A DNA stretch of 64,000 nucleotides from Candidatus Woesebacteria bacterium GW2011_GWB1_39_10 (GCA_000993205.1 LBVU01000001.1:8155-72154); one strand, 5' to 3'; shown: positions 1 through 64,000, counted from the stretch's first letter. Notes: generated by a model from the sequence alone, not told the origin. A program made the numbers and translations.

Positions 1-287
1 ATGGTGCTAGGGCCACTCCCATTTATAGAGATGTAAATGGCGATCCAATTCAGGAAATACAGTTTGTAATCACAAAACCCAACTGGAAAGGAACACTTCT
101 TGTTACAACCAATTGGGACTATCCCAAAACCCCGCCTCTAATTCAGGTAATTTCGGATGTCGATCCGACACGACCAGGAAAAGAGCTTCACGAGGTAAAG
201 TTGGATGCAGACGGCAAGCCAATTTGGACATCAGAATCGGATTTCATCGATGTGGTGTTTGAGTTGGAAAAGCTCGAGGAGTTGTAA
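1..287 (+). CDS. hypothetical protein, C-terminal fragment running in from the window edge; weak UBC/UEV-like (E2-fold) resemblance
   Basis: Frame-3 open reading from position 3 to the TAA at 285-287, which overlaps the ATG of the next gene (TAATG). The segment TLLVTTNWDYPKTPPLIQV resembles the E2 'F..YPF.PPKV' strand motif. No HPN-Cys active-site motif was seen in the downstream part of the fragment. Confidence 0.35.
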   Translation, partial: GARATPIYRDVNGDPIQEIQFVITKPNWKGTLLVTTNWDYPKTPPLIQVISDVDPTRPGKELHEVKLDADGKPIWTSESDFIDVVFELEKLEEL

Positions 288-1237
288 TGCAAACATTTCG
301 AACGCACGGGCTCCTTCCTTCTGAGGCATTGAAAAAGACGGTTGTCGTTTTAGGATTAGGAAGTGTGGGAGCAAGTTTTGTGGCTGACATACCTTACGAA
401 TTCGGTATGTTGGTCTTGGTTGACCCAGGTAAGTTAAAGGTCGAGAATGTCGAGAGACATCCCCTTGGAAAGTCTCATCTGGGTTGGAATAAAGCAGATG
501 CGGCCAAAGACTTTCTTGTCAAAGAAAAGGGAGTGCCTGCCGGACGTATTAAGGCGTTTTCCCAGACTGACAAGGAAGTATTGCCACTTTTTACCAATGC
601 CGATCTTGTGGTTTGTGCGATCGATGATAAGCCCTCTTGTCGTCGCGTAAATGACTGGTGTTTTGAGCATAGCACACCCAAGCACAATATTCCTGCTATT
701 TACGGAGGCGTATATCCACTGGGTTTGGGTGGGGAGGTTATCGCCATTCCAACTCCGAGGGAAGTTTGCTATCGTTGCGCTGAACGCCAGAGAGCAACCA
801 AAGTTCTCCCTCCGGCACATGCTGGGAATTATGGATTAAACCCCGAACTTCTTGGCAGCGCCGATAGTCCAAAAGCAATCCCGGCTCTTAAAGCGAGTAT
901 TACGGCGATTGTTTCCGAAATGGTGCCTTTGGCCTGGAGAATGCTTTTTCCTGGTGACGATCCAGTTACTCCTCAGATAAGATTTCGTGCGCTTGAGGGG
1001 TGGATCGAAGTTGCAAGGATACCACGGGGTTCTACTGAACTCGAAATTGAAGTCAGAGAAATCGGTATACACAAAAAGTTGCTTTTGGCCGAAAATAACG
1101 CTAAAATAACCCCTGTTGATCCGGAAGGATACCACGGATACCTTATCCGCAGGCAGCCTTGGCCGAAGTTAGTTGTTCAATGGTCGCGATGTCCGTCACC
1201 ACATGGTGGACAGAACGTCCAATTTTCAGATCTTTAA
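287..1237 (+). CDS. E1-like adenylating enzyme, ThiF/MoeB/HesA family
   Basis: Rossmann motif VVVLGLGSVGASF near the N-terminus. An AIDDKPSCRRVNDWC segment resembles the MoeB Mg/ATP site. A CYRC (CxxC) motif is present. Length of 316 aa fits stand-alone bacterial E1-like proteins. Confidence 0.7.
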   Translation: MQTFRTHGLLPSEALKKTVVVLGLGSVGASFVADIPYEFGMLVLVDPGKLKVENVERHPLGKSHLGWNKADAAKDFLVKEKGVPAGRIKAFSQTDKEVLPLFTNADLVVCAIDDKPSCRRVNDWCFEHSTPKHNIPAIYGGVYPLGLGGEVIAIPTPREVCYRCAERQRATKVLPPAHAGNYGLNPELLGSADSPKAIPALKASITAIVSEMVPLAWRMLFPGDDPVTPQIRFRALEGWIEVARIPRGSTELEIEVREIGIHKKLLLAENNAKITPVDPEGYHGYLIRRQPWPKLVVQWSRCPSPHGGQNVQFSDL

Positions 1238-1249
1238 AAGGAGATTGTT

Positions 1250-1576
1250 ATGACCGCCGTTTTGAATAATCGTATGCCCGAAAGTGTCAAGCTGGTTGAA
1301 GATGCCAAGGCGACCTATGAAGCCCTGGCCGCGATGGTCCTTGATGACAGCCATCCTGTCGTCGTTTTGCCAGCCGATGCCAAAGAGCTTCCAGGCGTTG
1401 AACTTCTGGTGAGCCTTGGTGGAGCGACTTTCGTTCCCGAAACCCGCGAGGTGACCCTCCTGGTCGAGGCGCCCGTCGCCCCCGAACAAAAACCGCCTGC
1501 AGGTGTCAAAGAAGCTGCCGCAGCGCAGTCTTCGTTCGCTGGTCAGGGACGCCGCGAAGAAGAACGCCGCGAGTAA
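1250..1576 (+). CDS. small acidic hypothetical protein (108 aa), GC-rich
   Basis: Strong SD (AAGGAG) 8 nt upstream of the ATG. Contains an internal LSLGG at residues about 55-59, followed by an Ala/Pro/Glu-rich tail. No recognisable family. Confidence 0.4.
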   Translation: MTAVLNNRMPESVKLVEDAKATYEALAAMVLDDSHPVVVLPADAKELPGVELLVSLGGATFVPETREVTLLVEAPVAPEQKPPAGVKEAAAAQSSFAGQGRREEERRE

Positions 1577-1806
1577 TTCGCCGGCACGATCTAGAATGAT
1601 CCAGTTTAAACTGGAGTGAGTGCATATACTGCAGTTTTCTAATCCCTCCTTGGGAAAAGAGAACTGCAGTATTTTTTTGGCCAAAACACTTGACCCATAG
1701 TTGATTTTTCTTCTTTTATCCTATAAACTCCCTAAGTTACTAAAGTTGTGATTTTCGTCACAATTGCTCTTTGTCAATTCAAACGTTTACCCAAAAGGAG
1801 TAATAA

Positions 1807-2772
1807 ATGGCTAAAAGTGATAGTAAACCTGCAGGTAAGGCCGACGCCTCATCGCCAAGGGATTCAGCTCCCGGTTCAGATCCTGTCAAGACCGTTTCCC
1901 AGGTCCCCGCGGTTCCTGCCGCACCTCCCGCGCCTGAAGTCATGAATGCCGCAGATCTGGTTGAACGCATTCTCGGTGATATGCTGTCCCTGCGACCTGT
2001 GAGGCCGCTCTTAAGTCGCGTTGCTGCGCTGCTTTCCTATAAGCAGATGGGTGTACCTGTGGAAGAGGCTCTTGCCGAACTGGATTTGGCAGATATCTCG
2101 CTGAGGACCATCACTCCTGGGATCGGTGCGATGATCAAGGCCGCCGATGAAGCTGACCTGGCTTTAGTGCGGGAATTCAATGAAAAAGCTGGCGAGGGTC
2201 GCTTGGTGAAAGTTGATGATATGGATCCTGGTCCCGCCAAAGAAGCAGAGCTAAAAGAGCATGCTGATAATCGCCAAAAGGCGGCAGCGCTTTTAGGTCG
2301 AGCGCAACCTCTTTTGACCGCAATTTTTGCGGTGGAAGATAAAGGTGGGGTAGCTGGCTGGTTCCGTAAGGCTGTGGACAAAGTTGACGAACTCACCTTG
2401 GTTAAACCTGGGGAAAGCCCCGCTGAATTTCCCGGGTGGCAGACTGCTCCCAAACTCAATGAGAGCATTCCTGCTGTGAAAGCCCTCCTGAGCGAGCTGA
2501 AGTTGATCGAGAGTACCTACGCCCGCGTTCGGGATCCCAGAAAGGCTCTCGCACAACTCGCCAACCTGAACATCAAGTTCACGGCTGAACGGGTTCGTTT
2601 CGTTCTCGATTCCTGTGTGGAATTGGCCAATGCTCAGGTTGCCCAGTCGGCGAAGGCGGAAGGAGTTGCTGAAGCCGATACTGCCGCTTTTGTGGCCAAA
2701 GCACAAAAGAATGACTCCGTTCGCGAGATCGCTCAAAGCGCTCAGGATTACCTGGATTCCGCCAAGAAGTAG
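1807..2772 (+). CDS. hypothetical protein with a disordered Pro/Ala-rich N-terminus and a helical C-terminus
   Basis: Long ORF with an RBS (AAAAGGAG) upstream. GC is about 58%, far above the window average. No recognisable motifs. Confidence 0.5.
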   Translation: MAKSDSKPAGKADASSPRDSAPGSDPVKTVSQVPAVPAAPPAPEVMNAADLVERILGDMLSLRPVRPLLSRVAALLSYKQMGVPVEEALAELDLADISLRTITPGIGAMIKAADEADLALVREFNEKAGEGRLVKVDDMDPGPAKEAELKEHADNRQKAAALLGRAQPLLTAIFAVEDKGGVAGWFRKAVDKVDELTLVKPGESPAEFPGWQTAPKLNESIPAVKALLSELKLIESTYARVRDPRKALAQLANLNIKFTAERVRFVLDSCVELANAQVAQSAKAEGVAEADTAAFVAKAQKNDSVREIAQSAQDYLDSAKK

Positions 2773-2803
2773 GGGAAAAAACGTTTGAAGTAAGAATTGC
2801 CGG

Positions 2804-3673
2804 ATGAGGCTTGTTTTTAGCCTTGTCCGGCAATATTTTTTTAATATTATGCAAATAGAACAAGAAATACATGATTCAGAACAAAAATTAGATTATGTTT
2901 TTGGAGTAATCCAAAAACCGGCCAGTCGTGGCAAAAACTTCATTATTGGATGGGACATAAGCGGAAATCCGGTAGTAAAATTGACTGTCAGGGAAGATGA
3001 AGCAATTACCAGGAAGGGTTATGAGACTCGAGGCAGAAATGCAGTGCTGGAGTTCCCTTTTAGCAGGGAAATTGCAGAATTTACGCCCAGAGCCCTTGAG
3101 TTTCTAGAGATGGCGAAGCCTCAGGACAATGCAGATCAAGGAAGGCAATTTACAGAAGATGTTGTTAACATTGCCTGTGCCAATGGGACTGGGTCTACAA
3201 GTTTCTTACAGGTAAAAGAAAGGGTTTTATTGGGTGCAATAATGGATACGCAGTTAACATGGGGGATAGGAAATCCGCCCAGGTCTTCATATAGTGTGGC
3301 CATTCCAGAAGAAGAAACAGGAACTTTGAACTTTTTGCTTTTTAGCCCTGGCAACGGCGCTTCTAACGAATTTGCATATAGAAGATTTTTACTTGGGGTG
3401 ATAAAAACTTTGGCCACAATTGATAGAAATCAGAATCCACCTGACCAAAAAGGATATGTGTATGTTGTAGAACAAGTAGTACAGAAACTTGAGAGTCTGG
3501 CTCAGGCTGAGAGATCGCAGGCTGGAGTTTTGGAAAAAATACAAATGGAAATGGGTGTTTTGGATCAAATTCGGGGTGTTGCGCTTCTTAACACACTTCC
3601 CGTAGATGGTTTACGAGTGGTTTTGAGGAACTTCAAAAATGTAGTAGACGAGAGTTTTGCTAACGGAAAGTAA
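2804..3673 (+). CDS. hypothetical protein (the true start is possibly the ATG near 2849)
   Basis: Long ORF followed by a hairpin terminator. No family recognised. Confidence 0.45.
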   Translation: MRLVFSLVRQYFFNIMQIEQEIHDSEQKLDYVFGVIQKPASRGKNFIIGWDISGNPVVKLTVREDEAITRKGYETRGRNAVLEFPFSREIAEFTPRALEFLEMAKPQDNADQGRQFTEDVVNIACANGTGSTSFLQVKERVLLGAIMDTQLTWGIGNPPRSSYSVAIPEEETGTLNFLLFSPGNGASNEFAYRRFLLGVIKTLATIDRNQNPPDQKGYVYVVEQVVQKLESLAQAERSQAGVLEKIQMEMGVLDQIRGVALLNTLPVDGLRVVLRNFKNVVDESFANGK

Positions 3674-3704
3674 TGCTTCTTCTTTTCGGATTTTGCCAAA
3701 AAAA

Positions 3705-3758
3705 GTGCCGGTACGGTTGTTGCTGACTGTGTGTCAACGTTAACCGCACCGGCATTTA
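3705..3758. terminator. bidirectional intrinsic terminator hairpin between convergent genes
   Basis: TGCCGGTACGGTT ... AACCGCACCGGCA forms a 13-bp stem with one mismatch. An A-run lies upstream and TTT downstream. Confidence 0.5.
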
Positions 3759-3787
3759 CTTACAAGAACCTATCTAGTCTTGCGCTC

Positions 3788-5626
3788 TTAGCGTAGTGAA
3801 CCGGGGTTAATCTTGACCTCGATTCGGACATAACGATCGGCCTGGTTAATGGCCGGATCGCAGGACAAAGTCCCGACCCGTGCGTACACAGAGATGAGCG
3901 GTGCGGGGATTCCTGCGCCTTGAATCAAGGCAAACTGGATGTTTGTAGCCCGCTGTAGAGCGAACTCTCGAACATATTCTTCACTATACTGGCACCACCC
4001 GGCTGCGCTACCCGTAATCAGGATAACGACGTTTTGTGTCTGCGCCATCAACTGCTGAAGCGATTTAGAACAGACAACGAGGTTGTCGTAGTCTGGTGTG
4101 TTTGGTCGGAGGAAATCCTCTCCAGCCTTGTAGCTGAGTTGGCTCACGCAGTTGAGCTCAAAAGCCGTGGGTAAGTTAACTAGCTGGGAGCCGTCCAACG
4201 CAGCAGAGGGCAAAACCTGGAAAGGTGTGTAACTGGTATTGGGCAGGGTCGTACCACTTCGAGGCCGAAGTTCCGGGTGCTGGGTGACGTATGTGGCCAA
4301 TTGCCCGAGATATTTAGTTTCACGCAAGTCGGCAACGTCATTAAGCGTTCCCAAAGGCACACCACCGTAGGCCCAAATAGCACCAAAGTCAACAAACCGT
4401 TTGTCCAGGATGTCAGTTTGGTTTGCCAGAAGTAGGTTGGAATCCAGGCTAGCCAGGCCATATGTATCAAGCCAAAGATGCATATCATTTTCGGCCGACT
4501 CTGGAAAGACATACGTCCAGTCGTTGGTATTGTATTCAATACCGTTGAAAGTAAATGTCCAACTGGCGATGGCTTCACCGGCTGCCTTCAGATTTTCCTG
4601 CTGAACCTTCAAACCTCCAAACCAATCAACCAGGAACCAGAAAACAGCATCAGGCTTTTCCGCGTTTGCCTTGTGGCTAACCACGATAATGTCTTTGAGG
4701 TTGCGGAGCCAGGTGCTGTTGACCAGAATTTGGCTTTGGGATGGGTCGCCTATTCCTTCGTCGATACAAGGAATCCAGCCGGCCACGGCGTCAGATTTGC
4801 CGTCAGCAAAGGCTTGGCATGCGTCTTCTACTGAAAAGTCGTGCCACATTCCACTGGTGTCGTACTCGCCTGTAAGCCAGGTGACGCTATTTGGAGACAT
4901 CCCTGCGGCACTCATAACAGAAAGCACTTGGAATTGACCGGCTGCGTTGGGGCTAACTGCGATAACGCAACCTTCCAGGTCATTGAACCGGGCGATGGGT
5001 TTGCCTGGACAACCAACTCGACCCACAAGGAGTGCTCGTGTTTTGTCGGCTCCGTCGGAAACACCTACATCAGTGATCCACTTACCCATCTGGGGGTTGA
5101 GCCTCAGTGTGTCACTGGTAGTCAAGATAATATCGCAAGTTCCATCCTGCATCCATCTTGCTTGGTCGCCCTCGTCATCACTTATCAAGACGTTTCCGTC
5201 AAGGTCGGTGAACCCCAGTGGGAGCACGTTCAAAATGTAGGGACGATTACTGTTGTCGGCGACAGCTGCCTGGAGAACCGAAAAATACGGTCCAAAGTAG
5301 AAAAGGCAAACCGTGATAGTTTGCTTTTCTGCGCCGGCAGGTGGAATCTGGGGAACGTTTTGTTGCTCACCATCATTACCTCCGGGTTGCGGCGCGGGCA
5401 CATAGGGCGTGTCGTTGGTTGGTGTCGTCGGTTCGGCGGGGAGGTTGTTATAGAGGTAAATACCTCCGGCGCTCACAATCAGACAAACAATGATCAGCAC
5501 ACTCAAACCTCCCCAGAATAGCCCGTTGCGTTGGCGACGGGGTGGGCGAGGGGTTTGGGGATTTCCCAAATCTCCAAGATCCAATGTCGTTGGTTGATTC
5601 AGTCCACGAAAACTTCGATTTGCCAT
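3788..5626 (-). CDS. membrane-anchored extracytoplasmic protein (N-terminal TM helix, large secreted domain)
   Basis: 612 aa. A hydrophobic segment GLSVLIIVCLIVSAGGIYL follows a basic N-terminus. Otherwise unknown; possibly a solute-binding-like domain. Confidence 0.55.
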   Translation of the reverse strand: MANRSFRGLNQPTTLDLGDLGNPQTPRPPRRQRNGLFWGGLSVLIIVCLIVSAGGIYLYNNLPAEPTTPTNDTPYVPAPQPGGNDGEQQNVPQIPPAGAEKQTITVCLFYFGPYFSVLQAAVADNSNRPYILNVLPLGFTDLDGNVLISDDEGDQARWMQDGTCDIILTTSDTLRLNPQMGKWITDVGVSDGADKTRALLVGRVGCPGKPIARFNDLEGCVIAVSPNAAGQFQVLSVMSAAGMSPNSVTWLTGEYDTSGMWHDFSVEDACQAFADGKSDAVAGWIPCIDEGIGDPSQSQILVNSTWLRNLKDIIVVSHKANAEKPDAVFWFLVDWFGGLKVQQENLKAAGEAIASWTFTFNGIEYNTNDWTYVFPESAENDMHLWLDTYGLASLDSNLLLANQTDILDKRFVDFGAIWAYGGVPLGTLNDVADLRETKYLGQLATYVTQHPELRPRSGTTLPNTSYTPFQVLPSAALDGSQLVNLPTAFELNCVSQLSYKAGEDFLRPNTPDYDNLVVCSKSLQQLMAQTQNVVILITGSAAGWCQYSEEYVREFALQRATNIQFALIQGAGIPAPLISVYARVGTLSCDPAINQADRYVRIEVKINPGSLR

Positions 5627-5678
5627 TTTCTTTCTCCTTTTGAGTGAAAATTGACCTGGTTTTGGAATTCAGCAGATA

Positions 5679-5722
5679 AAGAAATCACCTCTTTTTTGAG
5701 AAGTTGGATTAGGTGATTTCTT
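5679..5722. other. 12-bp-stem inverted repeat (AAGAAATCACCT / AGGTGATTTCTT) with a 20-nt loop in a divergent/terminal intergenic region
   Basis: Perfect inverted repeat read directly from the sequence. Function unknown. Confidence 0.35.
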
Positions 5723-5864
5723 GAGCATACACCACAGTTTGGAACTCAATTCATGGATGTGGTGTCTGTAGGTTTTGTTAAAGAACAACTAAACCTTATT
5801 AACCAGGGAGGATTAATTTGCTGGAAGATTTTATATCAAGAAGGGGTATTTGTCAAGCCTATAA

Positions 5865-7367
5865 TTATTTAAAAAGTGGTATAAAGCTGTCAGAAAATCC
5901 GACAATACCACTTTGTTCACGGATGGTGGCTCGGCCTCCACCTACGATACGTGTTCTACCAGAAGAATCTTTCCAAATATAGACCTGAACCGGTTCGGGC
6001 AAACCGCAATGGTTAACTATTTTTTGTTCTCTGGGATTGCCGACGCCGCCAAGAACGTCTTGGTAGGCTCCAATACAAGGCGCGGCGACAACCAGCCCTT
6101 TAAAGTTGTTGGTCATTACGACACTGGCCCTTGGATTGGCGGTTAACTGCTCTTTTGTAGGTACTGTACTATTCGAGTCGCAGCTCAAATCATGGAAACG
6201 GACGCGAGTGAGGGGGGAATTTGCGTTATTTGCAGGTATAAAATTGAAAGAGTCCTCCTGAATCCATAAATCCGGTATATTCAGTAAGTTTCCACCCAGC
6301 TCAAGCCATGGGATTCCGTCTGAACTATTAATAAATGTGTTGGTTATCGGATAAACGAGGTGTTCACAGTTTGTGGCTATAAAGCTTCCGCTTTCTATAA
6401 CTATTGTAGGTAATTCTACACCGTAACGTTCACAGATATTTTTAACGCCTCGCAAAAAGGGAACTAGGAATTCCTGGTGTTTGTATCCGCTATCAATTGA
6501 CGGAAATCCGCCACCGAGATTGAGGTCGGTGAGTGTTGGGTATTTACGCTTTAAAACAGCATATTGTTCGGCAGCGATTAGAGCACTTTTGGCAAAAGCT
6601 TCCGGGTTTACTGCGCTTGCGGCACTGCTCATGGCGTGAAGCATTGTAAATTTGAGATTTGGTGACGCCGCTATTTTAGCTGCCTCGTTTTGGACTCCTT
6701 CCCAATCGAATCCGAATGGAGACACCACACCCGGCAATTGTTTTTTGTCTTCCAAAACGGCAAATTTAGATCTTATACCCACACTCATTCTGCCTTTTCT
6801 GACATTTCGTCTAAAAAAGTCGGACTCACCTTGGACAAGAACGGGTGTAATATCGAGTCCTTTTTCAAATGCCTCAATTATGGTTTCTGCGTAGCCCTTA
6901 TCAAAGCGGTGAACACGCAGTTTTGGGCCATTACAAATTACTTTCTTGTCTTGCGCGATTAGACCTTTGCTTCTCAGCCACATAAAATTATGAAGGCCAA
7001 GTTCACCGCTTGTTTCCATGTGCAGCTCCTTAAGGGCGGCGGCCACAACAGGCGCCTTGAAGTTGGCTTTTTCGGCAAAATGAAATCGGAACTTGTCTTG
7101 AGGGTAACCAGCTACCTCTGCGGCTGTTTTGCAGATTCTTTTTATATCGCGCCCTCTTTTTTCAGGGATGGTGAGATCTGTAATCTGGGTTGGGGCATCG
7201 AATTTTTGGCCATGTTCTTGGTGAATGTCAATTACTCTTAATCCGTGTTCGCGAAAACAAAGATTCCAATCCCTGTCATAGGCAAAAATTTCCCAGACAG
7301 CAGGGTTTTTAAGTGTTTCTCTGAGTAATGTTTCTGCTGTTGTTTGACCGATTGTTCTTTCCCACAT
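5865..7367 (-). CDS. PLP-dependent decarboxylase, Orn/DAP/Arg decarboxylase fold (SpeA-like arginine decarboxylase candidate)
   Basis: 500 aa. Motifs ESGSFIATNCEHLVYPI and a C-terminal beta-domain CGLPEP... are typical of fold-III decarboxylases. Confidence 0.6.
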   Translation of the reverse strand: MWERTIGQTTAETLLRETLKNPAVWEIFAYDRDWNLCFREHGLRVIDIHQEHGQKFDAPTQITDLTIPEKRGRDIKRICKTAAEVAGYPQDKFRFHFAEKANFKAPVVAAALKELHMETSGELGLHNFMWLRSKGLIAQDKKVICNGPKLRVHRFDKGYAETIIEAFEKGLDITPVLVQGESDFFRRNVRKGRMSVGIRSKFAVLEDKKQLPGVVSPFGFDWEGVQNEAAKIAASPNLKFTMLHAMSSAASAVNPEAFAKSALIAAEQYAVLKRKYPTLTDLNLGGGFPSIDSGYKHQEFLVPFLRGVKNICERYGVELPTIVIESGSFIATNCEHLVYPITNTFINSSDGIPWLELGGNLLNIPDLWIQEDSFNFIPANNANSPLTRVRFHDLSCDSNSTVPTKEQLTANPRASVVMTNNFKGLVVAAPCIGAYQDVLGGVGNPREQKIVNHCGLPEPVQVYIWKDSSGRTRIVGGGRATIREQSGIVGFSDSFIPLFK

Positions 7368-7370
7368 ATG

Positions 7371-8081
7371 TTATTTGTCTTTTCCGGCGATATCTTTGGC
7401 CTTTTGGACCAAGGGGTTGTTGTCATCTAAGCCAAGCTTTTCTGCCTCAGAAAGCCACTCAGTTAGATGTCTTTCGATTATTTTTTCTTGGACAATCTGG
7501 GTAACGCGTTTGACTTTGAAAACCATGCTGTCACGGCTACCACCAAACCCCATAGGAGCGGTTTCGTCCAAGGTGTCGCTATCGGCACCACCTTGCCATT
7601 TAGCGTAATAACTTTGCAGAGCGTTAAGTCTATAAAGAAGTCTTTGATCGGCGGACAGACTATCCCAACCCGGAATCGACTCTTCGTTTAACTGCGCTAT
7701 TGCTCCCTTTTCAACAAAAACATCTATTGTCTCAAGTGTCTCTGGAGACACGGGGCTTGCTTCTGGGAAAACTGGTTTGACGTTGGGGAAGAGTAGTCCA
7801 ATGGTCTTTGAGGCTGCTGCGCCAAGTTCTTTCAATCTCCCGCGAAGTCTATTTTGGGATTCTTCATCCATGAGCCCGACTGCTGGACCTCCGCTTAGAC
7901 TTTGTATCTCAGCATTAATCATCCCATACCTTGCAAGATAAAAAGGTCTGGGTTGTTCACCCGAAAACGTCGGAAAAGCTTCGACTGTTAGGGCCTCCCA
8001 GTTTCCACTTTCGACAGCAGCTTTTAAGGCCTCTTGTTCCGGCACAAGCCCGACTTTGGCTGCGGACATCTCAGTTATCAT
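7371..8081 (-). CDS. hypothetical protein, probably co-transcribed upstream of the decarboxylase
   Basis: ORF ends 3 nt before the decarboxylase start. No family recognised. Confidence 0.45.
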   Translation of the reverse strand: MITEMSAAKVGLVPEQEALKAAVESGNWEALTVEAFPTFSGEQPRPFYLARYGMINAEIQSLSGGPAVGLMDEESQNRLRGRLKELGAAASKTIGLLFPNVKPVFPEASPVSPETLETIDVFVEKGAIAQLNEESIPGWDSLSADQRLLYRLNALQSYYAKWQGGADSDTLDETAPMGFGGSRDSMVFKVKRVTQIVQEKIIERHLTEWLSEAEKLGLDDNNPLVQKAKDIAGKDK

Positions 8082-8114
8082 AAGGCCTGTAGTATATAGA
8101 TAGGGTTTTGGGAT

Positions 8115-8142
8115 GTCAAGACTTTAAGATTGGTCGTATAAT
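8115..8142 (+). promoter_or_regulatory. putative sigma70-type promoter of epmA (perfect TATAAT -10 at 8137-8142)
   Basis: TATAAT sits 13 nt upstream of the ATG at 8156. The -35 candidate is weak. Confidence 0.3.
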
Positions 8143-8155
8143 AGCCTAGAAAAGT

Positions 8156-9187
8156 ATGATAAAAACTTGGCAAAGGATCAAAAACGATCCTAAACTCTTA
8201 AAAACTTATTTTATTCGTGAGCGGGTAATTCAAACCATCCGCGATTTTTTCAAAAAGGGAGGGTTTCATGAGGTTTTTACGCCAATTATGGTTCCGGTCC
8301 CTTCAATCGAACCCAATCTGGAAGTTTTTGAAACCCAGCTTAGAACCTCTCAAGGATTAAAGAAACGGGCCTTTTTGATTTCCAGTCCGGAATACGCGCA
8401 CAAAAGGCTTCTTGCTGCCGGGGTAGGGAGTTTGTTTGAGATCACCAGATCCTTTAGAAATGAGGAAGAGGTGAGCCGTCTACATTCACCAGAATTTACC
8501 ATACTTGAGTGGTATAGGGTTAATGCCGATTATAAGGACACAATGAAGGATTTTGAACAATTATTTTTGGAAATAATAGGTCATACTGAAATGCTGTATC
8601 AGGGACAAGAATATGATTTATCGCTACCCTGGCCAAGAATTACCGTGGCGGAAGCCTTCCAAAGATACTCGAGCATAGATACCGAGATACTCTTAGATGA
8701 GAAAAAACTAATAGAGGTGGGGAAAGAAAGGGGCTACAAAGTTGAGAGTAGTACAACGTGGGAACAAATGTTTTATCAGATATTTTTGAATGAGATTGAA
8801 ACTAAAATAAGAGATTCTCATAAGCCTACGTTTATTTACGATTATCCTTTAGCTCAGGCGTCCCTTAGCCGACCCAAGAAAGAAGACCTAGGGTTTGCGG
8901 AACGATTTGAAGTGTTTTTGGCCGGTGTGGAACTTGGAAATTGTTTTAGCGAATTAACGGATGCTGAGGCGCAACACAAAAGGTTCGAGGCAGATAAGAC
9001 CCTGAGACAAGCTCAGGGCAAGCTAGATTTTCCGATTGATGAAGATTTTGTTGAGGCCCTTAGGTCGGGAATGCCGATGTCATCCGGTATTGCCGTCGGC
9101 GTCGACCGCCTGGTAATGTTGGCTGCTGACGTTCCCAGCGTCTCCGACACAATTTTCTTCCCCGACAACGAACTCTTTAGCCTTTAA
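8156..9187 (+). CDS. epmA: EF-P beta-lysine ligase (EpmA/PoxA/GenX), a class II LysRS-like catalytic domain without the anticodon-binding domain
   Basis: 343 aa. Class II aaRS motifs are present (FRNEE, GxGxGxDR at the C-terminus). Lies immediately upstream of efp. Confidence 0.75.
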   Translation: MIKTWQRIKNDPKLLKTYFIRERVIQTIRDFFKKGGFHEVFTPIMVPVPSIEPNLEVFETQLRTSQGLKKRAFLISSPEYAHKRLLAAGVGSLFEITRSFRNEEEVSRLHSPEFTILEWYRVNADYKDTMKDFEQLFLEIIGHTEMLYQGQEYDLSLPWPRITVAEAFQRYSSIDTEILLDEKKLIEVGKERGYKVESSTTWEQMFYQIFLNEIETKIRDSHKPTFIYDYPLAQASLSRPKKEDLGFAERFEVFLAGVELGNCFSELTDAEAQHKRFEADKTLRQAQGKLDFPIDEDFVEALRSGMPMSSGIAVGVDRLVMLAADVPSVSDTIFFPDNELFSL

Positions 9188-9303
9188 AGGGTAACCCTTG
9201 CAAGGTAATGGGAAAGGACTTCTTCTTGTCAAGGTTATGGGTCTTGAGTTACAATATCGAGGCTGAGCTATTAGTTCTTCACTCTTAGCTTTTAGCTGTT
9301 TTT

Positions 9304-9870
9304 ATGATCACAGTTAACGCCGGCAATATTACCAAGGGAATGTATCTTATTTTTAAGGACAAACCGCATTTGGTCACAAAAACTGAATTTATGTCACCTG
9401 GAAAGGGGAGCGCGGTTATGCGGGTTAAGTATAGAAGCATAGAAAACGGCGCGGCTTTAGAGTTTACATATAAAACCAATGAACAAGTGGAAGTGGCCGA
9501 TGTTGAAAAGCGCGAAATGGAATTTCTTTACCGATCGGGAGATGATCTTTTTTTCATGAATTCCAAGACCTTTGATCAGGTCGAGGTTCCAATGAGTTTA
9601 ATTGAAGCTCAAATTGGCTATCTTATTCCGAATTTAAAATGCTGGGTGCTTTGGTATAAAGATAAGGCGATTGGTGTCGGACTTCCACCAAACGTAGTTT
9701 TAAAAGTTGTCGAATCCCCCAATGAAGTGGCGGGAAATAGAATCAACGCTCCTAAAAAAACTGTGAAGTTGGAAACGGGAATTGAAGCAATGGTGCCAAT
9801 ATTTATTAAAACCGGAGAAAAAGTGTTGATCGATACAACCTCGGGAGAGTATTTGGGAAGGGTTAAATGA
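9304..9870 (+). CDS. efp: translation elongation factor P
   Basis: 188 aa. KPG-loop-like SPGKGSA with a conserved Lys. Three-domain EF-P architecture. Confidence 0.85.
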   Translation: MITVNAGNITKGMYLIFKDKPHLVTKTEFMSPGKGSAVMRVKYRSIENGAALEFTYKTNEQVEVADVEKREMEFLYRSGDDLFFMNSKTFDQVEVPMSLIEAQIGYLIPNLKCWVLWYKDKAIGVGLPPNVVLKVVESPNEVAGNRINAPKKTVKLETGIEAMVPIFIKTGEKVLIDTTSGEYLGRVK

Positions 9871-10333
9871 GCTCGTCTAATTCCGATACCGGTAGATAGA
9901 ATTTTGCCAATTCAATTTCCGGCATACTATTTGTTATTTGTTCCCCCTTTTCGATATAAGTATGTGTAACCTCTTCCAATATTTGGGGCGGTGTGGCGTT
10001 TCCCGGGAAATTACCCTTTAATTTAGCTTCAGCTAGGGCTAGACGGTGAATTTCTTTATGGCAATCTTTACAAAGACAAACTGAATCATTTTTTCCGTTT
10101 TCGTAACCAATAACAGAGGATCTACTTATTGTTTTTCCTTTTAATATTGAATGTCCGCCGGATGCATGAGTAACTCTATATCTTGGTTTTTTTGAGTTCT
10201 CTTCTCTGACTAAATGTAAACCGGTTTTGGAATGAAGTTCGCCTTCATCGGGGGAGCTGAATTTTTTATCACACGCCGCGCAAGAGAATGTGGCAAGTTT
10301 TTCTTCACGACAAACGCGCTCTGGAAATGGCAT
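9863..10333 (-). CDS. HNH endonuclease-like zinc-finger protein
   Basis: N-terminal CxxC...CxxC zinc ribbon. A GYENGKNDSVCLCKDCHKEIH segment matches an HNH motif. Confidence 0.5.
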   Translation of the reverse strand: MPFPERVCREEKLATFSCAACDKKFSSPDEGELHSKTGLHLVREENSKKPRYRVTHASGGHSILKGKTISRSSVIGYENGKNDSVCLCKDCHKEIHRLALAEAKLKGNFPGNATPPQILEEVTHTYIEKGEQITNSMPEIELAKFYLPVSELDELI

Positions 10334-10383
10334 AATCCGGGATTATAACAAGGACTCGCAAAAAATAGTAATATCAACTAGAA

Positions 10384-11010
10384 TTGGAGCATATGACAAT
10401 GCAGAATTCCGACTCCGACTTTTTTGGTCGGCAGGGGGATGAAAAAATTCTCTACGTGGTTCGCCCACATCCTCTGGCAACTACGGCCGCTCTTATCAAA
10501 ATTTATATAATTTCACTTGCAATTTTTTTTGTTTTGGTGGTTCTCGGGAGTCAGATTCGCGTTGTATCCTCCATCTTTTATGTCGGGGGGATGGTCTTGG
10601 CTCTCCTGATAATAACCATAGGTACGAAAATCATGATGGATTATCAAAAACGGGATGTTGCATATATTACCGACCGCAGGCTGGTACGCTTTGAACCCAC
10701 AACTCTTTTTGCAACAAATTCCAGAACACTTACCTGGGATGAGGTAGTTAAAGTTAAAACCTATCCTCCCAATATGATTTGGAAACAGTTGGCAATTGGC
10801 AACGTGGTGGTACATGCCAGGACCCCTGCGCGCCCGGATGATTTTGGACACGGAGATGTTACGGCGGATGACATTTTATTAAATGATGTTTATTATTACC
10901 GGGATTTGGGCAACTATATAGATAAAATCCTTTTTACCTATAAACAAAAACCTAAAGAGATGGATGAGATCAGGCCGTTCATACCAAAACCTCGCGGCGA
11001 GAGATACTAA
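10384..11010 (+). CDS. membrane protein with a bacterial PH-like (bPH_2/YdbT-like) domain
   Basis: Two TM helices followed by a domain resembling DUF304/bPH. Confidence 0.45.
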   Translation: MEHMTMQNSDSDFFGRQGDEKILYVVRPHPLATTAALIKIYIISLAIFFVLVVLGSQIRVVSSIFYVGGMVLALLIITIGTKIMMDYQKRDVAYITDRRLVRFEPTTLFATNSRTLTWDEVVKVKTYPPNMIWKQLAIGNVVVHARTPARPDDFGHGDVTADDILLNDVYYYRDLGNYIDKILFTYKQKPKEMDEIRPFIPKPRGERY

Positions 11011-11063
11011 ATAAAATATAAAATTTAACATTATCCACTTAATTACTATATAGTATTGAAGTA

Positions 11064-11861
11064 CTAAAATTTGGATTCACAGGGTTTGCAGATGTTGCAT
11101 GGTCCAACCCAAGTAGAACCACCGCACACTCTGCATGTTCCGCTATGCCACCCAATGACATCAATATTGTACTCAAGACCGATTGTTGTATTCGAGTAGT
11201 TGTTATTTGAATTAGTAGATCCAGTTGGACAACTAATTGTGTTTTCTCCTAAAAAACCAGATCTTTGCATCTCTTCAATAACCGCGTAGGGAGACATGCC
11301 CGAAATAACTTGGTCTCTATAATAAATCGCTTTGGAAAATGATGTGGGATTGGGACATGTATCAACTGTTTTATTTGAAATCCTTTTTATCCAAGACAGT
11401 ATCTTAGAAATGTTTATTTCATTGTCTGATAACGTATACAATGTTTTTCGTTTGTACTCAGGATTAATAATTTCGGCCTCAAATAATATTGCGCTATTTA
11501 ATACAATCTTTTCTTGCCTCTGGTTGTAGGCGATTCTGTGAATAATAATTTTTGGGCAAGGGTAAACACCTTCTTTAGCCGGACTAACCCACAAAGCCAT
11601 TCCCTCTTCTGTTTTAGAAGCCCATTCTTGTAAGTCACGAGCCAAATTTTTTTCCGGGCCTTCTGCAATGAACTCTAAAATGTTTCTGTCGGTGTTTGGG
11701 TCTATTATTAGATTCTCCTTAACAACGAAATGGTATGAATCTGGTTTTCTGTTGGTTTCTTGGGAAATTGAAATGAGTTCCGCAAGGAGGCTGTTTGGAT
11801 CTGTGGAGTTCCAAGTTGATGAGAATCTAGTGATAGTGTTTATTGGATTTTCAGATACCAT
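11064..11861 (-). CDS. hypothetical protein with a C-terminal Cys-rich motif (CRVCGG...CNICKPC)
   Basis: 265-aa ORF. No family recognised. Confidence 0.45.
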   Translation of the reverse strand: MVSENPINTITRFSSTWNSTDPNSLLAELISISQETNRKPDSYHFVVKENLIIDPNTDRNILEFIAEGPEKNLARDLQEWASKTEEGMALWVSPAKEGVYPCPKIIIHRIAYNQRQEKIVLNSAILFEAEIINPEYKRKTLYTLSDNEINISKILSWIKRISNKTVDTCPNPTSFSKAIYYRDQVISGMSPYAVIEEMQRSGFLGENTISCPTGSTNSNNNYSNTTIGLEYNIDVIGWHSGTCRVCGGSTWVGPCNICKPCESKF

Positions 11862-12133
11862 TCTTCTTGCTCGAGAAATTAAAATTGGGCTCCGGGTATA
11901 GACGGTAGCGGCACTCCCACGGATGTTCGCCGTGATTCACCAATTGGTTAAATCTACTATATAATCATTTTGTGGTCAACCCTTTAATAATAATTCTGAT
12001 TCTTTCCCTCATTATTATTCCGGTCTATTTTAAAACAACCAGATTTAATGGTTTTTGGGGAATATTAATGTTTGTTTTTGGATTTTAGGCCTTTATAATA
12101 AGGAGACATTTTTCCCATCACTCCTTTTGATCG

Positions 12134-12454
12134 GTGCCCCTGCCGTATATTTTATTTGGAGGGTTACAGCAGATATTTTTTCTTTGGGTATTCACTGACA
12201 CATTTTATTATTTGTTTGGAAACATTAAATTTACCTTACTGGCCTCAATTATGTTTTTTCTTACTTTTCATTTGACAAGACGGTCATCAATTAAAAAATA
12301 TTGGATACTCTTAGGCATCTTTGAAGTAATTAATGTTTGGACGTACGTTGTCTTGGGAAATATACTACCGCAAATGCTTGTTCACGGACTTGCGGGGTCA
12401 ATTCTTTTTACTGAATTTACCGACCATGATGAGATAAAAGATAGGTTGGGGTGA
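12134..12454 (+). CDS. small hypothetical membrane protein
   Basis: Hydrophobic 106-aa ORF. Confidence 0.35.
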   Translation: MPLPYILFGGLQQIFFLWVFTDTFYYLFGNIKFTLLASIMFFLTFHLTRRSSIKKYWILLGIFEVINVWTYVVLGNILPQMLVHGLAGSILFTEFTDHDEIKDRLG

Positions 12455-12496
12455 GGCTTGCGGAGTTTCTGCGGTAAATATGCGGGAATCGGGGAC

Positions 12497-12525
12497 TTGA
12501 CAAAGATAGGGGACGGTGTTATCTT
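12497..12525 (+). promoter_or_regulatory. sigma70-like promoter (TTGACA, 17-nt spacer, TATCTT)
   Basis: Consensus -35 with 17-nt spacing, upstream of the ATG at 12534. Confidence 0.4.
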
Positions 12526-12533
12526 CGCTCAAG

Positions 12534-13022
12534 ATGAAAACGAGAGATATAATAGTTGGTTTTTTAGTTCTGGTTGTTCTTATTACCGGAGTTCTTCTTA
12601 TTAAAAATTCTAAAAAGAACAAGGCTGTCAATCTTCCCGCTCAAACTCCATCGATATCTCAAAAAATAACTGAAAAGTTCGGCGGTATAACTATTCCACC
12701 CAATGCGGACAAAGCTGATCTTTTGCCGGTTGCCGGAAATGAAGGGCTTGGAGAAGTTGTACGCGTGTTTGATAATGGAAAATTTGAACTCACGGTTCTT
12801 GCCGACCTCGGTCAATCTAAAAATGGTTATTTTTATCAGGCTTGGATGAGTGATGGTACAACGTTTATTTCTTTGGGCAAGCTTAATTTAGCCAAAGGGG
12901 GGTATCTGGTCAATTTTTCCTCCACCAAAAATTATTCGGGTTATAAAAAGATCGTGGTAACTCTCGAGAAAGTGTTCGATCAAACACCTGAAGAAGTTGT
13001 CCTCCAAGGTTCTTTCAATTAA
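12534..13022 (+). CDS. membrane-anchored hypothetical protein (start chosen downstream of the promoter rather than the upstream ATG 12516)
   Basis: N-terminal TM helix IIVGFLVLVVLITGVLLI. Unknown domain. Confidence 0.45.
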   Translation: MKTRDIIVGFLVLVVLITGVLLIKNSKKNKAVNLPAQTPSISQKITEKFGGITIPPNADKADLLPVAGNEGLGEVVRVFDNGKFELTVLADLGQSKNGYFYQAWMSDGTTFISLGKLNLAKGGYLVNFSSTKNYSGYKKIVVTLEKVFDQTPEEVVLQGSFN

Positions 13023-13276
13023 ACCCTAGGGGTAGCAAGAATTGAGTCCAGTTTTCCTTTATCAAAACCCAAAATAGTCTCTTTGCTTCCATCGTCTTTA
13101 GTAACAACACTAAAAGGAACCCCCAAAAAACCACCGGAAGATGCTGTCATTTCGTCCCTGGCTGCGTCATCGATATCAACAAACTTTTCAGTAAAAGGCA
13201 GATTCTTTTGTCCAAGATAATCCTTAAGCATCTTGCAGTAAGGGCATGTTGTGGTTGAATAAATTGTAATGGTCAT
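13019..13276 (-). CDS. glutaredoxin-like thiol-disulfide oxidoreductase
   Basis: 85 aa. CPYC active-site motif after a beta-strand (IYSTTTCPYC). Confidence 0.7.
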   Translation of the reverse strand: MTITIYSTTTCPYCKMLKDYLGQKNLPFTEKFVDIDDAARDEMTASSGGFLGVPFSVVTKDDGSKETILGFDKGKLDSILATPRV

Positions 13277-13327
13277 TTGGATATCGGGTAAATCATATAG
13301 TATTATGTAATTGTTATCAAATCAACA

Positions 13328-13987
13328 ATGATATTTGTTAATTACAAAACGTATGAAGAGGGAAGCGGGCAGAAAGCGGTCACTTTGACCAAGGTTTTGG
13401 AAGAGGTAGCCCGGGAGTCTCAAATAAAAATTATTCCCGTTGTGCAGGTAATTGATGCCGAAACAATTATAGCATCCACTACATTGGAGGTTTGGGTTCA
13501 ACATGTGGACCCTTTAAGTTACGGGGCTCACACGGGTTGGACATTACCCGAAGAGGTTGCCAGGATTGGTATCTCCGGGGTCTTTTTAAATCACTCCGAG
13601 CACAAATTTGATAATTTTGATGCGCTTTATACCGCCTGTGAAAAAGCAATAGCATCAAATCTTAAGACGCTGGTCTTTGCAGGAAGCTTAGATGAACTTA
13701 CCAAGGTTTCCGAGCTTGGGACAACATATGTTGCCTACGAACCGCCGGAGCTTATCGGTTCGACTACAACTTCAGTCACCCAGGCGCAGCCTGAAATTAT
13801 TTCCAAAGCCGCCGATATTGCCAGAAGTAAAGGACTACCATTAGTAGTTGGCGCGGGGGTTCATTCAATGGCTGACGTTAAAAAAAGCTTGGAGCTGGGG
13901 GCGGTTGGGGTTGCAGTAGCTACAGATATAGTTAAGTCGGAAGATCCAAGGCGCGAGTTAATGGATTTGGTGGAGGGATTTAAATGA
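13328..13987 (+). CDS. tpiA: triosephosphate isomerase
   Basis: 219 aa. LNHSEH catalytic motif. Sits in a glycolytic gene cluster. Confidence 0.8.
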   Translation: MIFVNYKTYEEGSGQKAVTLTKVLEEVARESQIKIIPVVQVIDAETIIASTTLEVWVQHVDPLSYGAHTGWTLPEEVARIGISGVFLNHSEHKFDNFDALYTACEKAIASNLKTLVFAGSLDELTKVSELGTTYVAYEPPELIGSTTTSVTQAQPEIISKAADIARSKGLPLVVGAGVHSMADVKKSLELGAVGVAVATDIVKSEDPRRELMDLVEGFK

Positions 13988-14433
13988 AGATATACTTAGG
14001 TGCGGATCACCGCGGATATTTACTCAAAGAAAAAATTGCAATCTGGCTTTTTGAGATGGAACATGCGTACATGGATCTTGGAGCCGAAAAGTTAGATCCC
14101 CATGACGATTACACAAAATATGCCGAGGAAGTTGCCTCGCTTGTTGCTAAAAATGAAGGATCCCGCGGTGTTCTTCTTTGCGGTAGCGGAGTAGGAGTGG
14201 ATGTGGTTGCAAATAAATTTGATGGAATAAGGGCTTCAATCGGAAAAAGCGTTTTACAGGTCGAGGCCGGAAGACGCGATGATGATATGAACGTTCTTGT
14301 GATCGCGGCTGACTACACAACTGAAAAAGAGACAAAGGCGATGTTGATTGCGTTTCTTGAGACAAAATTTTCCGGTAAGGCGCGGTACGAGGAACGACTT
14401 GAGGAGATAGAAAGAATCGAGGCAAACAACTAG
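13984..14433 (+). CDS. rpiB: ribose-5-phosphate isomerase B (RpiB/LacAB family)
   Basis: 149 aa. N-terminus MKIYLGADHRGY. 4-nt overlap with tpiA. Confidence 0.8.
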   Translation: MKIYLGADHRGYLLKEKIAIWLFEMEHAYMDLGAEKLDPHDDYTKYAEEVASLVAKNEGSRGVLLCGSGVGVDVVANKFDGIRASIGKSVLQVEAGRRDDDMNVLVIAADYTTEKETKAMLIAFLETKFSGKARYEERLEEIERIEANN

Positions 14434-14442
14434 ACTTCGAAC

Positions 14443-15402
14443 ATGGACTTGCCCAAGCTTACAAAATTAGACGTCTCAGGAAAAAGAGTTTTACTTCGGT
14501 TGGATCTTGACACGAGTCCAGACCCAAACGATTTAAGGATAAAGGCCTCGGAGGAAACTCTGAATTATCTAAAAGAAAAAGGTGCAGAAATTATTATTTT
14601 GGCTCATCGGGGAAGACCGGATGGAAAAGTAGACGAGGGTTTATCCCTTGCGCCATTTCAACCAATTTTTGACAAGTGGAGGGCAAAAGTAGAGGAGAAC
14701 CTGAGATTTGATGCAGGAGAAGAGAAGAACGATTTGGAATACGCCAAGAAGCTGGCTTCTCTCGGTGATGTTTATGTTAATGAAGCCTTTGGTTCATCTC
14801 ATCGCGAGCATGCTTCGATAGTTGGTCTTCCGAAGTTATTGCCCCATGCTGCAGGTTTTCATTTTTCTAAAGAAATTGAAAACTTAAGACGTGTCATGGA
14901 AAATCCGGAAAGACCGGTTGTAATTATAATTAGCGGGATAAAGAAAGACAAAGTGAACATGATTGGACCTCTGTCCGAAATCGCCGACAAGGTCCTCGTC
15001 GGGGGAAGGCTTCCGGAATTTTTGGGGGACTCGGCCCTGGAAAGTGTCAGGTCACAAAATGGGAAGGTGATTATTGGAAATTTAGTAATGGATAAAGAAG
15101 ATATTACTCTAAATACAATTGACAGATTCATTAAAGAAATAAAACTGGCAAAGACGATAGTTTTGGCAGGAGTACTGGGGAAGTATGAGGATGAAGGCCA
15201 CCGAATGGGGACAGAAAAAGTCTTTTCGGCGGTGGCTGATTCGAATACTTTCAAAATTGTTGGTGGCGGGGACAGTTTGGAAGCGGTACGGATATATCAT
15301 CTGGAAGATAAATTTAGTTGGATTTCGGTAGGCGGTGGTGCAATGCTTGAATTCCTCTCCAAAAAGACCCTACCAGGCATCGAAGCAATGAAAAATGGGT
15401 GA
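14443..15402 (+). CDS. pgk: phosphoglycerate kinase (compact 319-aa form)
   Basis: PGK signatures are present: LRLDLD, AHRGRP, NEAFGSSHREHAS, GGGD. Confidence 0.75.
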   Translation: MDLPKLTKLDVSGKRVLLRLDLDTSPDPNDLRIKASEETLNYLKEKGAEIIILAHRGRPDGKVDEGLSLAPFQPIFDKWRAKVEENLRFDAGEEKNDLEYAKKLASLGDVYVNEAFGSSHREHASIVGLPKLLPHAAGFHFSKEIENLRRVMENPERPVVIIISGIKKDKVNMIGPLSEIADKVLVGGRLPEFLGDSALESVRSQNGKVIIGNLVMDKEDITLNTIDRFIKEIKLAKTIVLAGVLGKYEDEGHRMGTEKVFSAVADSNTFKIVGGGDSLEAVRIYHLEDKFSWISVGGGAMLEFLSKKTLPGIEAMKNG

Positions 15403-15966
15403 AAAAGTCGTAATTGAACCACCATTTTTATCTCCAATAATCGCCGATCCGACTTTCTTGCCTCCAAAAGATTCACCTGATGGTAAATTTCACCTTTTTG
15501 CCCATTCTATTTGGGGATTGCATCATTATATTTCCGATGACGGAGTAAACTGGAAAAACTTTAAATTCGTAAAAGCGTTTTCCATCCGCCCATATATCTT
15601 CAAAGAAAAAAATACTTATTATCTTTTTTATGAAAAATTAAAATTTATTATTCCGGGTACAACAATATATTTTTCTGAAATCCAAGTCATTTCTTCATCA
15701 GACTTAATAAGTTGGAGTAAACCCAAAACTGTTTTAATGCCAACTCTGCCGTGGCAGGGGTATATTTGAATGGAAAAGAGTTTCTAAAACCCTCTCAAGA
15801 CTTCAAAAAAGCCTTTGTCTACGTTTGCGATGGTAAAAAAGTCGGCAAAAAGTTATATGTTTATTTCAACGCCCGTGATGGTTGGTTTTGGGGGAAGGAG
15901 AGAATAGGACTTGTTGTAGAGAAACAAAAAGTGGTAATGTTGAATAAGGGATTAGTGAGGGGGTGA
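15395..15966 (+). pseudogene. possible frameshifted beta-propeller glycoside-hydrolase-like gene (two adjacent ORFs in different frames, overlapping by 19 nt)
   Basis: ORFs 15395-15769 and 15751-15966 are contiguous and change frame. The first contains a DG..YYLFY-like motif typical of 5-bladed propeller hydrolases. Confidence 0.3.
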
Positions 15967-16166
15967 TTAATATGAAATTAAAAACCTTTTCTAAATGGTT
16001 GGTAGTTATAGGAGCCATAAACTGGGGTTTAGTAGGACTCTTTGACTTTAATTTGGTTACATTTTTGTTGGGTGGTTGGTCATGGTTGGTAACCTTGGTT
16101 TATATATTGGTCGGACTCTCCGGATTTTGGGGAGCATATGCGATGCTGATGGGTAATAAGAAATAA
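15963..16166 (+). CDS. small membrane protein, DUF378-like
   Basis: 67 aa. Two TM helices with an INWGLVG motif. Confidence 0.5.
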   Translation: MINMKLKTFSKWLVVIGAINWGLVGLFDFNLVTFLLGGWSWLVTLVYILVGLSGFWGAYAMLMGNKK

Positions 16167-16167
16167 T

Positions 16168-17352
16168 CTACTCCCCGAAGTGTAGGATATCTTTGTAGAG
16201 CCTCTCAAGTTTTTTGATTGAAAGGTTTGGTCTGTTTTTTAGTGCGATTTTCCTGTTGTATTTACCCATCTTGGCTCTTAACCCATCGTCTACAAGAATT
16301 TCGATAATTTTGTCTGCCATTTTGTGGCTATTTGGAGTCGGAATCAAAAAACCATTTACACCGTTTTTAATCATTCCCGCCACTCCGGCTTTATTGATTC
16401 CCACAATGGGAAGACCACATGACATTGCCTCCAATACTGTTAACGGTTGGACTTCCATTGCAGACCCAGTGGCAAAAATATCACACCTGTTGTAATAACT
16501 CACGAGTTTTTCTCTTGGAACATAGCCACAAAAAACAACCATTTTTGTCAAACCAAGTTTTTTAACCAAAATTTTTAACGTTTTCGCGGCCGGTCCATCA
16601 CCTACAATTTCCAGTGTTGCCTCATTAATCTTTTTGCGAATAATCTTGAATGCTTTTATGATCACGTCTACATTTTTTTCAGCGCTAAGTCTTCCTATAT
16701 ACAAAATTCTAAAATTTGTTTTAGTTCGTATTTTTGGTACAAATTTGTTGGTATCTACACCGTTTGAAATAACTACAATTTTACTTTTAGAGTTGTGTAA
16801 TATTAGTTCATCTTTGATAATATTTGCGGGAGAAATAATCACGTCACAATAATCAAAAATTTTATTACTGACTTTCCAAATTGTATCCCTAAGTAAATCA
16901 TCCTGACCAATTTGGTTTCTAAAGAAGCTATTGATTACTCTAAAAGGTGGAAGTGGGGGGAGTGTTTCGGACCAAAGAGTATGATATGTGGTAATTAAGG
17001 GAATTTTAAGATATTTGGCAATGATCATGGAGGAAATACCAATTGTTAAAGGGGTATGGAAGTGAATTACATCAGGGTTAAATTTTTTAACCGATCTATA
17101 CATTTTTCCGATATCAACAAAAGGTATATGAACTTCTTTGTAATAAATAACAGGACCGGAAGGATACCTTTCAATAATTAAATTTCCCTTTTCCAGTCTT
17201 TCGATCGAGCTTCTTAGACCATAAGCTGGCGCGTAAATTCTAACTTTATTTTTTTTGGCAAGAAATCTGGCGTGAGTATCGACTACGTACGTAACGCCAT
17301 TTACCTGGGGAATGTAAGTATCTGTAAAATATGCAATCTTCATTGGGTGCAT
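16168..17352 (-). CDS. glycosyltransferase family 4 (GT-B fold)
   Basis: 394 aa. N-terminal MKIAYFTDTY..NGV and a C-terminal E..G.P.V motif. Confidence 0.75.
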   Translation of the reverse strand: MHPMKIAYFTDTYIPQVNGVTYVVDTHARFLAKKNKVRIYAPAYGLRSSIERLEKGNLIIERYPSGPVIYYKEVHIPFVDIGKMYRSVKKFNPDVIHFHTPLTIGISSMIIAKYLKIPLITTYHTLWSETLPPLPPFRVINSFFRNQIGQDDLLRDTIWKVSNKIFDYCDVIISPANIIKDELILHNSKSKIVVISNGVDTNKFVPKIRTKTNFRILYIGRLSAEKNVDVIIKAFKIIRKKINEATLEIVGDGPAAKTLKILVKKLGLTKMVVFCGYVPREKLVSYYNRCDIFATGSAMEVQPLTVLEAMSCGLPIVGINKAGVAGMIKNGVNGFLIPTPNSHKMADKIIEILVDDGLRAKMGKYNRKIALKNRPNLSIKKLERLYKDILHFGE

Positions 17353-17384
17353 TTTACCATTTAATAATGATATTATGATTATAT

Positions 17385-18506
17385 ATGGTGAAAGTGGGCA
17401 TAAATGGTTTTGGTCGAATAGGTAGACTCGCTTTTAGAATCGGAGTTCTAAAGCATTCCGATGAAATTGAGTTTGGGGCAATTAACACTCCGGGGTCTAT
17501 GAATACGGCAAGTTGGGCACATCTTACGAATTTTGATACGATGTACAGAGAATTTCAGTACAAAGTACAAAGTACAGAGTACACCCCACTTCGCCAAGGC
17601 TCCGAGGGGCAAGGAGATCCGTTGATAGGTTATCTAATGGTGTCAGAAAAAAACCTAAAGGTGCCCGTTTTAGCACAGAAAGATCCCTCCTTGATTCCAT
17701 GGAGCAAATACGGAGTTGATGTGGTAATTGAAGCCACTGGGCACTTTATTGATGAAGAAGGTGCTAAAAAGCATGCAGTGGGAGGAGCTAAGCGAGTTGT
17801 GATTTCGGCTCCGGCCAAAGGGGGTAACGTCGGAACTTATGTTTTAGGAGTAAACGAAATGGACGGAAAGGATCCGGAGGGGATGGTAATAAGTAACGCT
17901 AGCTGTACAACAAATTGTGTTGCTCCGGTTGCCGCGGTTATGCAGGCAAAATTTGGAATTGAAAAGGCGATGATGACAACGATTCATAGTTATACGGACG
18001 ATCAAGTTTTGCAGGATAGCAGCCATAAAGATTTGAGAAGGGCGCGTGCGGCTGGGCAAAATATTATTCCAACAACAACAGGGGCTATAGTTGCAACTAC
18101 AGAAACGATACCGGAGCTCAAAGGACTTTTTGATGGTATGAGTTTAAGGGTCCCGACGACCACGGGGTCAATTACAGACTTTACATTTATTTTGAAAAGA
18201 AATGTAACTAAAGAAGAAGTAAATCAGGCATTTAAGGACGCCATAAATAACCCCATATACAAGGGTATATTGGCAGTTTCTGAGGGATTTTTGGTATCAA
18301 GCGATATCATTGGCAGAAGCGAGTCTGCAATAGTTGACTTGCCATTAACACAGGTGGTTGCGGGAAATATGGTTAAGGTTTTTGCATGGTACGACAACGA
18401 GTGGGGATACGCCAACCGCTTAGTAGAACAGGTGATACGGGTAGGAAGAACCCTGGAAGGAAACTCTGTGCCAACAGATCCGATTACACTTTCTTTTTCA
18501 AAATAA
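17385..18506 (+). CDS. gap: glyceraldehyde-3-phosphate dehydrogenase with an in-frame insertion of about 15 aa in the N-terminal domain
   Basis: INGFGRIGR and SNASCTTNC motifs. The extra segment QYKVQSTEYTPLRQGSEGQGD is encoded by repeat DNA. Confidence 0.85.
   Translation: MVKVGINGFGRIGRLAFRIGVLKHSDEIEFGAINTPGSMNTASWAHLTNFDTMYREFQYKVQSTEYTPLRQGSEGQGDPLIGYLMVSEKNLKVPVLAQKDPSLIPWSKYGVDVVIEATGHFIDEEGAKKHAVGGAKRVVISAPAKGGNVGTYVLGVNEMDGKDPEGMVISNASCTTNCVAPVAAVMQAKFGIEKAMMTTIHSYTDDQVLQDSSHKDLRRARAAGQNIIPTTTGAIVATTETIPELKGLFDGMSLRVPTTTGSITDFTFILKRNVTKEEVNQAFKDAINNPIYKGILAVSEGFLVSSDIIGRSESAIVDLPLTQVVAGNMVKVFAWYDNEWGYANRLVEQVIRVGRTLEGNSVPTDPITLSFSK
17557..17584 (+). repeat. tandem heptamer array (AGTACAR)x4 inside gap
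   Basis: agtacaa agtacaa agtacag agtacac, read directly from the sequence. Confidence 0.8.
17584..17610 (+). repeat. GC-rich 25-nt element, copy 1 (CCCACTTCGCCAAGGCTCCGAGGGG), inside gap
   Basis: Near-identical copies at 58004-58028 and 62047-62072. Confidence 0.8.
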
Positions 18507-18532
18507 AACATATCGGATAAATCAGAATTACC

Positions 18533-19198
18533 ATGATTAATATTATCCCTGCAATTCTTACAAATAACGTGACTGAACTTGAAGAAAAAGTTAAAAGGAT
18601 TAACGATGTTTCGTACATTGAGGGGACAACTGTTAGGACAATTCAAATCGACATAATCGACGGTGTGTTTGCAGACAACCGTACCGTTGATCCCGCAAAC
18701 CTAGTCGGACTGGATACAGATTTGGGGCTCGATTTTCATTTGATGGTAAAAGAACCGATTAATTGGATAGAAAAATGCGCCAACGCAGGTGCGGACCGTA
18801 TTATCGGTCAGATCGAAATGATGAAGAATCAGGTTGAATTTGTGGGGAAAGTACAGGAAACAGGATTATATGTTGGTTTGGCACTTGATCTCGAAACTCC
18901 GGTCACTGAGCTTGATTCCCTTATTTTAAATAATGTTGATGTCGTTCTTCTCATGGCTGTAAAAGCCGGTTGGGGAGGGCAAAGATTTGACAAGAGAGTA
19001 TTTGATAAAATTAAAGAATTGGATGAAATTAGATCCAGAGACAAGACACCATTTAAAATATGTGTAGATGGGGGGGAAACAACTGACGTTATTGATGACA
19101 CTCACTATGCGGGGGCAGATGAGGTTGTGATTGGGAAAAGATTGTTTGACGGAGATTTGGCAGCCAATTTTAAAAAATTTATAGAAGCAGCCCACTAA
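18533..19198 (+). CDS. rpe: ribulose-phosphate 3-epimerase
   Basis: IDIIDGVF and HLMV motifs. Confidence 0.8.
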   Translation: MINIIPAILTNNVTELEEKVKRINDVSYIEGTTVRTIQIDIIDGVFADNRTVDPANLVGLDTDLGLDFHLMVKEPINWIEKCANAGADRIIGQIEMMKNQVEFVGKVQETGLYVGLALDLETPVTELDSLILNNVDVVLLMAVKAGWGGQRFDKRVFDKIKELDEIRSRDKTPFKICVDGGETTDVIDDTHYAGADEVVIGKRLFDGDLAANFKKFIEAAH

Positions 19199-19199
19199 C

Positions 19200-19829
19200 A
19201 TGCCACAAGACTTTTTAGACAAAAAAATCAGACAAATTTCTTATTTTGGTTTTGCCGATGCAAAACCTGGAGACCCGCTTTTTGAGGAGGCTTTTGAATG
19301 CGCGAAATTTTTAACGAGTAAGGGTTATGTGGCAATAAATGGGGGAGGACCCGGAACAATGAGGGCTGTTTCGGAGGGGGCAAAAGCCGTTAACGGGACT
19401 GCGGTAGGGGTCACTTTTTATCCGAAAGATGTCGCCAATTATGAGGGTAGAGACAAAAATAACCCCTTTGATATTGAAATAAAAACGAAAAACTATTTGG
19501 AGCGGACTTTAAAATTATTAGAAATGGGAGATGCTTATGTTATTTTTAGAGGCGGAACGGGGACGATTTCAGAATTTGGAATGGCTTGGGGTTTGGCGCG
19601 TCTTTACTTTGGACACCATAAACCCCTTATTCTTTACGGCGAATTTTGGAATAACATAATTAAAGCCTTTGGTGAAAATATGAGAATAAGATCTGAAGAG
19701 CTTGAAGTTTTTAGAGTGGTTTCGACTCCCGAGGAAGCATATGCCGCGATTCAGATTTTTGAAGGAGCATTAAAAAGGAAAGAAGGGGCAAATAATGAAG
19801 AAAGCCCATTCCAAATTAAAGCCAGATAA
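19200..19829 (+). CDS. LOG-family protein (Rossmann-fold nucleotide-binding / cytokinin riboside 5'-monophosphate phosphoribohydrolase family)
   Basis: GGGPGTM and RGGTGT motifs. Confidence 0.7.
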   Translation: MPQDFLDKKIRQISYFGFADAKPGDPLFEEAFECAKFLTSKGYVAINGGGPGTMRAVSEGAKAVNGTAVGVTFYPKDVANYEGRDKNNPFDIEIKTKNYLERTLKLLEMGDAYVIFRGGTGTISEFGMAWGLARLYFGHHKPLILYGEFWNNIIKAFGENMRIRSEELEVFRVVSTPEEAYAAIQIFEGALKRKEGANNEESPFQIKAR

Positions 19830-19831
19830 AT

Positions 19832-20710
19832 ATGCAAAAATTCTCTGTTCACGAACTTGAAGAAAAGGCCAATATAATACGCGAAGATATAATTAAAATG
19901 CTTGTTGAAGCGGGGAGTGGTCATTCGGCAGGTCCCCTTGGAATGGCTGATGTTTTTGCGGCGCTCTACTTTCATATATTAAATCACGATTCACACAATC
20001 CCGCATGGGAAGAGCGCGACAGATTGATGCTTTCTAATGGTCATATTTGTCCGGTCCGTTATGCCGCCATGGCTGAAGCAGGATATTTTCCGGTTAGTGA
20101 GCTTTTAACTTTGAGAAAATTAGGGTCCAGACTTCAAGGTCATCCCGAAAGATTAAAACTTCCCGGAGTTGAAACGACATCGGGTCCTTTGGGGAGTGGG
20201 CTGGCTCAGGCTGCAGGATATGCTTATGCGGCCAAAATGGACGGCCGTAAATTTAGAGTTTACTGCGTGACAAGCGATGGAGAACACCAGGAGGGGAACC
20301 ATTGGGAAGCGGTTATGTTTGCAGCAAAATATAATCTTTCTAATTTAACCGCAATAGTCGACAGAAATAATATTCAGATTGATGGTTATACAGAAGACAT
20401 TATGCCACTTGAACCAATGGTCGAGAAATATAAAGCTTATAACTGGAGTGTTATTGAAATTGACGGGCACAATATGCAGGAAATTATCGATGCCACGGGC
20501 AAGGCAAAGGCAATATTTGAAAATCCGACAGTTATTATTGCTCACACCATTCCCGGAAAAGGAGTCGACTTTATGGAAGGGGATTATAAATGGCATGGAA
20601 ACCCTCCGGGAACAAATATTCCCGGTGAGCCGTCGAAAGACGAACAGGCAAAAATAGCTTTGCGGGAATTAAGAACATTGGGAGGAAAGATAAGATCTGA
20701 ACATCAGTAA
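19832..20710 (+). CDS. tktA: transketolase, N-terminal subunit
   Basis: GSGHSAGPLGMADVFAALYFH thiamine-diphosphate-binding region. Split-gene organisation. Confidence 0.8.
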   Translation: MQKFSVHELEEKANIIREDIIKMLVEAGSGHSAGPLGMADVFAALYFHILNHDSHNPAWEERDRLMLSNGHICPVRYAAMAEAGYFPVSELLTLRKLGSRLQGHPERLKLPGVETTSGPLGSGLAQAAGYAYAAKMDGRKFRVYCVTSDGEHQEGNHWEAVMFAAKYNLSNLTAIVDRNNIQIDGYTEDIMPLEPMVEKYKAYNWSVIEIDGHNMQEIIDATGKAKAIFENPTVIIAHTIPGKGVDFMEGDYKWHGNPPGTNIPGEPSKDEQAKIALRELRTLGGKIRSEHQ

Positions 20711-20800
20711 TTGACCTAATTATTCTAATTGCTCTAATTTTTAAATTGGGACTTATTTAGGACAATTAGATTAATTAGAACTTAGAAATTGTAGAGAGAT
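20701..20800. repeat. AT-rich CTAATT / AATTGGGA / AATTAGA intergenic repeat, copy 1 (between the tkt halves)
   Basis: Shares AATTGGGAyTTATTTAG...AATTAGA...TAATTAGAA with 60768-60865. Confidence 0.6.
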
Positions 20801-21791
20801 GTTGAATATGAAACTTAAACTAAATAATAAGCTGTTTGACGAAGATGTAGAACAATCACCAACCAGAAATGGTTACGGAGAAGGACTTGTCATCGCCGGG
20901 GAGAAAGATCCAAATGTTGTTGTTTTATGCGCAGATTTGACTGAATCCACGAGGTCTAATTTTTTCAAAGAAAAATTTCCGGGAAGATTTGTTGAAATGG
21001 GAGTGGCCGAGCAGGGGATGGCGACTGTTGCCGCCGGAATGGCAAATTACGGAAAAATTCCCTTTATCTCTTCTTACGCGGCCTTCTCGCCGGGACGTAA
21101 TTGGGAACAAATTAGAACAACAATTGCGTTAAACGACGTTCCCGTAAAAATTGCCGGGGCGCATGCTGGTTTAACTGTGGGACCGGATGGGGCAACACAT
21201 CAGATGTTGGAAGACATTGCATTAATGCGGGCAATGCCAAACATGATTGTGATTTACCCTGCGGATTCCATTGAAGCAAAGAAAGCAACTATCGCTGCAG
21301 CCACAAACGGAAAGCCAACATATATTCGTCTTGCCCGTGAGAAAACTCCCATTGTGACAATCGAGGCGACTCCTTTTAAAATCGGCAAAGCAGAAGTTTT
21401 TTGGACGTCTAAAGATCCTCAAGTTGCGATAATAGCCTCAGGCCCACTTCTTTACGAAGCACTTCTTGCTGCAAAAGAACTGACAGGGTCGCACCCTGTC
21501 ATTGTTCTCAATTGTCACACAATAAAACCGATCGATGAACAAACAATAATTCATGCAGCAAAAATATGCGGAGCAGTTGTAACTGTCGAAGAACATCAAA
21601 TCATGGGTGGGCTTGGAGGGGCAGTTGCCGAACTTTTGTCCAAAAATATTCCAACGCCGCAGGAATTTATTGGAATGCCTGATTGTTTTGGAGAATCAGG
21701 ACAACCAGACGAACTATTGGAAAAATATCATATGAAGGCAAAGGATATTATGGAAGCTGTTAAAAAAGCAATCGTCAGAAAAAACTCTTGA
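20799..21791 (+). CDS. tktB: transketolase, C-terminal subunit
   Basis: GVAEQGMATVAAGMA motif and a C-terminal domain. Confidence 0.8.
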   Translation: MLNMKLKLNNKLFDEDVEQSPTRNGYGEGLVIAGEKDPNVVVLCADLTESTRSNFFKEKFPGRFVEMGVAEQGMATVAAGMANYGKIPFISSYAAFSPGRNWEQIRTTIALNDVPVKIAGAHAGLTVGPDGATHQMLEDIALMRAMPNMIVIYPADSIEAKKATIAAATNGKPTYIRLAREKTPIVTIEATPFKIGKAEVFWTSKDPQVAIIASGPLLYEALLAAKELTGSHPVIVLNCHTIKPIDEQTIIHAAKICGAVVTVEEHQIMGGLGGAVAELLSKNIPTPQEFIGMPDCFGESGQPDELLEKYHMKAKDIMEAVKKAIVRKNS

Positions 21792-21816
21792 CAAATGTAT
21801 TGATATAGTATATACT
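21788..21816 (+). promoter_or_regulatory. sigma70 promoter (TTGACA, 17 nt, TATACT) for brnT
   Basis: Consensus hexamers ending 6 nt before the ATG at 21822. Confidence 0.5.
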
Positions 21817-21821
21817 CTTTT

Positions 21822-22133
21822 ATGAATTCAGACATTATCCCTGAACCAATTGAATTTGAATGGGACAAGGGGAACACAGATAAAAATTTCAAAAAACATG
21901 GTATCTCAAATGAAGAGGCTGAAGAAGTCTTTTTAAACGGGCCTTTTATATATAAAGACTTTGAACATTCAAAGATTGAGAAAAGATATAATTGTTTAGG
22001 AGAAACAGACAAAAGAAAGAAGATTTTTATAAGTTTCACCATCAGGGGGGATAAAACAAGATTAATATCGATAAGATTAATGAGCAAGAAAGAAAGACAA
22101 AAATATGCAAAAAATATACAAGAAAATTCCTAG
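21822..22133 (+). CDS. brnT: BrnT-like toxin (type II toxin-antitoxin ribonuclease, DUF497)
   Basis: FEWDKGNTDKNFKKHGISNEEAEEVF is the BrnT signature. Confidence 0.7.
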   Translation: MNSDIIPEPIEFEWDKGNTDKNFKKHGISNEEAEEVFLNGPFIYKDFEHSKIEKRYNCLGETDKRKKIFISFTIRGDKTRLISIRLMSKKERQKYAKNIQENS

Positions 22134-22383
22134 TTTTAAAACCGAAGATGACGAAAGAAAGTTCTGGGATACCCATGATTCTACAGATTATATAGATTGG
22201 TCAAAAGCAAAAAGGACAATATTCCCCAATTTACAATTAACCAGAAAGCCAATTTCATTAAGAATGACGACCAGTTTATTGGCCAAAATCAAGGTTATTG
22301 CAAACAAAAAAGACATGCCGTACCAAACTTTAATTAAACAATATATTTCGGAGGGGATAGATAAGGATTATCAAGTTTTCTGA
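22105..22383 (+). CDS. brnA: BrnA-like antitoxin
   Basis: Overlaps brnT. FWDTHDSTDY motif. RHH-like C-terminus. Confidence 0.65.
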   Translation: MQKIYKKIPSFKTEDDERKFWDTHDSTDYIDWSKAKRTIFPNLQLTRKPISLRMTTSLLAKIKVIANKKDMPYQTLIKQYISEGIDKDYQVF

Positions 22384-22392
22384 TTAAAACTT

Positions 22393-22545
22393 ATGAGCTA
22401 TACTGTGAAGGTAATTGAGTTTAAAGGACAGTTGTGTGTTCCTATCCCAAAACCCCTAGTGAAAAAATTGGGATGGAAAGAAGGTGATGAAATAATCGTT
22501 GACTACGACAAGGTTAAGAATGTGGTTACAATGCGCAAGAAATAA
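22393..22545 (+). CDS. small AbrB/MazE/SpoVT-like protein (50 aa), possible orphan antitoxin
   Basis: Translation MSYTVKVIEFKGQLCVPIPKPLVKKLGWKEGDEIIVDYDK resembles a swapped-hairpin domain. Below the ORF-track size cutoff. Confidence 0.3.
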   Translation: MSYTVKVIEFKGQLCVPIPKPLVKKLGWKEGDEIIVDYDKVKNVVTMRKK

Positions 22546-22587
22546 GCTCCAAATTTTTTCCTGTCTCAAAAAACATTCAAAGAAGAT

Positions 22588-23400
22588 CTAAGGGCAAGGA
22601 GCAAATTCACAATTTGGTCCGGTTCTACCTACATAACTTCCATCAGGGCAAAGTTTTGCTTCTTTTGTGCAAGCAATGGGTTTGGCTGATGGCGAGGCTA
22701 CTGGATTAATGAATTTGAAAGTAGAAAGGATTTGATCAAAAATTTCAAGATCGTTCTGACCCTCGCTGTTAATGTAGATGTTATATATCAAACCATCCTT
22801 GTGTCTAAAAACAAAATTTGTGCCGCTTACAACATTCGAATACTTAGTTTTATAACCACTTATACCATTAATGGTAACTGGTGTTTGTTTGATGATTTTC
22901 GATTCAGTAAGACTGTTGAAGTTTTGCGGTTCTGTCGGAATTTCTCGCACTTCAATACCACCGATTCCAGATTTGGAATCGGCATTTAATCCAAAGAGGG
23001 TGTTGGCACTTGCACTTTGACTAACAACAGCTGACCAATCAGATGGATATTTGAATTGATATTTATAGGTTGGATGTGTATATGTTTTCCAATTTGCAGT
23101 TGGATCCGCCGTCGCTAAAGCTGTGGCGGACGAAGTCGGTGTCGGAGCTACTTGGTAGTTAGCAAGCATTTTCTTTAACTGTTGATTTTGGTAATACAGG
23201 AAGCCAACAGCAGAGAGAGATAAAAGGACAAACACAGCCATGCTTATTACAGTAATATTGTGTGAGCCATTTGTAATTTGTGATTTGTCATTTGGAATTT
23301 GGTCTAGAATTGGTACTTGTGGATCCATATCCAAAGTATACAACATGCCGTTGAACTCCCCAACAGTTAACTGATAGACTGGAATATATATAAATATCAT
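22588..23400 (-). CDS. membrane-anchored hypothetical protein (true start probably the internal Met near 23346)
   Basis: TM helix ISMAVFVLLSLSAVGFLYY. A C-terminal Cys pair. Confidence 0.45.
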   Translation of the reverse strand: MIFIYIPVYQLTVGEFNGMLYTLDMDPQVPILDQIPNDKSQITNGSHNITVISMAVFVLLSLSAVGFLYYQNQQLKKMLANYQVAPTPTSSATALATADPTANWKTYTHPTYKYQFKYPSDWSAVVSQSASANTLFGLNADSKSGIGGIEVREIPTEPQNFNSLTESKIIKQTPVTINGISGYKTKYSNVVSGTNFVFRHKDGLIYNIYINSEGQNDLEIFDQILSTFKFINPVASPSAKPIACTKEAKLCPDGSYVGRTGPNCEFAPCP

Positions 23401-24361
23401 GGAAGAAACTGTTCAAAAACTACTCGTTTCTAGAAAAGGACTACTTGCCGCTGACGAATCGACTAAAACAATTACAAAAAGGTTTGCGGCTTTGGGTCTG
23501 ACTTCGACTCCCGAGCTTAATAAAAAATACAGGGAAATGCTATTTACCACACCCGGTGTGGAAAATTATATAAGTGGTGTTATTTTATTTGACGAATCTG
23601 TTCGCCAAGATCTTCACAAGATCTTGGAGTCAAAGCGAATTATTCCCGGCATCAAAGTTGACGAGGGACTCATGTCATTTAACGATACTCCCGAGCAAGT
23701 AACAGAAGGTTTGGAAACACTGGACGTACGGCTTAAAGAATACGCGCAGATGGGAATGAAATTTGCCAAATGGAGAGGTGTTTTTAAAATCACAGACATG
23801 TATCCATCAAAAGTTTTTTATGACGAAAACTTAGGAAGGATGGCTAAATATGCCAAGATTACCCAAGAAAACGGAATAGTCCCAATAGTTGAACCTGAGG
23901 TTCTTCTCGAAGGAAACCATACAACTACAAGATGCGGTGAAACTATGGACGCGACTTTAAAAATTCTTTTTGAAAAGTTGAATACCGAAGGAGTAGATCT
24001 TAAAAATCTGATAGTCAAAACCAGCATGGCCTTACCTGGTCCGGATAGTGGAGTAAAGGCACTTCCCTTGGAGGTGGCAAACGCGACTCTCAGGGCACTC
24101 AACAGATCTGTTCCGCCCGAAGTCCCGGGAATAGTTTTCCTTTCCGGCGGACAAACCTCGGATGAGGCAACTAACAATCTAAATGAAATAGTGAAACTTA
24201 AAGAAAATTCGCCTTGGGTTTTGACGTTTTCGTTTTCCCGGGCTTTACAAAACGAAGCAATGGAAACATGGGCCGGAAAAGATGAAAACACCGCTAACGC
24301 TCAGCAAGTTTTTATCAAAAGGCTTGAAATGGTTTCAAAAGCCGCGAAAGGAGAACTCTAA
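23399..24361 (+). CDS. fba: fructose-bisphosphate aldolase, class I
   Basis: LLAADESTKT and ILFDES motifs typical of class I (Schiff-base) aldolases. Confidence 0.8.
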   Translation: MEETVQKLLVSRKGLLAADESTKTITKRFAALGLTSTPELNKKYREMLFTTPGVENYISGVILFDESVRQDLHKILESKRIIPGIKVDEGLMSFNDTPEQVTEGLETLDVRLKEYAQMGMKFAKWRGVFKITDMYPSKVFYDENLGRMAKYAKITQENGIVPIVEPEVLLEGNHTTTRCGETMDATLKILFEKLNTEGVDLKNLIVKTSMALPGPDSGVKALPLEVANATLRALNRSVPPEVPGIVFLSGGQTSDEATNNLNEIVKLKENSPWVLTFSFSRALQNEAMETWAGKDENTANAQQVFIKRLEMVSKAAKGEL

Positions 24362-25360
24362 ATGAAACCATCAGATTTACTTTCAATAGGGGACTCTTCG
24401 ATTGACACATTCATGACCCCACTCGAAACCGAAACTCTTTGTACCATAGACAAAAAGCAGTGCCTAATAGCATTCGCCTATGGGGAAAAAATACCCGTTA
24501 AGAATTTAGAATTTGCTGTGGGTGGAAATGCCGGAAATAATGCTGTAGGAGCAAAGAGGTTGGGAATAAATTCTTCAATTGTTTTGACTTTGGGGGATGA
24601 CAGTATTGGAAATTTAATTGTTGAAAAATTGAAAAATGAAGGGGTAGATATGACCTTTGTGATTCAGCAACCCGGAACCACGTCTAACTACTCAACGGTA
24701 ATTAATTATATGGGAGAGCGCACAATTTTTGTTTATCATGCACCCCGAAGTTATGAATTTCCGGTACAGCTCCCGGTGGTACCTTGGGTTTATCTAACCA
24801 GTATGGGGGAAAGTTTCAGACCCTTTTACAACCATTTAACTGAGTGGTTTAAGAAAAACCCGACTGTTAAGGTGGCCTTTAATCCCGGAAGTTGGCAACT
24901 TAGGGAAGGGTACGATGCAATAAAAGAAATAATAAAAATCGCTCATATAATTTATGTGAATAGACAGGAAGCCGAAAAGCTTATCGGTTTTGGAGATTCT
25001 GCCGGACGCGATCGAGATCTACTAATTGCCTTAAATAAGCTTGGCCCCAAGATTTGTATCATAACGGATGGAGGCGCTGGGGCATTTGCCTATGACAGCA
25101 TAAACGGAAAATTTATAAAAGTCGGCATTCTTCCCGTTGACGCATACGAGCGGACGGGTGCGGGGGATGCGTTTGGGAGCGGTTCGCTTTCTGCAATAAT
25201 TCATGGGAAAACATTGGAAGAAGCGCTTCTTTGGGGAACAGTCAACTCCGCGTCAGTTATTGGTTATACGGGTCCGCAAAAAGGTCTTTTGAAACTTGAA
25301 GAGATGGAGGTGTGGCTTGCCAGATGCAAAAGTAGTGGGGTTTCTGTGACTGCAATATAA
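24362..25360 (+). CDS. PfkB-family carbohydrate kinase (ribokinase-like)
   Basis: GAGDAFGSG motif near the C-terminus. Confidence 0.7.
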   Translation: MKPSDLLSIGDSSIDTFMTPLETETLCTIDKKQCLIAFAYGEKIPVKNLEFAVGGNAGNNAVGAKRLGINSSIVLTLGDDSIGNLIVEKLKNEGVDMTFVIQQPGTTSNYSTVINYMGERTIFVYHAPRSYEFPVQLPVVPWVYLTSMGESFRPFYNHLTEWFKKNPTVKVAFNPGSWQLREGYDAIKEIIKIAHIIYVNRQEAEKLIGFGDSAGRDRDLLIALNKLGPKICIITDGGAGAFAYDSINGKFIKVGILPVDAYERTGAGDAFGSGSLSAIIHGKTLEEALLWGTVNSASVIGYTGPQKGLLKLEEMEVWLARCKSSGVSVTAI

Positions 25361-25367
25361 ATATAAT

Positions 25368-26354
25368 ATGAAGATTTTTGTTACAAGAAAAATCCCGGGA
25401 GATTTTATTGAAAGCTTGAAGGTTAACGGCAATGAAGTTGTGATTTCCGAATTTAATAGACCGCTTACCCAAGTAGAACTTCTCGAAAAAGCAAAGGGAG
25501 TAGACTTTCTTTTGGCTCTTTTGACCGACCGCATAGACGGAGACGTAATGGATGCTGTTGGTCCCCAACTCAAAATGATAAGTAATTATGCGGTTGGATT
25601 TGATAATGTGGATATTAAAGCTGCAAGTGATCGCGGAATTGTTGTGACCAATACCCCCAGTGACGAAGTGAACGAATCCGTTGCAGAACACACATGGGCT
25701 TTAATATTGGCGCTGGCCCGAAGAATTGTTGAGGCAGATGAAGCAACCAGACGCGGTGCATACAAAGGGTGGGAGCCGGATATCTTTCTGGGGCACAATA
25801 TAATAGGCAAGACGTTGGGAATTATAGGGCTGGGGAGAATCGGATCAATGGTTGCCAGGCGCTCCCAGGGTTATAAAATGACGGTTTTTTATAATAAGCG
25901 TGAACCAGATCCGAAAGCGGAACAGGAACTTGGAGTCAAATTTGTTTCACTCGACGATTTATATAAACAGAGTGATTTTATTTCGCTCCATGTTCCTTTG
26001 ACCGAAGAAACTAGACACATGATAAATAAGGACGCTTTTGTCAAAATGAAAAAAGGAGTTTTTTTGGTAAACACCGCAAGGGGTCCGGTTGTTGATGAAC
26101 GTGACTTAGTTGACGCCTTAAGAAATGGACAACTTGCCGGTGCCGGTCTTGATGTTTTTGATAACGAACCCAATATTTCTCCCGAGCTTTACAATGCTCC
26201 CAACGTCATAACAACCCCGCACATTGCCTCGGCAACCTGGGAAGCCAGAAACAAAATGGGCGAACAAGCAGTGGGGCAAATTTTATCCGTTATCACCGGC
26301 CAAAAACCAGAGAATCTGGTGAACCCTGAAGTTTGGGAGAAAAGAAGAAGATAG
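25368..26354 (+). CDS. D-isomer-specific 2-hydroxyacid dehydrogenase (glyoxylate / hydroxypyruvate reductase-like)
   Basis: NAD-binding GLGRIGSMVARR. Catalytic His region TPHIAS. Confidence 0.75.
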   Translation: MKIFVTRKIPGDFIESLKVNGNEVVISEFNRPLTQVELLEKAKGVDFLLALLTDRIDGDVMDAVGPQLKMISNYAVGFDNVDIKAASDRGIVVTNTPSDEVNESVAEHTWALILALARRIVEADEATRRGAYKGWEPDIFLGHNIIGKTLGIIGLGRIGSMVARRSQGYKMTVFYNKREPDPKAEQELGVKFVSLDDLYKQSDFISLHVPLTEETRHMINKDAFVKMKKGVFLVNTARGPVVDERDLVDALRNGQLAGAGLDVFDNEPNISPELYNAPNVITTPHIASATWEARNKMGEQAVGQILSVITGQKPENLVNPEVWEKRRR

Positions 26355-26359
26355 CCCCA

Positions 26360-26388
26360 TTGACATTATGACAAATTCGTCATAAAAT
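26360..26388 (+). promoter_or_regulatory. sigma70 promoter (TTGACA, 17 nt, TAAAAT) containing the palindrome TATGACAAATTCGTCATA (candidate HigA operator)
   Basis: Ends 1 nt before the ATG at 26390. Inverted repeat TATGAC..GTCATA. Confidence 0.5.
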
Positions 26389-26389
26389 T

Positions 26390-26689
26390 ATGAAAGTTAT
26401 ATATCATCCAGAAGTTGATAAAACAATTCGGGATTTATCGAATAAGGAAAATTCTAGGGTAGTAAAAGTAGTCGATTTTTTTGAGAGCAGTAAGTTTTTG
26501 TTAGATCAAAAATATCTCAAAAAGATAATGAAAGGCCTTTGGGAATTAAGAGCGGGGAGGTACAGATTATTATTTGGCATATCGGGTGGAAATGCGATTG
26601 TAACAAGATTATTTCTGAAGAAAACTCAAAAAACACCAGACAGGGAAATTAAATTGGCGATAAAAAGACTAAACGAATATGAACAATAA
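26390..26689 (+). CDS. higB: HigB/RelE-like toxin (Gp49-like family)
   Basis: 99 aa. Toxin-first order with the overlapping HTH gene. Confidence 0.6.
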   Translation: MKVIYHPEVDKTIRDLSNKENSRVVKVVDFFESSKFLLDQKYLKKIMKGLWELRAGRYRLLFGISGGNAIVTRLFLKKTQKTPDREIKLAIKRLNEYEQ

Positions 26690-26969
26690 AATTAAATGGG
26701 TTTCGCATGAAAAACTAAAGTCGGATTTAATGAAAGATCCGGAATTTCGTCGTGAGTACGATGCGCTTCAACCAGAATTTGAGATTGCAGAGCAAATAAT
26801 TAAAGCTAGGATTGAAAGAAAGATTTCTCAAGCGGAGCTTGCTAAAAGGATGAAGACCGGTCAAGCAGTTGTATCACGCCTTGAAGGCGCAAATGGAAGT
26901 CCTTCTTTAGCTTTATTAAAACGCCTTGCCCGTGCACTTGGGATTAAACTCCAATTAACTATTCAGTGA
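26679..26969 (+). CDS. higA: HigA-like XRE-family HTH antitoxin
   Basis: HTH segment ISQAELAKRMKTGQAVVSRLE. Confidence 0.65.
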   Translation: MNNKIKWVSHEKLKSDLMKDPEFRREYDALQPEFEIAEQIIKARIERKISQAELAKRMKTGQAVVSRLEGANGSPSLALLKRLARALGIKLQLTIQ

Positions 26970-27333
26970 CAACTTTCTGGAGTTCAGCAACTTTTTCTGG
27001 AGAAAGGTTGGGTTCTATCTTTGACATAAAACTTTCTAAAACAGATTTGGATGATTCGGCAATCGCGTTTTCCATATCAAAACCAGTTTCCTTGAGTTTT
27101 TCTTGGGCAAAAGCGATATTTTTATCGATATCCTCAACTGTTTTTGGGGGATTTGTTGCCATTTGATCCAAGAAAACTTTATTTTTTGGGTCAATACCAA
27201 TCTTTGCAGTCAAATCTAAATAAAGACTGGCTAATAAATTCGTTTTTAATTCTTTAATCTCTGATTCAGGGGTGGAACCAACAATTGAAATAATTTTATC
27301 TATTTTTTGAAGAAAATTTTGGGTGAGATTCAT
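26959..27333 (-). CDS. hypothetical helical protein
   Basis: 124-aa ORF in an operon with 27335-27775. Confidence 0.4.
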   Translation of the reverse strand: MNLTQNFLQKIDKIISIVGSTPESEIKELKTNLLASLYLDLTAKIGIDPKNKVFLDQMATNPPKTVEDIDKNIAFAQEKLKETGFDMENAIAESSKSVLESFMSKIEPNLSPEKVAELQKVVTE

Positions 27334-27334
27334 T

Positions 27335-27775
27335 TTATTCCTTTACAGTGCTCCCACTTTTTGCCGGATTTGATCGATCAACCCAGTCACGAAACATTGC
27401 AAGACTACCACTTGCTGGGATTGTAGCAAATGATGCATTAAGAGCGGCAAACATTATTCTTTGGCTTGGTTCAAGGGCTGGCGCATTATATGCGGCAACA
27501 CTAAGTAATACGGTTTGGGTGGCTGCTAAGGCCAAAAAACTAGCCATAGCAAACTCATCTTTATTGGGAAAATTTTTAAAAGCTTCAATTGCTTTATTTC
27601 TATAGTCAATCAGAACATTTCTAGATGCGCCTATCAAATCAGTAGCCTTCTCTTTTCCGGACTCGACTGCACGGCCAACCCCTCTTTTTATTTCTCTTCC
27701 GGCTGCACCCAGGCCAATTCCAACAGACTTAAGAGCAGTCTTTTTCCAATCAAATTGCTCGTTATTTTCTGACAT
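27335..27775 (-). CDS. hypothetical protein
   Basis: 146-aa ORF. No family recognised. Confidence 0.4.
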   Translation of the reverse strand: MSENNEQFDWKKTALKSVGIGLGAAGREIKRGVGRAVESGKEKATDLIGASRNVLIDYRNKAIEAFKNFPNKDEFAMASFLALAATQTVLLSVAAYNAPALEPSQRIMFAALNASFATIPASGSLAMFRDWVDRSNPAKSGSTVKE

Positions 27776-27790
27776 TCTACTGTGATTTTA

Positions 27791-27805
27791 GTGTGTGTGT
27801 GTGTG
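27791..27805. repeat. (GT)7.5 dinucleotide microsatellite in an intergenic region
   Basis: gtgtgtgtgtgtgtg. Confidence 0.8.
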
Positions 27806-27836
27806 AATGTCAATAATAGTTTGTTAGAATAGATTT

Positions 27837-28184
27837 ATGGGGATTTTTGGAAGAAAAAATGAGGAAGATTATGATGAGGAGGATGGTTTTCGTGAGGAAG
27901 AGGAACTAAAAGACCGGAAACTAACCAGAAAATTCAAAGATCTAAAACCTGAGAATAAAAAAAAGAGAAAAGAACCGCCCAAGCCCTGGGGCAGACGTGA
28001 GAGAATTACACTCTTAATAATAATTTTGATGACGGTATTGATTTCCGGGATTCTCACTCTCACTTCAGAAAGCAAAAGATTCTTGAATTTGCCCAAACTC
28101 AATTTTAGTTTTCCAAAGATAAATTTTGGCTCTCTTAACTTTTTTAAAGAGGAGACAATAACGATCAAAAAAAGCGGGAATTAG
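27837..28184 (+). CDS. small membrane protein with a highly charged N-terminus
   Basis: TM helix ITLLIIILMTVLISGILTL. Confidence 0.35.
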   Translation: MGIFGRKNEEDYDEEDGFREEEELKDRKLTRKFKDLKPENKKKRKEPPKPWGRRERITLLIIILMTVLISGILTLTSESKRFLNLPKLNFSFPKINFGSLNFFKEETITIKKSGN

Positions 28185-28194
28185 TCTTACACAG

Positions 28195-30564
28195 TCATTG
28201 ACTTCCGGTTGCGGCACCAGAATTCAGAATATTCCCTTCTTGGATAATTGGTGCGGGTGTGGCGCAAATGCGGTGGGTTGGTCTCTTTTCATCCAAAAAC
28301 CATTCCTGTTTTGTTGGACAGCCATTACAGGGAAGATTGCCGGTGAGTGTGCAAATATTAACCTTACTTATGCCCTCTGGCACTTTCCAGTCAATTGACG
28401 GCGCTTCTCCCAGAATCCCCGACATTATCTTATTCCATATTGGGGATGCTCCGGTTACACCTGAGGCAATGCGGCTCATTGGTGAATTGTCATTATTTCC
28501 TACCCAGGTTAATACCAGAAAGTTTTGATTAAATCCCACAGCCCAATTATCTCTAAGGTCATTACTTGTGCCGGTTTTTACTGCTACCTCGGGATGATTT
28601 TTAATAACAAGATATGAATTTAATCCAAATTCAGGGGCGCGGGCGAGGTTGTCTTTTAAAATATCAATAAGCATAAATGCTATGCGTGGATCAAGTATCC
28701 TTTCCCCGCTGACTTCATTCGATGTGTTGCGCGCAAGTAGAACCCTGCCTTTGTAGTCTTTGACTGTTAGAATCGGGATAAAATCCGGACGTTTTCCGTA
28801 ACTTGCGAGAACACTATATACTTTTGCCAAGTCAATTGCTTTGACGGCTCCTCCTCCCAAAGTCAGAGAAAGCCCGAATTTGGAGGGATCATTCCACGAA
28901 GTGATACCCATTTTTTGTCCCTGTTCGATCATTTTGGATACACCGTAACTTACAAGGATCTTGACTGCCGGAATGTTACGCGATTGGGCAAGGGCGTTTC
29001 TAAGAGGAATATTTCCGACGAATTTCCCGTCATAGTTTTGTGGCGAATAGGGAGGTGAACCGGGAGTAACATACGTAATCGGTGAATCATTGATGATTGT
29101 GGCAGGAGTAAAACCGTTACCTAGGGCGTAGGCGTAATTGACAACTTTTATTGAACTTCCGGGTTGTCTGAGTCTTGTCAAGACATTTACATTACCATCA
29201 CCTGTGGTATCAAAATAATTTTTGGAGCCCACCATGCTTAGAATCTCTCCTGTCTGTGGGTTGACGACTAAAGCGGCGCCGTTACCCACATGAAGACCTT
29301 TAATTTTATCGACTTCCTGCGATACCACTTTTTCTACCAAGTTCTGAACATTGAGGTCCAACGAAGTTGTCACTTCAAGTCCACCCTTTTCTACCATATC
29401 CTCGCCGTATTTGTCCACCAAAATTTGTCTGACATACATAACAAAATGGGGGGCCTTGATCTCGGTTTTTTTAGGTAGAAATTTTAGCTTTTGATTCATA
29501 GCTTCAGTTTCTTGGTTTTTTGTGATAAATTTGTTCACTACCATTAGGTGAAGGACTTCTTTTTGTCTTTCAAACGCTAGGTCCGGATTTTGTCCGAAAG
29601 GCGAATAAAGAGTTGGACTTTTGGGTAAACCGGCAAGTAATGCCGCTTCCCCAAGTGTTAAATCGGCAGCATCTTTTCCAAAATAAGAAAGACTTGCTTC
29701 CTCAATTCCGTAAGCGGTGCCTCCGTAACTTACTTCATTAAGGTACATTTCCAGTATTCGATCTTTTGTATAAGATGTTTCAACTTCGACGGACAAGACC
29801 ACTTCCTTTATTTTTCTAAGTATTGTTTTTTCGGGTGAGAGAAGGGTATTTTTGACGAGCTGTTGGGTTATGGTTGAGCCGCCCTGCAGAGACCCGTTTT
29901 GCAAATCAGTGACTGCCGCTCTAAAAATCCCTTTTATGGAAAATCCGGGGTGAGAATAAAATTCAGCATCCTCTGCGGCCAGAGTTGCAAGACGGACATG
30001 GGGAGGAATTTGAGTTAGTGGTACGATCGTCCGGTTTTTGTCTTTATAAATTTTATAAAGTAAATTACCGTTTCTATCATAAATTTTGGTGGACACTTCC
30101 GGTTCTCTGGTGCCAAGATCCTTAGGAGAGGGAAGACCGCGGAAAATTAATAAATAAGAATCAAGAATTAAGAATAATAGGACAGCAACAATGGCGAAAA
30201 ATTTGGATTTATAATTTGGCCTAAATTTTCTGATAGGGTTTACAATCTTTCCGATAATCCTTTTAAAATTAAAGAGAATTTTTAATTCAAGAAGTGCAAT
30301 CCTCAGGCTTTGGAGTTTGAAAATAATTTTGAAATTTGGAAAACTAGACCTTGGTAATTTTACCTTTCTCTTTTCTGTGTTTGTTTTTCGGGTAGTTTTG
30401 CCAACCGTAAATAAAATATAAAAGATCGCAATTACAGTATGGGATAAAACGAAGTAGATTGGTTTTCCAACCAGAGCCAGACCCTCAATAATTATTCTGA
30501 TGAGAGAGTGTCTAAAATTTTGGGCAGGCGTTTCATTTGGTTTGACGTTTGGCTGTTTCGCCAT
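28195..30564 (-). CDS. class A penicillin-binding protein (bifunctional transglycosylase / transpeptidase, PBP1A family)
   Basis: GT51 motifs (EDAEFYSHPGF, GGSTITQQL) and a transpeptidase domain. Confidence 0.8.
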   Translation of the reverse strand: MAKQPNVKPNETPAQNFRHSLIRIIIEGLALVGKPIYFVLSHTVIAIFYILFTVGKTTRKTNTEKRKVKLPRSSFPNFKIIFKLQSLRIALLELKILFNFKRIIGKIVNPIRKFRPNYKSKFFAIVAVLLFLILDSYLLIFRGLPSPKDLGTREPEVSTKIYDRNGNLLYKIYKDKNRTIVPLTQIPPHVRLATLAAEDAEFYSHPGFSIKGIFRAAVTDLQNGSLQGGSTITQQLVKNTLLSPEKTILRKIKEVVLSVEVETSYTKDRILEMYLNEVSYGGTAYGIEEASLSYFGKDAADLTLGEAALLAGLPKSPTLYSPFGQNPDLAFERQKEVLHLMVVNKFITKNQETEAMNQKLKFLPKKTEIKAPHFVMYVRQILVDKYGEDMVEKGGLEVTTSLDLNVQNLVEKVVSQEVDKIKGLHVGNGAALVVNPQTGEILSMVGSKNYFDTTGDGNVNVLTRLRQPGSSIKVVNYAYALGNGFTPATIINDSPITYVTPGSPPYSPQNYDGKFVGNIPLRNALAQSRNIPAVKILVSYGVSKMIEQGQKMGITSWNDPSKFGLSLTLGGGAVKAIDLAKVYSVLASYGKRPDFIPILTVKDYKGRVLLARNTSNEVSGERILDPRIAFMLIDILKDNLARAPEFGLNSYLVIKNHPEVAVKTGTSNDLRDNWAVGFNQNFLVLTWVGNNDNSPMSRIASGVTGASPIWNKIMSGILGEAPSIDWKVPEGISKVNICTLTGNLPCNGCPTKQEWFLDEKRPTHRICATPAPIIQEGNILNSGAATGSQ

Positions 30565-30612
30565 TACGGGGTATTGTACCAGCCAAGCCTGAATTTTAAA
30601 AGGAAATTATAC

Positions 30613-32880
30613 TTACTGAAGAGGATATCTGATTGTGGCGGATGAGCTGGCAATAGGGCAATCCAGACAATAAACCGCGCCGGTAGGGTCTGTATAAATT
30701 TGGCGGTTTTCTGCATGGATTTGTGACGGATCGGCATTTGCCGGGGCCTGTTGACCCGTGTCATTAAAAATGAAAATATCCTGATTTGTAATTAAAGAAG
30801 TGGCGGGAATGGTCCCGTCCAGGAAATATTCAAATCTTGTTTGACATCCGGGATTATTCGGGTCGCTTGAAGGGGGAGATCCTCCGGTATTGGTACATAT
30901 GTTGGCTCCAGTTACGCCTTCAGGTTGTTTTGGCCAGGCGTGACCACGGTTGCCGGCGGGTATGCTTTTTCCATCTAATTCATATGCACCAGCCTCAGCT
31001 TTATCAAGCACGGCTTTCATGACTTTATTCCAAATAGGGGAAGCGCCACTTATTCCCGATACGGCACCGCTCATTTGAGAGTTATCGTTGTTTCCTACCC
31101 AGGTGACTACAACCGCGTCTCCTGTATAACCAATAGTCCAATTGTCACGTCTGTCGTTGGTCGTTCCTGTTTTGACCGAAACTTCGGAATGACCCTTTAC
31201 ATTAAGTTGGGAATTTGTTCCAAAAGCCGCGCTTCTGGCCCCGTTATCAAGTAATATATGGGAAATAAGAAAAGTTACAGTTGGGTCAAGAACACGTGTT
31301 CCGGTCAGTTCTTGTTTTTTGACATCGGTTTGTTCAAGAGTAATTCCTTTCCAATCGGTTACTTTTGTTATGGCGATAAGAGGCTCTCTTATTCCTTGAT
31401 TTGCAAACACCCCAAAAGCTTCAGCCATGTCATATGGTCTAACTTCACCCCCACCAAGAGTCAGAGAAAGGCCGTAGTTCTTTGGATCAATGAAAGTCGA
31501 AATACCAATTTGATTAGCAAATCCGACAAAATTGTCAACACCGTTAATGGCAAGTATTTTGACTGCCGGGATATTAAATGAATTTCCTAAGGCGAAACGG
31601 GTTTGAACTAAACCGTGAAACATTCCATCATAATTAACTGGACAATAAAGAGGCTGTCCTGGAACTTGAAAACAAGAAGGAACGTCCGACAAGGCTGTTG
31701 CCAGTGTAATCTTTTTGTCCCTTATGGCAAGAGCGTAATTAAGAGGTTTAATTGAGCTCCCGGGCTGTCTTTGGGCCAGAATCACATTTACTTTTCCGTC
31801 TTCGTCTGACGCAAAATAATCCTTTGATCCGACCATGGCTAAGATTTCTCCCGTAGAAGGTTGTGTTACGATCACTGCGCCATTGTGGACATTTTGTTTT
31901 TTAAGTTTTCCGACTTCTGTAGCCACGGCTTGTTGGGCAATATCCTGGATATCAAGGTCGAGCGTTGTGTAAACCCTTAAACCCCCCTGTTCGACTTTTT
32001 GTACACCGTATTTATCGGTTAGTTGTTCTTTTATCCAGAGGGCGAAGTGAGGGGCGGCGGGAGGTTTAATGCTTGTATATTTTAACGTTTCTTTACCGGC
32101 ATTAGTAGCATCATCTGTGCTTATATATTTATTAGCCACCATCTGTTTTAGAACTTCTTCCTGCCTCAACTTTGCAAGTTCAGGGTGTGCCCCGAAGGGA
32201 GAATAAGTTGATGGTCTTTGCGGAAGCCCAACCAGCAGGGCCGCTTCGGCAAGATTTAGATCTTTGGCTTGTTTGCCGAAGTAGGTCTCGCTGGCAGTCT
32301 CGATTCCGTAGGCGGTTCCTCCGTATGGGATTTCGTTAAGGTACATTTCGAGTATTTGATCTTTTGTATATATACCCTCAACGATTATTGTTAGAACCAC
32401 TTCCTGAGCTTTACGTCTTATCGTTCGCTCTTGTGTTAAAAGGGCATTTTTAACGAGCTGTTGGCTAATTGTGGAACCTCCCTGAAGATCTCTCTTAAAC
32501 ACATTGTTGTAAATAGCCCTTGTAATTCCAGTTACAGAAAACCCTTGATGTTTATAAAAATCTTTATCCTCAATTGAGATTGTAGCCTCGGGGATAAATT
32601 TAGGAAGCTCAGAGAGCTTAATGGGGGAACGTTTTTTGTCAGTATAAATTTCATAAATTAATTTTTCATTACGGTCAAAAATTTTTGTTGAGACGGGTAG
32701 ATTTTGTGATGCAAGACGTGTTGGGAGGGGAATGCCCCAAAAAAGATACAGAAACGTTCCTCCGAAAATTCCAAAAAATATGATACGTTTGACATTCCGT
32801 CTAATCGAAAGATGTTCCTCGATTTTTTTAAGTATGTTTTTCATCTGCGGAAGGATTATATAATATAATAAGTATATCAA
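30613..32880 (-). CDS. class A penicillin-binding protein (second tandem paralog)
   Basis: EDKDFYKHQGF and GGSTISQQL motifs. Transpeptidase SxxK/SxN regions. Confidence 0.8.
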   Translation of the reverse strand: MIYLLYYIILPQMKNILKKIEEHLSIRRNVKRIIFFGIFGGTFLYLFWGIPLPTRLASQNLPVSTKIFDRNEKLIYEIYTDKKRSPIKLSELPKFIPEATISIEDKDFYKHQGFSVTGITRAIYNNVFKRDLQGGSTISQQLVKNALLTQERTIRRKAQEVVLTIIVEGIYTKDQILEMYLNEIPYGGTAYGIETASETYFGKQAKDLNLAEAALLVGLPQRPSTYSPFGAHPELAKLRQEEVLKQMVANKYISTDDATNAGKETLKYTSIKPPAAPHFALWIKEQLTDKYGVQKVEQGGLRVYTTLDLDIQDIAQQAVATEVGKLKKQNVHNGAVIVTQPSTGEILAMVGSKDYFASDEDGKVNVILAQRQPGSSIKPLNYALAIRDKKITLATALSDVPSCFQVPGQPLYCPVNYDGMFHGLVQTRFALGNSFNIPAVKILAINGVDNFVGFANQIGISTFIDPKNYGLSLTLGGGEVRPYDMAEAFGVFANQGIREPLIAITKVTDWKGITLEQTDVKKQELTGTRVLDPTVTFLISHILLDNGARSAAFGTNSQLNVKGHSEVSVKTGTTNDRRDNWTIGYTGDAVVVTWVGNNDNSQMSGAVSGISGASPIWNKVMKAVLDKAEAGAYELDGKSIPAGNRGHAWPKQPEGVTGANICTNTGGSPPSSDPNNPGCQTRFEYFLDGTIPATSLITNQDIFIFNDTGQQAPANADPSQIHAENRQIYTDPTGAVYCLDCPIASSSATIRYPLQ

Positions 32881-32883
32881 TTA

Positions 32884-33402
32884 ATGGAAACACTGGAACA
32901 ATTATCAGAAAAAATATGGTGGGGTTACCTTGGGGAGGATCTTCAAAAACTTCTTAAGGAGTCGGAATTTATTTATTCTACAGTAAAAAGCTGGGGCGCG
33001 GATTTACCGGGTGGAAGACGAGAATTTGATGATTACTCATTTGTTGTTTTTCCTGCAGCCAAAGCCTACGAAGGTTTTTTAAAGAAACTTTTCCTGGACT
33101 TAAATTTTATTACAGATATAGATTATTATGGAAAACATTTCAGGATTGGTAAGGCCCTAAATCCGTCTCTTCCGAAGGAATCCCGACGTGACGGAGTTTA
33201 CGACAAGATTGTCAAGTATTGTGGAGGCGCGGAGCTGGCCGAAAAGCTTTGGGAAACCTGGAAAGAGTCACGGAATCTGATTTTTCATTGGTTCCCAAAC
33301 GAAAAGAATGCTATTTCACTTGAGGAATCCGGCAAAAGAATCGAAATGATAATTGGGGCAATCGATAGAGCTTTCAGGGAATGCAGATTAGATACTAAGT
33401 GA
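32884..33402 (+). CDS. hypothetical protein with a possible HEPN-like R-x4-H motif (SRNLIFH)
   Basis: 172 aa. The last codons and stop (LDTK*) are formed by GATACTAAGTGA repeat DNA. Confidence 0.35.
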   Translation: METLEQLSEKIWWGYLGEDLQKLLKESEFIYSTVKSWGADLPGGRREFDDYSFVVFPAAKAYEGFLKKLFLDLNFITDIDYYGKHFRIGKALNPSLPKESRRDGVYDKIVKYCGGAELAEKLWETWKESRNLIFHWFPNEKNAISLEESGKRIEMIIGAIDRAFRECRLDTK

Positions 33403-33470
33403 CTCGATACTAAGATATTGAGTGGGCGTGACTTTTTTCCAGGATCCTAGTATCATAGTATCATAGTATC
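33390..33470. repeat. GATACTA-type tandem repeats plus a (TAGTATCA)x3 octamer array
   Basis: agatactaagtgactcgatactaag ... tagtatcatagtatcatagtatcc. Confidence 0.7.
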
Positions 33471-33482
33471 CTTTTTTACTTT

Positions 33483-34139
33483 ATGACTGTCAAAACATCA
33501 AATATTTCGATATTAAAAAACGTCACGATCTACGCTACGTATCTGATCATAATTTGGGCGTTTTACAGATTTCTTTTCCGCTTCCCCGATGAAATTGAGG
33601 AGTTGGTTATCAAACCGATTGTTTGGCTCATTCCTCTTTTTTACTTTGTTAAAAAAGAAGGGTTTGGAATTTCTTCACTTGGGTTTACTTTTAAGAATCT
33701 TTTTCCTGCAATCTATCTCTCGATAGGGTTAGGCGCGGTATTCGTGATGGAGGGGGTTTTAACCAATTTCGTAAAATACGGAAAATTAAATTTTGGAGCA
33801 AATATTGGAAGCACTCCGCTTATGATGTCGCTTGGACTTTCTTTTATTACAGCTTTTTCTGAAGAGGCTGCTTTTAGGGGATATATTTTTAGCAGGCTCT
33901 CTTTTGCTCTTAAAAATGAATGGTCAGCGAACATTATCCAGACTCTTCTCTGGACGGGGATCCATGTTCCGATAGCGTTTTTTATTTGGGGTTATACTCT
34001 ACCGCAAGGAATCGTGTACTTAAGCTTAACGGCGATATTCGGACTTGGGAGCGCGTTCATTTTCGGTAGGACCAAAAATATTTTTGGAAGTATATTATTG
34101 CATGTTTTGTGGGAATGGCCAATAATTCTTTTTAGGTAG
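33483..34139 (+). CDS. CPBP-family intramembrane metalloprotease (CAAX protease / Abi domain)
   Basis: EEAAFRGYIF and FxxxH/W motifs. Multiple TM helices. Confidence 0.7.
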   Translation: MTVKTSNISILKNVTIYATYLIIIWAFYRFLFRFPDEIEELVIKPIVWLIPLFYFVKKEGFGISSLGFTFKNLFPAIYLSIGLGAVFVMEGVLTNFVKYGKLNFGANIGSTPLMMSLGLSFITAFSEEAAFRGYIFSRLSFALKNEWSANIIQTLLWTGIHVPIAFFIWGYTLPQGIVYLSLTAIFGLGSAFIFGRTKNIFGSILLHVLWEWPIILFR

Positions 34140-34147
34140 CTTCAAAC

Positions 34148-34184
34148 TTGACAAATTATTTCAATGTGATATCATGATATCACT
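34148..34184 (+). promoter_or_regulatory. promoter (-35 TTGACA) plus the 18-bp perfect palindrome GTGATATCATGATATCAC, a candidate VapB operator
   Basis: Palindrome at 34166-34183, directly upstream of the ATG at 34185. Confidence 0.45.
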
Positions 34185-34442
34185 ATGGTAGCTACAATAA
34201 TCAGACTTCCAGAAGAAGAACATGAATTTTATAAAGAGTATGCCTACAAAAATGGTATGAGTCTAAATGATTTTTTTAGGTTTTCTGCCCGAGAAATAGC
34301 GGGTAAAAAAGCAATTAAGAGCAAACATTCCTTTTTTGATCTTGGAACAAAGGTTGTGTTTAAAAGTGGCCCAAAAGACGGATCGATAAATCATGATAAA
34401 TATCTTTACGAATTTGAAGATAAGAAAATGCATTCTAAATGA
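34185..34442 (+). CDS. VapB-like antitoxin
   Basis: 85-aa ORF overlapping the downstream PIN gene by 4 nt. Confidence 0.45.
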   Translation: MVATIIRLPEEEHEFYKEYAYKNGMSLNDFFRFSAREIAGKKAIKSKHSFFDLGTKVVFKSGPKDGSINHDKYLYEFEDKKMHSK

Positions 34443-34840
34443 TTTTTGTAGACACCTCTGCGATAGCTGCCTTAACTTTTACGAAAGATTCGTTTCATTC
34501 ACGCGCAGAATTATGGTTTTCGGATCACCAAAAAGAGAATTTCATTGTTACAAATTTAGTGATAATCGAAATTCTGAATTGGGTAAGATATAGACTTGGC
34601 AAAAATAAAGCCATTGAATTAGGAGAAAAACTCTATTCAGGCAATGGAATTAGTATTGTTAAAGTTTCTCCTGAGGATGAAAAGAATGCTTGGAGGCTCT
34701 TTAAGAAATTAGGCGGAAAGGGTATTTCGATGGTTGATTGCACTTCTTTTGTTGTAATGAAGAGACTAAAAATTAAAAAGGTGTTTGCATTTGACACCGA
34801 TTTTAAAAAAGCAGGGTTTGACCTCCTTCCCGCGACTTGA
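34439..34840 (+). CDS. vapC: VapC-like PIN-domain toxin
   Basis: N-terminal MIFVDTSAI with conserved acidic residues. Confidence 0.7.
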   Translation: MIFVDTSAIAALTFTKDSFHSRAELWFSDHQKENFIVTNLVIIEILNWVRYRLGKNKAIELGEKLYSGNGISIVKVSPEDEKNAWRLFKKLGGKGISMVDCTSFVVMKRLKIKKVFAFDTDFKKAGFDLLPAT

Positions 34841-34877
34841 CTTCGATTGAATACAGTCCTACCATTACAATTACCCG

Positions 34878-35507
34878 ATGTTTAAGAAATATTTGTACGG
34901 AATCCCCCTTTTTGTCCTTGCTTTCGCAATTCTTTCGGTTTCGGTCATGAGATCTACAGCCGTATCTTATGTTTTTGCAACCCCGTTGTCCTCTCCGACA
35001 GCTGTATTAAATAAGGTTACTGAAATAGATTACGAACTTCCATTTCCGGGCAAGGTCTTACCGGATAGTATGTTTTGGGTATTTAAAGTCATGAGGGACA
35101 AATTGTGGTACGGACTGTCATTCTCTCATTTAAAGAAAGCCGAGTTAGCTCTTCTTTTTTCGGACAAACGTCTGGGTGCCGCCAAAATTTTATTTGAAAA
35201 GAAAAAGCCGGATATCGCGCTTTCTACATTGTCTAAAAGCGAGAGATATGTGGAAATCGCAACCAATGAGGAGGATAGGGCGAGAAAAGAGGGGGTAGAC
35301 ACCTCAAAGTTTTTGGAGAAAATGACGGTCGCCGCTCTTAAACATAGGCAGGTTATCGAGGAGGAGATACTGCCGATTTCTCCCGAAGACGCAAAACCGG
35401 AAGTTATCAGACTTGAGAACTACAGTAAAAATGCATACAAGACGTCGAGAGATGCGTTATATTCAAAAGGTAGGTCTGTTCCAATTAATCCGTTTGATAG
35501 GCCATAA
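34878..35507 (+). CDS. secreted/membrane-anchored hypothetical protein (DUF5667-like)
   Basis: Signal-anchor sequence followed by a helical domain. Confidence 0.4.
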   Translation: MFKKYLYGIPLFVLAFAILSVSVMRSTAVSYVFATPLSSPTAVLNKVTEIDYELPFPGKVLPDSMFWVFKVMRDKLWYGLSFSHLKKAELALLFSDKRLGAAKILFEKKKPDIALSTLSKSERYVEIATNEEDRARKEGVDTSKFLEKMTVAALKHRQVIEEEILPISPEDAKPEVIRLENYSKNAYKTSRDALYSKGRSVPINPFDRP

Positions 35508-35742
35508 CCAGCGCTATTGTTTATCTTTTTTGAACCATTCTTTCTAATTTCAAATTTTTGATTTCCGCAAGATTCCCCGCGAGCAAAATAAATTCAAAAA
35601 AACTGGCCTCAATCGACGCCTAAGGTGATACGTTTTGCTATAAATGTTGGCAGTTGATAGTCTAGAGGTAGTGTCTAATAATCACCTTTATCACTAGTTG
35701 TAGAGCGTTTGCTTTACACAAGTGAAAAGATAAAAACTAAAT

Positions 35743-36177
35743 ATGAAATGTCCATTTTGCGGAGCGGCAGATACGAGCGTTCTCGAAAGCAGGACTGTTG
35801 ATGGAAAAGTTAGGCGGAGGCGGGAGTGCAGCAAATGTGAGAAAAGATTTACAACTTTTGAAGAAGTAAAAAAAACCTTCCTCTGGGTGATTAAAAAAGA
35901 TGGACGGCGCGAGCCGTTTGATAAGGAAAAGATCAGAAGGGGAATATTGAGGGCAATACTTAAGCGTCCGGTCTCGATGGATCAGGTAGAGGGGGTTTTG
36001 GAAGATGTCGAACGGGAAATGCTTAAAGCGGAGGAAGCTGAGGTCCAAAGTAGAGCTATAGGAAATGCAATTTTGAAAAGACTTAAGAAACTGGATAAAG
36101 TAGCGTGGTTAAGATTCGCCAGCGTCTATCTTGAATTTGAAGACCTAAGTGATTTTGAAAAAGCCATAGAGAAGTAG
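35743..36177 (+). CDS. nrdR: transcriptional repressor NrdR (zinc ribbon + ATP-cone)
   Basis: MKCPFCG...CSKCEKRFTTFE zinc ribbon. ATP-cone motif KRDG.REPF. Confidence 0.85.
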   Translation: MKCPFCGAADTSVLESRTVDGKVRRRRECSKCEKRFTTFEEVKKTFLWVIKKDGRREPFDKEKIRRGILRAILKRPVSMDQVEGVLEDVEREMLKAEEAEVQSRAIGNAILKRLKKLDKVAWLRFASVYLEFEDLSDFEKAIEK

Positions 36178-36205
36178 GACTTCTCTGGCACTAGGTTCAG
36201 TCGCG

Positions 36206-36223
36206 CACACAACAAGTTGTGTG
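36206..36223. promoter_or_regulatory. candidate NrdR box (CACACAACAAGTTGTGTG palindrome)
   Basis: The inner 16 bp match 13/16 positions of the NrdR-box consensus acaCwAtATaTwGtgt. Confidence 0.4.
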
Positions 36224-36257
36224 GCTTCTGAAATCTATTGTTGAGAAATAGAATAAG

Positions 36258-36278
36258 ATCCTGAAACAAGTTCAGGAT
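36258..36278 (+). repeat. hairpin element, copy 1 (ATCCTGAA-ACAAG-TTCAGGAT); overlaps the AGGA Shine-Dalgarno of nrdJ
   Basis: Second copy at 58734-58754, inside recF. Confidence 0.6.
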
Positions 36279-36286
36279 GACAAAAT

Positions 36287-38746
36287 ATGCCGGAAACAAT
36301 ACAAATACAAAAACCAAAAAAGAAACACACAAATGGGAAAAGCAAAAAACATTTAACGAATGCAGATTTTGTTTTTGAAGCTCCTGCAAATTCTACGTTA
36401 CTTGAAGGGATAAGAAAAGACGTTTTTCTTGACAGATATTCACTTAAGGACGAAACCGGCACACCGCTTGAGCAGTATCCCGAACAAATGTGGAAGAGAG
36501 TAGCTTTGGGGATTTCCCAACAAGAAAAACCGGCGCTAAGGAAAGTTTGGGAAGAAAAATTCTATAACGCGATGAGCGGATTTAAATTTGTCCCGGCGGG
36601 GCGTATTCTGTCCGGCGCCGGGACTCCTTATCAGGTTACTTATTACAACTGTTATGTAATTCCATCACCCAAAGACAGTCGTGGTGGAATTATGGAAAAC
36701 ATTACGATGACAGTAGAAATTCAGGCCAGAGGCGGTGGAGTCGGGGTGAATTTAAGTTCTTTAAGACCCAGGGGATCAAGAGTTAAAAAAGTAAATGGGA
36801 CCTCCTCCGGCCCTGTTAATTGGGCCGCTCTTTATTCAACGGCAAATCATGATGTGATCCAGCAGGGCGGTTCCCGCCGTGGGGCCCTGATGATAATGAT
36901 TAATGATTGGCACCCCGATGTTGAAGAATTTATTACAGTTAAACAGGATCTCACGAAAATTCCCGGCGCGAATCTTTCAGTATGTGTCTCCGACGCATTT
37001 ATGGATGCTGTTAAAACGGATGCCGATTGGAATTTAGTCTTTCCGGATAATGCCTATTATAAGTACGACGATGAGTGGGATGGAGACTTGGACAAATGGA
37101 AGGAGAAAGATTATCCGCTGATAGTTCACAAAACCATAAAAGCCAGAGAACTATGGAATTTGATTGGAGAAGCAGCATGGAAATCGGCCGAGCCGGGGGT
37201 GGTTTTTATTGACAGGTACAATAAATTGAGTAATACCTGGTATTTTGAAAAAATCATTGCCACCAACCCGTGTGGAGAGCAGGGCTTGGGAGCTTGGGGG
37301 GTTTGCAACCTGGGGCATTTGAATCTTCCGTCATTCATTCACGACGGGGCTGTCGACTTTAAACTTCTTGCAGAACACGCCTCAATTGCTACACGATTTT
37401 TAGACAATGTGGTAGATGCCAACTATTATTTTTATGAAGAAAATAAAAAGGCGCAACTGAATATAAGACGCACGGGACTCGGAACTTTGGGACTTGCGGA
37501 TGCATTAATCAAAATGAAACTTAAATACGGAAGCCCAGAATCCTTGGGGGTTATCGAAAAAATATACACAACGATTCGCGACGCGGCTTATACGACTTCA
37601 GCGCTTCTCGCCAAAGAAAAAGGATCTTTTGGAGGGTTCAGTAAAGAAAAATACCTAAAAGGTGTGTTTATCCAAAAACTTCCGGTAAAAATTAAACACA
37701 TGATTTCTAACCACGGAATAAGAAATGCTATAATTTTGACCCAAGCACCGACCGGTACAATCTCTCTTCTTGCGGGAGTTTCTTCCGGTATCGAGCCGGT
37801 TTACGAATTTAGTTATAAAAGAAACGATAGAACGGGGGAGCATATTGTTAATCACCCTCTTTACGACGAATGGTTTAAGAATCATCCGTCGGAAAAGATT
37901 CCGGATTATTTTGTCAGTGCCAGTGCCTTAACCCCAGAGGATCATGTGAAAGTTCAGGCAATGATCCAAAATTTAACTGACTCCTCGATAAGTAAGACCG
38001 TAAATGCTCCCAATTCTCACACGGTGGAAGATGTTAAAAAACTCTACCAGCTTGCATATGAACTTGGGTGTAAAGGTGTTACATATTTTAGAGACGGAAG
38101 TCGAACCGGAGTGTTATCCAAAGTTGACGACAAGCCTCAAGAAACTAAGTCAATCGTTACAGAACGCCCCTTAAGGGTTGACGGAGCAACATATAGAATT
38201 CCAACCCCGCTTGGTGTTGCCTTTATTACAGTAAATCAAGACCCGCTGGGAAATCCTTTTGAGGTATTTATTACCATAGGGAAGGCGGGAAGTGAGGTGG
38301 CTGCCCTTGCCGAGGCATTGGGTCGTATGATTTCTACAACTCTCAGATTTGGAAATCACAAGCCTCCTATCGAGCGGGCGCGTGAGATTATGGAACAACT
38401 TAAAGGAATTGGCGGAGGCAGATCGGTGGGGTTTGGACCGAATAAAATAAGATCGCTTCCCGATGCTGTGGCACGGGCGATATCTCTTCATTTTGGTTTC
38501 GGGGCTGACAAACACGATGCTGTAAACGGGGTTACTTTGCAGGTTGGAATGACTGTTTTGGCAGATGGTGCAGTACCAATGGACACGGCTTTAGTCGATT
38601 CAGCACCCGTTCCTGCCGCGCCCTCACCTTTGTTTGCTCAGGCACCTGTTAAAGCCGGAGACATTTGCCCTTCCTGCGGAAGTAGCGCCCTAGTTTATGA
38701 AGAGGGTTGTGCAAAGTGCCATGTGTGCGGACATTCAGAATGCTGA
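36287..38746 (+). CDS. nrdJ: adenosylcobalamin-dependent ribonucleotide reductase (class II, NrdJ) with a C-terminal zinc ribbon
   Basis: NPCGEQ active-site motif and CNLG. C-terminal CPSCG...CAKCHVCG. Confidence 0.85.
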   Translation: MPETIQIQKPKKKHTNGKSKKHLTNADFVFEAPANSTLLEGIRKDVFLDRYSLKDETGTPLEQYPEQMWKRVALGISQQEKPALRKVWEEKFYNAMSGFKFVPAGRILSGAGTPYQVTYYNCYVIPSPKDSRGGIMENITMTVEIQARGGGVGVNLSSLRPRGSRVKKVNGTSSGPVNWAALYSTANHDVIQQGGSRRGALMIMINDWHPDVEEFITVKQDLTKIPGANLSVCVSDAFMDAVKTDADWNLVFPDNAYYKYDDEWDGDLDKWKEKDYPLIVHKTIKARELWNLIGEAAWKSAEPGVVFIDRYNKLSNTWYFEKIIATNPCGEQGLGAWGVCNLGHLNLPSFIHDGAVDFKLLAEHASIATRFLDNVVDANYYFYEENKKAQLNIRRTGLGTLGLADALIKMKLKYGSPESLGVIEKIYTTIRDAAYTTSALLAKEKGSFGGFSKEKYLKGVFIQKLPVKIKHMISNHGIRNAIILTQAPTGTISLLAGVSSGIEPVYEFSYKRNDRTGEHIVNHPLYDEWFKNHPSEKIPDYFVSASALTPEDHVKVQAMIQNLTDSSISKTVNAPNSHTVEDVKKLYQLAYELGCKGVTYFRDGSRTGVLSKVDDKPQETKSIVTERPLRVDGATYRIPTPLGVAFITVNQDPLGNPFEVFITIGKAGSEVAALAEALGRMISTTLRFGNHKPPIERAREIMEQLKGIGGGRSVGFGPNKIRSLPDAVARAISLHFGFGADKHDAVNGVTLQVGMTVLADGAVPMDTALVDSAPVPAAPSPLFAQAPVKAGDICPSCGSSALVYEEGCAKCHVCGHSEC

Positions 38747-38768
38747 AAGCATTCTGAATATGAACTCA
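38744..38768. terminator. perfect palindrome TTCAGAATGCT-GAA-AGCATTCTGAA overlapping the nrdJ stop codon, followed by an imperfect long inverted repeat (38772-38855)
   Basis: Read directly from the sequence. No clear T-run. Confidence 0.35.
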
Positions 38769-38861
38769 AATCTAATATCTCAAATCTCAAAACTGTTCTG
38801 GATTTTAAATTTTAGATATAGATTTGAATTTTGATATTTGAGTTTTGAGTTATAATACTTC

Positions 38862-39431
38862 ATGTCAATTTACACAAAAACAGGAGATGAAGGAACTACA
38901 AAGGTTTTTGATAAAAAATCCGGTCAACTCGTTGGCATACGTAAAGATTCTTGTACGATCGCAGCGATTGGCGCCATTGACGAACTGAATTCTTTTTTGG
39001 GAATAATAAAAGCAGAGATATTAGGATATAAAGATACTAAGATATTAAGTGAGAAAAAAACTGCAATAAAAATAGAAGAAATACAGGGGAATCTTTTTAC
39101 GATAAATTCAATTCTTGCCGGGGCAAACCTGAGGTTTTCTAAAACAAAAACTAAAAAACTGGAAAAAGAGATTGATAAATGGGAGGGAGAGTTGCCCGTC
39201 CAAAAAAACTTCATTTTTTACGGGGGAACTCCAAGAGCTTCACAGCTCTTTTATGCGCGTGCCATCTGTCGCCGTGCTGAGCGTGCTCTGGTAGTACAGA
39301 GTACAGAGTACAAAGTACCTAGCGAGTTAATGATGTATATAAATCGCCTGTCTGATTATCTGTTTATGATGGCGAGAAGCGAAAACTTCAAAAATAAAGT
39401 TAAAGAAAATTTTTGGAAAAGTTCAAAATGA
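38862..39431 (+). CDS. pduO: ATP:cob(I)alamin adenosyltransferase, PduO-type, with an in-frame repeat insertion
   Basis: YTKTGDEGTT motif. The QSTEYKV segment is encoded by a heptamer array. Confidence 0.75.
   Translation: MSIYTKTGDEGTTKVFDKKSGQLVGIRKDSCTIAAIGAIDELNSFLGIIKAEILGYKDTKILSEKKTAIKIEEIQGNLFTINSILAGANLRFSKTKTKKLEKEIDKWEGELPVQKNFIFYGGTPRASQLFYARAICRRAERALVVQSTEYKVPSELMMYINRLSDYLFMMARSENFKNKVKENFWKSSK
39294..39318 (+). repeat. tandem heptamer array (AGTACAR)x3.5 inside pduO
   Basis: agtacag agtacag agtacaa agtacc. Confidence 0.8.
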
Positions 39432-39656
39432 ATCTTGCTTAAAATATTCTATCGAGAGTTTTTCGAAAACGCCATCCAGCATTTTTAGTTGCTTATGAAT
39501 ATTATCTAGCGTCTCTTTTAATTCAGGCTTCAGCCTAAAGTCCAACACATTGTTTATTTCAGCATACTGCATTAGCAATTGTTTCCTTCGGTTTTCCACC
39601 CTTTATCTTTTCCGAAAGTTCTTCAGGTTCCATGAATCAATTATACAGCACAGGAC

Positions 39657-39691
39657 TTGACAAACTTTAAGTAACATGTTACTTTATATGT
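39657..39691 (+). promoter_or_regulatory. promoter (-35 TTGACA) plus the 16-bp perfect palindrome AAGTAACATGTTACTT, a candidate antitoxin operator
   Basis: Palindrome at 39669-39684, upstream of the ATG at 39692. Confidence 0.4.
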
Positions 39692-39946
39692 ATGTTAACT
39701 AAACGCACTAATGTATTGTTCACGGAGGAAGATCATGCGATGCTTACCAATTTAGCCAGAGAGTCCAATAAAACAATAGGGGAGCTTGTGAGACATGCTG
39801 TTAAAAAGACATACAAAGCTAGGGTGGTAAAAGGTGGTATTAACAAAAGTTTGGAGCTAGCAATAAAGAAGTCTTGGAAAGCTGTTCTTCACCCCGAAAT
39901 ACCTATTGATTACAAAGCTCTGATTGAATATGGCCGCAAATATTAA
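39692..39946 (+). CDS. RHH (CopG-like) antitoxin
   Basis: 84 aa. N-terminal ribbon-helix-helix-like segment. Confidence 0.5.
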   Translation: MLTKRTNVLFTEEDHAMLTNLARESNKTIGELVRHAVKKTYKARVVKGGINKSLELAIKKSWKAVLHPEIPIDYKALIEYGRKY

Positions 39947-40325
39947 AAATTTTGTTTTAGATGCTTCATTTTTACTATCAGTATTACTTCCAGATGAACA
40001 AGGAACTCAGGTGGCAAAAGCAAACGCCAAACTATTAGTTGACGAAAAAAACAACTTTTTTGCACCCAAATTATTAGAGTTTGAAGTTTTAAATAGTATA
40101 AAAAGCGCAATAGTTAACAAAAGAATTAAGAAGGGTTCGATAAACGATGTACTACACGCGTTTGAAAAAACTAGAATTGTCTATGTAGATATAGATAGGA
40201 AAAAAGTTTTAAATCTTTCGATAAAGAATAGTCTCAGTTTTTACGATGCCTCATATTTATATCTTACTAGAGCAAATAAGACTAAACTACTTACTTTAGA
40301 CAAGAAGCTCAAGATGCTACTATAG
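39924..40325 (+). CDS. PIN-domain toxin (VapC-like)
   Basis: FVLDASFLL and a later SFYDASYL acidic motif. Confidence 0.65.
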   Translation: MNMAANIKNFVLDASFLLSVLLPDEQGTQVAKANAKLLVDEKNNFFAPKLLEFEVLNSIKSAIVNKRIKKGSINDVLHAFEKTRIVYVDIDRKKVLNLSIKNSLSFYDASYLYLTRANKTKLLTLDKKLKMLL

Positions 40326-40388
40326 CCTCCTAGGCTAGAGCTAAAAAGCCATAGCTAAAAAGCTATGGAAGTTTTACAATAAGGTTGT

Positions 40389-40736
40389 ATGGCTGCCACC
40401 CCTGAAACATTAAGACCGGAAGTTCCTCAAGTTGTTGAGCGACAAGAGGAGTTTGTTGTTCCCGAAACTCTTTCGGGGAGTGGGATCAAGGTGGTGCAGA
40501 AAAATTTTAAAGCTCAGGTTAAAAACGATAAAGGAGTTCCCGTCATCCAAACTCCTCCGACCCAAGTAATTACTGTTCAACCTCCTGCAGATACAGTTGC
40601 TCTTACAGCCTGGTCCAAAGGGGACACAACATTGGGAGCGACATGGCTTGGGGTTTTTTGGCTGCGAGTGATCAAAAAGGCATTGCATTTTGGTTGGAAG
40701 GTACTCGGGCTACGCCCGACGGATACTAGTAACTAG
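40389..40736 (+). CDS. small hypothetical protein with a C-terminal hydrophobic helix, upstream of the coupling-protein-like ATPase
   Basis: 115 aa. The last codons plus stop (PTDTSN*) are formed by GATACTAG repeat DNA. Confidence 0.4.
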   Translation: MAATPETLRPEVPQVVERQEEFVVPETLSGSGIKVVQKNFKAQVKNDKGVPVIQTPPTQVITVQPPADTVALTAWSKGDTTLGATWLGVFWLRVIKKALHFGWKVLGLRPTDTSN

Positions 40737-40758
40737 ATACTAGATACTGGCGGCTAGG
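40722..40758. repeat. GATACTA heptamer tandem array (GATACTA GTAACTA GATACTA GATACTG)
   Basis: Read directly from the sequence. Confidence 0.75.
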
Positions 40759-40767
40759 TTTCTAAAT

Positions 40768-43101
40768 ATGTTTATAGATCAGATAAATTTTACCGGCATA
40801 TTGTTTGCAGCGATCGCGATTGCGGTCTTGATTTTAATGCTATCGGCTCTGGGGTATGCAATTTTTATATTTTTTAAGAATAAGAATAGGGAAGAGGCAT
40901 CAATTGATTCGGTTCTTTTGCAGGTGGCGCTTCCCAGGAATAACGAATCAAAAATTGATGTGATGGAGCAGTTGTTTTCATCGCTTTACACCTTAAAGAA
41001 GGGGGGTTGGAAACAGAAGTTTTCAATTCAACCCACAGTTTCTTTTGAAATTGTTGCCAAACAGGAAGATATCAGGTTTTATGTTTGGTGTCCCAAGAAA
41101 ATAAAGGATTTGGTAGAAAAACAAATTAACGGCGCATACGCAGATGCTGAGATAATTGAAATTGACGAATATAACGTTTTTACAAAAGAGGGCAGAGTTG
41201 CTTATAAGTCATTCCAACTGGGTAAAGGCAATTTTTATCCAATCAAAACCTTTAAAGATTTACCCACGGATCCAATGAGCGCCATTACCTCGGCTTTGGC
41301 CAAAATGGGCCCTGAAGAGGCGGCTGTTATCCAGGTGCTACTTTCACCTGCGGAAAGCGATTGGCAAAAAGAAGGGGGAAAGTTTATCTCCGATACTAAA
41401 AAACAGGAAAGCGACCCCGAAAAGGCAAAATATTCTACCCCTGCAAAGACCTTAGAGGCTGTTGAAAATAAAATCGCAAAACCCGGTTTTGAAACCTCTG
41501 TTCGCATTGTGGTCGTTTCGACCGATGAAGATTCAGCAAAAAGCCATGTAACGAATATTGCAGGGGCCTTTGCCCTGTTTGCCGGTGACTTAAACAACCT
41601 AAAAAGCAGAAAAATATGGAGAAAGGGATCGTTTATGGAAGATTTTCTTTACAGGTACCAGCCAATGTTCAATCTTTTTGGGAATCACACATCAATTTTA
41701 AATTCCGAAGAACTTGCCACGATCTTTCATTTTCCCAATAGACAGATAACAACACCTCACATTTTTTGGTTAAATTCAAAAACAGCGCCGGCCCCGGCAC
41801 AAATTCCAACGGAAGGTCTCTATTTGGGGGTAAGCAATTACAGAGGAATAAAGCGTCCGGTATTTTTGGGAAATGAAGACAGAATGAGGCATGTTTACAT
41901 CATCGGAAAAACCGGAACCGGAAAGTCTGAGATTTTGAAGGATATGGTTATTCAGGATATTAAAGAGGGGAAAGGTGTTTGTTTTATGGATCCTCACGGT
42001 GACGCGATTGAAGATATTTTAAAAATGGTTCCGCCGGAGAGGGCCGAAGATGTAATTTATTTTAATCCCAGTGACACTGAAAGGCCTTTAGGGCTTAATC
42101 TTCTTGAAGCCAGAACCGAGGACGAAAAGCATTTTGCCGCAACAGCTGTAATTAACATGATGTACAAACTTTTTGACCCCTACAAAACGGGAATTGTAGG
42201 GCCCAGATTTGAACATGCAGTCAGAAATGCCATGCTTACGGCAATGTACGAGCCGGGAAGCACATTTGTCGAAATTATGAGGATTCTGACCGACTCAAAG
42301 TTTGTTCAAGAGCTTTTGCCAAAAGTTACAGACCCGATTATTAGACGTTATTGGACAGATCAAATTGCCCAGACTTCCGACTTTCATAAATCAGAAGTTT
42401 TGGATTACATTACATCAAAGTTCGGAAGATTCGTTACAAATAAATTAATTAGAAACATAATCGGGCAATCTCAAAGTTCTTTTGATCTACGTAAAGTTAT
42501 GGATGAAGGAAAAATTCTTTTAATTAATTTAGCCAAAGGAAGTTTAGGAGAGGAAAACTCAAACTTTTTAGGACTAATCCTTGTTCCACGCGTTTTAATG
42601 GCTGCCATGAGCAGGGTGGATATGCCGATGGAACAAAGAAAGGACTTTTATTTCTACGTAGACGAGTTTCAGAATTTTGCCACACCAGATTTTGCTGTAA
42701 TTTTGTCAGAGGCCCGTAAGTACCGGCTTGGGCTTTGTGTCGCCAACCAGTTTATAGGGCAAGTTGAAGAAGAGGTTAAAAACGCAGTCTTCGGAAATGT
42801 TGGTACGATTGTCGCTTTCAGAGTTGGTGTAACAGATGCTAATTATTTGGCTCACGAATTTGCTCCCGTTTTCGGTGAAGATGATTTACTTAATGTTGAG
42901 CGTTATCATGCGTTTTGTAAAACAATAGTTAGCAACGAACCCGTTCCTCCTTTTTCAATGGACCTTACAAAAGACATGAGTAAACAAAAAGCCGCCGAGA
43001 GTGAACGAATTGCAGAAATCATAAAAGAAATGAGCCGTCTTAAATATGGACGAGACGAAAAATTAGTGGAAGCGGAGATAACCCGCAGAGCGAAGCTCTG
43101 A
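40768..43101 (+). CDS. FtsK/HerA/TrwB-superfamily P-loop ATPase with an N-terminal TM anchor (type IV secretion coupling-protein-like, TraD/VirD4/TrwB_AAD_bind-like)
   Basis: Walker A YIIGKTGTGKSE and Walker B YFYVDEFQNF. N-terminal TM helix. 777 aa. Confidence 0.55.
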   Translation: MFIDQINFTGILFAAIAIAVLILMLSALGYAIFIFFKNKNREEASIDSVLLQVALPRNNESKIDVMEQLFSSLYTLKKGGWKQKFSIQPTVSFEIVAKQEDIRFYVWCPKKIKDLVEKQINGAYADAEIIEIDEYNVFTKEGRVAYKSFQLGKGNFYPIKTFKDLPTDPMSAITSALAKMGPEEAAVIQVLLSPAESDWQKEGGKFISDTKKQESDPEKAKYSTPAKTLEAVENKIAKPGFETSVRIVVVSTDEDSAKSHVTNIAGAFALFAGDLNNLKSRKIWRKGSFMEDFLYRYQPMFNLFGNHTSILNSEELATIFHFPNRQITTPHIFWLNSKTAPAPAQIPTEGLYLGVSNYRGIKRPVFLGNEDRMRHVYIIGKTGTGKSEILKDMVIQDIKEGKGVCFMDPHGDAIEDILKMVPPERAEDVIYFNPSDTERPLGLNLLEARTEDEKHFAATAVINMMYKLFDPYKTGIVGPRFEHAVRNAMLTAMYEPGSTFVEIMRILTDSKFVQELLPKVTDPIIRRYWTDQIAQTSDFHKSEVLDYITSKFGRFVTNKLIRNIIGQSQSSFDLRKVMDEGKILLINLAKGSLGEENSNFLGLILVPRVLMAAMSRVDMPMEQRKDFYFYVDEFQNFATPDFAVILSEARKYRLGLCVANQFIGQVEEEVKNAVFGNVGTIVAFRVGVTDANYLAHEFAPVFGEDDLLNVERYHAFCKTIVSNEPVPPFSMDLTKDMSKQKAAESERIAEIIKEMSRLKYGRDEKLVEAEITRRAKL

Positions 43102-43190
43102 CGGGGGAGACTAGAGCCTAGATACTTAGATACTGGCAACTTCACTACTTGAGTTTTTCCTTTTAATATCCTAGTATCGGGTATCTAATC
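43100..43190. repeat. TAGATACT repeats (CCTAGATACTTAGATACTGGC ... CCTAGTATCGGGTATC)
   Basis: Shares TAGATACT(T)AGATACTGGC with 40735-40755. Confidence 0.65.
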
Positions 43191-43192
43191 AT

Positions 43193-44056
43193 ATGAATAT
43201 CGGTGTTATTGGCTACGGTTTTGTTGGGCGGGCTACAGGAGAAGGTTTTGTGTCAAATCCAAAAAACAAGGTTTTTTGGTATGACAAATTCAAGGAATCT
43301 CCAAATACGCTGGAGGAGGTTGTAAAGAAGTCAGACTTCGTTTTTGTCTGTGTTCCAACCCCGATATTTGAAGATTACTCCGGAATGGACATGGGTATAG
43401 TTATTGGTGTGGTTGACCAAGTCGCGGAAATTTTGTCCTCCTCCGCTAAAGCTACGGAGGATAAAGTTTTAATTATCAAATCTACATCACTGCCTGGTAC
43501 AGCAAAGAAATTGGCCATCAAGTATCCAAAGATCAACTTTATTATGAATCCGGAGTTTCTTACTCAAAAAAATGCAAACCATGATTTTCTTAATCCTTCA
43601 CGAACCGTGATCGGGGCAGAATCAAAAGATGTTGCCTTAAAAGTAATAAAAATTTATAAAACGATCCTTTCAAAGAATCAGCCATACGTTGTTACTGACA
43701 CCACTAGCGCGGAAGTAATTAAGTATATGAGCAATTTGATGTTGGCCAGTAAAGTCCTTCTTGCCAATGAATTTTACGAATTGTCTAAAAAGGTCGGGGC
43801 AAATTATTTGGATGTTCAAAAAGCGGTCGAAAGTGATCCAAGAATTGGCACACACCTCGGGGTTCCCGGGCCGGATGGCGATATGGGATTCGGGGGAGCG
43901 TGTTTCCCCAAAGACATGGTTGGCATACTCGGATTGGCTAAAAAACTCAAACTGGATGTTTCCGCTCTCGAAGCCATTTGGAAGAAAAATCTCAAAGTTA
44001 GGAAACACAGAGATTGGGAAGAAATGCCACAGGCTTTTAAGAAAGATACTAAGTGA
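43193..44056 (+). CDS. UDP-glucose/GDP-mannose 6-dehydrogenase-family protein (short form lacking the C-terminal nucleotide-sugar-binding domain)
   Basis: N-terminal GYGFVGR Rossmann motif. Catalytic Cys motif GFGGACFPKD. Terminal codons KDTK* come from repeat DNA. Confidence 0.65.
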   Translation: MNIGVIGYGFVGRATGEGFVSNPKNKVFWYDKFKESPNTLEEVVKKSDFVFVCVPTPIFEDYSGMDMGIVIGVVDQVAEILSSSAKATEDKVLIIKSTSLPGTAKKLAIKYPKINFIMNPEFLTQKNANHDFLNPSRTVIGAESKDVALKVIKIYKTILSKNQPYVVTDTTSAEVIKYMSNLMLASKVLLANEFYELSKKVGANYLDVQKAVESDPRIGTHLGVPGPDGDMGFGGACFPKDMVGILGLAKKLKLDVSALEAIWKKNLKVRKHRDWEEMPQAFKKDTK

Positions 44057-44095
44057 TTAGATACTAAGATACTAAGTAGGGATACAAAGCAGCTT
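44040..44095. repeat. GATACTAAG(T) tandem repeats
   Basis: agatactaagtgattagatactaagatactaagtaggg. Homologous to 33397-33425. Confidence 0.7.
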
Positions 44096-44120
44096 CAGAA
44101 TGGTATAATAGCCTCATTAC

Positions 44121-44192
44121 AGGCCTGTCGTTCAACGGTTAGGACACTTGTCTTATAAACAGGTGACAATGGTTCGACTCCATTCAGGCCTA
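44121..44192 (+). tRNA. tRNA-Ile with anticodon UAU (CCA not encoded)
   Basis: Manual cloverleaf fold. Acceptor AGGCCTG/CAGGCCT with A73, close to the E. coli tRNA-Ile acceptor. D-stem GTTC/GGAC. Anticodon stem CTTGT/ACAGG with loop CTTATAA. T-arm AATGG-TTCGACT-CCATT. Confidence 0.65.
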
Positions 44193-44204
44193 CACAGAAT
44201 TAAA

Positions 44205-44240
44205 TTTGACCAATTTGGCTAATTAGTCTAACTTGGGTAT
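44205..44240. repeat. direct repeat, left copy (CCAATTTGGCTAATTAGTCTAACTTGGG), flanking the four-helix-bundle gene
   Basis: The right copy at 44765-44815 overlaps the last codons of the ORF. Confidence 0.6.
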
Positions 44241-44789
44241 ATGGGTGGCTACAAAAACCTTCTTGTTTACAGGCTATCTGTAACAATTTTTGATTTTACT
44301 GTTATTTTTTGTGATAAATATTTATTTGATTTGAAGTTCAAAAGAACCGTTGAGCAAATGGTTCAGGCCGGGAGAAGTGGCAAACAAAACATAGTCGAAG
44401 GCTCTAAGGAAATTTCTTCAGCCTCGGACATGATGCTTACCAGTGTTAGTAGGGCTTCTTACTCGGAACTTTCAGAAGACTATGAAGACTATTTAAGGCA
44501 ACGGCATTTACCAATTTGGGATAAAAATGATCCGAGAGTGTTAAAAATTAGAAGTTTTAAAGAAACAATTAGCAAGGAAACTAGTTTGTCCAATTTGTCA
44601 AAGTGGACCAATTTAGACTACAACAACTCTGAAAACTTTGCAAATTTAATGGTTTGTTTGTGTATGAAACAGGGCTATTTGTTAGATCAACTTATAAGGG
44701 CAAAAGAACAAAAATTCGTACAAGAGGGTGGATTTAGGGAAAACTTGTTTAAGAAGCGCAGGGAAAACAAATTTGGCAAATTGGACTAA
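44241..44789 (+). CDS. four-helix-bundle protein (23S rRNA intervening-sequence protein-like / TIGR02436-like)
   Basis: Core RTVEQMVQAGRSGKQNIVEGSKEISSASDMMLTSVSRASYSELSEDYEDYL resembles the four-helix-bundle family consensus (R.A.SI..NIAEG ... GS..EL). Confidence 0.5.
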   Translation: MGGYKNLLVYRLSVTIFDFTVIFCDKYLFDLKFKRTVEQMVQAGRSGKQNIVEGSKEISSASDMMLTSVSRASYSELSEDYEDYLRQRHLPIWDKNDPRVLKIRSFKETISKETSLSNLSKWTNLDYNNSENFANLMVCLCMKQGYLLDQLIRAKEQKFVQEGGFRENLFKKRRENKFGKLD

Positions 44790-44815
44790 TTAGTCTAATT
44801 GGGCAAATTAGAGTT
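44765..44815. repeat. direct repeat, right copy (CAAATTTGGCAAATTGGACTAATTAGTCTAATTGGG)
   Basis: Matches 44205-44240. Confidence 0.6.
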
Positions 44816-45671
44816 CTATAAGGGTTTGTTTCTTTCCAGGTTCGGTTATTTGGGCAAGCTCCAGATATCTTTCAGTAGTAGAAAGACGCTTGTGTCCTGA
44901 AACCTGAGAAAGAAGGACAATATCCACTCCGGCTTTAAGATTTTCCACCATAAAAGTTGTTCTTAAATCGTTTACAGAATAACTTGGAAGTTCGGCCCTT
45001 TGCATGTATCTGGAAATTGAGGCCCTGATGTTTCTTACTGCCAGTGGTTTACCGTTTTTGCTGATAAAAACATAAGGGGAATCGGATTTAGGCCTAATTT
45101 TCATATAAGAATCAAGAACCTCTTGGGCCGGTTTGTTCAAAGGAGCTGTTCTTTCCGGTTGGGTGGCATAAGATTCAATTTTAAGAGATCCGTCTGTTGA
45201 ACGTTCAATCTTGAGATTTGCAACCTCAGAGATTCTAAGGCCGGTTTGTAGGATAAGTTCGACTATGGCCGCAATTCTGACATCGTTTCTTACTACGTCC
45301 CTGAGGGCCCTGTACTCAAGCTGTGAGAGGAATTTGGGTAAGGCATTGTCAATCTTAGGGTGGGCAACAGAGGAACTTGGGTCAAAGCTGATTGCGTTTT
45401 CTGTAATCATCCATCTAAAAAATGTCTTAACGGCGTTTAGCTTGCGGCTAACGGACTTGGGTGTGTATTTGTCGGCCAAAAGCTGGTCACGGAATGAATC
45501 CAAATCCTCTGGTTTTACCTGATCGGGGGTGGCTCTTTCCCTTTTTAACAAATAGCCGGTAAGTTGTTCAAGATCGCTTCTATATGCAAGAATAGTCGCA
45601 GGAGAGCGCCCTTTAACTTTGAGGGACTCTATAAATTTGGGAAGCAGATTTTTGATTGTATCTTGTGTCAT
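44808..45671 (-). CDS. tyrosine site-specific recombinase, XerC/XerD-like
   Basis: N-terminal core-binding segment (ILAYRSDL). Catalytic R..H-x-x-R..Y segment (GLRISE, HKRLSTTERYL). Confidence 0.75.
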   Translation of the reverse strand: MTQDTIKNLLPKFIESLKVKGRSPATILAYRSDLEQLTGYLLKRERATPDQVKPEDLDSFRDQLLADKYTPKSVSRKLNAVKTFFRWMITENAISFDPSSSVAHPKIDNALPKFLSQLEYRALRDVVRNDVRIAAIVELILQTGLRISEVANLKIERSTDGSLKIESYATQPERTAPLNKPAQEVLDSYMKIRPKSDSPYVFISKNGKPLAVRNIRASISRYMQRAELPSYSVNDLRTTFMVENLKAGVDIVLLSQVSGHKRLSTTERYLELAQITEPGKKQTLIEL

Positions 45672-45740
45672 ACTATATGCTTAGAGGCTAATTATACCTC
45701 ATATTTTGTGAATGTCAACATTACAGGATGTAATTTACCT

Positions 45741-46139
45741 ATGAAAAACGATTTTGTCAAGAGGCTAAAAGTTAAGTTTGATAAGCTTGGCGGGTACGTT
45801 ATTTGGATTTTGGTCGTGCTTTTGACCCTTTCTTTGGTTCAAAATATAGGTAAAGTTAAGAGGATTAGAGGGGAAATTGCTGCCGAAAAGGCGAAAATTG
45901 TAAAGATGAAAGCCGCCAATGAGATTCTTGCCAACCAAGTTGCCCAGGCTCAAAAACCCGAGTTTATAGATAAAGAGATTAGGAATAAGCTTGGACTGGT
46001 TAAGACGGGGGAAACAATAGTTGTTTTGCCCAATGAGGAGGTTTTAAGAAGTTTGGCGCCAAAACTAGAAACTGAGCAGGAAGCCCTGCCTGATCCTAAT
46101 TGGAAGAAATGGGTAAATCTATTCTTGCTCCAAAAATAA
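45741..46139 (+). CDS. FtsB/DivIC-like septum formation initiator (start chosen at the ATG 45741 rather than 45564, which overlaps the recombinase)
   Basis: N-terminal TM helix followed by a coiled coil (RIRGEIAAEKAKIVKMKAANEILANQV). Confidence 0.55.
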   Translation: MKNDFVKRLKVKFDKLGGYVIWILVVLLTLSLVQNIGKVKRIRGEIAAEKAKIVKMKAANEILANQVAQAQKPEFIDKEIRNKLGLVKTGETIVVLPNEEVLRSLAPKLETEQEALPDPNWKKWVNLFLLQK

Positions 46140-46502
46140 CCTCCCCAGATTCTTGGATGAATCCACGTTCAGACGAACCGTGTTTTTCTGTTTGTTGCGG
46201 GGTCAGGAGTTGCGCCTGACCTGAAAGATTATGAGCCTTTCGTGCACTGTACACTACCCCGCATGTATCTAACCTCGGAATTATAACATTTTGTTCGTGT
46301 AACTCCAAAACCAAAACCACGCTACCATAATTCGAGTTATAGTAGTATGAGGCAAGCTATTGGTCATTTGAGTGTGAAATGCTAAAATAGCCGTATGTCA
46401 GGGTAGCCCCGCCTGCATCCGCCAGCAACTGCGTAGCTGTGGGCGGAAGCATTGCGGGCAGGTCAGTGGTAGTAGCGGACGTTTCATGATACATATTTGG
46501 AG

Positions 46503-46540
46503 CCTGGGTAGCTCAGTTGGTTAGAGCGTGGCAATCATGA
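46503..46540 (+). other. orphan partial copy of the tRNA-Met 5' half (acceptor 5' strand + D-arm + anticodon stem 5' side)
   Basis: CTGGGTAGCTCAGTTGGTTAGAGCGTGGCAATCAT duplicates the start of the tRNA at 46550 with 2 mismatches. Confidence 0.6.
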
Positions 46541-46549
46541 AATAAATTT

Positions 46550-46626
46550 GACTGGGTAGCTCAGTTGGTTAGAGCACGGCAATCATAACGCCGGGGTCGA
46601 GAGTCCGAATCTCTCCCCAGTCACCA
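46550..46626 (+). tRNA. tRNA-Met (anticodon CAU), CCA encoded
   Basis: Manual fold. Acceptor GACTGGG/CCCAGTC. D-arm GCTC-AGTTGGTTA-GAGC. Anticodon loop ATCATAA. T-arm GAGAG-TCCGAAT-CTCTC. 3' end ACCA. One A-C mismatch at the base of the anticodon stem. Confidence 0.7.
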
Positions 46627-46638
46627 AATTTATTGCTA

Positions 46639-46700
46639 ACAGGAATTTCATTTCTGTTATAACGCTGAGGTCGAGGGTTCGAATCCCTCCCCTGGCACCA
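46639..46700 (+). other. tRNA 3'-half-like fragment (anticodon-loop remnant through T-arm, acceptor 3' strand and CCA), preceded by a 7-bp-stem hairpin
   Basis: TTATAACGCTGAGGTCGAGGGTTCGAATCCCTCCCCTGGCACCA. No matching 5' acceptor strand upstream. Confidence 0.5.
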
Positions 46701-46712
46701 AATGCGCAACAG

Positions 46713-46773
46713 ACAGGAGTCGGGCTCCTGTCATAAGCGTCAGGTCACAGGTTCGATCCCTGTTGCCGGCACA
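46713..46773 (+). other. second tRNA 3'-half-like fragment preceded by a hairpin
   Basis: ACAGGAGTCGGGCTCCTGT hairpin, then CATAAGCGTCAGGTCACAGGTTCGATCCCTGTTGCCGGCACA. T-arm present. No 5' half. Confidence 0.45.
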
Positions 46774-46948
46774 GGGAATATGGGAGAAAAATTTGTTTCC
46801 AGTGTCTTAGATTTACCACCTTCCTACGAGGAGGTAGTGGCCATACAGGGGGAGCGGTTCACTTCGAAAATTCGATGAACACTCACAGTGTTGTAGTTTC
46901 TCAGAAATATGTTGAGTGAGATGAATGTAAAGTTAGTGTTAGGTATTC

Positions 46949-47986
46949 GTGATAAACTTAGTCATGGATAATAAGCAAAGCTTGCTATCAGATAGTAAGA
47001 GAATTTTAACCGGTGATAGGCCCACAGGCAAAATGCATCTGGGGCATTATGTTGGGAGCTTGAAGAATAGAGTAAAGCTTCAGGATAGTTATGACCAATT
47101 TGTGATGATCGCAGATGTCCAAGCGCTAACCGACAACTTTGAAAATCCCGAAAAAGTCCGCGCGAGTATTCGCGAAGTCCTTCTTGATTATCTTGCGGTT
47201 GGAATTGATCCAACTAAAACCACAATTTTAATTCAATCTATGATACCGGAAATTGCGGAGCTTACAGTTTATTACCTCAATTTGGTTACTCTTGAGCGCG
47301 TTTTAAGAAATCCTACTGTTAAAGATGAAATAAAACAAAAAAGGTTTGAAAAATCTCTTCCCGCAGGTTTTGCAATGTATCCGGTTTCCCAAGCTGCCGA
47401 CATTACAATTTTCAATGCAGACCTTGTTCCAGTGGGAGAGGACCAGGTTCCCATGATCGAGCAAACGCGAGAGATCGTCCGCAAATTCAATTCATTATAT
47501 GGTGACGTTTTTGTAGAACCGGAAGCATTGGTGGGGGAAGTTAAACGCCTCCCAGGAATTGACGGAAATAGTAAAATGGGCAAAAGTTTGGGGAATGCAA
47601 TTTATCTAAGCGACAGCGAAGAAGAGTTGAAGAAAAAAGTAATGGGAATGTATACGGATCCTACCAGAATTCATGCCACAGACCCGGGCAAAGTTGAAGG
47701 AAACCCTGTTTTTATTTATCACGATGTTTTTAATCCCGATAAAGATGAGGTGGAAGACTTGAAAGATCGTTATCAAAAAGGGACTGTGGGGGACGTTGAA
47801 GTTAAAGAAAAATTATTTGTCGCTCTTAATGATTTTCTCAAACCGATTAGAGAGAGAAGAAAAGACTTTGAAAATAATTCGGAAGAATTAAACAAAATTC
47901 TTAAAGTGGGAACAGAAAAAGCGAGAAATGTTGCTAAAGAAACAATGCAAAAAGTAAGAAAAGCTATGAAGATCGATTATTTTTGA
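46949..47986 (+). CDS. trpS: tryptophanyl-tRNA synthetase
   Basis: HIGH-like [10 protein letters not shown] and KMGKS (KMSKS) motifs. 345 aa. Confidence 0.8.
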
Positions 47987-47987
47987 C

Positions 47988-48380
47988 ATGGACGAAATTT
48001 CATTCGATCAGTTTGAAGCAGTGGATATAAGAATCGGAACTGTTGTTAAAGCAGAAGTTCCTGAGTGGAGTCATTGGGTAATTAGGTTGGAAGTAGATTT
48101 TGGGCCCTCCTTCGCTGAAGCTACGGACGGCAAATCCACGAGGATTTGTTTTTCCGGTATCATGAAGTTCTTCAAACCCGAAGATCTTGTCGGCAAACAA
48201 TTTCCATTTGTAGTCAACTTAAAACCCCGGCCAATCGGTCCTGATAAAGAACTCTCCGAGGCGATGATGATTATGGCCTGTCCGGGGGACACCTCGGAAG
48301 ATAAGAAAGTTCAGGAAGAAACTCCTACAGTTTTGTTTAATCTTCAGGAAAAAGTTCCGGATGGGACAAAAGTAAGATAA
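47988..48380 (+). CDS. tRNA-binding domain protein (CsaA / Trbp111-like OB fold)
   Basis: VDIRIGTVV...VVNLKPRPI resembles the tRNA_bind (Myf) domain. Confidence 0.65.
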   Translation: MDEISFDQFEAVDIRIGTVVKAEVPEWSHWVIRLEVDFGPSFAEATDGKSTRICFSGIMKFFKPEDLVGKQFPFVVNLKPRPIGPDKELSEAMMIMACPGDTSEDKKVQEETPTVLFNLQEKVPDGTKVR

Positions 48381-48401
48381 TAGGATATAATTGACGTTCG
48401 A

Positions 48402-50264
48402 ATGGATCCGAAACAATTACTCAAAACCAAAAACCCAAGTGGAAAGAAGCAAGTCCAATTCAAGTTAAAAATCAATCTTTGGACGGTTGCTTTGGGCTTC
48501 CTTGTAATATTTTTTGTGATTCCTCTTGTTGTGACCGGAGTTCAAATGGCTGGTGGTGACAATAATGTAGAAATTTCCCAACTCCTAAACGATATCAAGT
48601 CGAATAAAGTGGATAAAGTCCAGATTCAGGCTAATAAGATGATTGTGACATACAAAGATGGAACTACGAAGTTGTCCACAAAAGAAGATTCAGAAGGGTT
48701 TAGCCAGCTTCTTAAAGATTCGGGGATTGACCCTACAAGCGTAAAATTTGCAGTTCTTGACCAATCTTTAACAAAAACTCTTGCAGATATAGCGGGAATT
48801 GTTTTACCTTTAATTCTTATGGCGGCCTTCTTCTACTATATTATGAGGGCTCAAAGCAAGGGCGCTCAGGATATTTTCTCCTTCGGTAGAAGCAGAGCAA
48901 AAATTTTTGCCAAAGGTAAACAAGATACAACTTTTAAAGATGTTGCCGGTGTCGATGAAGCCAAAAAAGAACTCGAAGAGCTTGTAGACTTTCTTAAATT
49001 CCCGTCAAAATATAGAAAGATGGGTGCTAGAACTCCCAAAGGAGCACTTCTTTTTGGCCCCGCCGGAGTTGGTAAAACTCTTTTGGCAAAGGCCGTGGCG
49101 GGAGAGGCAGGAGTTCCATTTTTCAGTATGGCCGGATCGGAATTTATGGAAATGCTGGTTGGCGTTGGGGCCTCCCGAGTGCGTGATCTTTTTGGCCAGG
49201 CAAAGGCAAGCGCTCCTTCAATAATTTTTATTGACGAAATTGACGCAATTGGAAGGTCTCGCGGCCGCGGAATGATGGGTGGACACGACGAGCGTGAACA
49301 AACACTAAATCAGATATTGGTCGAGATGGACGGGTTTACACCGAACGATAATGTTGTGGTTCTTGCTGCCACAAACCGCGGAGATCTTCTTGACCCGGCA
49401 CTTCTTAGACCCGGGAGGTTTGACAGACGGGTGGTATTGGATATGCCGGACAAAGAGGGACGACTTGCAATTCTTTTGATCCATGCAAAAGGTAAAAAAT
49501 TTGCAAAGAAAATCGATTGGGGCAGAGTTGCGGACAGAACTGTAGGATTTTCCGGAGCGGATTTAGAGAACATGCTCAACGAAGCTGCGATCGGGGCGGC
49601 CAGAAACGGTAAAGAGGAAATTACAATGGAGGATATTGAAGAGTCTGCTACAAAAGTAAAACTTGGACCGGCAAAAAAGAGGCTTCAAAGCGACGAAGAT
49701 AAAAAAATCACCGCATACCACGAAGCAGGACATGGAATCGTTACACGGTTTTTGAAAGGGATGGATCCGGTTCACCGAATCTCAATCGTTGCCCGGGGAA
49801 TGAGTTTGGGACACACATTAATTCCTCCGGCCGCGGATAGAACCCATGAAACGAAATCGAGACTCCTAAATCAAATTACAGCAATGCTAGGAGGTCGAGC
49901 CGCCGAGGAACTTATTTTTAATGAGATGACTTCTGGCGCGAGTAATGATATCGCTCAGGCAACCAAAATCGCTAGGGCAATGGTTGTTGAATTTGGAATG
50001 AGTGAGTTGGGACCAATGAATTTTGGAGACGATATGGGAATGGGGGACTTTGGTCAGATGGAATGGTATGAAGGTGCAAAAAACTCACCTGCGTTTTTGG
50101 AAAAAATAGATAATGAAGTCAAGAAAATACTTGATTTTTGTTACAAAGTCGCAGTAAAAATGGTTAAAGAAAAAAGAAAGATTTTGGATAAAGTTTCTGA
50201 GGCTTTAATGATTAAAGAAACACTTGATAGGGACGAGTTTGAAAAGATAGTTGGTGCGAAGTAG
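48402..50264 (+). CDS. ftsH: ATP-dependent zinc metalloprotease FtsH
   Basis: N-terminal TM helix. AAA Walker A GPAGVGKT. Second region of homology. HEAGHG zinc site. Confidence 0.85.
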   Translation: MDPKQLLKTKNPSGKKQVQFKLKINLWTVALGFLVIFFVIPLVVTGVQMAGGDNNVEISQLLNDIKSNKVDKVQIQANKMIVTYKDGTTKLSTKEDSEGFSQLLKDSGIDPTSVKFAVLDQSLTKTLADIAGIVLPLILMAAFFYYIMRAQSKGAQDIFSFGRSRAKIFAKGKQDTTFKDVAGVDEAKKELEELVDFLKFPSKYRKMGARTPKGALLFGPAGVGKTLLAKAVAGEAGVPFFSMAGSEFMEMLVGVGASRVRDLFGQAKASAPSIIFIDEIDAIGRSRGRGMMGGHDEREQTLNQILVEMDGFTPNDNVVVLAATNRGDLLDPALLRPGRFDRRVVLDMPDKEGRLAILLIHAKGKKFAKKIDWGRVADRTVGFSGADLENMLNEAAIGAARNGKEEITMEDIEESATKVKLGPAKKRLQSDEDKKITAYHEAGHGIVTRFLKGMDPVHRISIVARGMSLGHTLIPPAADRTHETKSRLLNQITAMLGGRAAEELIFNEMTSGASNDIAQATKIARAMVVEFGMSELGPMNFGDDMGMGDFGQMEWYEGAKNSPAFLEKIDNEVKKILDFCYKVAVKMVKEKRKILDKVSEALMIKETLDRDEFEKIVGAK

Positions 50265-50308
50265 TAATAAGCTTTATGCTTTATGCTATATGGTGGTAAA
50301 ATAGCTTC

Positions 50309-51244
50309 ATGTCTTCTAAATTGGTAATCATCGATGGGAATGCCATAATGCATCGGGCGTTTCATGCCATTCCCCCCTTGACCACCCCAAAAGGGGAACC
50401 TATAAACGCGGTTTACGGTCTTACCTCTATGCTTCTTAAGGTAATCGGAGAAATTAAACCGACACATTTTGCCGTGGCATTTGACAGAAAAGAGCCGACT
50501 TTTAGACAAAAAGAATTACCCACATACCAAGCCCAGCGTCCGCCAATGGCCAGTGAACTCTCTTGCCAGTTTGAAAAAGCCAGAGAATTCTTAACTGCAG
50601 CCGGAATTCCTGTTTATTCAAAAGCGGGGTTTGAAGCGGATGATGTGATTGGTACGCTTGCTGAGCAAGCGACCAAAAATCCGAAATCCGAAATCCGAAA
50701 TCCGAAATTTGACGGAGTTGTGATAGTGACCGGAGACAGAGATCAATTACAACTTATAGATGACAAACTTAATATAAAACTTTACATGCCGGTTGCAGGA
50801 ATATTGAATGCAAAGTTATATGGAGAGGTGGATACGATTGAGAGAATGGGGGTTCCACCAACTCAAATTGTTGACCTCAAGGCGCTGACGGGAGATACCT
50901 CCGATAATTATTTTGGAGTTCCTGGTATTGGGCCAAAAACAGCGATCAATCTGTTACAGTGTTCTAGAACAATAGAACAGATATATAAGGATTTGGACAA
51001 ATTGCCTGGTAAATTGAGAGAGAAACTTGAGAAAGGGAAGAAGTCGGCTGATCAATCTTATTTCTTGGCGACGATAGATCGAAATGTTCCAATAGATATT
51101 GATTTCGAAGGAATGGGAAAGTGGAACATCGCCGGACAAAACGTATTAAACTTATTTGAAGAATTCGGATTTAAAACACTGACTAAAAGAATTCAAGACG
51201 TCGGACGCAAAATTGAAGAGGAAAAACAAGGGTCATTATTCTGA
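50309..51244 (+). CDS. 5'-3' exonuclease (stand-alone Pol I N-terminal / FEN-like domain) with an in-frame heptamer-repeat insertion
   Basis: VIIDGNAIMHRAFHA...INAVYG. The KNPKSEIRNPKF segment is encoded by (AAATCCG)x4. Confidence 0.75.
   Translation: MSSKLVIIDGNAIMHRAFHAIPPLTTPKGEPINAVYGLTSMLLKVIGEIKPTHFAVAFDRKEPTFRQKELPTYQAQRPPMASELSCQFEKAREFLTAAGIPVYSKAGFEADDVIGTLAEQATKNPKSEIRNPKFDGVVIVTGDRDQLQLIDDKLNIKLYMPVAGILNAKLYGEVDTIERMGVPPTQIVDLKALTGDTSDNYFGVPGIGPKTAINLLQCSRTIEQIYKDLDKLPGKLREKLEKGKKSADQSYFLATIDRNVPIDIDFEGMGKWNIAGQNVLNLFEEFGFKTLTKRIQDVGRKIEEEKQGSLF
50677..50708 (+). repeat. tandem heptamer array (AAATCCG)x4 inside the 5'-3' exonuclease gene
   Basis: aaatccg aaatccg aaatccg aaatccg aaat. 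Confidence 0.85.
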
Positions 51245-51249
51245 CTAAA

Positions 51250-51285
51250 ATACTTCAATACTATATAGTATTGAAGTGATGTAAT
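51250..51285. repeat. 26-nt perfect palindrome ACTTCAATACTATATAGTATTGAAGT (terminator-like); partial copy at 11040-11070
   Basis: Read directly. Shares ACTATATAGTATTGAAGT with 11048-11068. Confidence 0.6.
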
Positions 51286-51289
51286 AGAA

Positions 51290-52435
51290 ATGAAGAAATT
51301 AAAAATTGCCATAGTACATGATTATTTAAAAGAATATGGTGGGGCGGAAAGGGTAGTGGAGGCCATGCTTGAAATTTGGCCCGATGCCCCAGTTTATACG
51401 ACGGTTTTTTTGCCGGAATTTTTAGGTCCGCATAGAACGCGTGTCGAGAAATGGGATATAAGAACTTCTTTTTTGCAAAAAATCCCATTTAACGCAAAGC
51501 TTATAAGTTTGTTTAGGTTTATAGCTCCGTTTGTATTCTCGACGATGGATTTAACAAAGTATGACGTTGTGGTAGTGTCATCTGCCGGCACGTACACAAG
51601 CCCAAATTTTATACGAATGAATAAAAAAAGTACTCTAGTGTGTTATTATCATACACCTCCTAGATATCTGTACGGCTATCCTGTTGCAAATGACTGGAGA
51701 AATAATATTTTCCGCAGGATGTTATTAGCACTGGGTCAGATCCCGATGTTCTTTCTAAGGATTCTTGACAAACGCGCTGCACAAATTCCAGACTACGTGT
51801 TAGCTAATTCAAAGGAGGTGGCAGGGAGGATTAGAAGGTTTTATAACAGAGAAGCTACAGTAATTTATCCACCTGTGGAGATACCCAAACTCGAAATCCG
51901 AAACTCGAAATCCGAAACTCGAAACTACTACCTAATTGGGAGCAGGGTATCACGCCACAAAGGACACGATATTGCAATAAAAGCTTTTACAAAATTAGGT
52001 TATAAACTAAATGTTTTTGGTGGAACTTTTGCTTCGTATGGTTTGGACCAATTTAAAAAAGATGCCGGTGCAAATATTAAATTTTTGGGCGAAGTGACGG
52101 AAGACGAAAAATTGGATTTAATGAAAAATGCAAAAGCTTTTATTTATCCATCAGAACATGAGGATTTTGGAATCGTCCCTGTAGAAACTATGGCAGCAGG
52201 GACTCCCGTAATCGCATTAGCCCAAGGCGGCCCGCTCGAAACTATTATTGACGGCAAGACTGGGGTGTTTTTTAAAGAAAGGACGATTGAAAGTTTGATT
52301 GCTGCTGTTAAAAAATCTGAGAAGATGAAATTTAAATCTGAAGACTGTGTCTCTCAAGCAAAAAAATTTAGCAAGGAAAGATTTAAACGCGAAATGCTAC
52401 AATTTGTTGACACCCATGCCCAAAACGAAAAATAG
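51290..52435 (+). CDS. glycosyltransferase family 4 with an in-frame heptamer-repeat insertion
   Basis: C-terminal GT-B motifs (EDFGIVPVETMAAGTPVI). The LEIRNSKSETRN segment is encoded by a GAAAYYC array. Confidence 0.7.
   Translation: MKKLKIAIVHDYLKEYGGAERVVEAMLEIWPDAPVYTTVFLPEFLGPHRTRVEKWDIRTSFLQKIPFNAKLISLFRFIAPFVFSTMDLTKYDVVVVSSAGTYTSPNFIRMNKKSTLVCYYHTPPRYLYGYPVANDWRNNIFRRMLLALGQIPMFFLRILDKRAAQIPDYVLANSKEVAGRIRRFYNREATVIYPPVEIPKLEIRNSKSETRNYYLIGSRVSRHKGHDIAIKAFTKLGYKLNVFGGTFASYGLDQFKKDAGANIKFLGEVTEDEKLDLMKNAKAFIYPSEHEDFGIVPVETMAAGTPVIALAQGGPLETIIDGKTGVFFKERTIESLIAAVKKSEKMKFKSEDCVSQAKKFSKERFKREMLQFVDTHAQNEK
51887..51926 (+). repeat. tandem heptamer array (CGAAATC / CGAAACT) x about 5.5 inside the GT4 gene
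   Basis: aaactcgaaatccgaaactcgaaatccgaaactcgaaact. Confidence 0.85.
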
Positions 52436-52880
52436 GCTTTTTAGGTTGGTACAACTCCAGGCAATTGCTTTCGTAGTAGTTTACTTTCTTATTTCCAACT
52501 TGTTTGTTGTTAAATTTATTACCAATCCAAATATTTATATTTCTTTTTTCTCTTCATTAATTTTTGGTTCTGTTTCTGTGTTTGCTTTCCTATATCTTTT
52601 TTCTCATCAGAATTTCCTTCCGTTTTTTAAGAACCTACAAGGCAGTCAAGACAAAAAGGAAAAAAAGTATTTAAAAAGTTATATAAAATATGGAAAATTT
52701 TTAGCTTGCATAATTGTAGGAATATTGGGTGGGCCGATATTTTTGGCTTTAACAATTAGATTCTTGTTCCCGCGATCAAAGAATAAATATTTGATAGGTT
52801 TTGTTTCTACTTTTGTATCTACAGTAATAGTAATATTTTTTGGAAAGAGTATTTTGGAGTTAATTAGATTTAAATTTTAA
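52416..52880 (+). CDS. small polytopic membrane protein (paralog of 57350-57778)
   Basis: Shares FLY(L/F)FSH...KYGKF...G(I/V)..GP(I/L)...RFL with the other copy. Confidence 0.4.
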   Translation: MPKTKNRLFRLVQLQAIAFVVVYFLISNLFVVKFITNPNIYISFFSSLIFGSVSVFAFLYLFSHQNFLPFFKNLQGSQDKKEKKYLKSYIKYGKFLACIIVGILGGPIFLALTIRFLFPRSKNKYLIGFVSTFVSTVIVIFFGKSILELIRFKF

Positions 52881-52886
52881 AAAACA

Positions 52887-53750
52887 ATGCCGGAATTACC
52901 AGAGGTCGAGTCAATGAAACTTCAGCTTGCAAAGTTCCTTGTCGGGCACAAGATACTTGGCGTAGAAATTCGAAATCCGAAATACGAAATTCGAAAAGAT
53001 ATCATAGGAGGGAAGATAACAGGAATCAGAAGATTTGGGAAAGTTTCTGTGATAGATCTTGATAATGGTTATTCAATCCTTACACACGTAAAACTTACTG
53101 GCCAATATATTTATCGTGGTCCAAATTTACCTAAACCCTATACGCTATCCGCTAAAGTTATCGGAGGTATCCCCGGGCCACATACTTTGGTAATTTTCAA
53201 ATTAGATCACGATGGTGTTTTGTATTACAACGATGTTCGTCGTTTTGGGTGGATAAAAATTGTGGATAGCGGACAGGTGATAGCGGATAGGTTTATAGAT
53301 AAACTGGGACCAGAGCCCTTCGGCAAGCCTCAGGGTAAACCCTCTCTTCTAACCTTGGATTTGTTCAAACAAATATTATCCAAAACTTCCCGTCCAATTA
53401 AAATCGTTCTTATGGACCAGACGAAAGTGGGGGGGGTGGGGAATATTTATGCAAACGATGCGCTTTGGCTTGCCAAAATTAATCCAAAGCGAAAAGCGAA
53501 TAGTGTAGAAGGAAAAGAGGCTAAAGAATTATATGAAGCAATATTAACTGTATTAAGAGAAGGGTTAAAATACGGAGGGGCAAGTGAGCTTGCATTTGTG
53601 ACGCCGGATGGGAAAGAGGGAAAATATCAAAATCATACGTTGGCTTATGGACATGAAGGAGAACTTTGCGGCCGTTGTCATAAGGCTAAATTTATTAAAT
53701 ATTTTCTCGGCGGGCGCGGGACTTATGTTTGCCCAAACTGTCAGAAATAG
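52887..53750 (+). CDS. formamidopyrimidine-DNA glycosylase / endonuclease VIII family (Fpg/Nei) with an in-frame heptamer-repeat insertion
   Basis: N-terminal MPELPEVE. C-terminal zinc finger CGRCH...CPNCQ. The EIRNPKYEIRKD segment comes from a GAAAYYC array. Confidence 0.75.
   Translation: MPELPEVESMKLQLAKFLVGHKILGVEIRNPKYEIRKDIIGGKITGIRRFGKVSVIDLDNGYSILTHVKLTGQYIYRGPNLPKPYTLSAKVIGGIPGPHTLVIFKLDHDGVLYYNDVRRFGWIKIVDSGQVIADRFIDKLGPEPFGKPQGKPSLLTLDLFKQILSKTSRPIKIVLMDQTKVGGVGNIYANDALWLAKINPKRKANSVEGKEAKELYEAILTVLREGLKYGGASELAFVTPDGKEGKYQNHTLAYGHEGELCGRCHKAKFIKYFLGGRGTYVCPNCQK
52965..52998 (+). repeat. tandem heptamer array (GAAATYC)x about 5 inside the fpg gene
   Basis: gaaattc gaaatcc gaaatac gaaattc gaaaag. 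Confidence 0.85.
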
Positions 53751-53788
53751 GGAAACACAAGACAAAATATTGTCATTTGGCTTACAAT

Positions 53789-54397
53789 ATGGGTATGCAT
53801 TTGACCACACCGGAGATAATAGATCTTCTTTTTAAATTCAGATACGCAATCTTGTTTCCTGTTGCCTTTCTTGAGGGTCCGGCAGTGGCGGTTGTCGCCG
53901 GATTTATGATCGCCATTGGCTTTATGAGTTTTATACCCGCCTATCTAATTTTGATATCAGCTAATATTTTGGGAGATATTGTCTATTATTTTATAGGAAG
54001 ATTGACACCTCGTAAAAAGTTAGATAAAGCATTAATGTTTTTTAGAATTAACGATAAGAGCATAAAAAGAGCTGAGGAATTGTTTGTCAAAAACAGAAAA
54101 AAGGCAATAATTTTTGGTAAAATTGCGCATGCGGTCGGTAGTGTCTTTTTAATAACGGCGGGAATAGTAAAGATTCCTCTGAATGAGTATTTAAAGCTGG
54201 GTACATTAATCGAACTGCCGAAGGCACTTATTTTCTTAATGATCGGCTACTATTTAGGCCACTCGGTGAGTAATCTTGGCAAAGTTGTTGACTACTCTAT
54301 AATAGGCTTTATATTGGTAACGATAATACTAATTGTGATTGGTCACTTAGTCAGTAAATATGCAGATAAACAGATAGAGAATCCAGATATAAAATGA
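53789..54397 (+). CDS. DedA-family (VTT domain) membrane protein (start chosen at the internal ATG 53789; the ORF-track start 53729 overlaps fpg)
   Basis: LFPVAFLEGPAVAVVAGF motif. Multiple TM helices. Confidence 0.65.
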   Translation: MGMHLTTPEIIDLLFKFRYAILFPVAFLEGPAVAVVAGFMIAIGFMSFIPAYLILISANILGDIVYYFIGRLTPRKKLDKALMFFRINDKSIKRAEELFVKNRKKAIIFGKIAHAVGSVFLITAGIVKIPLNEYLKLGTLIELPKALIFLMIGYYLGHSVSNLGKVVDYSIIGFILVTIILIVIGHLVSKYADKQIENPDIK

Positions 54398-55785
54398 AGA
54401 TAATTTTTGCGACAGATTTTTACTATCCACAGACCGGTGGTATTGAGGTGTCTACCCGTAGGCTATCTCAGAAGTTGTCTGAGGCTTGTAATCAGGTTTT
54501 TATAATCGCACCTTCGAAATCGTTTCGCGATAAAACATATAGGGAGGGGTCTGTGACAATATTTGGAATGGGGTCTATTCAGATACCTTTTTACAAGAGT
54601 GCTAGATATTCACCTTCGTTGCTATTAAAAAACAAAATTTCCAAAATACTTACTGAAATTAAACCAGACGTGGTCCATGTACAGACCAATTTGTCGATTG
54701 GGCGTTTGGCGAGTGTATGCGCACAAAGGTTGGGAATTTCTACTGTTGCAACTGGCCATTTTATGGCAGAGGATTTTGTACGCACCTTGAAATTGCCTCA
54801 TTTTTCATGGAAATTTATTAACGATATTTCGCACACTTTCTCTTATTCGATTTGGAAGAAGGTTGATATCTTTACAGTGCCAACAGACACAGCTGCCAAC
54901 TATTTTGCTGAAAAACATGGTTTTGAGAAGAAGATCTTAACAATTTCAAATGGCGTTGATATAAAGAAATTTAAATCGAACAGGTCAAATCAGAAGCAAG
55001 TTCCTACAATCGCAGTAGTTGGGAGATTGGATTCAGCAAAAAGAGTCGATGTAGTAATAAAAGCTTTACCGGATATCTTAAAGAAGATGAGAGTGAATTT
55101 AATTATTGTTGGATCTGGTTTAGAAATGCAAAATCTTAAAAACATGGCTAGAAATTTAGGAGTTAGAGGACATGTACGTTTTAAGGGTTTTTTGCCGGAA
55201 CAAAAAGTAGCGGAATTATATAGAAGAGTAAATCTCCTAGCGACCGCTTCGGTAATAGAGACACAAGGTTTAGCAGTATTAGAAGCGTTAGCGTCCGGTT
55301 TACCGGTAGTGGCGGCTAATGCTGGGGCAACTCCAGAGCTTGTAAGAGAAGGTGTCAATGGATACCTATTCAACCCGGATGACCCAGCTTCATTTGCAAC
55401 CAGGGTGATTAAGATTCTCTCAAATAAAAAATTGATGATTAAAATGGGTAAAGAAAGTGTAAAAATAGCCAAAAAACACGATATCGACGAAGTTGTTGTA
55501 AAGATGCAGGGTTTGTATCAAAAGGCAATAGCAATTAATTCGATGCGGGCATTAAACACGAAGTATGTACCTTTCTATAGATCAAAAGGTTTTATTGTAA
55601 GGCTCGCAGTTGTCGGACTTGTGTTATCATTCCTTTTCAGAAACGTTCTGGCGTCACCATCCAAAGTTAGTGCCAGGGAGCTGGTAATCAAAAATAAAAT
55701 AATGAATTCTAAGATTGTTAAAAAGATAGAGAATTTGGACATAAAAGTGAAAGAAAAATTTCCCCTTCGTAACCCTTCAAGATAG
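54394..55785 (+). CDS. glycosyltransferase family 4
   Basis: MKIIFATDFYYPQTGG N-terminus. C-terminal E..A.G.PVV motif. Confidence 0.7.
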   Translation: MKIIFATDFYYPQTGGIEVSTRRLSQKLSEACNQVFIIAPSKSFRDKTYREGSVTIFGMGSIQIPFYKSARYSPSLLLKNKISKILTEIKPDVVHVQTNLSIGRLASVCAQRLGISTVATGHFMAEDFVRTLKLPHFSWKFINDISHTFSYSIWKKVDIFTVPTDTAANYFAEKHGFEKKILTISNGVDIKKFKSNRSNQKQVPTIAVVGRLDSAKRVDVVIKALPDILKKMRVNLIIVGSGLEMQNLKNMARNLGVRGHVRFKGFLPEQKVAELYRRVNLLATASVIETQGLAVLEALASGLPVVAANAGATPELVREGVNGYLFNPDDPASFATRVIKILSNKKLMIKMGKESVKIAKKHDIDEVVVKMQGLYQKAIAINSMRALNTKYVPFYRSKGFIVRLAVVGLVLSFLFRNVLASPSKVSARELVIKNKIMNSKIVKKIENLDIKVKEKFPLRNPSR

Positions 55786-57357
55786 TTGTGTTATTATAAT
55801 TTAATGCTCAAGGATATCGAGAATTCAAGTTATGAAATTTTAGGGGATGATAATCTTCAGATAGACAGAATTATTTCAAAAGAAAATAACAATTTAATAC
55901 TTCAACTACGGGCGCGAAACACTTCAAATAAACCGGTTAAGATTTTTTCTTTTGTGGTTGCGGATTTTATTCTTCCCAGCAAAATCGAAAAAGTCTTGGA
56001 ACATGGCTGGCTTCAGTGCAGTGAAGTTTCTTGGAAAAACCCCGATGAGCCCACGAAAGAAACCAAACTGTTCCTGCAACGGGACCAGAATCATTTTTCG
56101 TTTAAGAAAGAGTATGGATATATAGAAAACTCAGTTATTAGCGAGTGGTTTACGTTAATAAAAATGTATGGAGGTGATTTGTTTATCGGGGCGGTTACCA
56201 CCGCTGATCAGTTCTCTCAAATTTTTGTTAAAAAAGAAGAGGGTGGGACAAGGGTTAGGGTTACATGCCAATACGACGGACTAACTTTAAGTCCGGGACA
56301 AGTTGTAAAAAGCGAGAAAATATTTTTTGCGGTTGGGGAGGAGAGCAAAATTAAAAAAGATTTTGCTGAAAGCCTGGCGAAACATATGAATGTAAAAAAA
56401 GTCGCCCCACCAATCCGAGCGATGTGTAATTCATATTATTGGAATGAGAATAAGATAGACGACAAAATAATAAACAATGAGTTAGACGCTATCGAGAAGA
56501 TGTCAGAACATCTCAATCTTGATTATTTTGAGCTCGATGCAGGTTATACAAAATATTTTGGTGACTGGTTGGATTATAAGGATCGGTTTCCAAAAGGTTT
56601 TGAACGAATTATAAGCAAGATTGAAGCTCTTGGTTATAAGCCTGCTATATGGATTTCTCCCTTTGCAATAAGCCCTGCTACCAAACTTCATGACCACCAC
56701 GCAAGTTGGCTTTTGAAAAGCAGCCACAAAAAACATTTTGAAGGAAGATGGACAAGCCCGGTAGATAACTTGTCCAACGATATAGACCTTGAGGTTTTGG
56801 ATCCGACTAACGATGAAGTCAAAAAATATCTCAAGGGAGTTTTAACTCATTTTATGGACTTGGGATTTGAACTTTTTAATACCGATTTTATGTATCCTGT
56901 ATGTTTGGCTGAAAAATATTCAAAACCTGTCACGAGGGCCCAAGCATTGCGGGAGGGGGTACAGTTTATTAGGGATACCGTAGGTGACCTAAAGTTAAAA
57001 TCCTGCATAACCCAACTTTCTCCAATGGTTGGATTGATAGATTATGTAAGAACCGGAATTGACACATTAAATCCGTTCGTTTGTTTCATCCCTGGGGTTA
57101 ACAGGATGATAAACGACTTCATGCTTGAGAAAAATATTCAAGAAAGTGAGGAACGATTATTCCTAAACAGGGTAGTGTGGAATGCAGATCCCGACGTATT
57201 GGTTTTTAGAGACGGAACAGGAATCGACGAAGCCGTGATTAGTAAGCATAAAAAAATGGCCAAGGAAAATAATATGTCGCTTTGGTTTGGGGACAGTGTT
57301 GCCAACATGGACGAGGTCACCAGAGAAAAGGTTTTGAAATTTTTCAATAATGTTTAA
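55786..57357 (+). CDS. hypothetical protein, possible TIM-barrel glycoside hydrolase (alpha-galactosidase-like)
   Basis: A LDAGYTKYFGDW...KPAIWISPF segment resembles GH27/36-type barrels. Weak call. Confidence 0.35.
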   Translation: MCYYNLMLKDIENSSYEILGDDNLQIDRIISKENNNLILQLRARNTSNKPVKIFSFVVADFILPSKIEKVLEHGWLQCSEVSWKNPDEPTKETKLFLQRDQNHFSFKKEYGYIENSVISEWFTLIKMYGGDLFIGAVTTADQFSQIFVKKEEGGTRVRVTCQYDGLTLSPGQVVKSEKIFFAVGEESKIKKDFAESLAKHMNVKKVAPPIRAMCNSYYWNENKIDDKIINNELDAIEKMSEHLNLDYFELDAGYTKYFGDWLDYKDRFPKGFERIISKIEALGYKPAIWISPFAISPATKLHDHHASWLLKSSHKKHFEGRWTSPVDNLSNDIDLEVLDPTNDEVKKYLKGVLTHFMDLGFELFNTDFMYPVCLAEKYSKPVTRAQALREGVQFIRDTVGDLKLKSCITQLSPMVGLIDYVRTGIDTLNPFVCFIPGVNRMINDFMLEKNIQESEERLFLNRVVWNADPDVLVFRDGTGIDEAVISKHKKMAKENNMSLWFGDSVANMDEVTREKVLKFFNNV

Positions 57358-57778
57358 ATCGGTTCACCTAAAGGCCTTATTTGTATGGATAGTTTATTCG
57401 GTAATCACAAAAGCATCTTTTTTGGCTGGTTCCATTAAAACCGAGGTTATGTCCGCCTTTTCATTAAATGTTTTTTTAAGTGTATTCTTTGGAATTTTAT
57501 TTTTATATTTTTTTAGTCACGAAGATTTTTTTAAATTTGCAAAAGAAATCGAAAACAAAAACATCAAAAGCGAGAGGCGATGGGAACACAGGTTTTTACA
57601 TTATGGAAAATTGACATCGGCTATATTAATTGGAGTTGCGACAGGGCCCTTGATTGGGGCCTTGGCAGCGAGGTTTTTATTGGTAAAATTTAAGTATAAA
57701 TATTTGACAGTAAGTTTGTCTTCAGCTTTAGGGTCAATTTTTTGGCTTGGGGTTGCAAGAGGTATCATCCGCATTTAA
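57350..57778 (+). CDS. small polytopic membrane protein (paralog of 52416-52880)
   Basis: See the paralog. Also follows a sugar-active enzyme gene. Confidence 0.4.
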   Translation: MFKSVHLKALFVWIVYSVITKASFLAGSIKTEVMSAFSLNVFLSVFFGILFLYFFSHEDFFKFAKEIENKNIKSERRWEHRFLHYGKLTSAILIGVATGPLIGALAARFLLVKFKYKYLTVSLSSALGSIFWLGVARGIIRI

Positions 57779-57790
57779 ACTTACGTCTCA

Positions 57791-58909
57791 ATGATATCCA
57801 GCATAAAACTTTCCAATTTCAGAAATTTTAAATCTAAGAATTTTGAATTTTCTGACAAAATCACAACAATTGTCGGGCCGAACGCTTCAGGGAAAACTAA
57901 TATTTTAGAAGCTCTTTACCTTCTTTCGACGGGAAAAAGTTTCAAAGCCAGAACTGAGGTGGAAATGATTCAATATGGGAGTGAATTAGCTAGTGTAGAA
58001 GGGTCCCACTTCGCCAAGGCTACGAGGGACGACCGATCTCTTTTAAAGGTAATTATTACAAATAAAATTAATGGATGGCCCGGAAAAAGAGTTTTATTAA
58101 ATAATGTACCCAAGAGATTGGTCGATTTTGCGGGAAATTTTAAGACGGTTTTGTTTGGACCTTGGGACATGGATTTGGTAACAGATTCCCCGTCGCTTCG
58201 GCGAAAATTTTTAGATACGGTTTTATCCCAGACTGATAGAGAATATCGCCGCTCAATTCTTTCTTATGAAAAAGGAATAAGACAAAGAAACAAACTTTTG
58301 TGGAGAATACGCGAGGACCCTTCATTACATTCAGGGCGAGAGGGGTTATTGCTTTTTTGGAACCAGCTGTTAATTAAATCCGGCAATTATATTACCGATC
58401 AAAGGGAAAAATTTATTGTTTTCGCGAATACTACCAATGAACACCAATTCCAAAGTGTTCACGCTGGTGCGATAAATACCAATTACCAATTGAAATACGA
58501 TCAGTCCACAATATCTGAAGGACGGTTGGAACAGTATTCTAAAGAAGAGGTGATGGCGGCGACAACTTTAGTTGGACCACATAGGGATGATATGCAATTT
58601 AAAATTAATAATTCAAAATTTAAAATTGAGAGGAACTTGGCCGCATTCGGGAGCAGGGGGGAGCAAAGAATGGGAGTTTTGTGGTTAAAGTTGGCGGAGT
58701 TGGATTATATTGAACTTCAAAGCAAGAATGAAGGTCCTGAAACAAGTTCAGGACGTCCAACGTTGTTGTTGGACGACATATTTTCCGAACTTGACCATGA
58801 ACACAGAGACGTTGTAATGGAGTTGGCCAAGAGACAACAGACGGTAATAACAACCGCAGATGAGCATTTTTTGAACAAAGGTAAATTTGGTGGTAAAATC
58901 GAACTCTAA
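57791..58909 (+). CDS. recF: DNA replication and repair protein RecF carrying two in-frame repeat-element insertions
   Basis: Walker A GPNASGKTN. Walker B / D-loop LLLDDIFSELD. Extra segments SHFAKATRDD and GPETSSGRP come from repeat elements. Confidence 0.8.
   Translation: MISSIKLSNFRNFKSKNFEFSDKITTIVGPNASGKTNILEALYLLSTGKSFKARTEVEMIQYGSELASVEGSHFAKATRDDRSLLKVIITNKINGWPGKRVLLNNVPKRLVDFAGNFKTVLFGPWDMDLVTDSPSLRRKFLDTVLSQTDREYRRSILSYEKGIRQRNKLLWRIREDPSLHSGREGLLLFWNQLLIKSGNYITDQREKFIVFANTTNEHQFQSVHAGAINTNYQLKYDQSTISEGRLEQYSKEEVMAATTLVGPHRDDMQFKINNSKFKIERNLAAFGSRGEQRMGVLWLKLAELDYIELQSKNEGPETSSGRPTLLLDDIFSELDHEHRDVVMELAKRQQTVITTADEHFLNKGKFGGKIEL
58004..58028 (+). repeat. GC-rich 25-nt element, copy 2 (TCCCACTTCGCCAAGGCTACGAGGG), inside recF
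   Basis: Matches 17584-17610 and 62047-62072. Confidence 0.8.
58734..58754 (+). repeat. hairpin element, copy 2 (GTCCTGAA-ACAAG-TTCAGGAC), inside recF
   Basis: Matches 36258-36278. Confidence 0.7.
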
Positions 58910-59184
58910 TGGAGGCCAATAGAGGACCACAATACACAGAAAGGCAATTATTACTTTTGAAGGGAGAAGTCGAACCGAAAGACGATGAAGAGTGGAAATA
59001 TTTGCATGATCATGCCAACGATGTTCTCCCAAAGGATCAAAAAACATTCCGTCCGTTTAGTATTACGGGGGAAGATTTAGAAAGAAGCAGACAATTTGAC
59101 AAGGGGTCCACTCAGGCTGGACATATAGGTGAAGCTTTAGATAGGAAGACTAAATTTAAGTATGGAAAGAGAAATACAGTTTGA
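58909..59184 (+). CDS. hypothetical protein
   Basis: 91-aa ORF with an ATG overlapping the recF stop. Confidence 0.3.
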   Translation: MEANRGPQYTERQLLLLKGEVEPKDDEEWKYLHDHANDVLPKDQKTFRPFSITGEDLERSRQFDKGSTQAGHIGEALDRKTKFKYGKRNTV

Positions 59185-59656
59185 TCCGGCGGAAACCAAA
59201 AAATTGTTTAGTCCGGAAGACGGAACTAAAAATGGACAAATTACAATAATTGGTGGATCCGAACTTTTCCACGGCGCACCGCTTTTGTCATTAACAGTTG
59301 CTTCAAAAATTGTTGATATGGTTTATTTTTCCTCACCTGACCCATCTGTTGGGGAGGTGGCCAACGCCGCCAAGTCAAAACTATTTTCATTTATATGGGT
59401 TCCATGGGAAGATGTTGGTAAGTGTATTGAGGTTTCCGGGGGTAATGCCGGAATGGCAAAGGGAGGAACGGGAGATACACTTGCCGGGCTTGTCGTCGCT
59501 TTGTTTGCAAAAAATGAAGCATCTCTTGCAGCTTCGTGCGCATCATATATAACCAAAACCGCCGGTGATGAATTGTACGGAAAAGTTAGAACCAATTTTA
59601 ATGCAGATGATTTGGCGGCAAAAGTGCCGGAGGTTTTGGGTAGACTTCAAAGATAG
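59162..59656 (+). CDS. YjeF C-terminal-like (NAD(P)H-hydrate dehydratase family) protein, truncated 164-aa form
   Basis: GGSELFHGAP and GTGDTLAG motifs. Confidence 0.4.
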   Translation: MEREIQFDPAETKKLFSPEDGTKNGQITIIGGSELFHGAPLLSLTVASKIVDMVYFSSPDPSVGEVANAAKSKLFSFIWVPWEDVGKCIEVSGGNAGMAKGGTGDTLAGLVVALFAKNEASLAASCASYITKTAGDELYGKVRTNFNADDLAAKVPEVLGRLQR

Positions 59657-59702
59657 TTAGTATCTTGTTTTCTCCGCAGAAAATGCGTTAATATGAAGTG
59701 AT

Positions 59703-60767
59703 ATGTATTCCCCTAAGTTTACAATTTCAAATAAAGTTCTCAAAAACATTGGGTCTATTGAAGCGAGTAAGGAGGTAATTGAAAACGCCCCGCTTGTGCC
59801 TTCATTTGAAAAACAGTTTCAGTCAGACGCGATGATCCGGACCATCCATCACGGCACACACATTGAGGGGAATGATTTAACTCTTTATCAGACTAAAAGA
59901 ATTCTTGAAGGGGAAGAAGTTTACGCTCGGGCGCGTGACATCCAAGAGGTTGTTAACTATCGGAATGTAACACAACTTCTTGACGAACTGGCAGTCAAAA
60001 GGGGCGGGTATGACCCCGATATGCTTCGCGATATTCATAAATCGACGGTTGATAGAATTATTGTTCCAGAAAAAGTTGGAGTTTTTAGAACTACGGAAGT
60101 GGTAATTAAAGAAGAAGGTACAGGAAGAGTTATTTTTTCTCCGCCTCCGGCTAACGAAGTCCCATATCTTGTTGAAGATTTTTTTGAATGGCTAAATGAT
60201 TCTTCCGGAAAAGAGATCCATCCGATTCTCCGCGCCGGTATTGCTCACTATATTCTGGTTGCAATTCATCCTTTTGTGGAAGGGAACGGCAGAACCGTGC
60301 GCGCTTTTTCTACACTTATTCTTATGAGGGAAAGCTATAATATTAAAAAGTTTTTTTCACTTGAGGAACATTTTGATCAGGACCCCGCCGCTTATTATGA
60401 AGCAATTTCAATAGTTGATAGACAATCTTCAAACCTTGGAAACCGAGACGTTACTTTGTGGTTGGAATATTTTACGGAAGTTGTGGCGATAGAGCTTGCG
60501 AAAGTCAAAGAAAAAGTCAGGAAACTTTCGGTCGACTCGCGTTTGAAGGTTAAATTTGGTGAACAGATTTCTTTATCCGAGCGTCAGATGAGGCTTATTG
60601 AATATGTATCCGATCAGGGTAGCGGAGGAATGGGAGAGCTCAAAAAAGTTTTACCTATGGTTTCTGAGGACACAATCTTGAGGGAATTAAGAGACCTTTT
60701 GGAAAAAGGGATCTTGAAGAAAACAGGAAGCACGAAGGCCAGCAAGTATGTGATAGCGAGTAAGTAG
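59703..60767 (+). CDS. Fic-family protein (AMPylator-type Fic motif) with a C-terminal wHTH-like domain
   Basis: HPFVEGNGRTVRA matches HxFx(D/E)GNGRxxR. Confidence 0.75.
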   Translation: MYSPKFTISNKVLKNIGSIEASKEVIENAPLVPSFEKQFQSDAMIRTIHHGTHIEGNDLTLYQTKRILEGEEVYARARDIQEVVNYRNVTQLLDELAVKRGGYDPDMLRDIHKSTVDRIIVPEKVGVFRTTEVVIKEEGTGRVIFSPPPANEVPYLVEDFFEWLNDSSGKEIHPILRAGIAHYILVAIHPFVEGNGRTVRAFSTLILMRESYNIKKFFSLEEHFDQDPAAYYEAISIVDRQSSNLGNRDVTLWLEYFTEVVAIELAKVKEKVRKLSVDSRLKVKFGEQISLSERQMRLIEYVSDQGSGGMGELKKVLPMVSEDTILRELRDLLEKGILKKTGSTKASKYVIASK

Positions 60768-60865
60768 AATTAACCTAATTACTAATTAACCTAATTGACC
60801 TAAACAAGCTCCAATTGGGATTTATTTAGAAATTAGAATAATTAGAGTAATTAGAAATTTAAATA
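60768..60865. repeat. AT-rich CTAATT/AATTGGGA/AATTAGA intergenic repeat, copy 2
   Basis: Matches 20701-20800. Confidence 0.6.
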
Positions 60866-61077
60866 TGAGTACAACTGATCCGCAATTTTTGTATATGATT
60901 TTGGTATTACCGAGCTTGTTCGGATTGACCCTTTTGGGTGAAGGACTCAATAAGGTCGTTCATGAGGAATGGGGAGGTGGAGTTCTTTCAATAATTTTCG
61001 GATTGATTTTTTTGGGAGCAGTCGTTTTTGCCTATCTATTCTTCTCAACTTATCTTGTTACACATAAAGCGATTTAA
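60865..61077 (+). CDS. small membrane protein (70 aa, two TM helices)
   Basis: Hydrophobic ORF. Confidence 0.3.
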   Translation: MSTTDPQFLYMILVLPSLFGLTLLGEGLNKVVHEEWGGGVLSIIFGLIFLGAVVFAYLFFSTYLVTHKAI

Positions 61078-61144
61078 GGCGACACGAATACGCTGATTGC
61101 ACGCGAATGACACGAATTTTTGATGTGTCGTATAATGTAACGAA

Positions 61145-62869
61145 ATGAAATTTAAAGTATTTGCTGAATATTTAGAAAAACTGGAGAAGACGCCTTCGAG
61201 GCTGGAAATAACCAGGATTTTGACTGACCTTTTTAAAGATACTTCTTCAGGTGAAATCCAAAAAACCGTATATTTATCGCTTGGTGTTTTGGCCCCGAAT
61301 TATGAAGGTGTTTTATTAAATCTGGCTGAGAAGATGGTGGCGAGAGCCATTGCAATCGCGTATAAACAAGATCTTCAGACGGTCTCGAAGACGTATAAGG
61401 AAAAAGGGGATATGGGGGATGTTGCGGAACACTACCATAATTCGAATTATGGTAGTGCTATGAATAAAAATTTGTCTGTTACAGATGTATACGAAAAGTT
61501 ATTAGAAATTGCGAGGGATGACGGGGAGGGGAGTGCGGATCGGAAAATAAAAAAAATGGCAGACATACTTGCGAGGGTTGATCCCTTGTCTGCGAGGTAT
61601 TTAGCCAGAATTCCGGTCGGAAAACTCAGACTTGGATTTTCTGAAAAAACTGTGATAGCTGCTTTAGCGAAAAGTGACAAGAAACAAGAGGTGGAGATAG
61701 AAAAGGCCTACAACATTAGACCGGATATTGGCTATATTGCCCGGTTGGTAAAAAGTAACAAGTTACAAGAAACAAGACCGGAGGTGGGGGTTCCGGTAGT
61801 TCCTATGCTTGCACAAAGACTGAACTCAACTAGCGAAATGATAAAAAAGATGAGAGAGGTGTCGGTTGAACCAAAATTCGATGGGCTTAGAATTTTTATT
61901 CATTTTCGGCGCAAGGACAATCTAATCAAAATATTCACACGCAATATGAATGCGATTGATATAAACACTTTTCCGGAACTCCTAGATGTTGGCAAGTACA
62001 TCAAAGCTGATGAGACCATTTTGGATACTGAAGCAATTGGTCTGGACCCCACTTCGCCAAGGCTTCGCGGGGCAGGCCCCGTTTTTCTTGACTTTCAAAG
62101 AACTATCCAACGTCGTCGTAAACATGATATTGCAAAAAACGCCTCAGAAATTCCACTCCAATTTCAGGTATTCGATATACTTCTTGTCAACGGAAAAAGT
62201 CTTATCAATACCCCGTATGTTGCCAGAAGAGAAGAGTTAGAGAAGGTTGTTGTTAATGGAGGTCTACTCAGAGTGGACGAGAATACAATAACAGATAATC
62301 CTGAGGTAATTAAAAAGTATCACGAAAAATATTTAAAAATGGGACTTGAAGGCGTTGTTGTTAAAAAAGCTAATGCAGGCTATGTCTCGGGAAGAACTGG
62401 ATGGAACTGGATAAAGATGAAGGAGGCCGAGGGTCAGTCGGGAAGATTATCCGATACAGTCGATTGCGTTGTAATGGGGTATTCAGTTGGGAAGGGTAAG
62501 CGATCCGGTTTTGGGGTTGGACAATTTTTAGTTGGCGTTAAAGATGGAGATGTATTCAAATCTGTTACAAAAGTTGGTACAGGGCTTACAGATGAACAGT
62601 TTAGGGAATTAAACACAAGACTCAGAAAACTTTCGACAAAAGAAAAACCCAAAGAGTACGAAGTTCACAATGATCTAACTCCCGATTATTGGGTCAGCCC
62701 CAGTCTTGTAGTAGAGCTTGCGGCCGATGAGATTACGAAAAGCCCTAAACACACTTCGGGTCTTGCCCTCCGGTTCCCGCGGCTCGTCAATTTCCGTGAT
62801 GACAAAAGTGTCGGCGAAGCCACAACTATCAAAGAGCTTCGAGAAATGTTAAGAATGCAGAAAGTCTAA
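61145..62869 (+). CDS. ATP-dependent DNA ligase carrying an in-frame repeat-element insertion
   Basis: Motif I KFDGLR. Adenylation and OB domains. The extra segment DPTSPRLRGAGP comes from the 25-nt element. Confidence 0.8.
   Translation: MKFKVFAEYLEKLEKTPSRLEITRILTDLFKDTSSGEIQKTVYLSLGVLAPNYEGVLLNLAEKMVARAIAIAYKQDLQTVSKTYKEKGDMGDVAEHYHNSNYGSAMNKNLSVTDVYEKLLEIARDDGEGSADRKIKKMADILARVDPLSARYLARIPVGKLRLGFSEKTVIAALAKSDKKQEVEIEKAYNIRPDIGYIARLVKSNKLQETRPEVGVPVVPMLAQRLNSTSEMIKKMREVSVEPKFDGLRIFIHFRRKDNLIKIFTRNMNAIDINTFPELLDVGKYIKADETILDTEAIGLDPTSPRLRGAGPVFLDFQRTIQRRRKHDIAKNASEIPLQFQVFDILLVNGKSLINTPYVARREELEKVVVNGGLLRVDENTITDNPEVIKKYHEKYLKMGLEGVVVKKANAGYVSGRTGWNWIKMKEAEGQSGRLSDTVDCVVMGYSVGKGKRSGFGVGQFLVGVKDGDVFKSVTKVGTGLTDEQFRELNTRLRKLSTKEKPKEYEVHNDLTPDYWVSPSLVVELAADEITKSPKHTSGLALRFPRLVNFRDDKSVGEATTIKELREMLRMQKV
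62047..62072 (+). repeat. GC-rich 25-nt element, copy 3 (CCCCACTTCGCCAAGGCTTCGCGGGG), inside the ligase gene
   Basis: Matches 17584-17610 and 58004-58028. Confidence 0.8.
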
Positions 62870-62889
62870 TGTTTTGTTAACATTAATTA

Positions 62890-64000
62890 ATGCTTGAGGA
62901 TCACAAAATCGGAACGATGCCCGATGCCCCAAAATTCAGAAGTCTTTTTGGACCTTCTTTTATTCTTCTTGGTTTGGGGCTGGGGAGCGGGGAAGTAATT
63001 CTTTGGCCGTATCTTACCGCGAACTTTGGAATGGGAATAATTTGGGCCGCAATACTTGGGATCACGCTCCAATTTTTTATCAATATGGAAATTGAAAGAT
63101 ATTCTTTAGTTCGCGGCGAAAGTATTTTTGTGGGATTTGCCAGAAAGTTCAAATACGCTCCTGTCTGGTTTATTTTTTCTACACTTGCGGGATTCATTTG
63201 GCCCGGAATTGTAGCGGCTTCAGCAAAGTTGATTGGTATCGTTTTTGGTATAGCCGAAACACATTTTATTGCAATCGGAATGTTGGTTTTAATGGGTTTA
63301 ATTCTAACTTTGGGACCGATTTTGTACAAAACTATGGAAAAATTTTCAATGATTCTCATTGGACTCGGAGTACCTGCAATTTTTGTGTTGACTGTATATT
63401 TGGCCAATTCGGCCGATTGGACAAGTTTGTTTAAGGGCATAATAGGAATTGGAGAGGGATACAATTTTTTGCCGGCGGGTATTCCCATTGCTTCATTTTT
63501 AGCTGCATTTGCCTTTTCGGGCGCCGGGGGAAATCTTAATTTGGCTCAATCTTTTTATATTAAGGAAAAAGGATACGGAATGGGAAAGTTTGGCGGACGT
63601 ATTACAAGTATCTTGACGGGGAAAGTTGAAGATATTCGACTTGAAGGAACGAGATTTGAAATAAATAACGACAATTTGAGGAAATTTAAGACTTGGTGGA
63701 ATTTGATAAACAAAGAACATTTCATGGTATTTTGGGCAACGGGGGCGTTCACAATCTGTTTATTGGCTCTCTTGTCATATTCGACCGTGTTTGGGAACGT
63801 TACCCCGGGATCCGGAATCAATTTTGTTATCTTTGAGGCCGCAGCAATTGCCAAAGCCTCCGCTCCTTTTGTTGGGACACTGTTCCTTATAATTGGAGGA
63901 ATAATGCTTTTTTCAACTCAAATGACCGTGATGGACGCAACCAGCAGAATCATGTCCGAAAATCTTTTAATTTTGAATAGACACAAATGGGAGACAAAAA
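62890..64000 (+). CDS. NRAMP-family-like polytopic metal-ion transporter, 5' partial (runs off the window end); the canonical DPGN motif is replaced by GSGE
   Basis: No stop before the window end. GPSFILLGLGLGSGEVILWPYL...ITLQFFINMEIERY parallels MntH GPG..DPGN...LLQ...E..R. Antisense ORFs 62901-63488 and 63555-63854 are rejected. Confidence 0.45.
   Translation, partial: MLEDHKIGTMPDAPKFRSLFGPSFILLGLGLGSGEVILWPYLTANFGMGIIWAAILGITLQFFINMEIERYSLVRGESIFVGFARKFKYAPVWFIFSTLAGFIWPGIVAASAKLIGIVFGIAETHFIAIGMLVLMGLILTLGPILYKTMEKFSMILIGLGVPAIFVLTVYLANSADWTSLFKGIIGIGEGYNFLPAGIPIASFLAAFAFSGAGGNLNLAQSFYIKEKGYGMGKFGGRITSILTGKVEDIRLEGTRFEINNDNLRKFKTWWNLINKEHFMVFWATGAFTICLLALLSYSTVFGNVTPGSGINFVIFEAAAIAKASAPFVGTLFLIIGGIMLFSTQMTVMDATSRIMSENLLILNRHKWETK

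Follow-up and report, generated by a model that had tools for sequence, protein, structure and literature searches.

The over-representation of 7-nt repeats in bacteria has been on record since 1990 and 2007, but to our knowledge neither a mechanism nor a function has been proven for it. Among the long simple sequence repeats (SSRs) of many (free-living) bacteria, the heptanucleotide class is the most over-represented; it favours four units, is under-represented in coding regions and includes inverted pairs, and polymerase slippage has been proposed for it (PMC4692102, PMC4679880). Examples include the STRR of Calothrix and Nostoc and the 7-nt long SSRs of Mrazek et al. 2007, and the units on record include GGGAATC in Xanthomonas, GGGGAYT in Nostoc and TAACTGA in Beggiatoaceae (PMC4692102, PMC4679880). 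Repeated DNA within protein-coding genes is known from two further systems: the Rickettsia palindromic elements (RPEs), which are selfish DNA found in-frame within such genes (PMC10969869), and the Borg tandem repeats, which produce amino-acid repeats and disordered regions and whose ORF-internal unit lengths are all divisible by three (PMC9879509). The three arrays described here lie in neighbouring genes of a 64-kb stretch of DNA from a groundwater Woesebacteria (candidate phyla radiation, CPR) genome, hereafter the window, and belong to the known heptanucleotide SSR or STRR-type class, which now extends to a CPR lineage.

Three arrays in neighbouring genes

Array 1, (AAATCCG)x4.6 at 50677..50708 on the plus strand, consists of perfect heptamers inside a 5'-3' exonuclease gene (50309..51244, +; 311 aa; Pfam 5_3_exonuc_N and 5_3_exonuc; 4728 homologues at E<=1e-30), and Tandem Repeats Finder returns it at period 7 with 4.6 copies and 100% matches. 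Array 2 (51887..51926, +) alternates AAACTCG and AAATCCG inside a GT4 glycosyltransferase gene (51290..52435, +; 381 aa), the identical protein being annotated as glycosyl transferase group 1 of Candidatus Woesebacteria bacterium GW2011_GWA2_40_7; the program gives period 7, 5.7 copies and 75%, and the true period is 14, (AAACTCGAAATCCG)x2.7, at 100%. Array 3 (52965..52998, +), GAAATTC GAAATCC GAAATAC GAAATTC GAAAAG or (GAAATTC)x4.6, lies inside fpg (MutM; 52887..53750, +; 287 aa), which aligns to solved Fpg structures with E=6e-45, and is returned as 52965-52996, period 7, 4.6 copies, 88%. Translation of the arrays yields KNPKSEIRNPKF, KLEIRNSKSETRN (from the GT4 gene) and VEIRNPKYEIRKD. Thus, the 7-nt-period repeats that a sequence-only reading of this DNA had reported within three coding sequences are real and lie where it had placed them, as confirmed by Tandem Repeats Finder and a unit scan, and its translations and its gene identities (5'-3' exonuclease, GT4 glycosyltransferase and Fpg) are correct. 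Scanning the window for GAAATCCGAAATCC with up to two mismatches gave 10 matches, all on the plus strand and all in 50676-52992, against 1.15 expected by chance, and none of 100 shuffles reached 10.

The same reading had taken the use of one frame in all three genes as a sign of selection on the peptide or of a frame-constrained mechanism. However, the three genes do not share a frame, as the exonuclease and GT4 genes start at positions ≡ 2 mod 3 and fpg at a position ≡ 0 mod 3, and because 7 and 3 are coprime frame agreement between heptamer arrays is in any case uninformative. Within 21 nt, a 7-nt array runs through each of the three codon registers, such that all frames give one cyclic heptapeptide, and (GAAATCC)n in any frame reads E-I-R-N-P-K-S; the argument from frame is therefore excluded. 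The strand is the sole non-trivial property common to the three arrays, which are 32-40 nt long and non-palindromic. A scan of the window for GAAATCC-like matches found no inverted partner for any of them, an Rfam search of the window returned two tRNAs only, with the arrays matching no RNA family, and a promoter or terminator role was rejected, consensus scans being at background level.

Array 1 encodes KNPKSEIRNPK(F), residues 123-135 of the exonuclease, and is predicted to occupy a low-confidence surface loop: in the AlphaFold model these residues are coil between a helix (110-122) and a strand (136-140), and the block has a pLDDT of 64 against a model mean of 91.6. The basal loop length is 8 aa, seen in 61 of 117 homologues; the others have 9-51 aa, and many of the longer loops are 7-periodic, for example, KLKIKNLKSK, EQSTINNQQLT, TVQSTEYK and KNQKSKIKNQ. 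At the DNA level, different heptamer units are found at this loop in seven relatives (L011, L012, L013, L150, L281, L282 and L284); the (GAAATCC)4 of the window and the (AAAAATC)4 of L150 begin at the identical nucleotide position. The unit AGTACAA, found elsewhere in the window, also occurs in the loop of P0082/L284, octamers of the AAGATACT type occur both in window spacers and in the loop of P0001/P0004, and two relatives (L283 and L010) have inverted array pairs within the exonuclease CDS. Array 2 is likewise modelled in a low-confidence surface loop, with coil at 197-212 followed by a strand at 213-218 and residues 205-208 below pLDDT 50. At 16 aa, this loop is longer than the 13 aa common to 87 of 118 homologues; 7-periodic 16-aa variants exist, L281 carries a related 14-mer array over the same 39 nt, and further relatives of the array occur in P0256 and P0275.

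The fpg array, which encodes EIRNPKYEIRK, had been read as an insertion. Alignment to homologues and to solved Fpg instead has it replacing the canonical VEVKNRKTFQGDEKK segment without added length; the array stands in for native residues, and the window Fpg is 1-2 aa shorter than its homologues. The array is near base-for-base common to L282, L281 and L013, with identical codons at 10/11, 9/10 and 8/10 positions against 42-48% elsewhere, and its peptide is common to about 15 homologues. The first EIRNPK aligns residue by residue with the canonical VEVKNRK, and the canonical fpg DNA of L151 (GAAGTTCGGAATCGAAAAAC) is already quasi-periodic; a native proto-repeat is at most a possible seed of the array. 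Descent of the EIRNPK[YF]EI type from a single origin as a clade was rejected, the 16 carriers being scattered once the segment was masked. P0143, which has the array type, is 97% identical to the canonical P0164, and DNA comparison places a recombination breakpoint at the segment. The fpg array is an old allele, and recombination moves it.

Period 7 across the window and beyond

The sequence examined for a period-7 excess comprised the 64-kb window plus about 150 kb from relatives. Shuffling gives 0.4 period-7 arrays, with none of 20 shuffles exceeding 2, and the window holds 14, an enrichment of about 35-fold that rules out chance or composition as their source. No other period is strongly enriched, as period 6 gave 10 arrays against 3 and periods 8-14 gave 0-2 each. 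At least eight different units are represented, in both CDS and spacers, and some recur, with GAAAYYC at three loci, AGTACAR at two and CTCAAAT/ATTTGAG as a pair. Period-7 arrays are also present in the Woesebacteria relatives L010-L020; seven of nine unrelated loci (L021-L029) are without them, and the other two have one A/T-rich run each.

A fourth array of the neighbourhood, (GCTTTAT)x3.1 (50271..50292, +), has an unrelated unit and lies in the 44-nt spacer between ftsH and the exonuclease gene; in L284 this unit family is found 3' of ftsH and also flanks other genes. Elsewhere, (AGTACAA)x3.9 (17557..17583, +) encodes KVQSTEYT inside a GAPDH gene (Pfam Gp_dh_N and Gp_dh_C), (AGTACAG)x3.7 (39293..39318, +) encodes VVQSTEYKV inside a cobalamin adenosyltransferase gene, and an array at 23269..23301 with a TACAAAT-like sense unit encodes QIPNDKSQITN inside a minus-strand gene, where the plus strand would have TAA. 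The inverted pair (CTCAAAT)n and (ATTTGAG)n (38765..38851, no strand assigned) is intergenic, between the ribonucleotide reductase and adenosyltransferase genes, and folds as RNA at -26.2 kcal/mol (z=-3.1). Finally, (GATACTA)x3.9 (40722..40748, +), whose unit has TAG, overlaps the stop codon of ORF 40389-40736. All CDS-internal arrays of the window are stop-free in three phases on the sense strand, and units that contain stops are located in spacers or provide the stop codon. Spacers are enriched (4 of 13 arrays in the 8.4% outside ORFs, p=0.019), although by count most window arrays are still within CDS.

Of the local spread of the GAAAYYC repeat proposed by the sequence-only reading, the clustering is supported. 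GAAAYYC-type arrays lie closer together than expected in post hoc tests, in which permuting the unit labels of the 13 arrays gave p=0.021 and a uniform-placement model p=0.004. However, the arrays are not the product of a recent local spread, since the fpg and GT4 arrays have counterparts in relatives (L282, L281 and L013; P0256 and P0275) and the exonuclease array shares its start with that of L150.

The three arrays do not differ among 8-9 contigs that were assembled independently (L001-L009), which are consensus sequences, probably of one population, several of them from Rifle groundwater. When nine assemblies were aligned to the window, the only indels were away from the arrays or were N-gaps; a scaffold gap in L005 spans the repeat-rich spacer 43077-43142, where this contig gives no information. 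An assembly artefact was rejected, as several assemblers and samples gave the same sequence and the reading frames are intact. No array variant of +/-7 nt was seen among these 8-9 consensus assemblies of probably one population, and between lineages both the unit and the length of arrays differ.

Exact (GAAATCC)3 is present in at least 120 metagenome contigs, whose GC content spans 32-70%. Among viral contigs 22 have it, and control units matched for composition are found in 3, 4 and 5, an excess of about 5 times. In 80 metagenome loci, 218 arrays had a median length of 34 nt (interquartile range 28-37 nt, 95th percentile 42 nt), and of 84 (GAAATCC)>=3 arrays 59 were intergenic or unassigned, 17 sense and 8 antisense (p=0.11). 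The refuting condition that the sequence-only reading had set for copies elsewhere, applied to these metagenome loci, leans against its suggestion of peptide selection, and orientation was rejected as a sign of it, the bias not being significant. Sense peptides are hydrophilic (Kyte-Doolittle -1.9) and antisense peptides score +0.13; antisense GFRISDF inserts are found in conserved proteins, for example, past the KTGTLT motif in L083. In four loci inverted array pairs flank 23S_rRNA_IVP gene cassettes, and the spacers between inverted arms in the metagenome loci are unrelated in sequence and length.

Origin of the arrays

We think it rather likely that the arrays (GAAATCC and close variants) belong to a genome-wide heptanucleotide SSR population seeded by a mutational process with a 7-nt step. 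Such a process would both seed and homogenise arrays genome-wide, and the published candidate is slipped-strand mispairing at the replicative polymerase. To persist within a gene, an array would need a unit that is stop-free in every sense-strand phase, a net length change that is a multiple of three and a site tolerant of change. Any array that does persist is translated into a 7-residue-periodic peptide whatever the frame, 7 and 3 being coprime, and in these genes that peptide is the hydrophilic E-I-R-N-P-K-S. We infer that slippage generated the arrays and that the encoded peptides are nearly neutral. Slippage itself was never observed, since the 8-9 assemblies hold no +/-7-nt variant, and pure slippage fits several observations poorly: the narrow array size (median 34 nt, uniformly 4-5 units), the recurrence of units in other lineages, at sites not linked to one another and in contigs whose GC content spans 32-70%, the excess of (GAAATCC)3 in viral contigs (22 versus 3, 4 and 5), the synonymous-site conservation of the fpg array, and the replacement of native sequence in fpg and GT4 at nearly constant length.

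Each of these observations favours a copying process, in which a copy-and-paste mini-element or its solo arms, or templated repair or gene conversion, would take some 30-37 nt from an existing heptamer array and write them into new sites, in some cases as an inverted pair. Local copying would in that case connect the three adjacent GAAAYYC arrays, in keeping with their clustering (p=0.02), although that test was post hoc. The sharing of units between lineages and between loci that are not linked (AGTACAA and the AAGATACT-type octamers) is consistent with copying, as are the inverted pairs at the 23S_rRNA_IVP cassettes and in the exonuclease CDS of L283 and L010. However, the three arrays have no inverted partner in the window, and lineages differ in the unit at one nucleotide position, as with (AAAAATC)4 in L150 and (GAAATCC)4 in the window, for which in-situ turnover fits at least as well. 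Given that the flanks inspected showed neither a transposase nor a target-site duplication, nor any conservation of their own, and that the spacers between inverted arms share no sequence, we rejected the mobile-element form of this account, and we regard copying as a whole as a serious but somewhat unlikely explanation. A broader proposal, that arrays of about 30-37 nt reflect active templated write-in (by repair synthesis, master-array gene conversion or a tiny hairpin element) in many bacterial phyla with a few favoured units such as GAAATCC, are maintained at the DNA level and supply much of the loop insertion and replacement in housekeeping proteins of the CPR, is speculative and, in our view, quite unlikely to hold in full.

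The arrays could also be kept for a function, either as a peptide (a flexible charged linker or short linear motif) or as protein-binding, structural or translational-pausing DNA or RNA. Conservation of the fpg array at synonymous sites in four lineages despite diverged flanks points this way, as do the preponderance of sense over antisense copies (17 versus 8) and the hydrophilicity found in sense but not antisense peptides. However, that preponderance falls short of significance, antisense inserts sit in conserved proteins as well, the arrays are absent from most homologues of all three enzymes, lineages carry different units in one and the same loop, the loops are predicted to be disordered and no Rfam family is matched; we consider a function improbable.

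Slippage-prone contingency switches, in which gain or loss of one unit would frameshift a gene off or on, have in their favour a unit that is not a multiple of three, such that +/-1 unit frameshifts, and published cases of phase variation through heptanucleotide repeats, in Haemophilus HMW1A and E. coli NeuO, but the arrays are unchanged in 8-9 assemblies, have 4-5 units only, sit in housekeeping DNA-repair and cell-envelope enzymes rather than surface or restriction-modification genes, and are kept in-frame across lineages 25-40% apart in protein sequence. Because copy number does not change among these assemblies and the hosts are housekeeping genes, the phase-variation-like switch raised by the sequence-only reading is unsupported, and we give it very little credence. 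The view that the periodicity arose by chance from native codons, with E-I-R-N as GAA ATC CGA AAT making up 1.7 heptamer units, gains something from the fpg alignment with VEVKNRK and the quasi-periodic L151 DNA but is scarcely credible against 10 matches where shuffles give 1.15, a perfect 32-nt repeat in the exonuclease gene and the period-7 enrichment across the window.

Comparison with known systems

Nothing in the papers searched ties heptamer repeats to Patescibacteria, Microgenomates, Woesebacteria or CPR; the Woesebacteria locus adds a CPR lineage to the bacteria that have them and shows that heptamer arrays are routinely translated within conserved enzymes. About half of the examined Woesebacteria exonuclease homologues have an insert at one loop, many of them 7-periodic. 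Being translated in conserved enzymes and frequent at this loop, the arrays are a plausible source of lineage-specific protein insertions. Filled and empty sites form a natural data set for slippage versus copy-and-paste models, and in annotation EIRNPKS, GFRISDF or VQSTEYK within a conserved protein flags a heptamer array.

The arrays resemble RPEs in that repeat DNA is tolerated in-frame, at fold-compatible positions, in unrelated housekeeping genes (low-pLDDT coil in the exonuclease and GT4 models). In contrast to RPEs, which are palindromic, about 150 bp long and of defined families, they are 32-40 nt, non-palindromic and unpaired, and the one in fpg substitutes for native sequence instead of being inserted; an RPE-like form is seen only in the paired, inverted inserts of L283 and L010. 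As with Borg repeats, ORF-internal tandem repeats make new low-complexity or disordered segments, independently in related genomes. However, the unit here is 7 nt (or 14 nt) and not divisible by three, and the frame is therefore kept only via the total array length. SSR contingency loci share the CDS-internal tandem repeat with a unit that is not a multiple of three, but the arrays differ from them in showing no copy-number variation in the 8-9 assemblies, few units and housekeeping hosts.

The likeness to heptanucleotide SSRs and STRR extends to head-to-tail 7-nt units, typically in about four copies, to the period-7 excess, to the occurrence of one unit at several loci, to the enrichment in spacers, to arrays directly past or across stop codons and to inverted pairs. 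The host differs, being a CPR bacterium. The units are A-rich, such that no G-quadruplex is possible, yet the preference for about four units is shared. Finally, in contrast to known heptanucleotide SSRs, many copies are translated in housekeeping enzymes and recur at the same loops across lineages.

Three heptamer arrays and their reading frame

The sequence-only reading reported three in-frame arrays of period 7, and these are real: they lie at the positions reported and are translated as quoted. All are on the plus strand, within the genes for the 5'-3' exonuclease (311 aa; 50677-50708, (AAATCCG)x4.6, perfect), the GT4 glycosyltransferase (381 aa; 51887-51926, two alternating heptamers forming a perfect 14-mer, (AAACTCGAAATCCG)x2.7) and Fpg (287 aa; 52965-52996, (GAAATTC)x4.6, 88% matches). 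With up to two mismatches, GAAATCCGAAATCC has 10 matches in the window, all on the plus strand and all within 50676-52992, against a mean of 1.15 in shuffled sequence, where 0/100 shuffles reach 10. The window belongs to Candidatus Woesebacteria (Microgenomates, candidate phyla radiation). The gene order exonuclease-GT4-fpg is kept in Woesebacteria relatives, and the identical GT4 protein is encoded on contigs from groundwater and other metagenome assemblies, one source labelling it Woesebacteria bacterium GW2011_GWA2_40_7. The exonuclease-GT4 spacer holds a perfect 26-nt palindrome (ACTTCAATACTATATAGTATTGAAGT, 51252-51277), which received a minus-strand flag in a terminator scan.

From the shared frame of the three arrays, selection on the peptide or a frame-constrained insertion mechanism had been proposed. 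However, since a 7-nt repeat read in triplets regains register every 21 nt, all three frames yield one cyclic heptapeptide, for (GAAATCC)n EIRNPKS, KSEIRNP or NPKSEIR depending on where reading starts, and agreement in three of three cases is automatic. Moreover, the gene starts differ in absolute frame, two lying at 2 mod 3 and the third at 0 mod 3. The frame inference is therefore invalid. Strand is the sole free variable in how an array is read, and finding all three on one strand has a probability of 0.25; the antisense reading of the GAAATCC array, GFRISDF, is likewise open.

Array sites in the host proteins

The basal exonuclease loop, from DDVIGT to VVIVTGDRD, is 8 aa long (IATKAKED) in 61 of 117 close homologues and 9-51 aa in the remainder, where many of the longer loops are 7-periodic (for example KLKIKNLKSK, EQSTINNQQLT, TVQSTEYK and KNQKSKIKNQ). 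At the DNA level the heptamer units at this loop differ between homologous loci: CAACCTC (L011), AAAAATT (L012), GTAACCC (L013), AGCGATT (L281), an AAATKMC type (L282) and AGTACAR (L284). In L150 the loop carries an AAAAATC array whose first nucleotide is that of the window array, and the exonuclease coding sequences of L010 and L283 contain inverted array pairs. Octamers related to those at 39-44 kb of the window, encoding DTKILRYKDT, occupy the loop in homologues P0001 and P0004. In the AlphaFold exonuclease model (mean pLDDT 91.6), residues 123-135 are a predicted coil joining helix 110-122 to strand 136-140, and this block, at pLDDT 64, has the lowest internal confidence.

Of 118 GT4 homologues, 87 have 13 aa in the loop preceding the YYLIGSR strand and 15 have 16 aa, the latter including KYEARNTKHEIRN (P0256) and KFEARSTKSETRE (P0275); the structure model places a coil at 197-212, with residues 205-208 at pLDDT <50. 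In the relative L281, which encodes P0256, (TACGAAGCACGAAA)x2.7 spans the same 39 nt as the (AAACTCGAAATCCG)x2.7 of the window, which suggests that a single old array has evolved in concert or else that arrays have arisen more than once at this site. GT4 of L017 (VCHPERSEGSLDSSAKPQNDM, about alignment residue 110) and GT4 loops of L018 (AEVVHENFRAHNAGNLNLKNKKAVGANVHSENF and ENPSTGSGRQNP) carry other lineage-specific inserts, none of them derived from heptamers.

In fpg, comparison of the window with homologues revealed no insertion. Instead, the canonical segment SVEVKNRKTFQGDEKKIIGG, which in 88 of 103 homologues measures 26 aa from anchor to anchor, gives way to an array-type segment of 24-25 aa, EIRNPK[YF]EI..K, in the window and in 15 homologues; aligned to Lactococcus Fpg, the array lies opposite IEATYPRM...QLKKELTG. 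Carriers of the array type do not form one clade, being scattered once the segment is masked. Array-type P0143 and canonical P0164 are 97% identical, and their fpg genes (L279 1542-2387 and L280 4001-4849) match at 97-100% downstream of codon ~50, whereas identity is only 30-70% on the upstream side, a stretch that spans the alternative segments and the upstream neighbour genes. This drop in identity indicates a recombination breakpoint at the array segment. Where the window has the same residue as L282, L281 or L013, codon identity is 42-48% outside the array, whereas inside it 10/11, 9/10 and 8/10 codons are identical (p=0.004, 0.0045 and 0.017; the comparisons are not independent). Since the array codons are more conserved than the remainder, the periodic DNA is maintained past what the protein requires.

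Period-7 arrays in the window and beyond

Under a threshold of at least 3 units and at least 80% match, the window holds 14 period-7 arrays, compared with 0.4 in Markov shuffles (maximum 2 across 20 shuffles); for periods 8-14 the count is 0-2. AGTACAA/G arrays in the GAPDH gene (17557-17583) and the cobalamin adenosyltransferase gene (39293-39318) are both translated VQSTEYK, a peptide that also fills the exonuclease loop of P0082 (L284 3334-3369). A TACAAAT-type array lies within a minus-strand gene (23269), and an intergenic inverted pair at 38765-38851, (CTCAAAT)n/(ATTTGAG)n, with the ribonucleotide reductase gene on one side and the cobalamin adenosyltransferase gene on the other, is predicted to form a hairpin (-26.2 kcal/mol, z=-3.1). 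A GATACTA array spans a stop codon (40722-40748) and a GCTTTAT array lies in the ftsH-exonuclease spacer (50271-50292). The intragenic arrays of the window have no stop in any of the three sense-strand phases; stop-containing units are confined to spacers or themselves supply the stop codon. Spacers are enriched: non-ORF sequence makes up 8.4% of the window and holds 4/13 arrays (p=0.019).

Arrays of the GCTTTAT/GCCTTAT/GCTATAT family stand directly 3' of ftsH in L284 as they do in the window, and the L284 copies (2864-2885, 7009-7029 and 7984-8005) follow several genes, like gene-end punctuation. GATACTA and octamer arrays (AAGATACT, AGATATTA and ATCATAGT) cluster at 39-44 kb (40722-40748, 43119-43134, 44043-44076 and 39016-39049, with another at 33444-33470), two of which contribute the stop codon that ends the preceding ORF (DTSN-stop, KKDTK-stop). 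In relatives, small genes for 23S_rRNA_IVP/bAvd-like four-helix-bundle proteins, between exonuclease and GT4 or elsewhere (L010 5567-5999; L151 ~5700-6115; L281 ~7150-7640; L284 2864-2922 and 4319-4345), are bordered by inverted heptamer arrays such as (GTAGNAT)3 ... (ATNCTAC)3, resembling a stem with the ORF in its loop. No such cassette is present in the window, where just 45 nt separate the exonuclease and GT4 genes.

At least 120 metagenome contigs contain an exact (GAAATCC)3. We analysed 80 loci among the matches listed (L030-L109; 448 kb), which come from soils, sediments and groundwater and range from 32 to 70% GC. Their 218 period-7 arrays have a median length of 34 nt (interquartile range 28-37 nt, 95th percentile 42 nt) and in many cases are arranged as inverted pairs; their (GAAATCC)3-4 arrays have nearly always 4-5 units, often with an inverted partner 30-250 nt off. 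Of 84 GAAATCC arrays in these loci, conservative gene calls place 59 between genes or leave them unassigned, and count 17 as sense and 8 as antisense (p=0.11). Large ORFs of the listed loci at times carry in-frame arrays in both orientations (EIRNPKS, GFRISDF). Inserts lie in the conserved contexts GIAMGL...LTDIQG (L103, sense), which from this motif we take to be PNPase-like, and KTGTLT (L083, antisense), presumably P-type-ATPase-like by its motif. Viral contigs yielded 22 occurrences of (GAAATCC)3, compared with 3, 4 and 5 for three control units of matched composition, and 63 of (AGTACAA)3, compared with 29 for a single control.

Origin of the arrays and known repeat systems

We favour, as the somewhat more probable account, that the arrays are ordinary members of a heptanucleotide-repeat class. 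Such arrays would arise genome-wide and then be filtered by selection; survival within a gene would need a stop-free unit, a net change in length divisible by three and a tolerant site, and repeated hits at the same loops would reflect how few places are permissive. A copy-and-paste or templated process, the chief rival, is distinctly less probable in our estimation; in its favour are the uniform array size of 4-5 units, the reappearance of particular units at different loci and in different lineages and phyla, replacement without length change, gene cassettes flanked by inverted array pairs and the synonymous conservation of the fpg array. Local spread, as first proposed, is weakly supported by clustering (p ~0.02, post hoc) but contradicted by the fpg and GT4 arrays, which are old. 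A function of the encoded peptide or of the nucleic acid is improbable. The suggested phase-variation-like switch is very improbable given that the three arrays are unchanged across 8-9 independently assembled contigs (probably one population, and consensus sequences), that no indels relative to the window were found at them, only elsewhere or at N-gaps, that unit numbers are small and that the hosts are housekeeping genes. Coincidence is equally hard to credit.

In many bacterial genomes no other long SSRs are as over-represented as heptanucleotide repeats, and a slippage-favouring 7-nt polymerase contact has been proposed (PMC4692102, PMC4679880). Our literature search found no paper tying them to Patescibacteria. 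Three heptamers have been reported in Calothrix; the GGGAATC repeats of Xanthomonas and GGGGAYT repeats of Nostoc show a preference for four units and for sites close to stop codons, are under-represented within CDS and also form inverted pairs; and for the TAACTGA repeats of Beggiatoaceae translation in both orientations was analysed (PMC4692102, PMC4679880). Among other systems, the ORF-internal repeats of Borgs all have unit lengths divisible by three (PMC9879509), and Rickettsia palindromic elements insert in frame at fold-compatible sites (PMC10969869). The heptanucleotide-repeat class is thus already known, and the arrays described here would be a further member of it.
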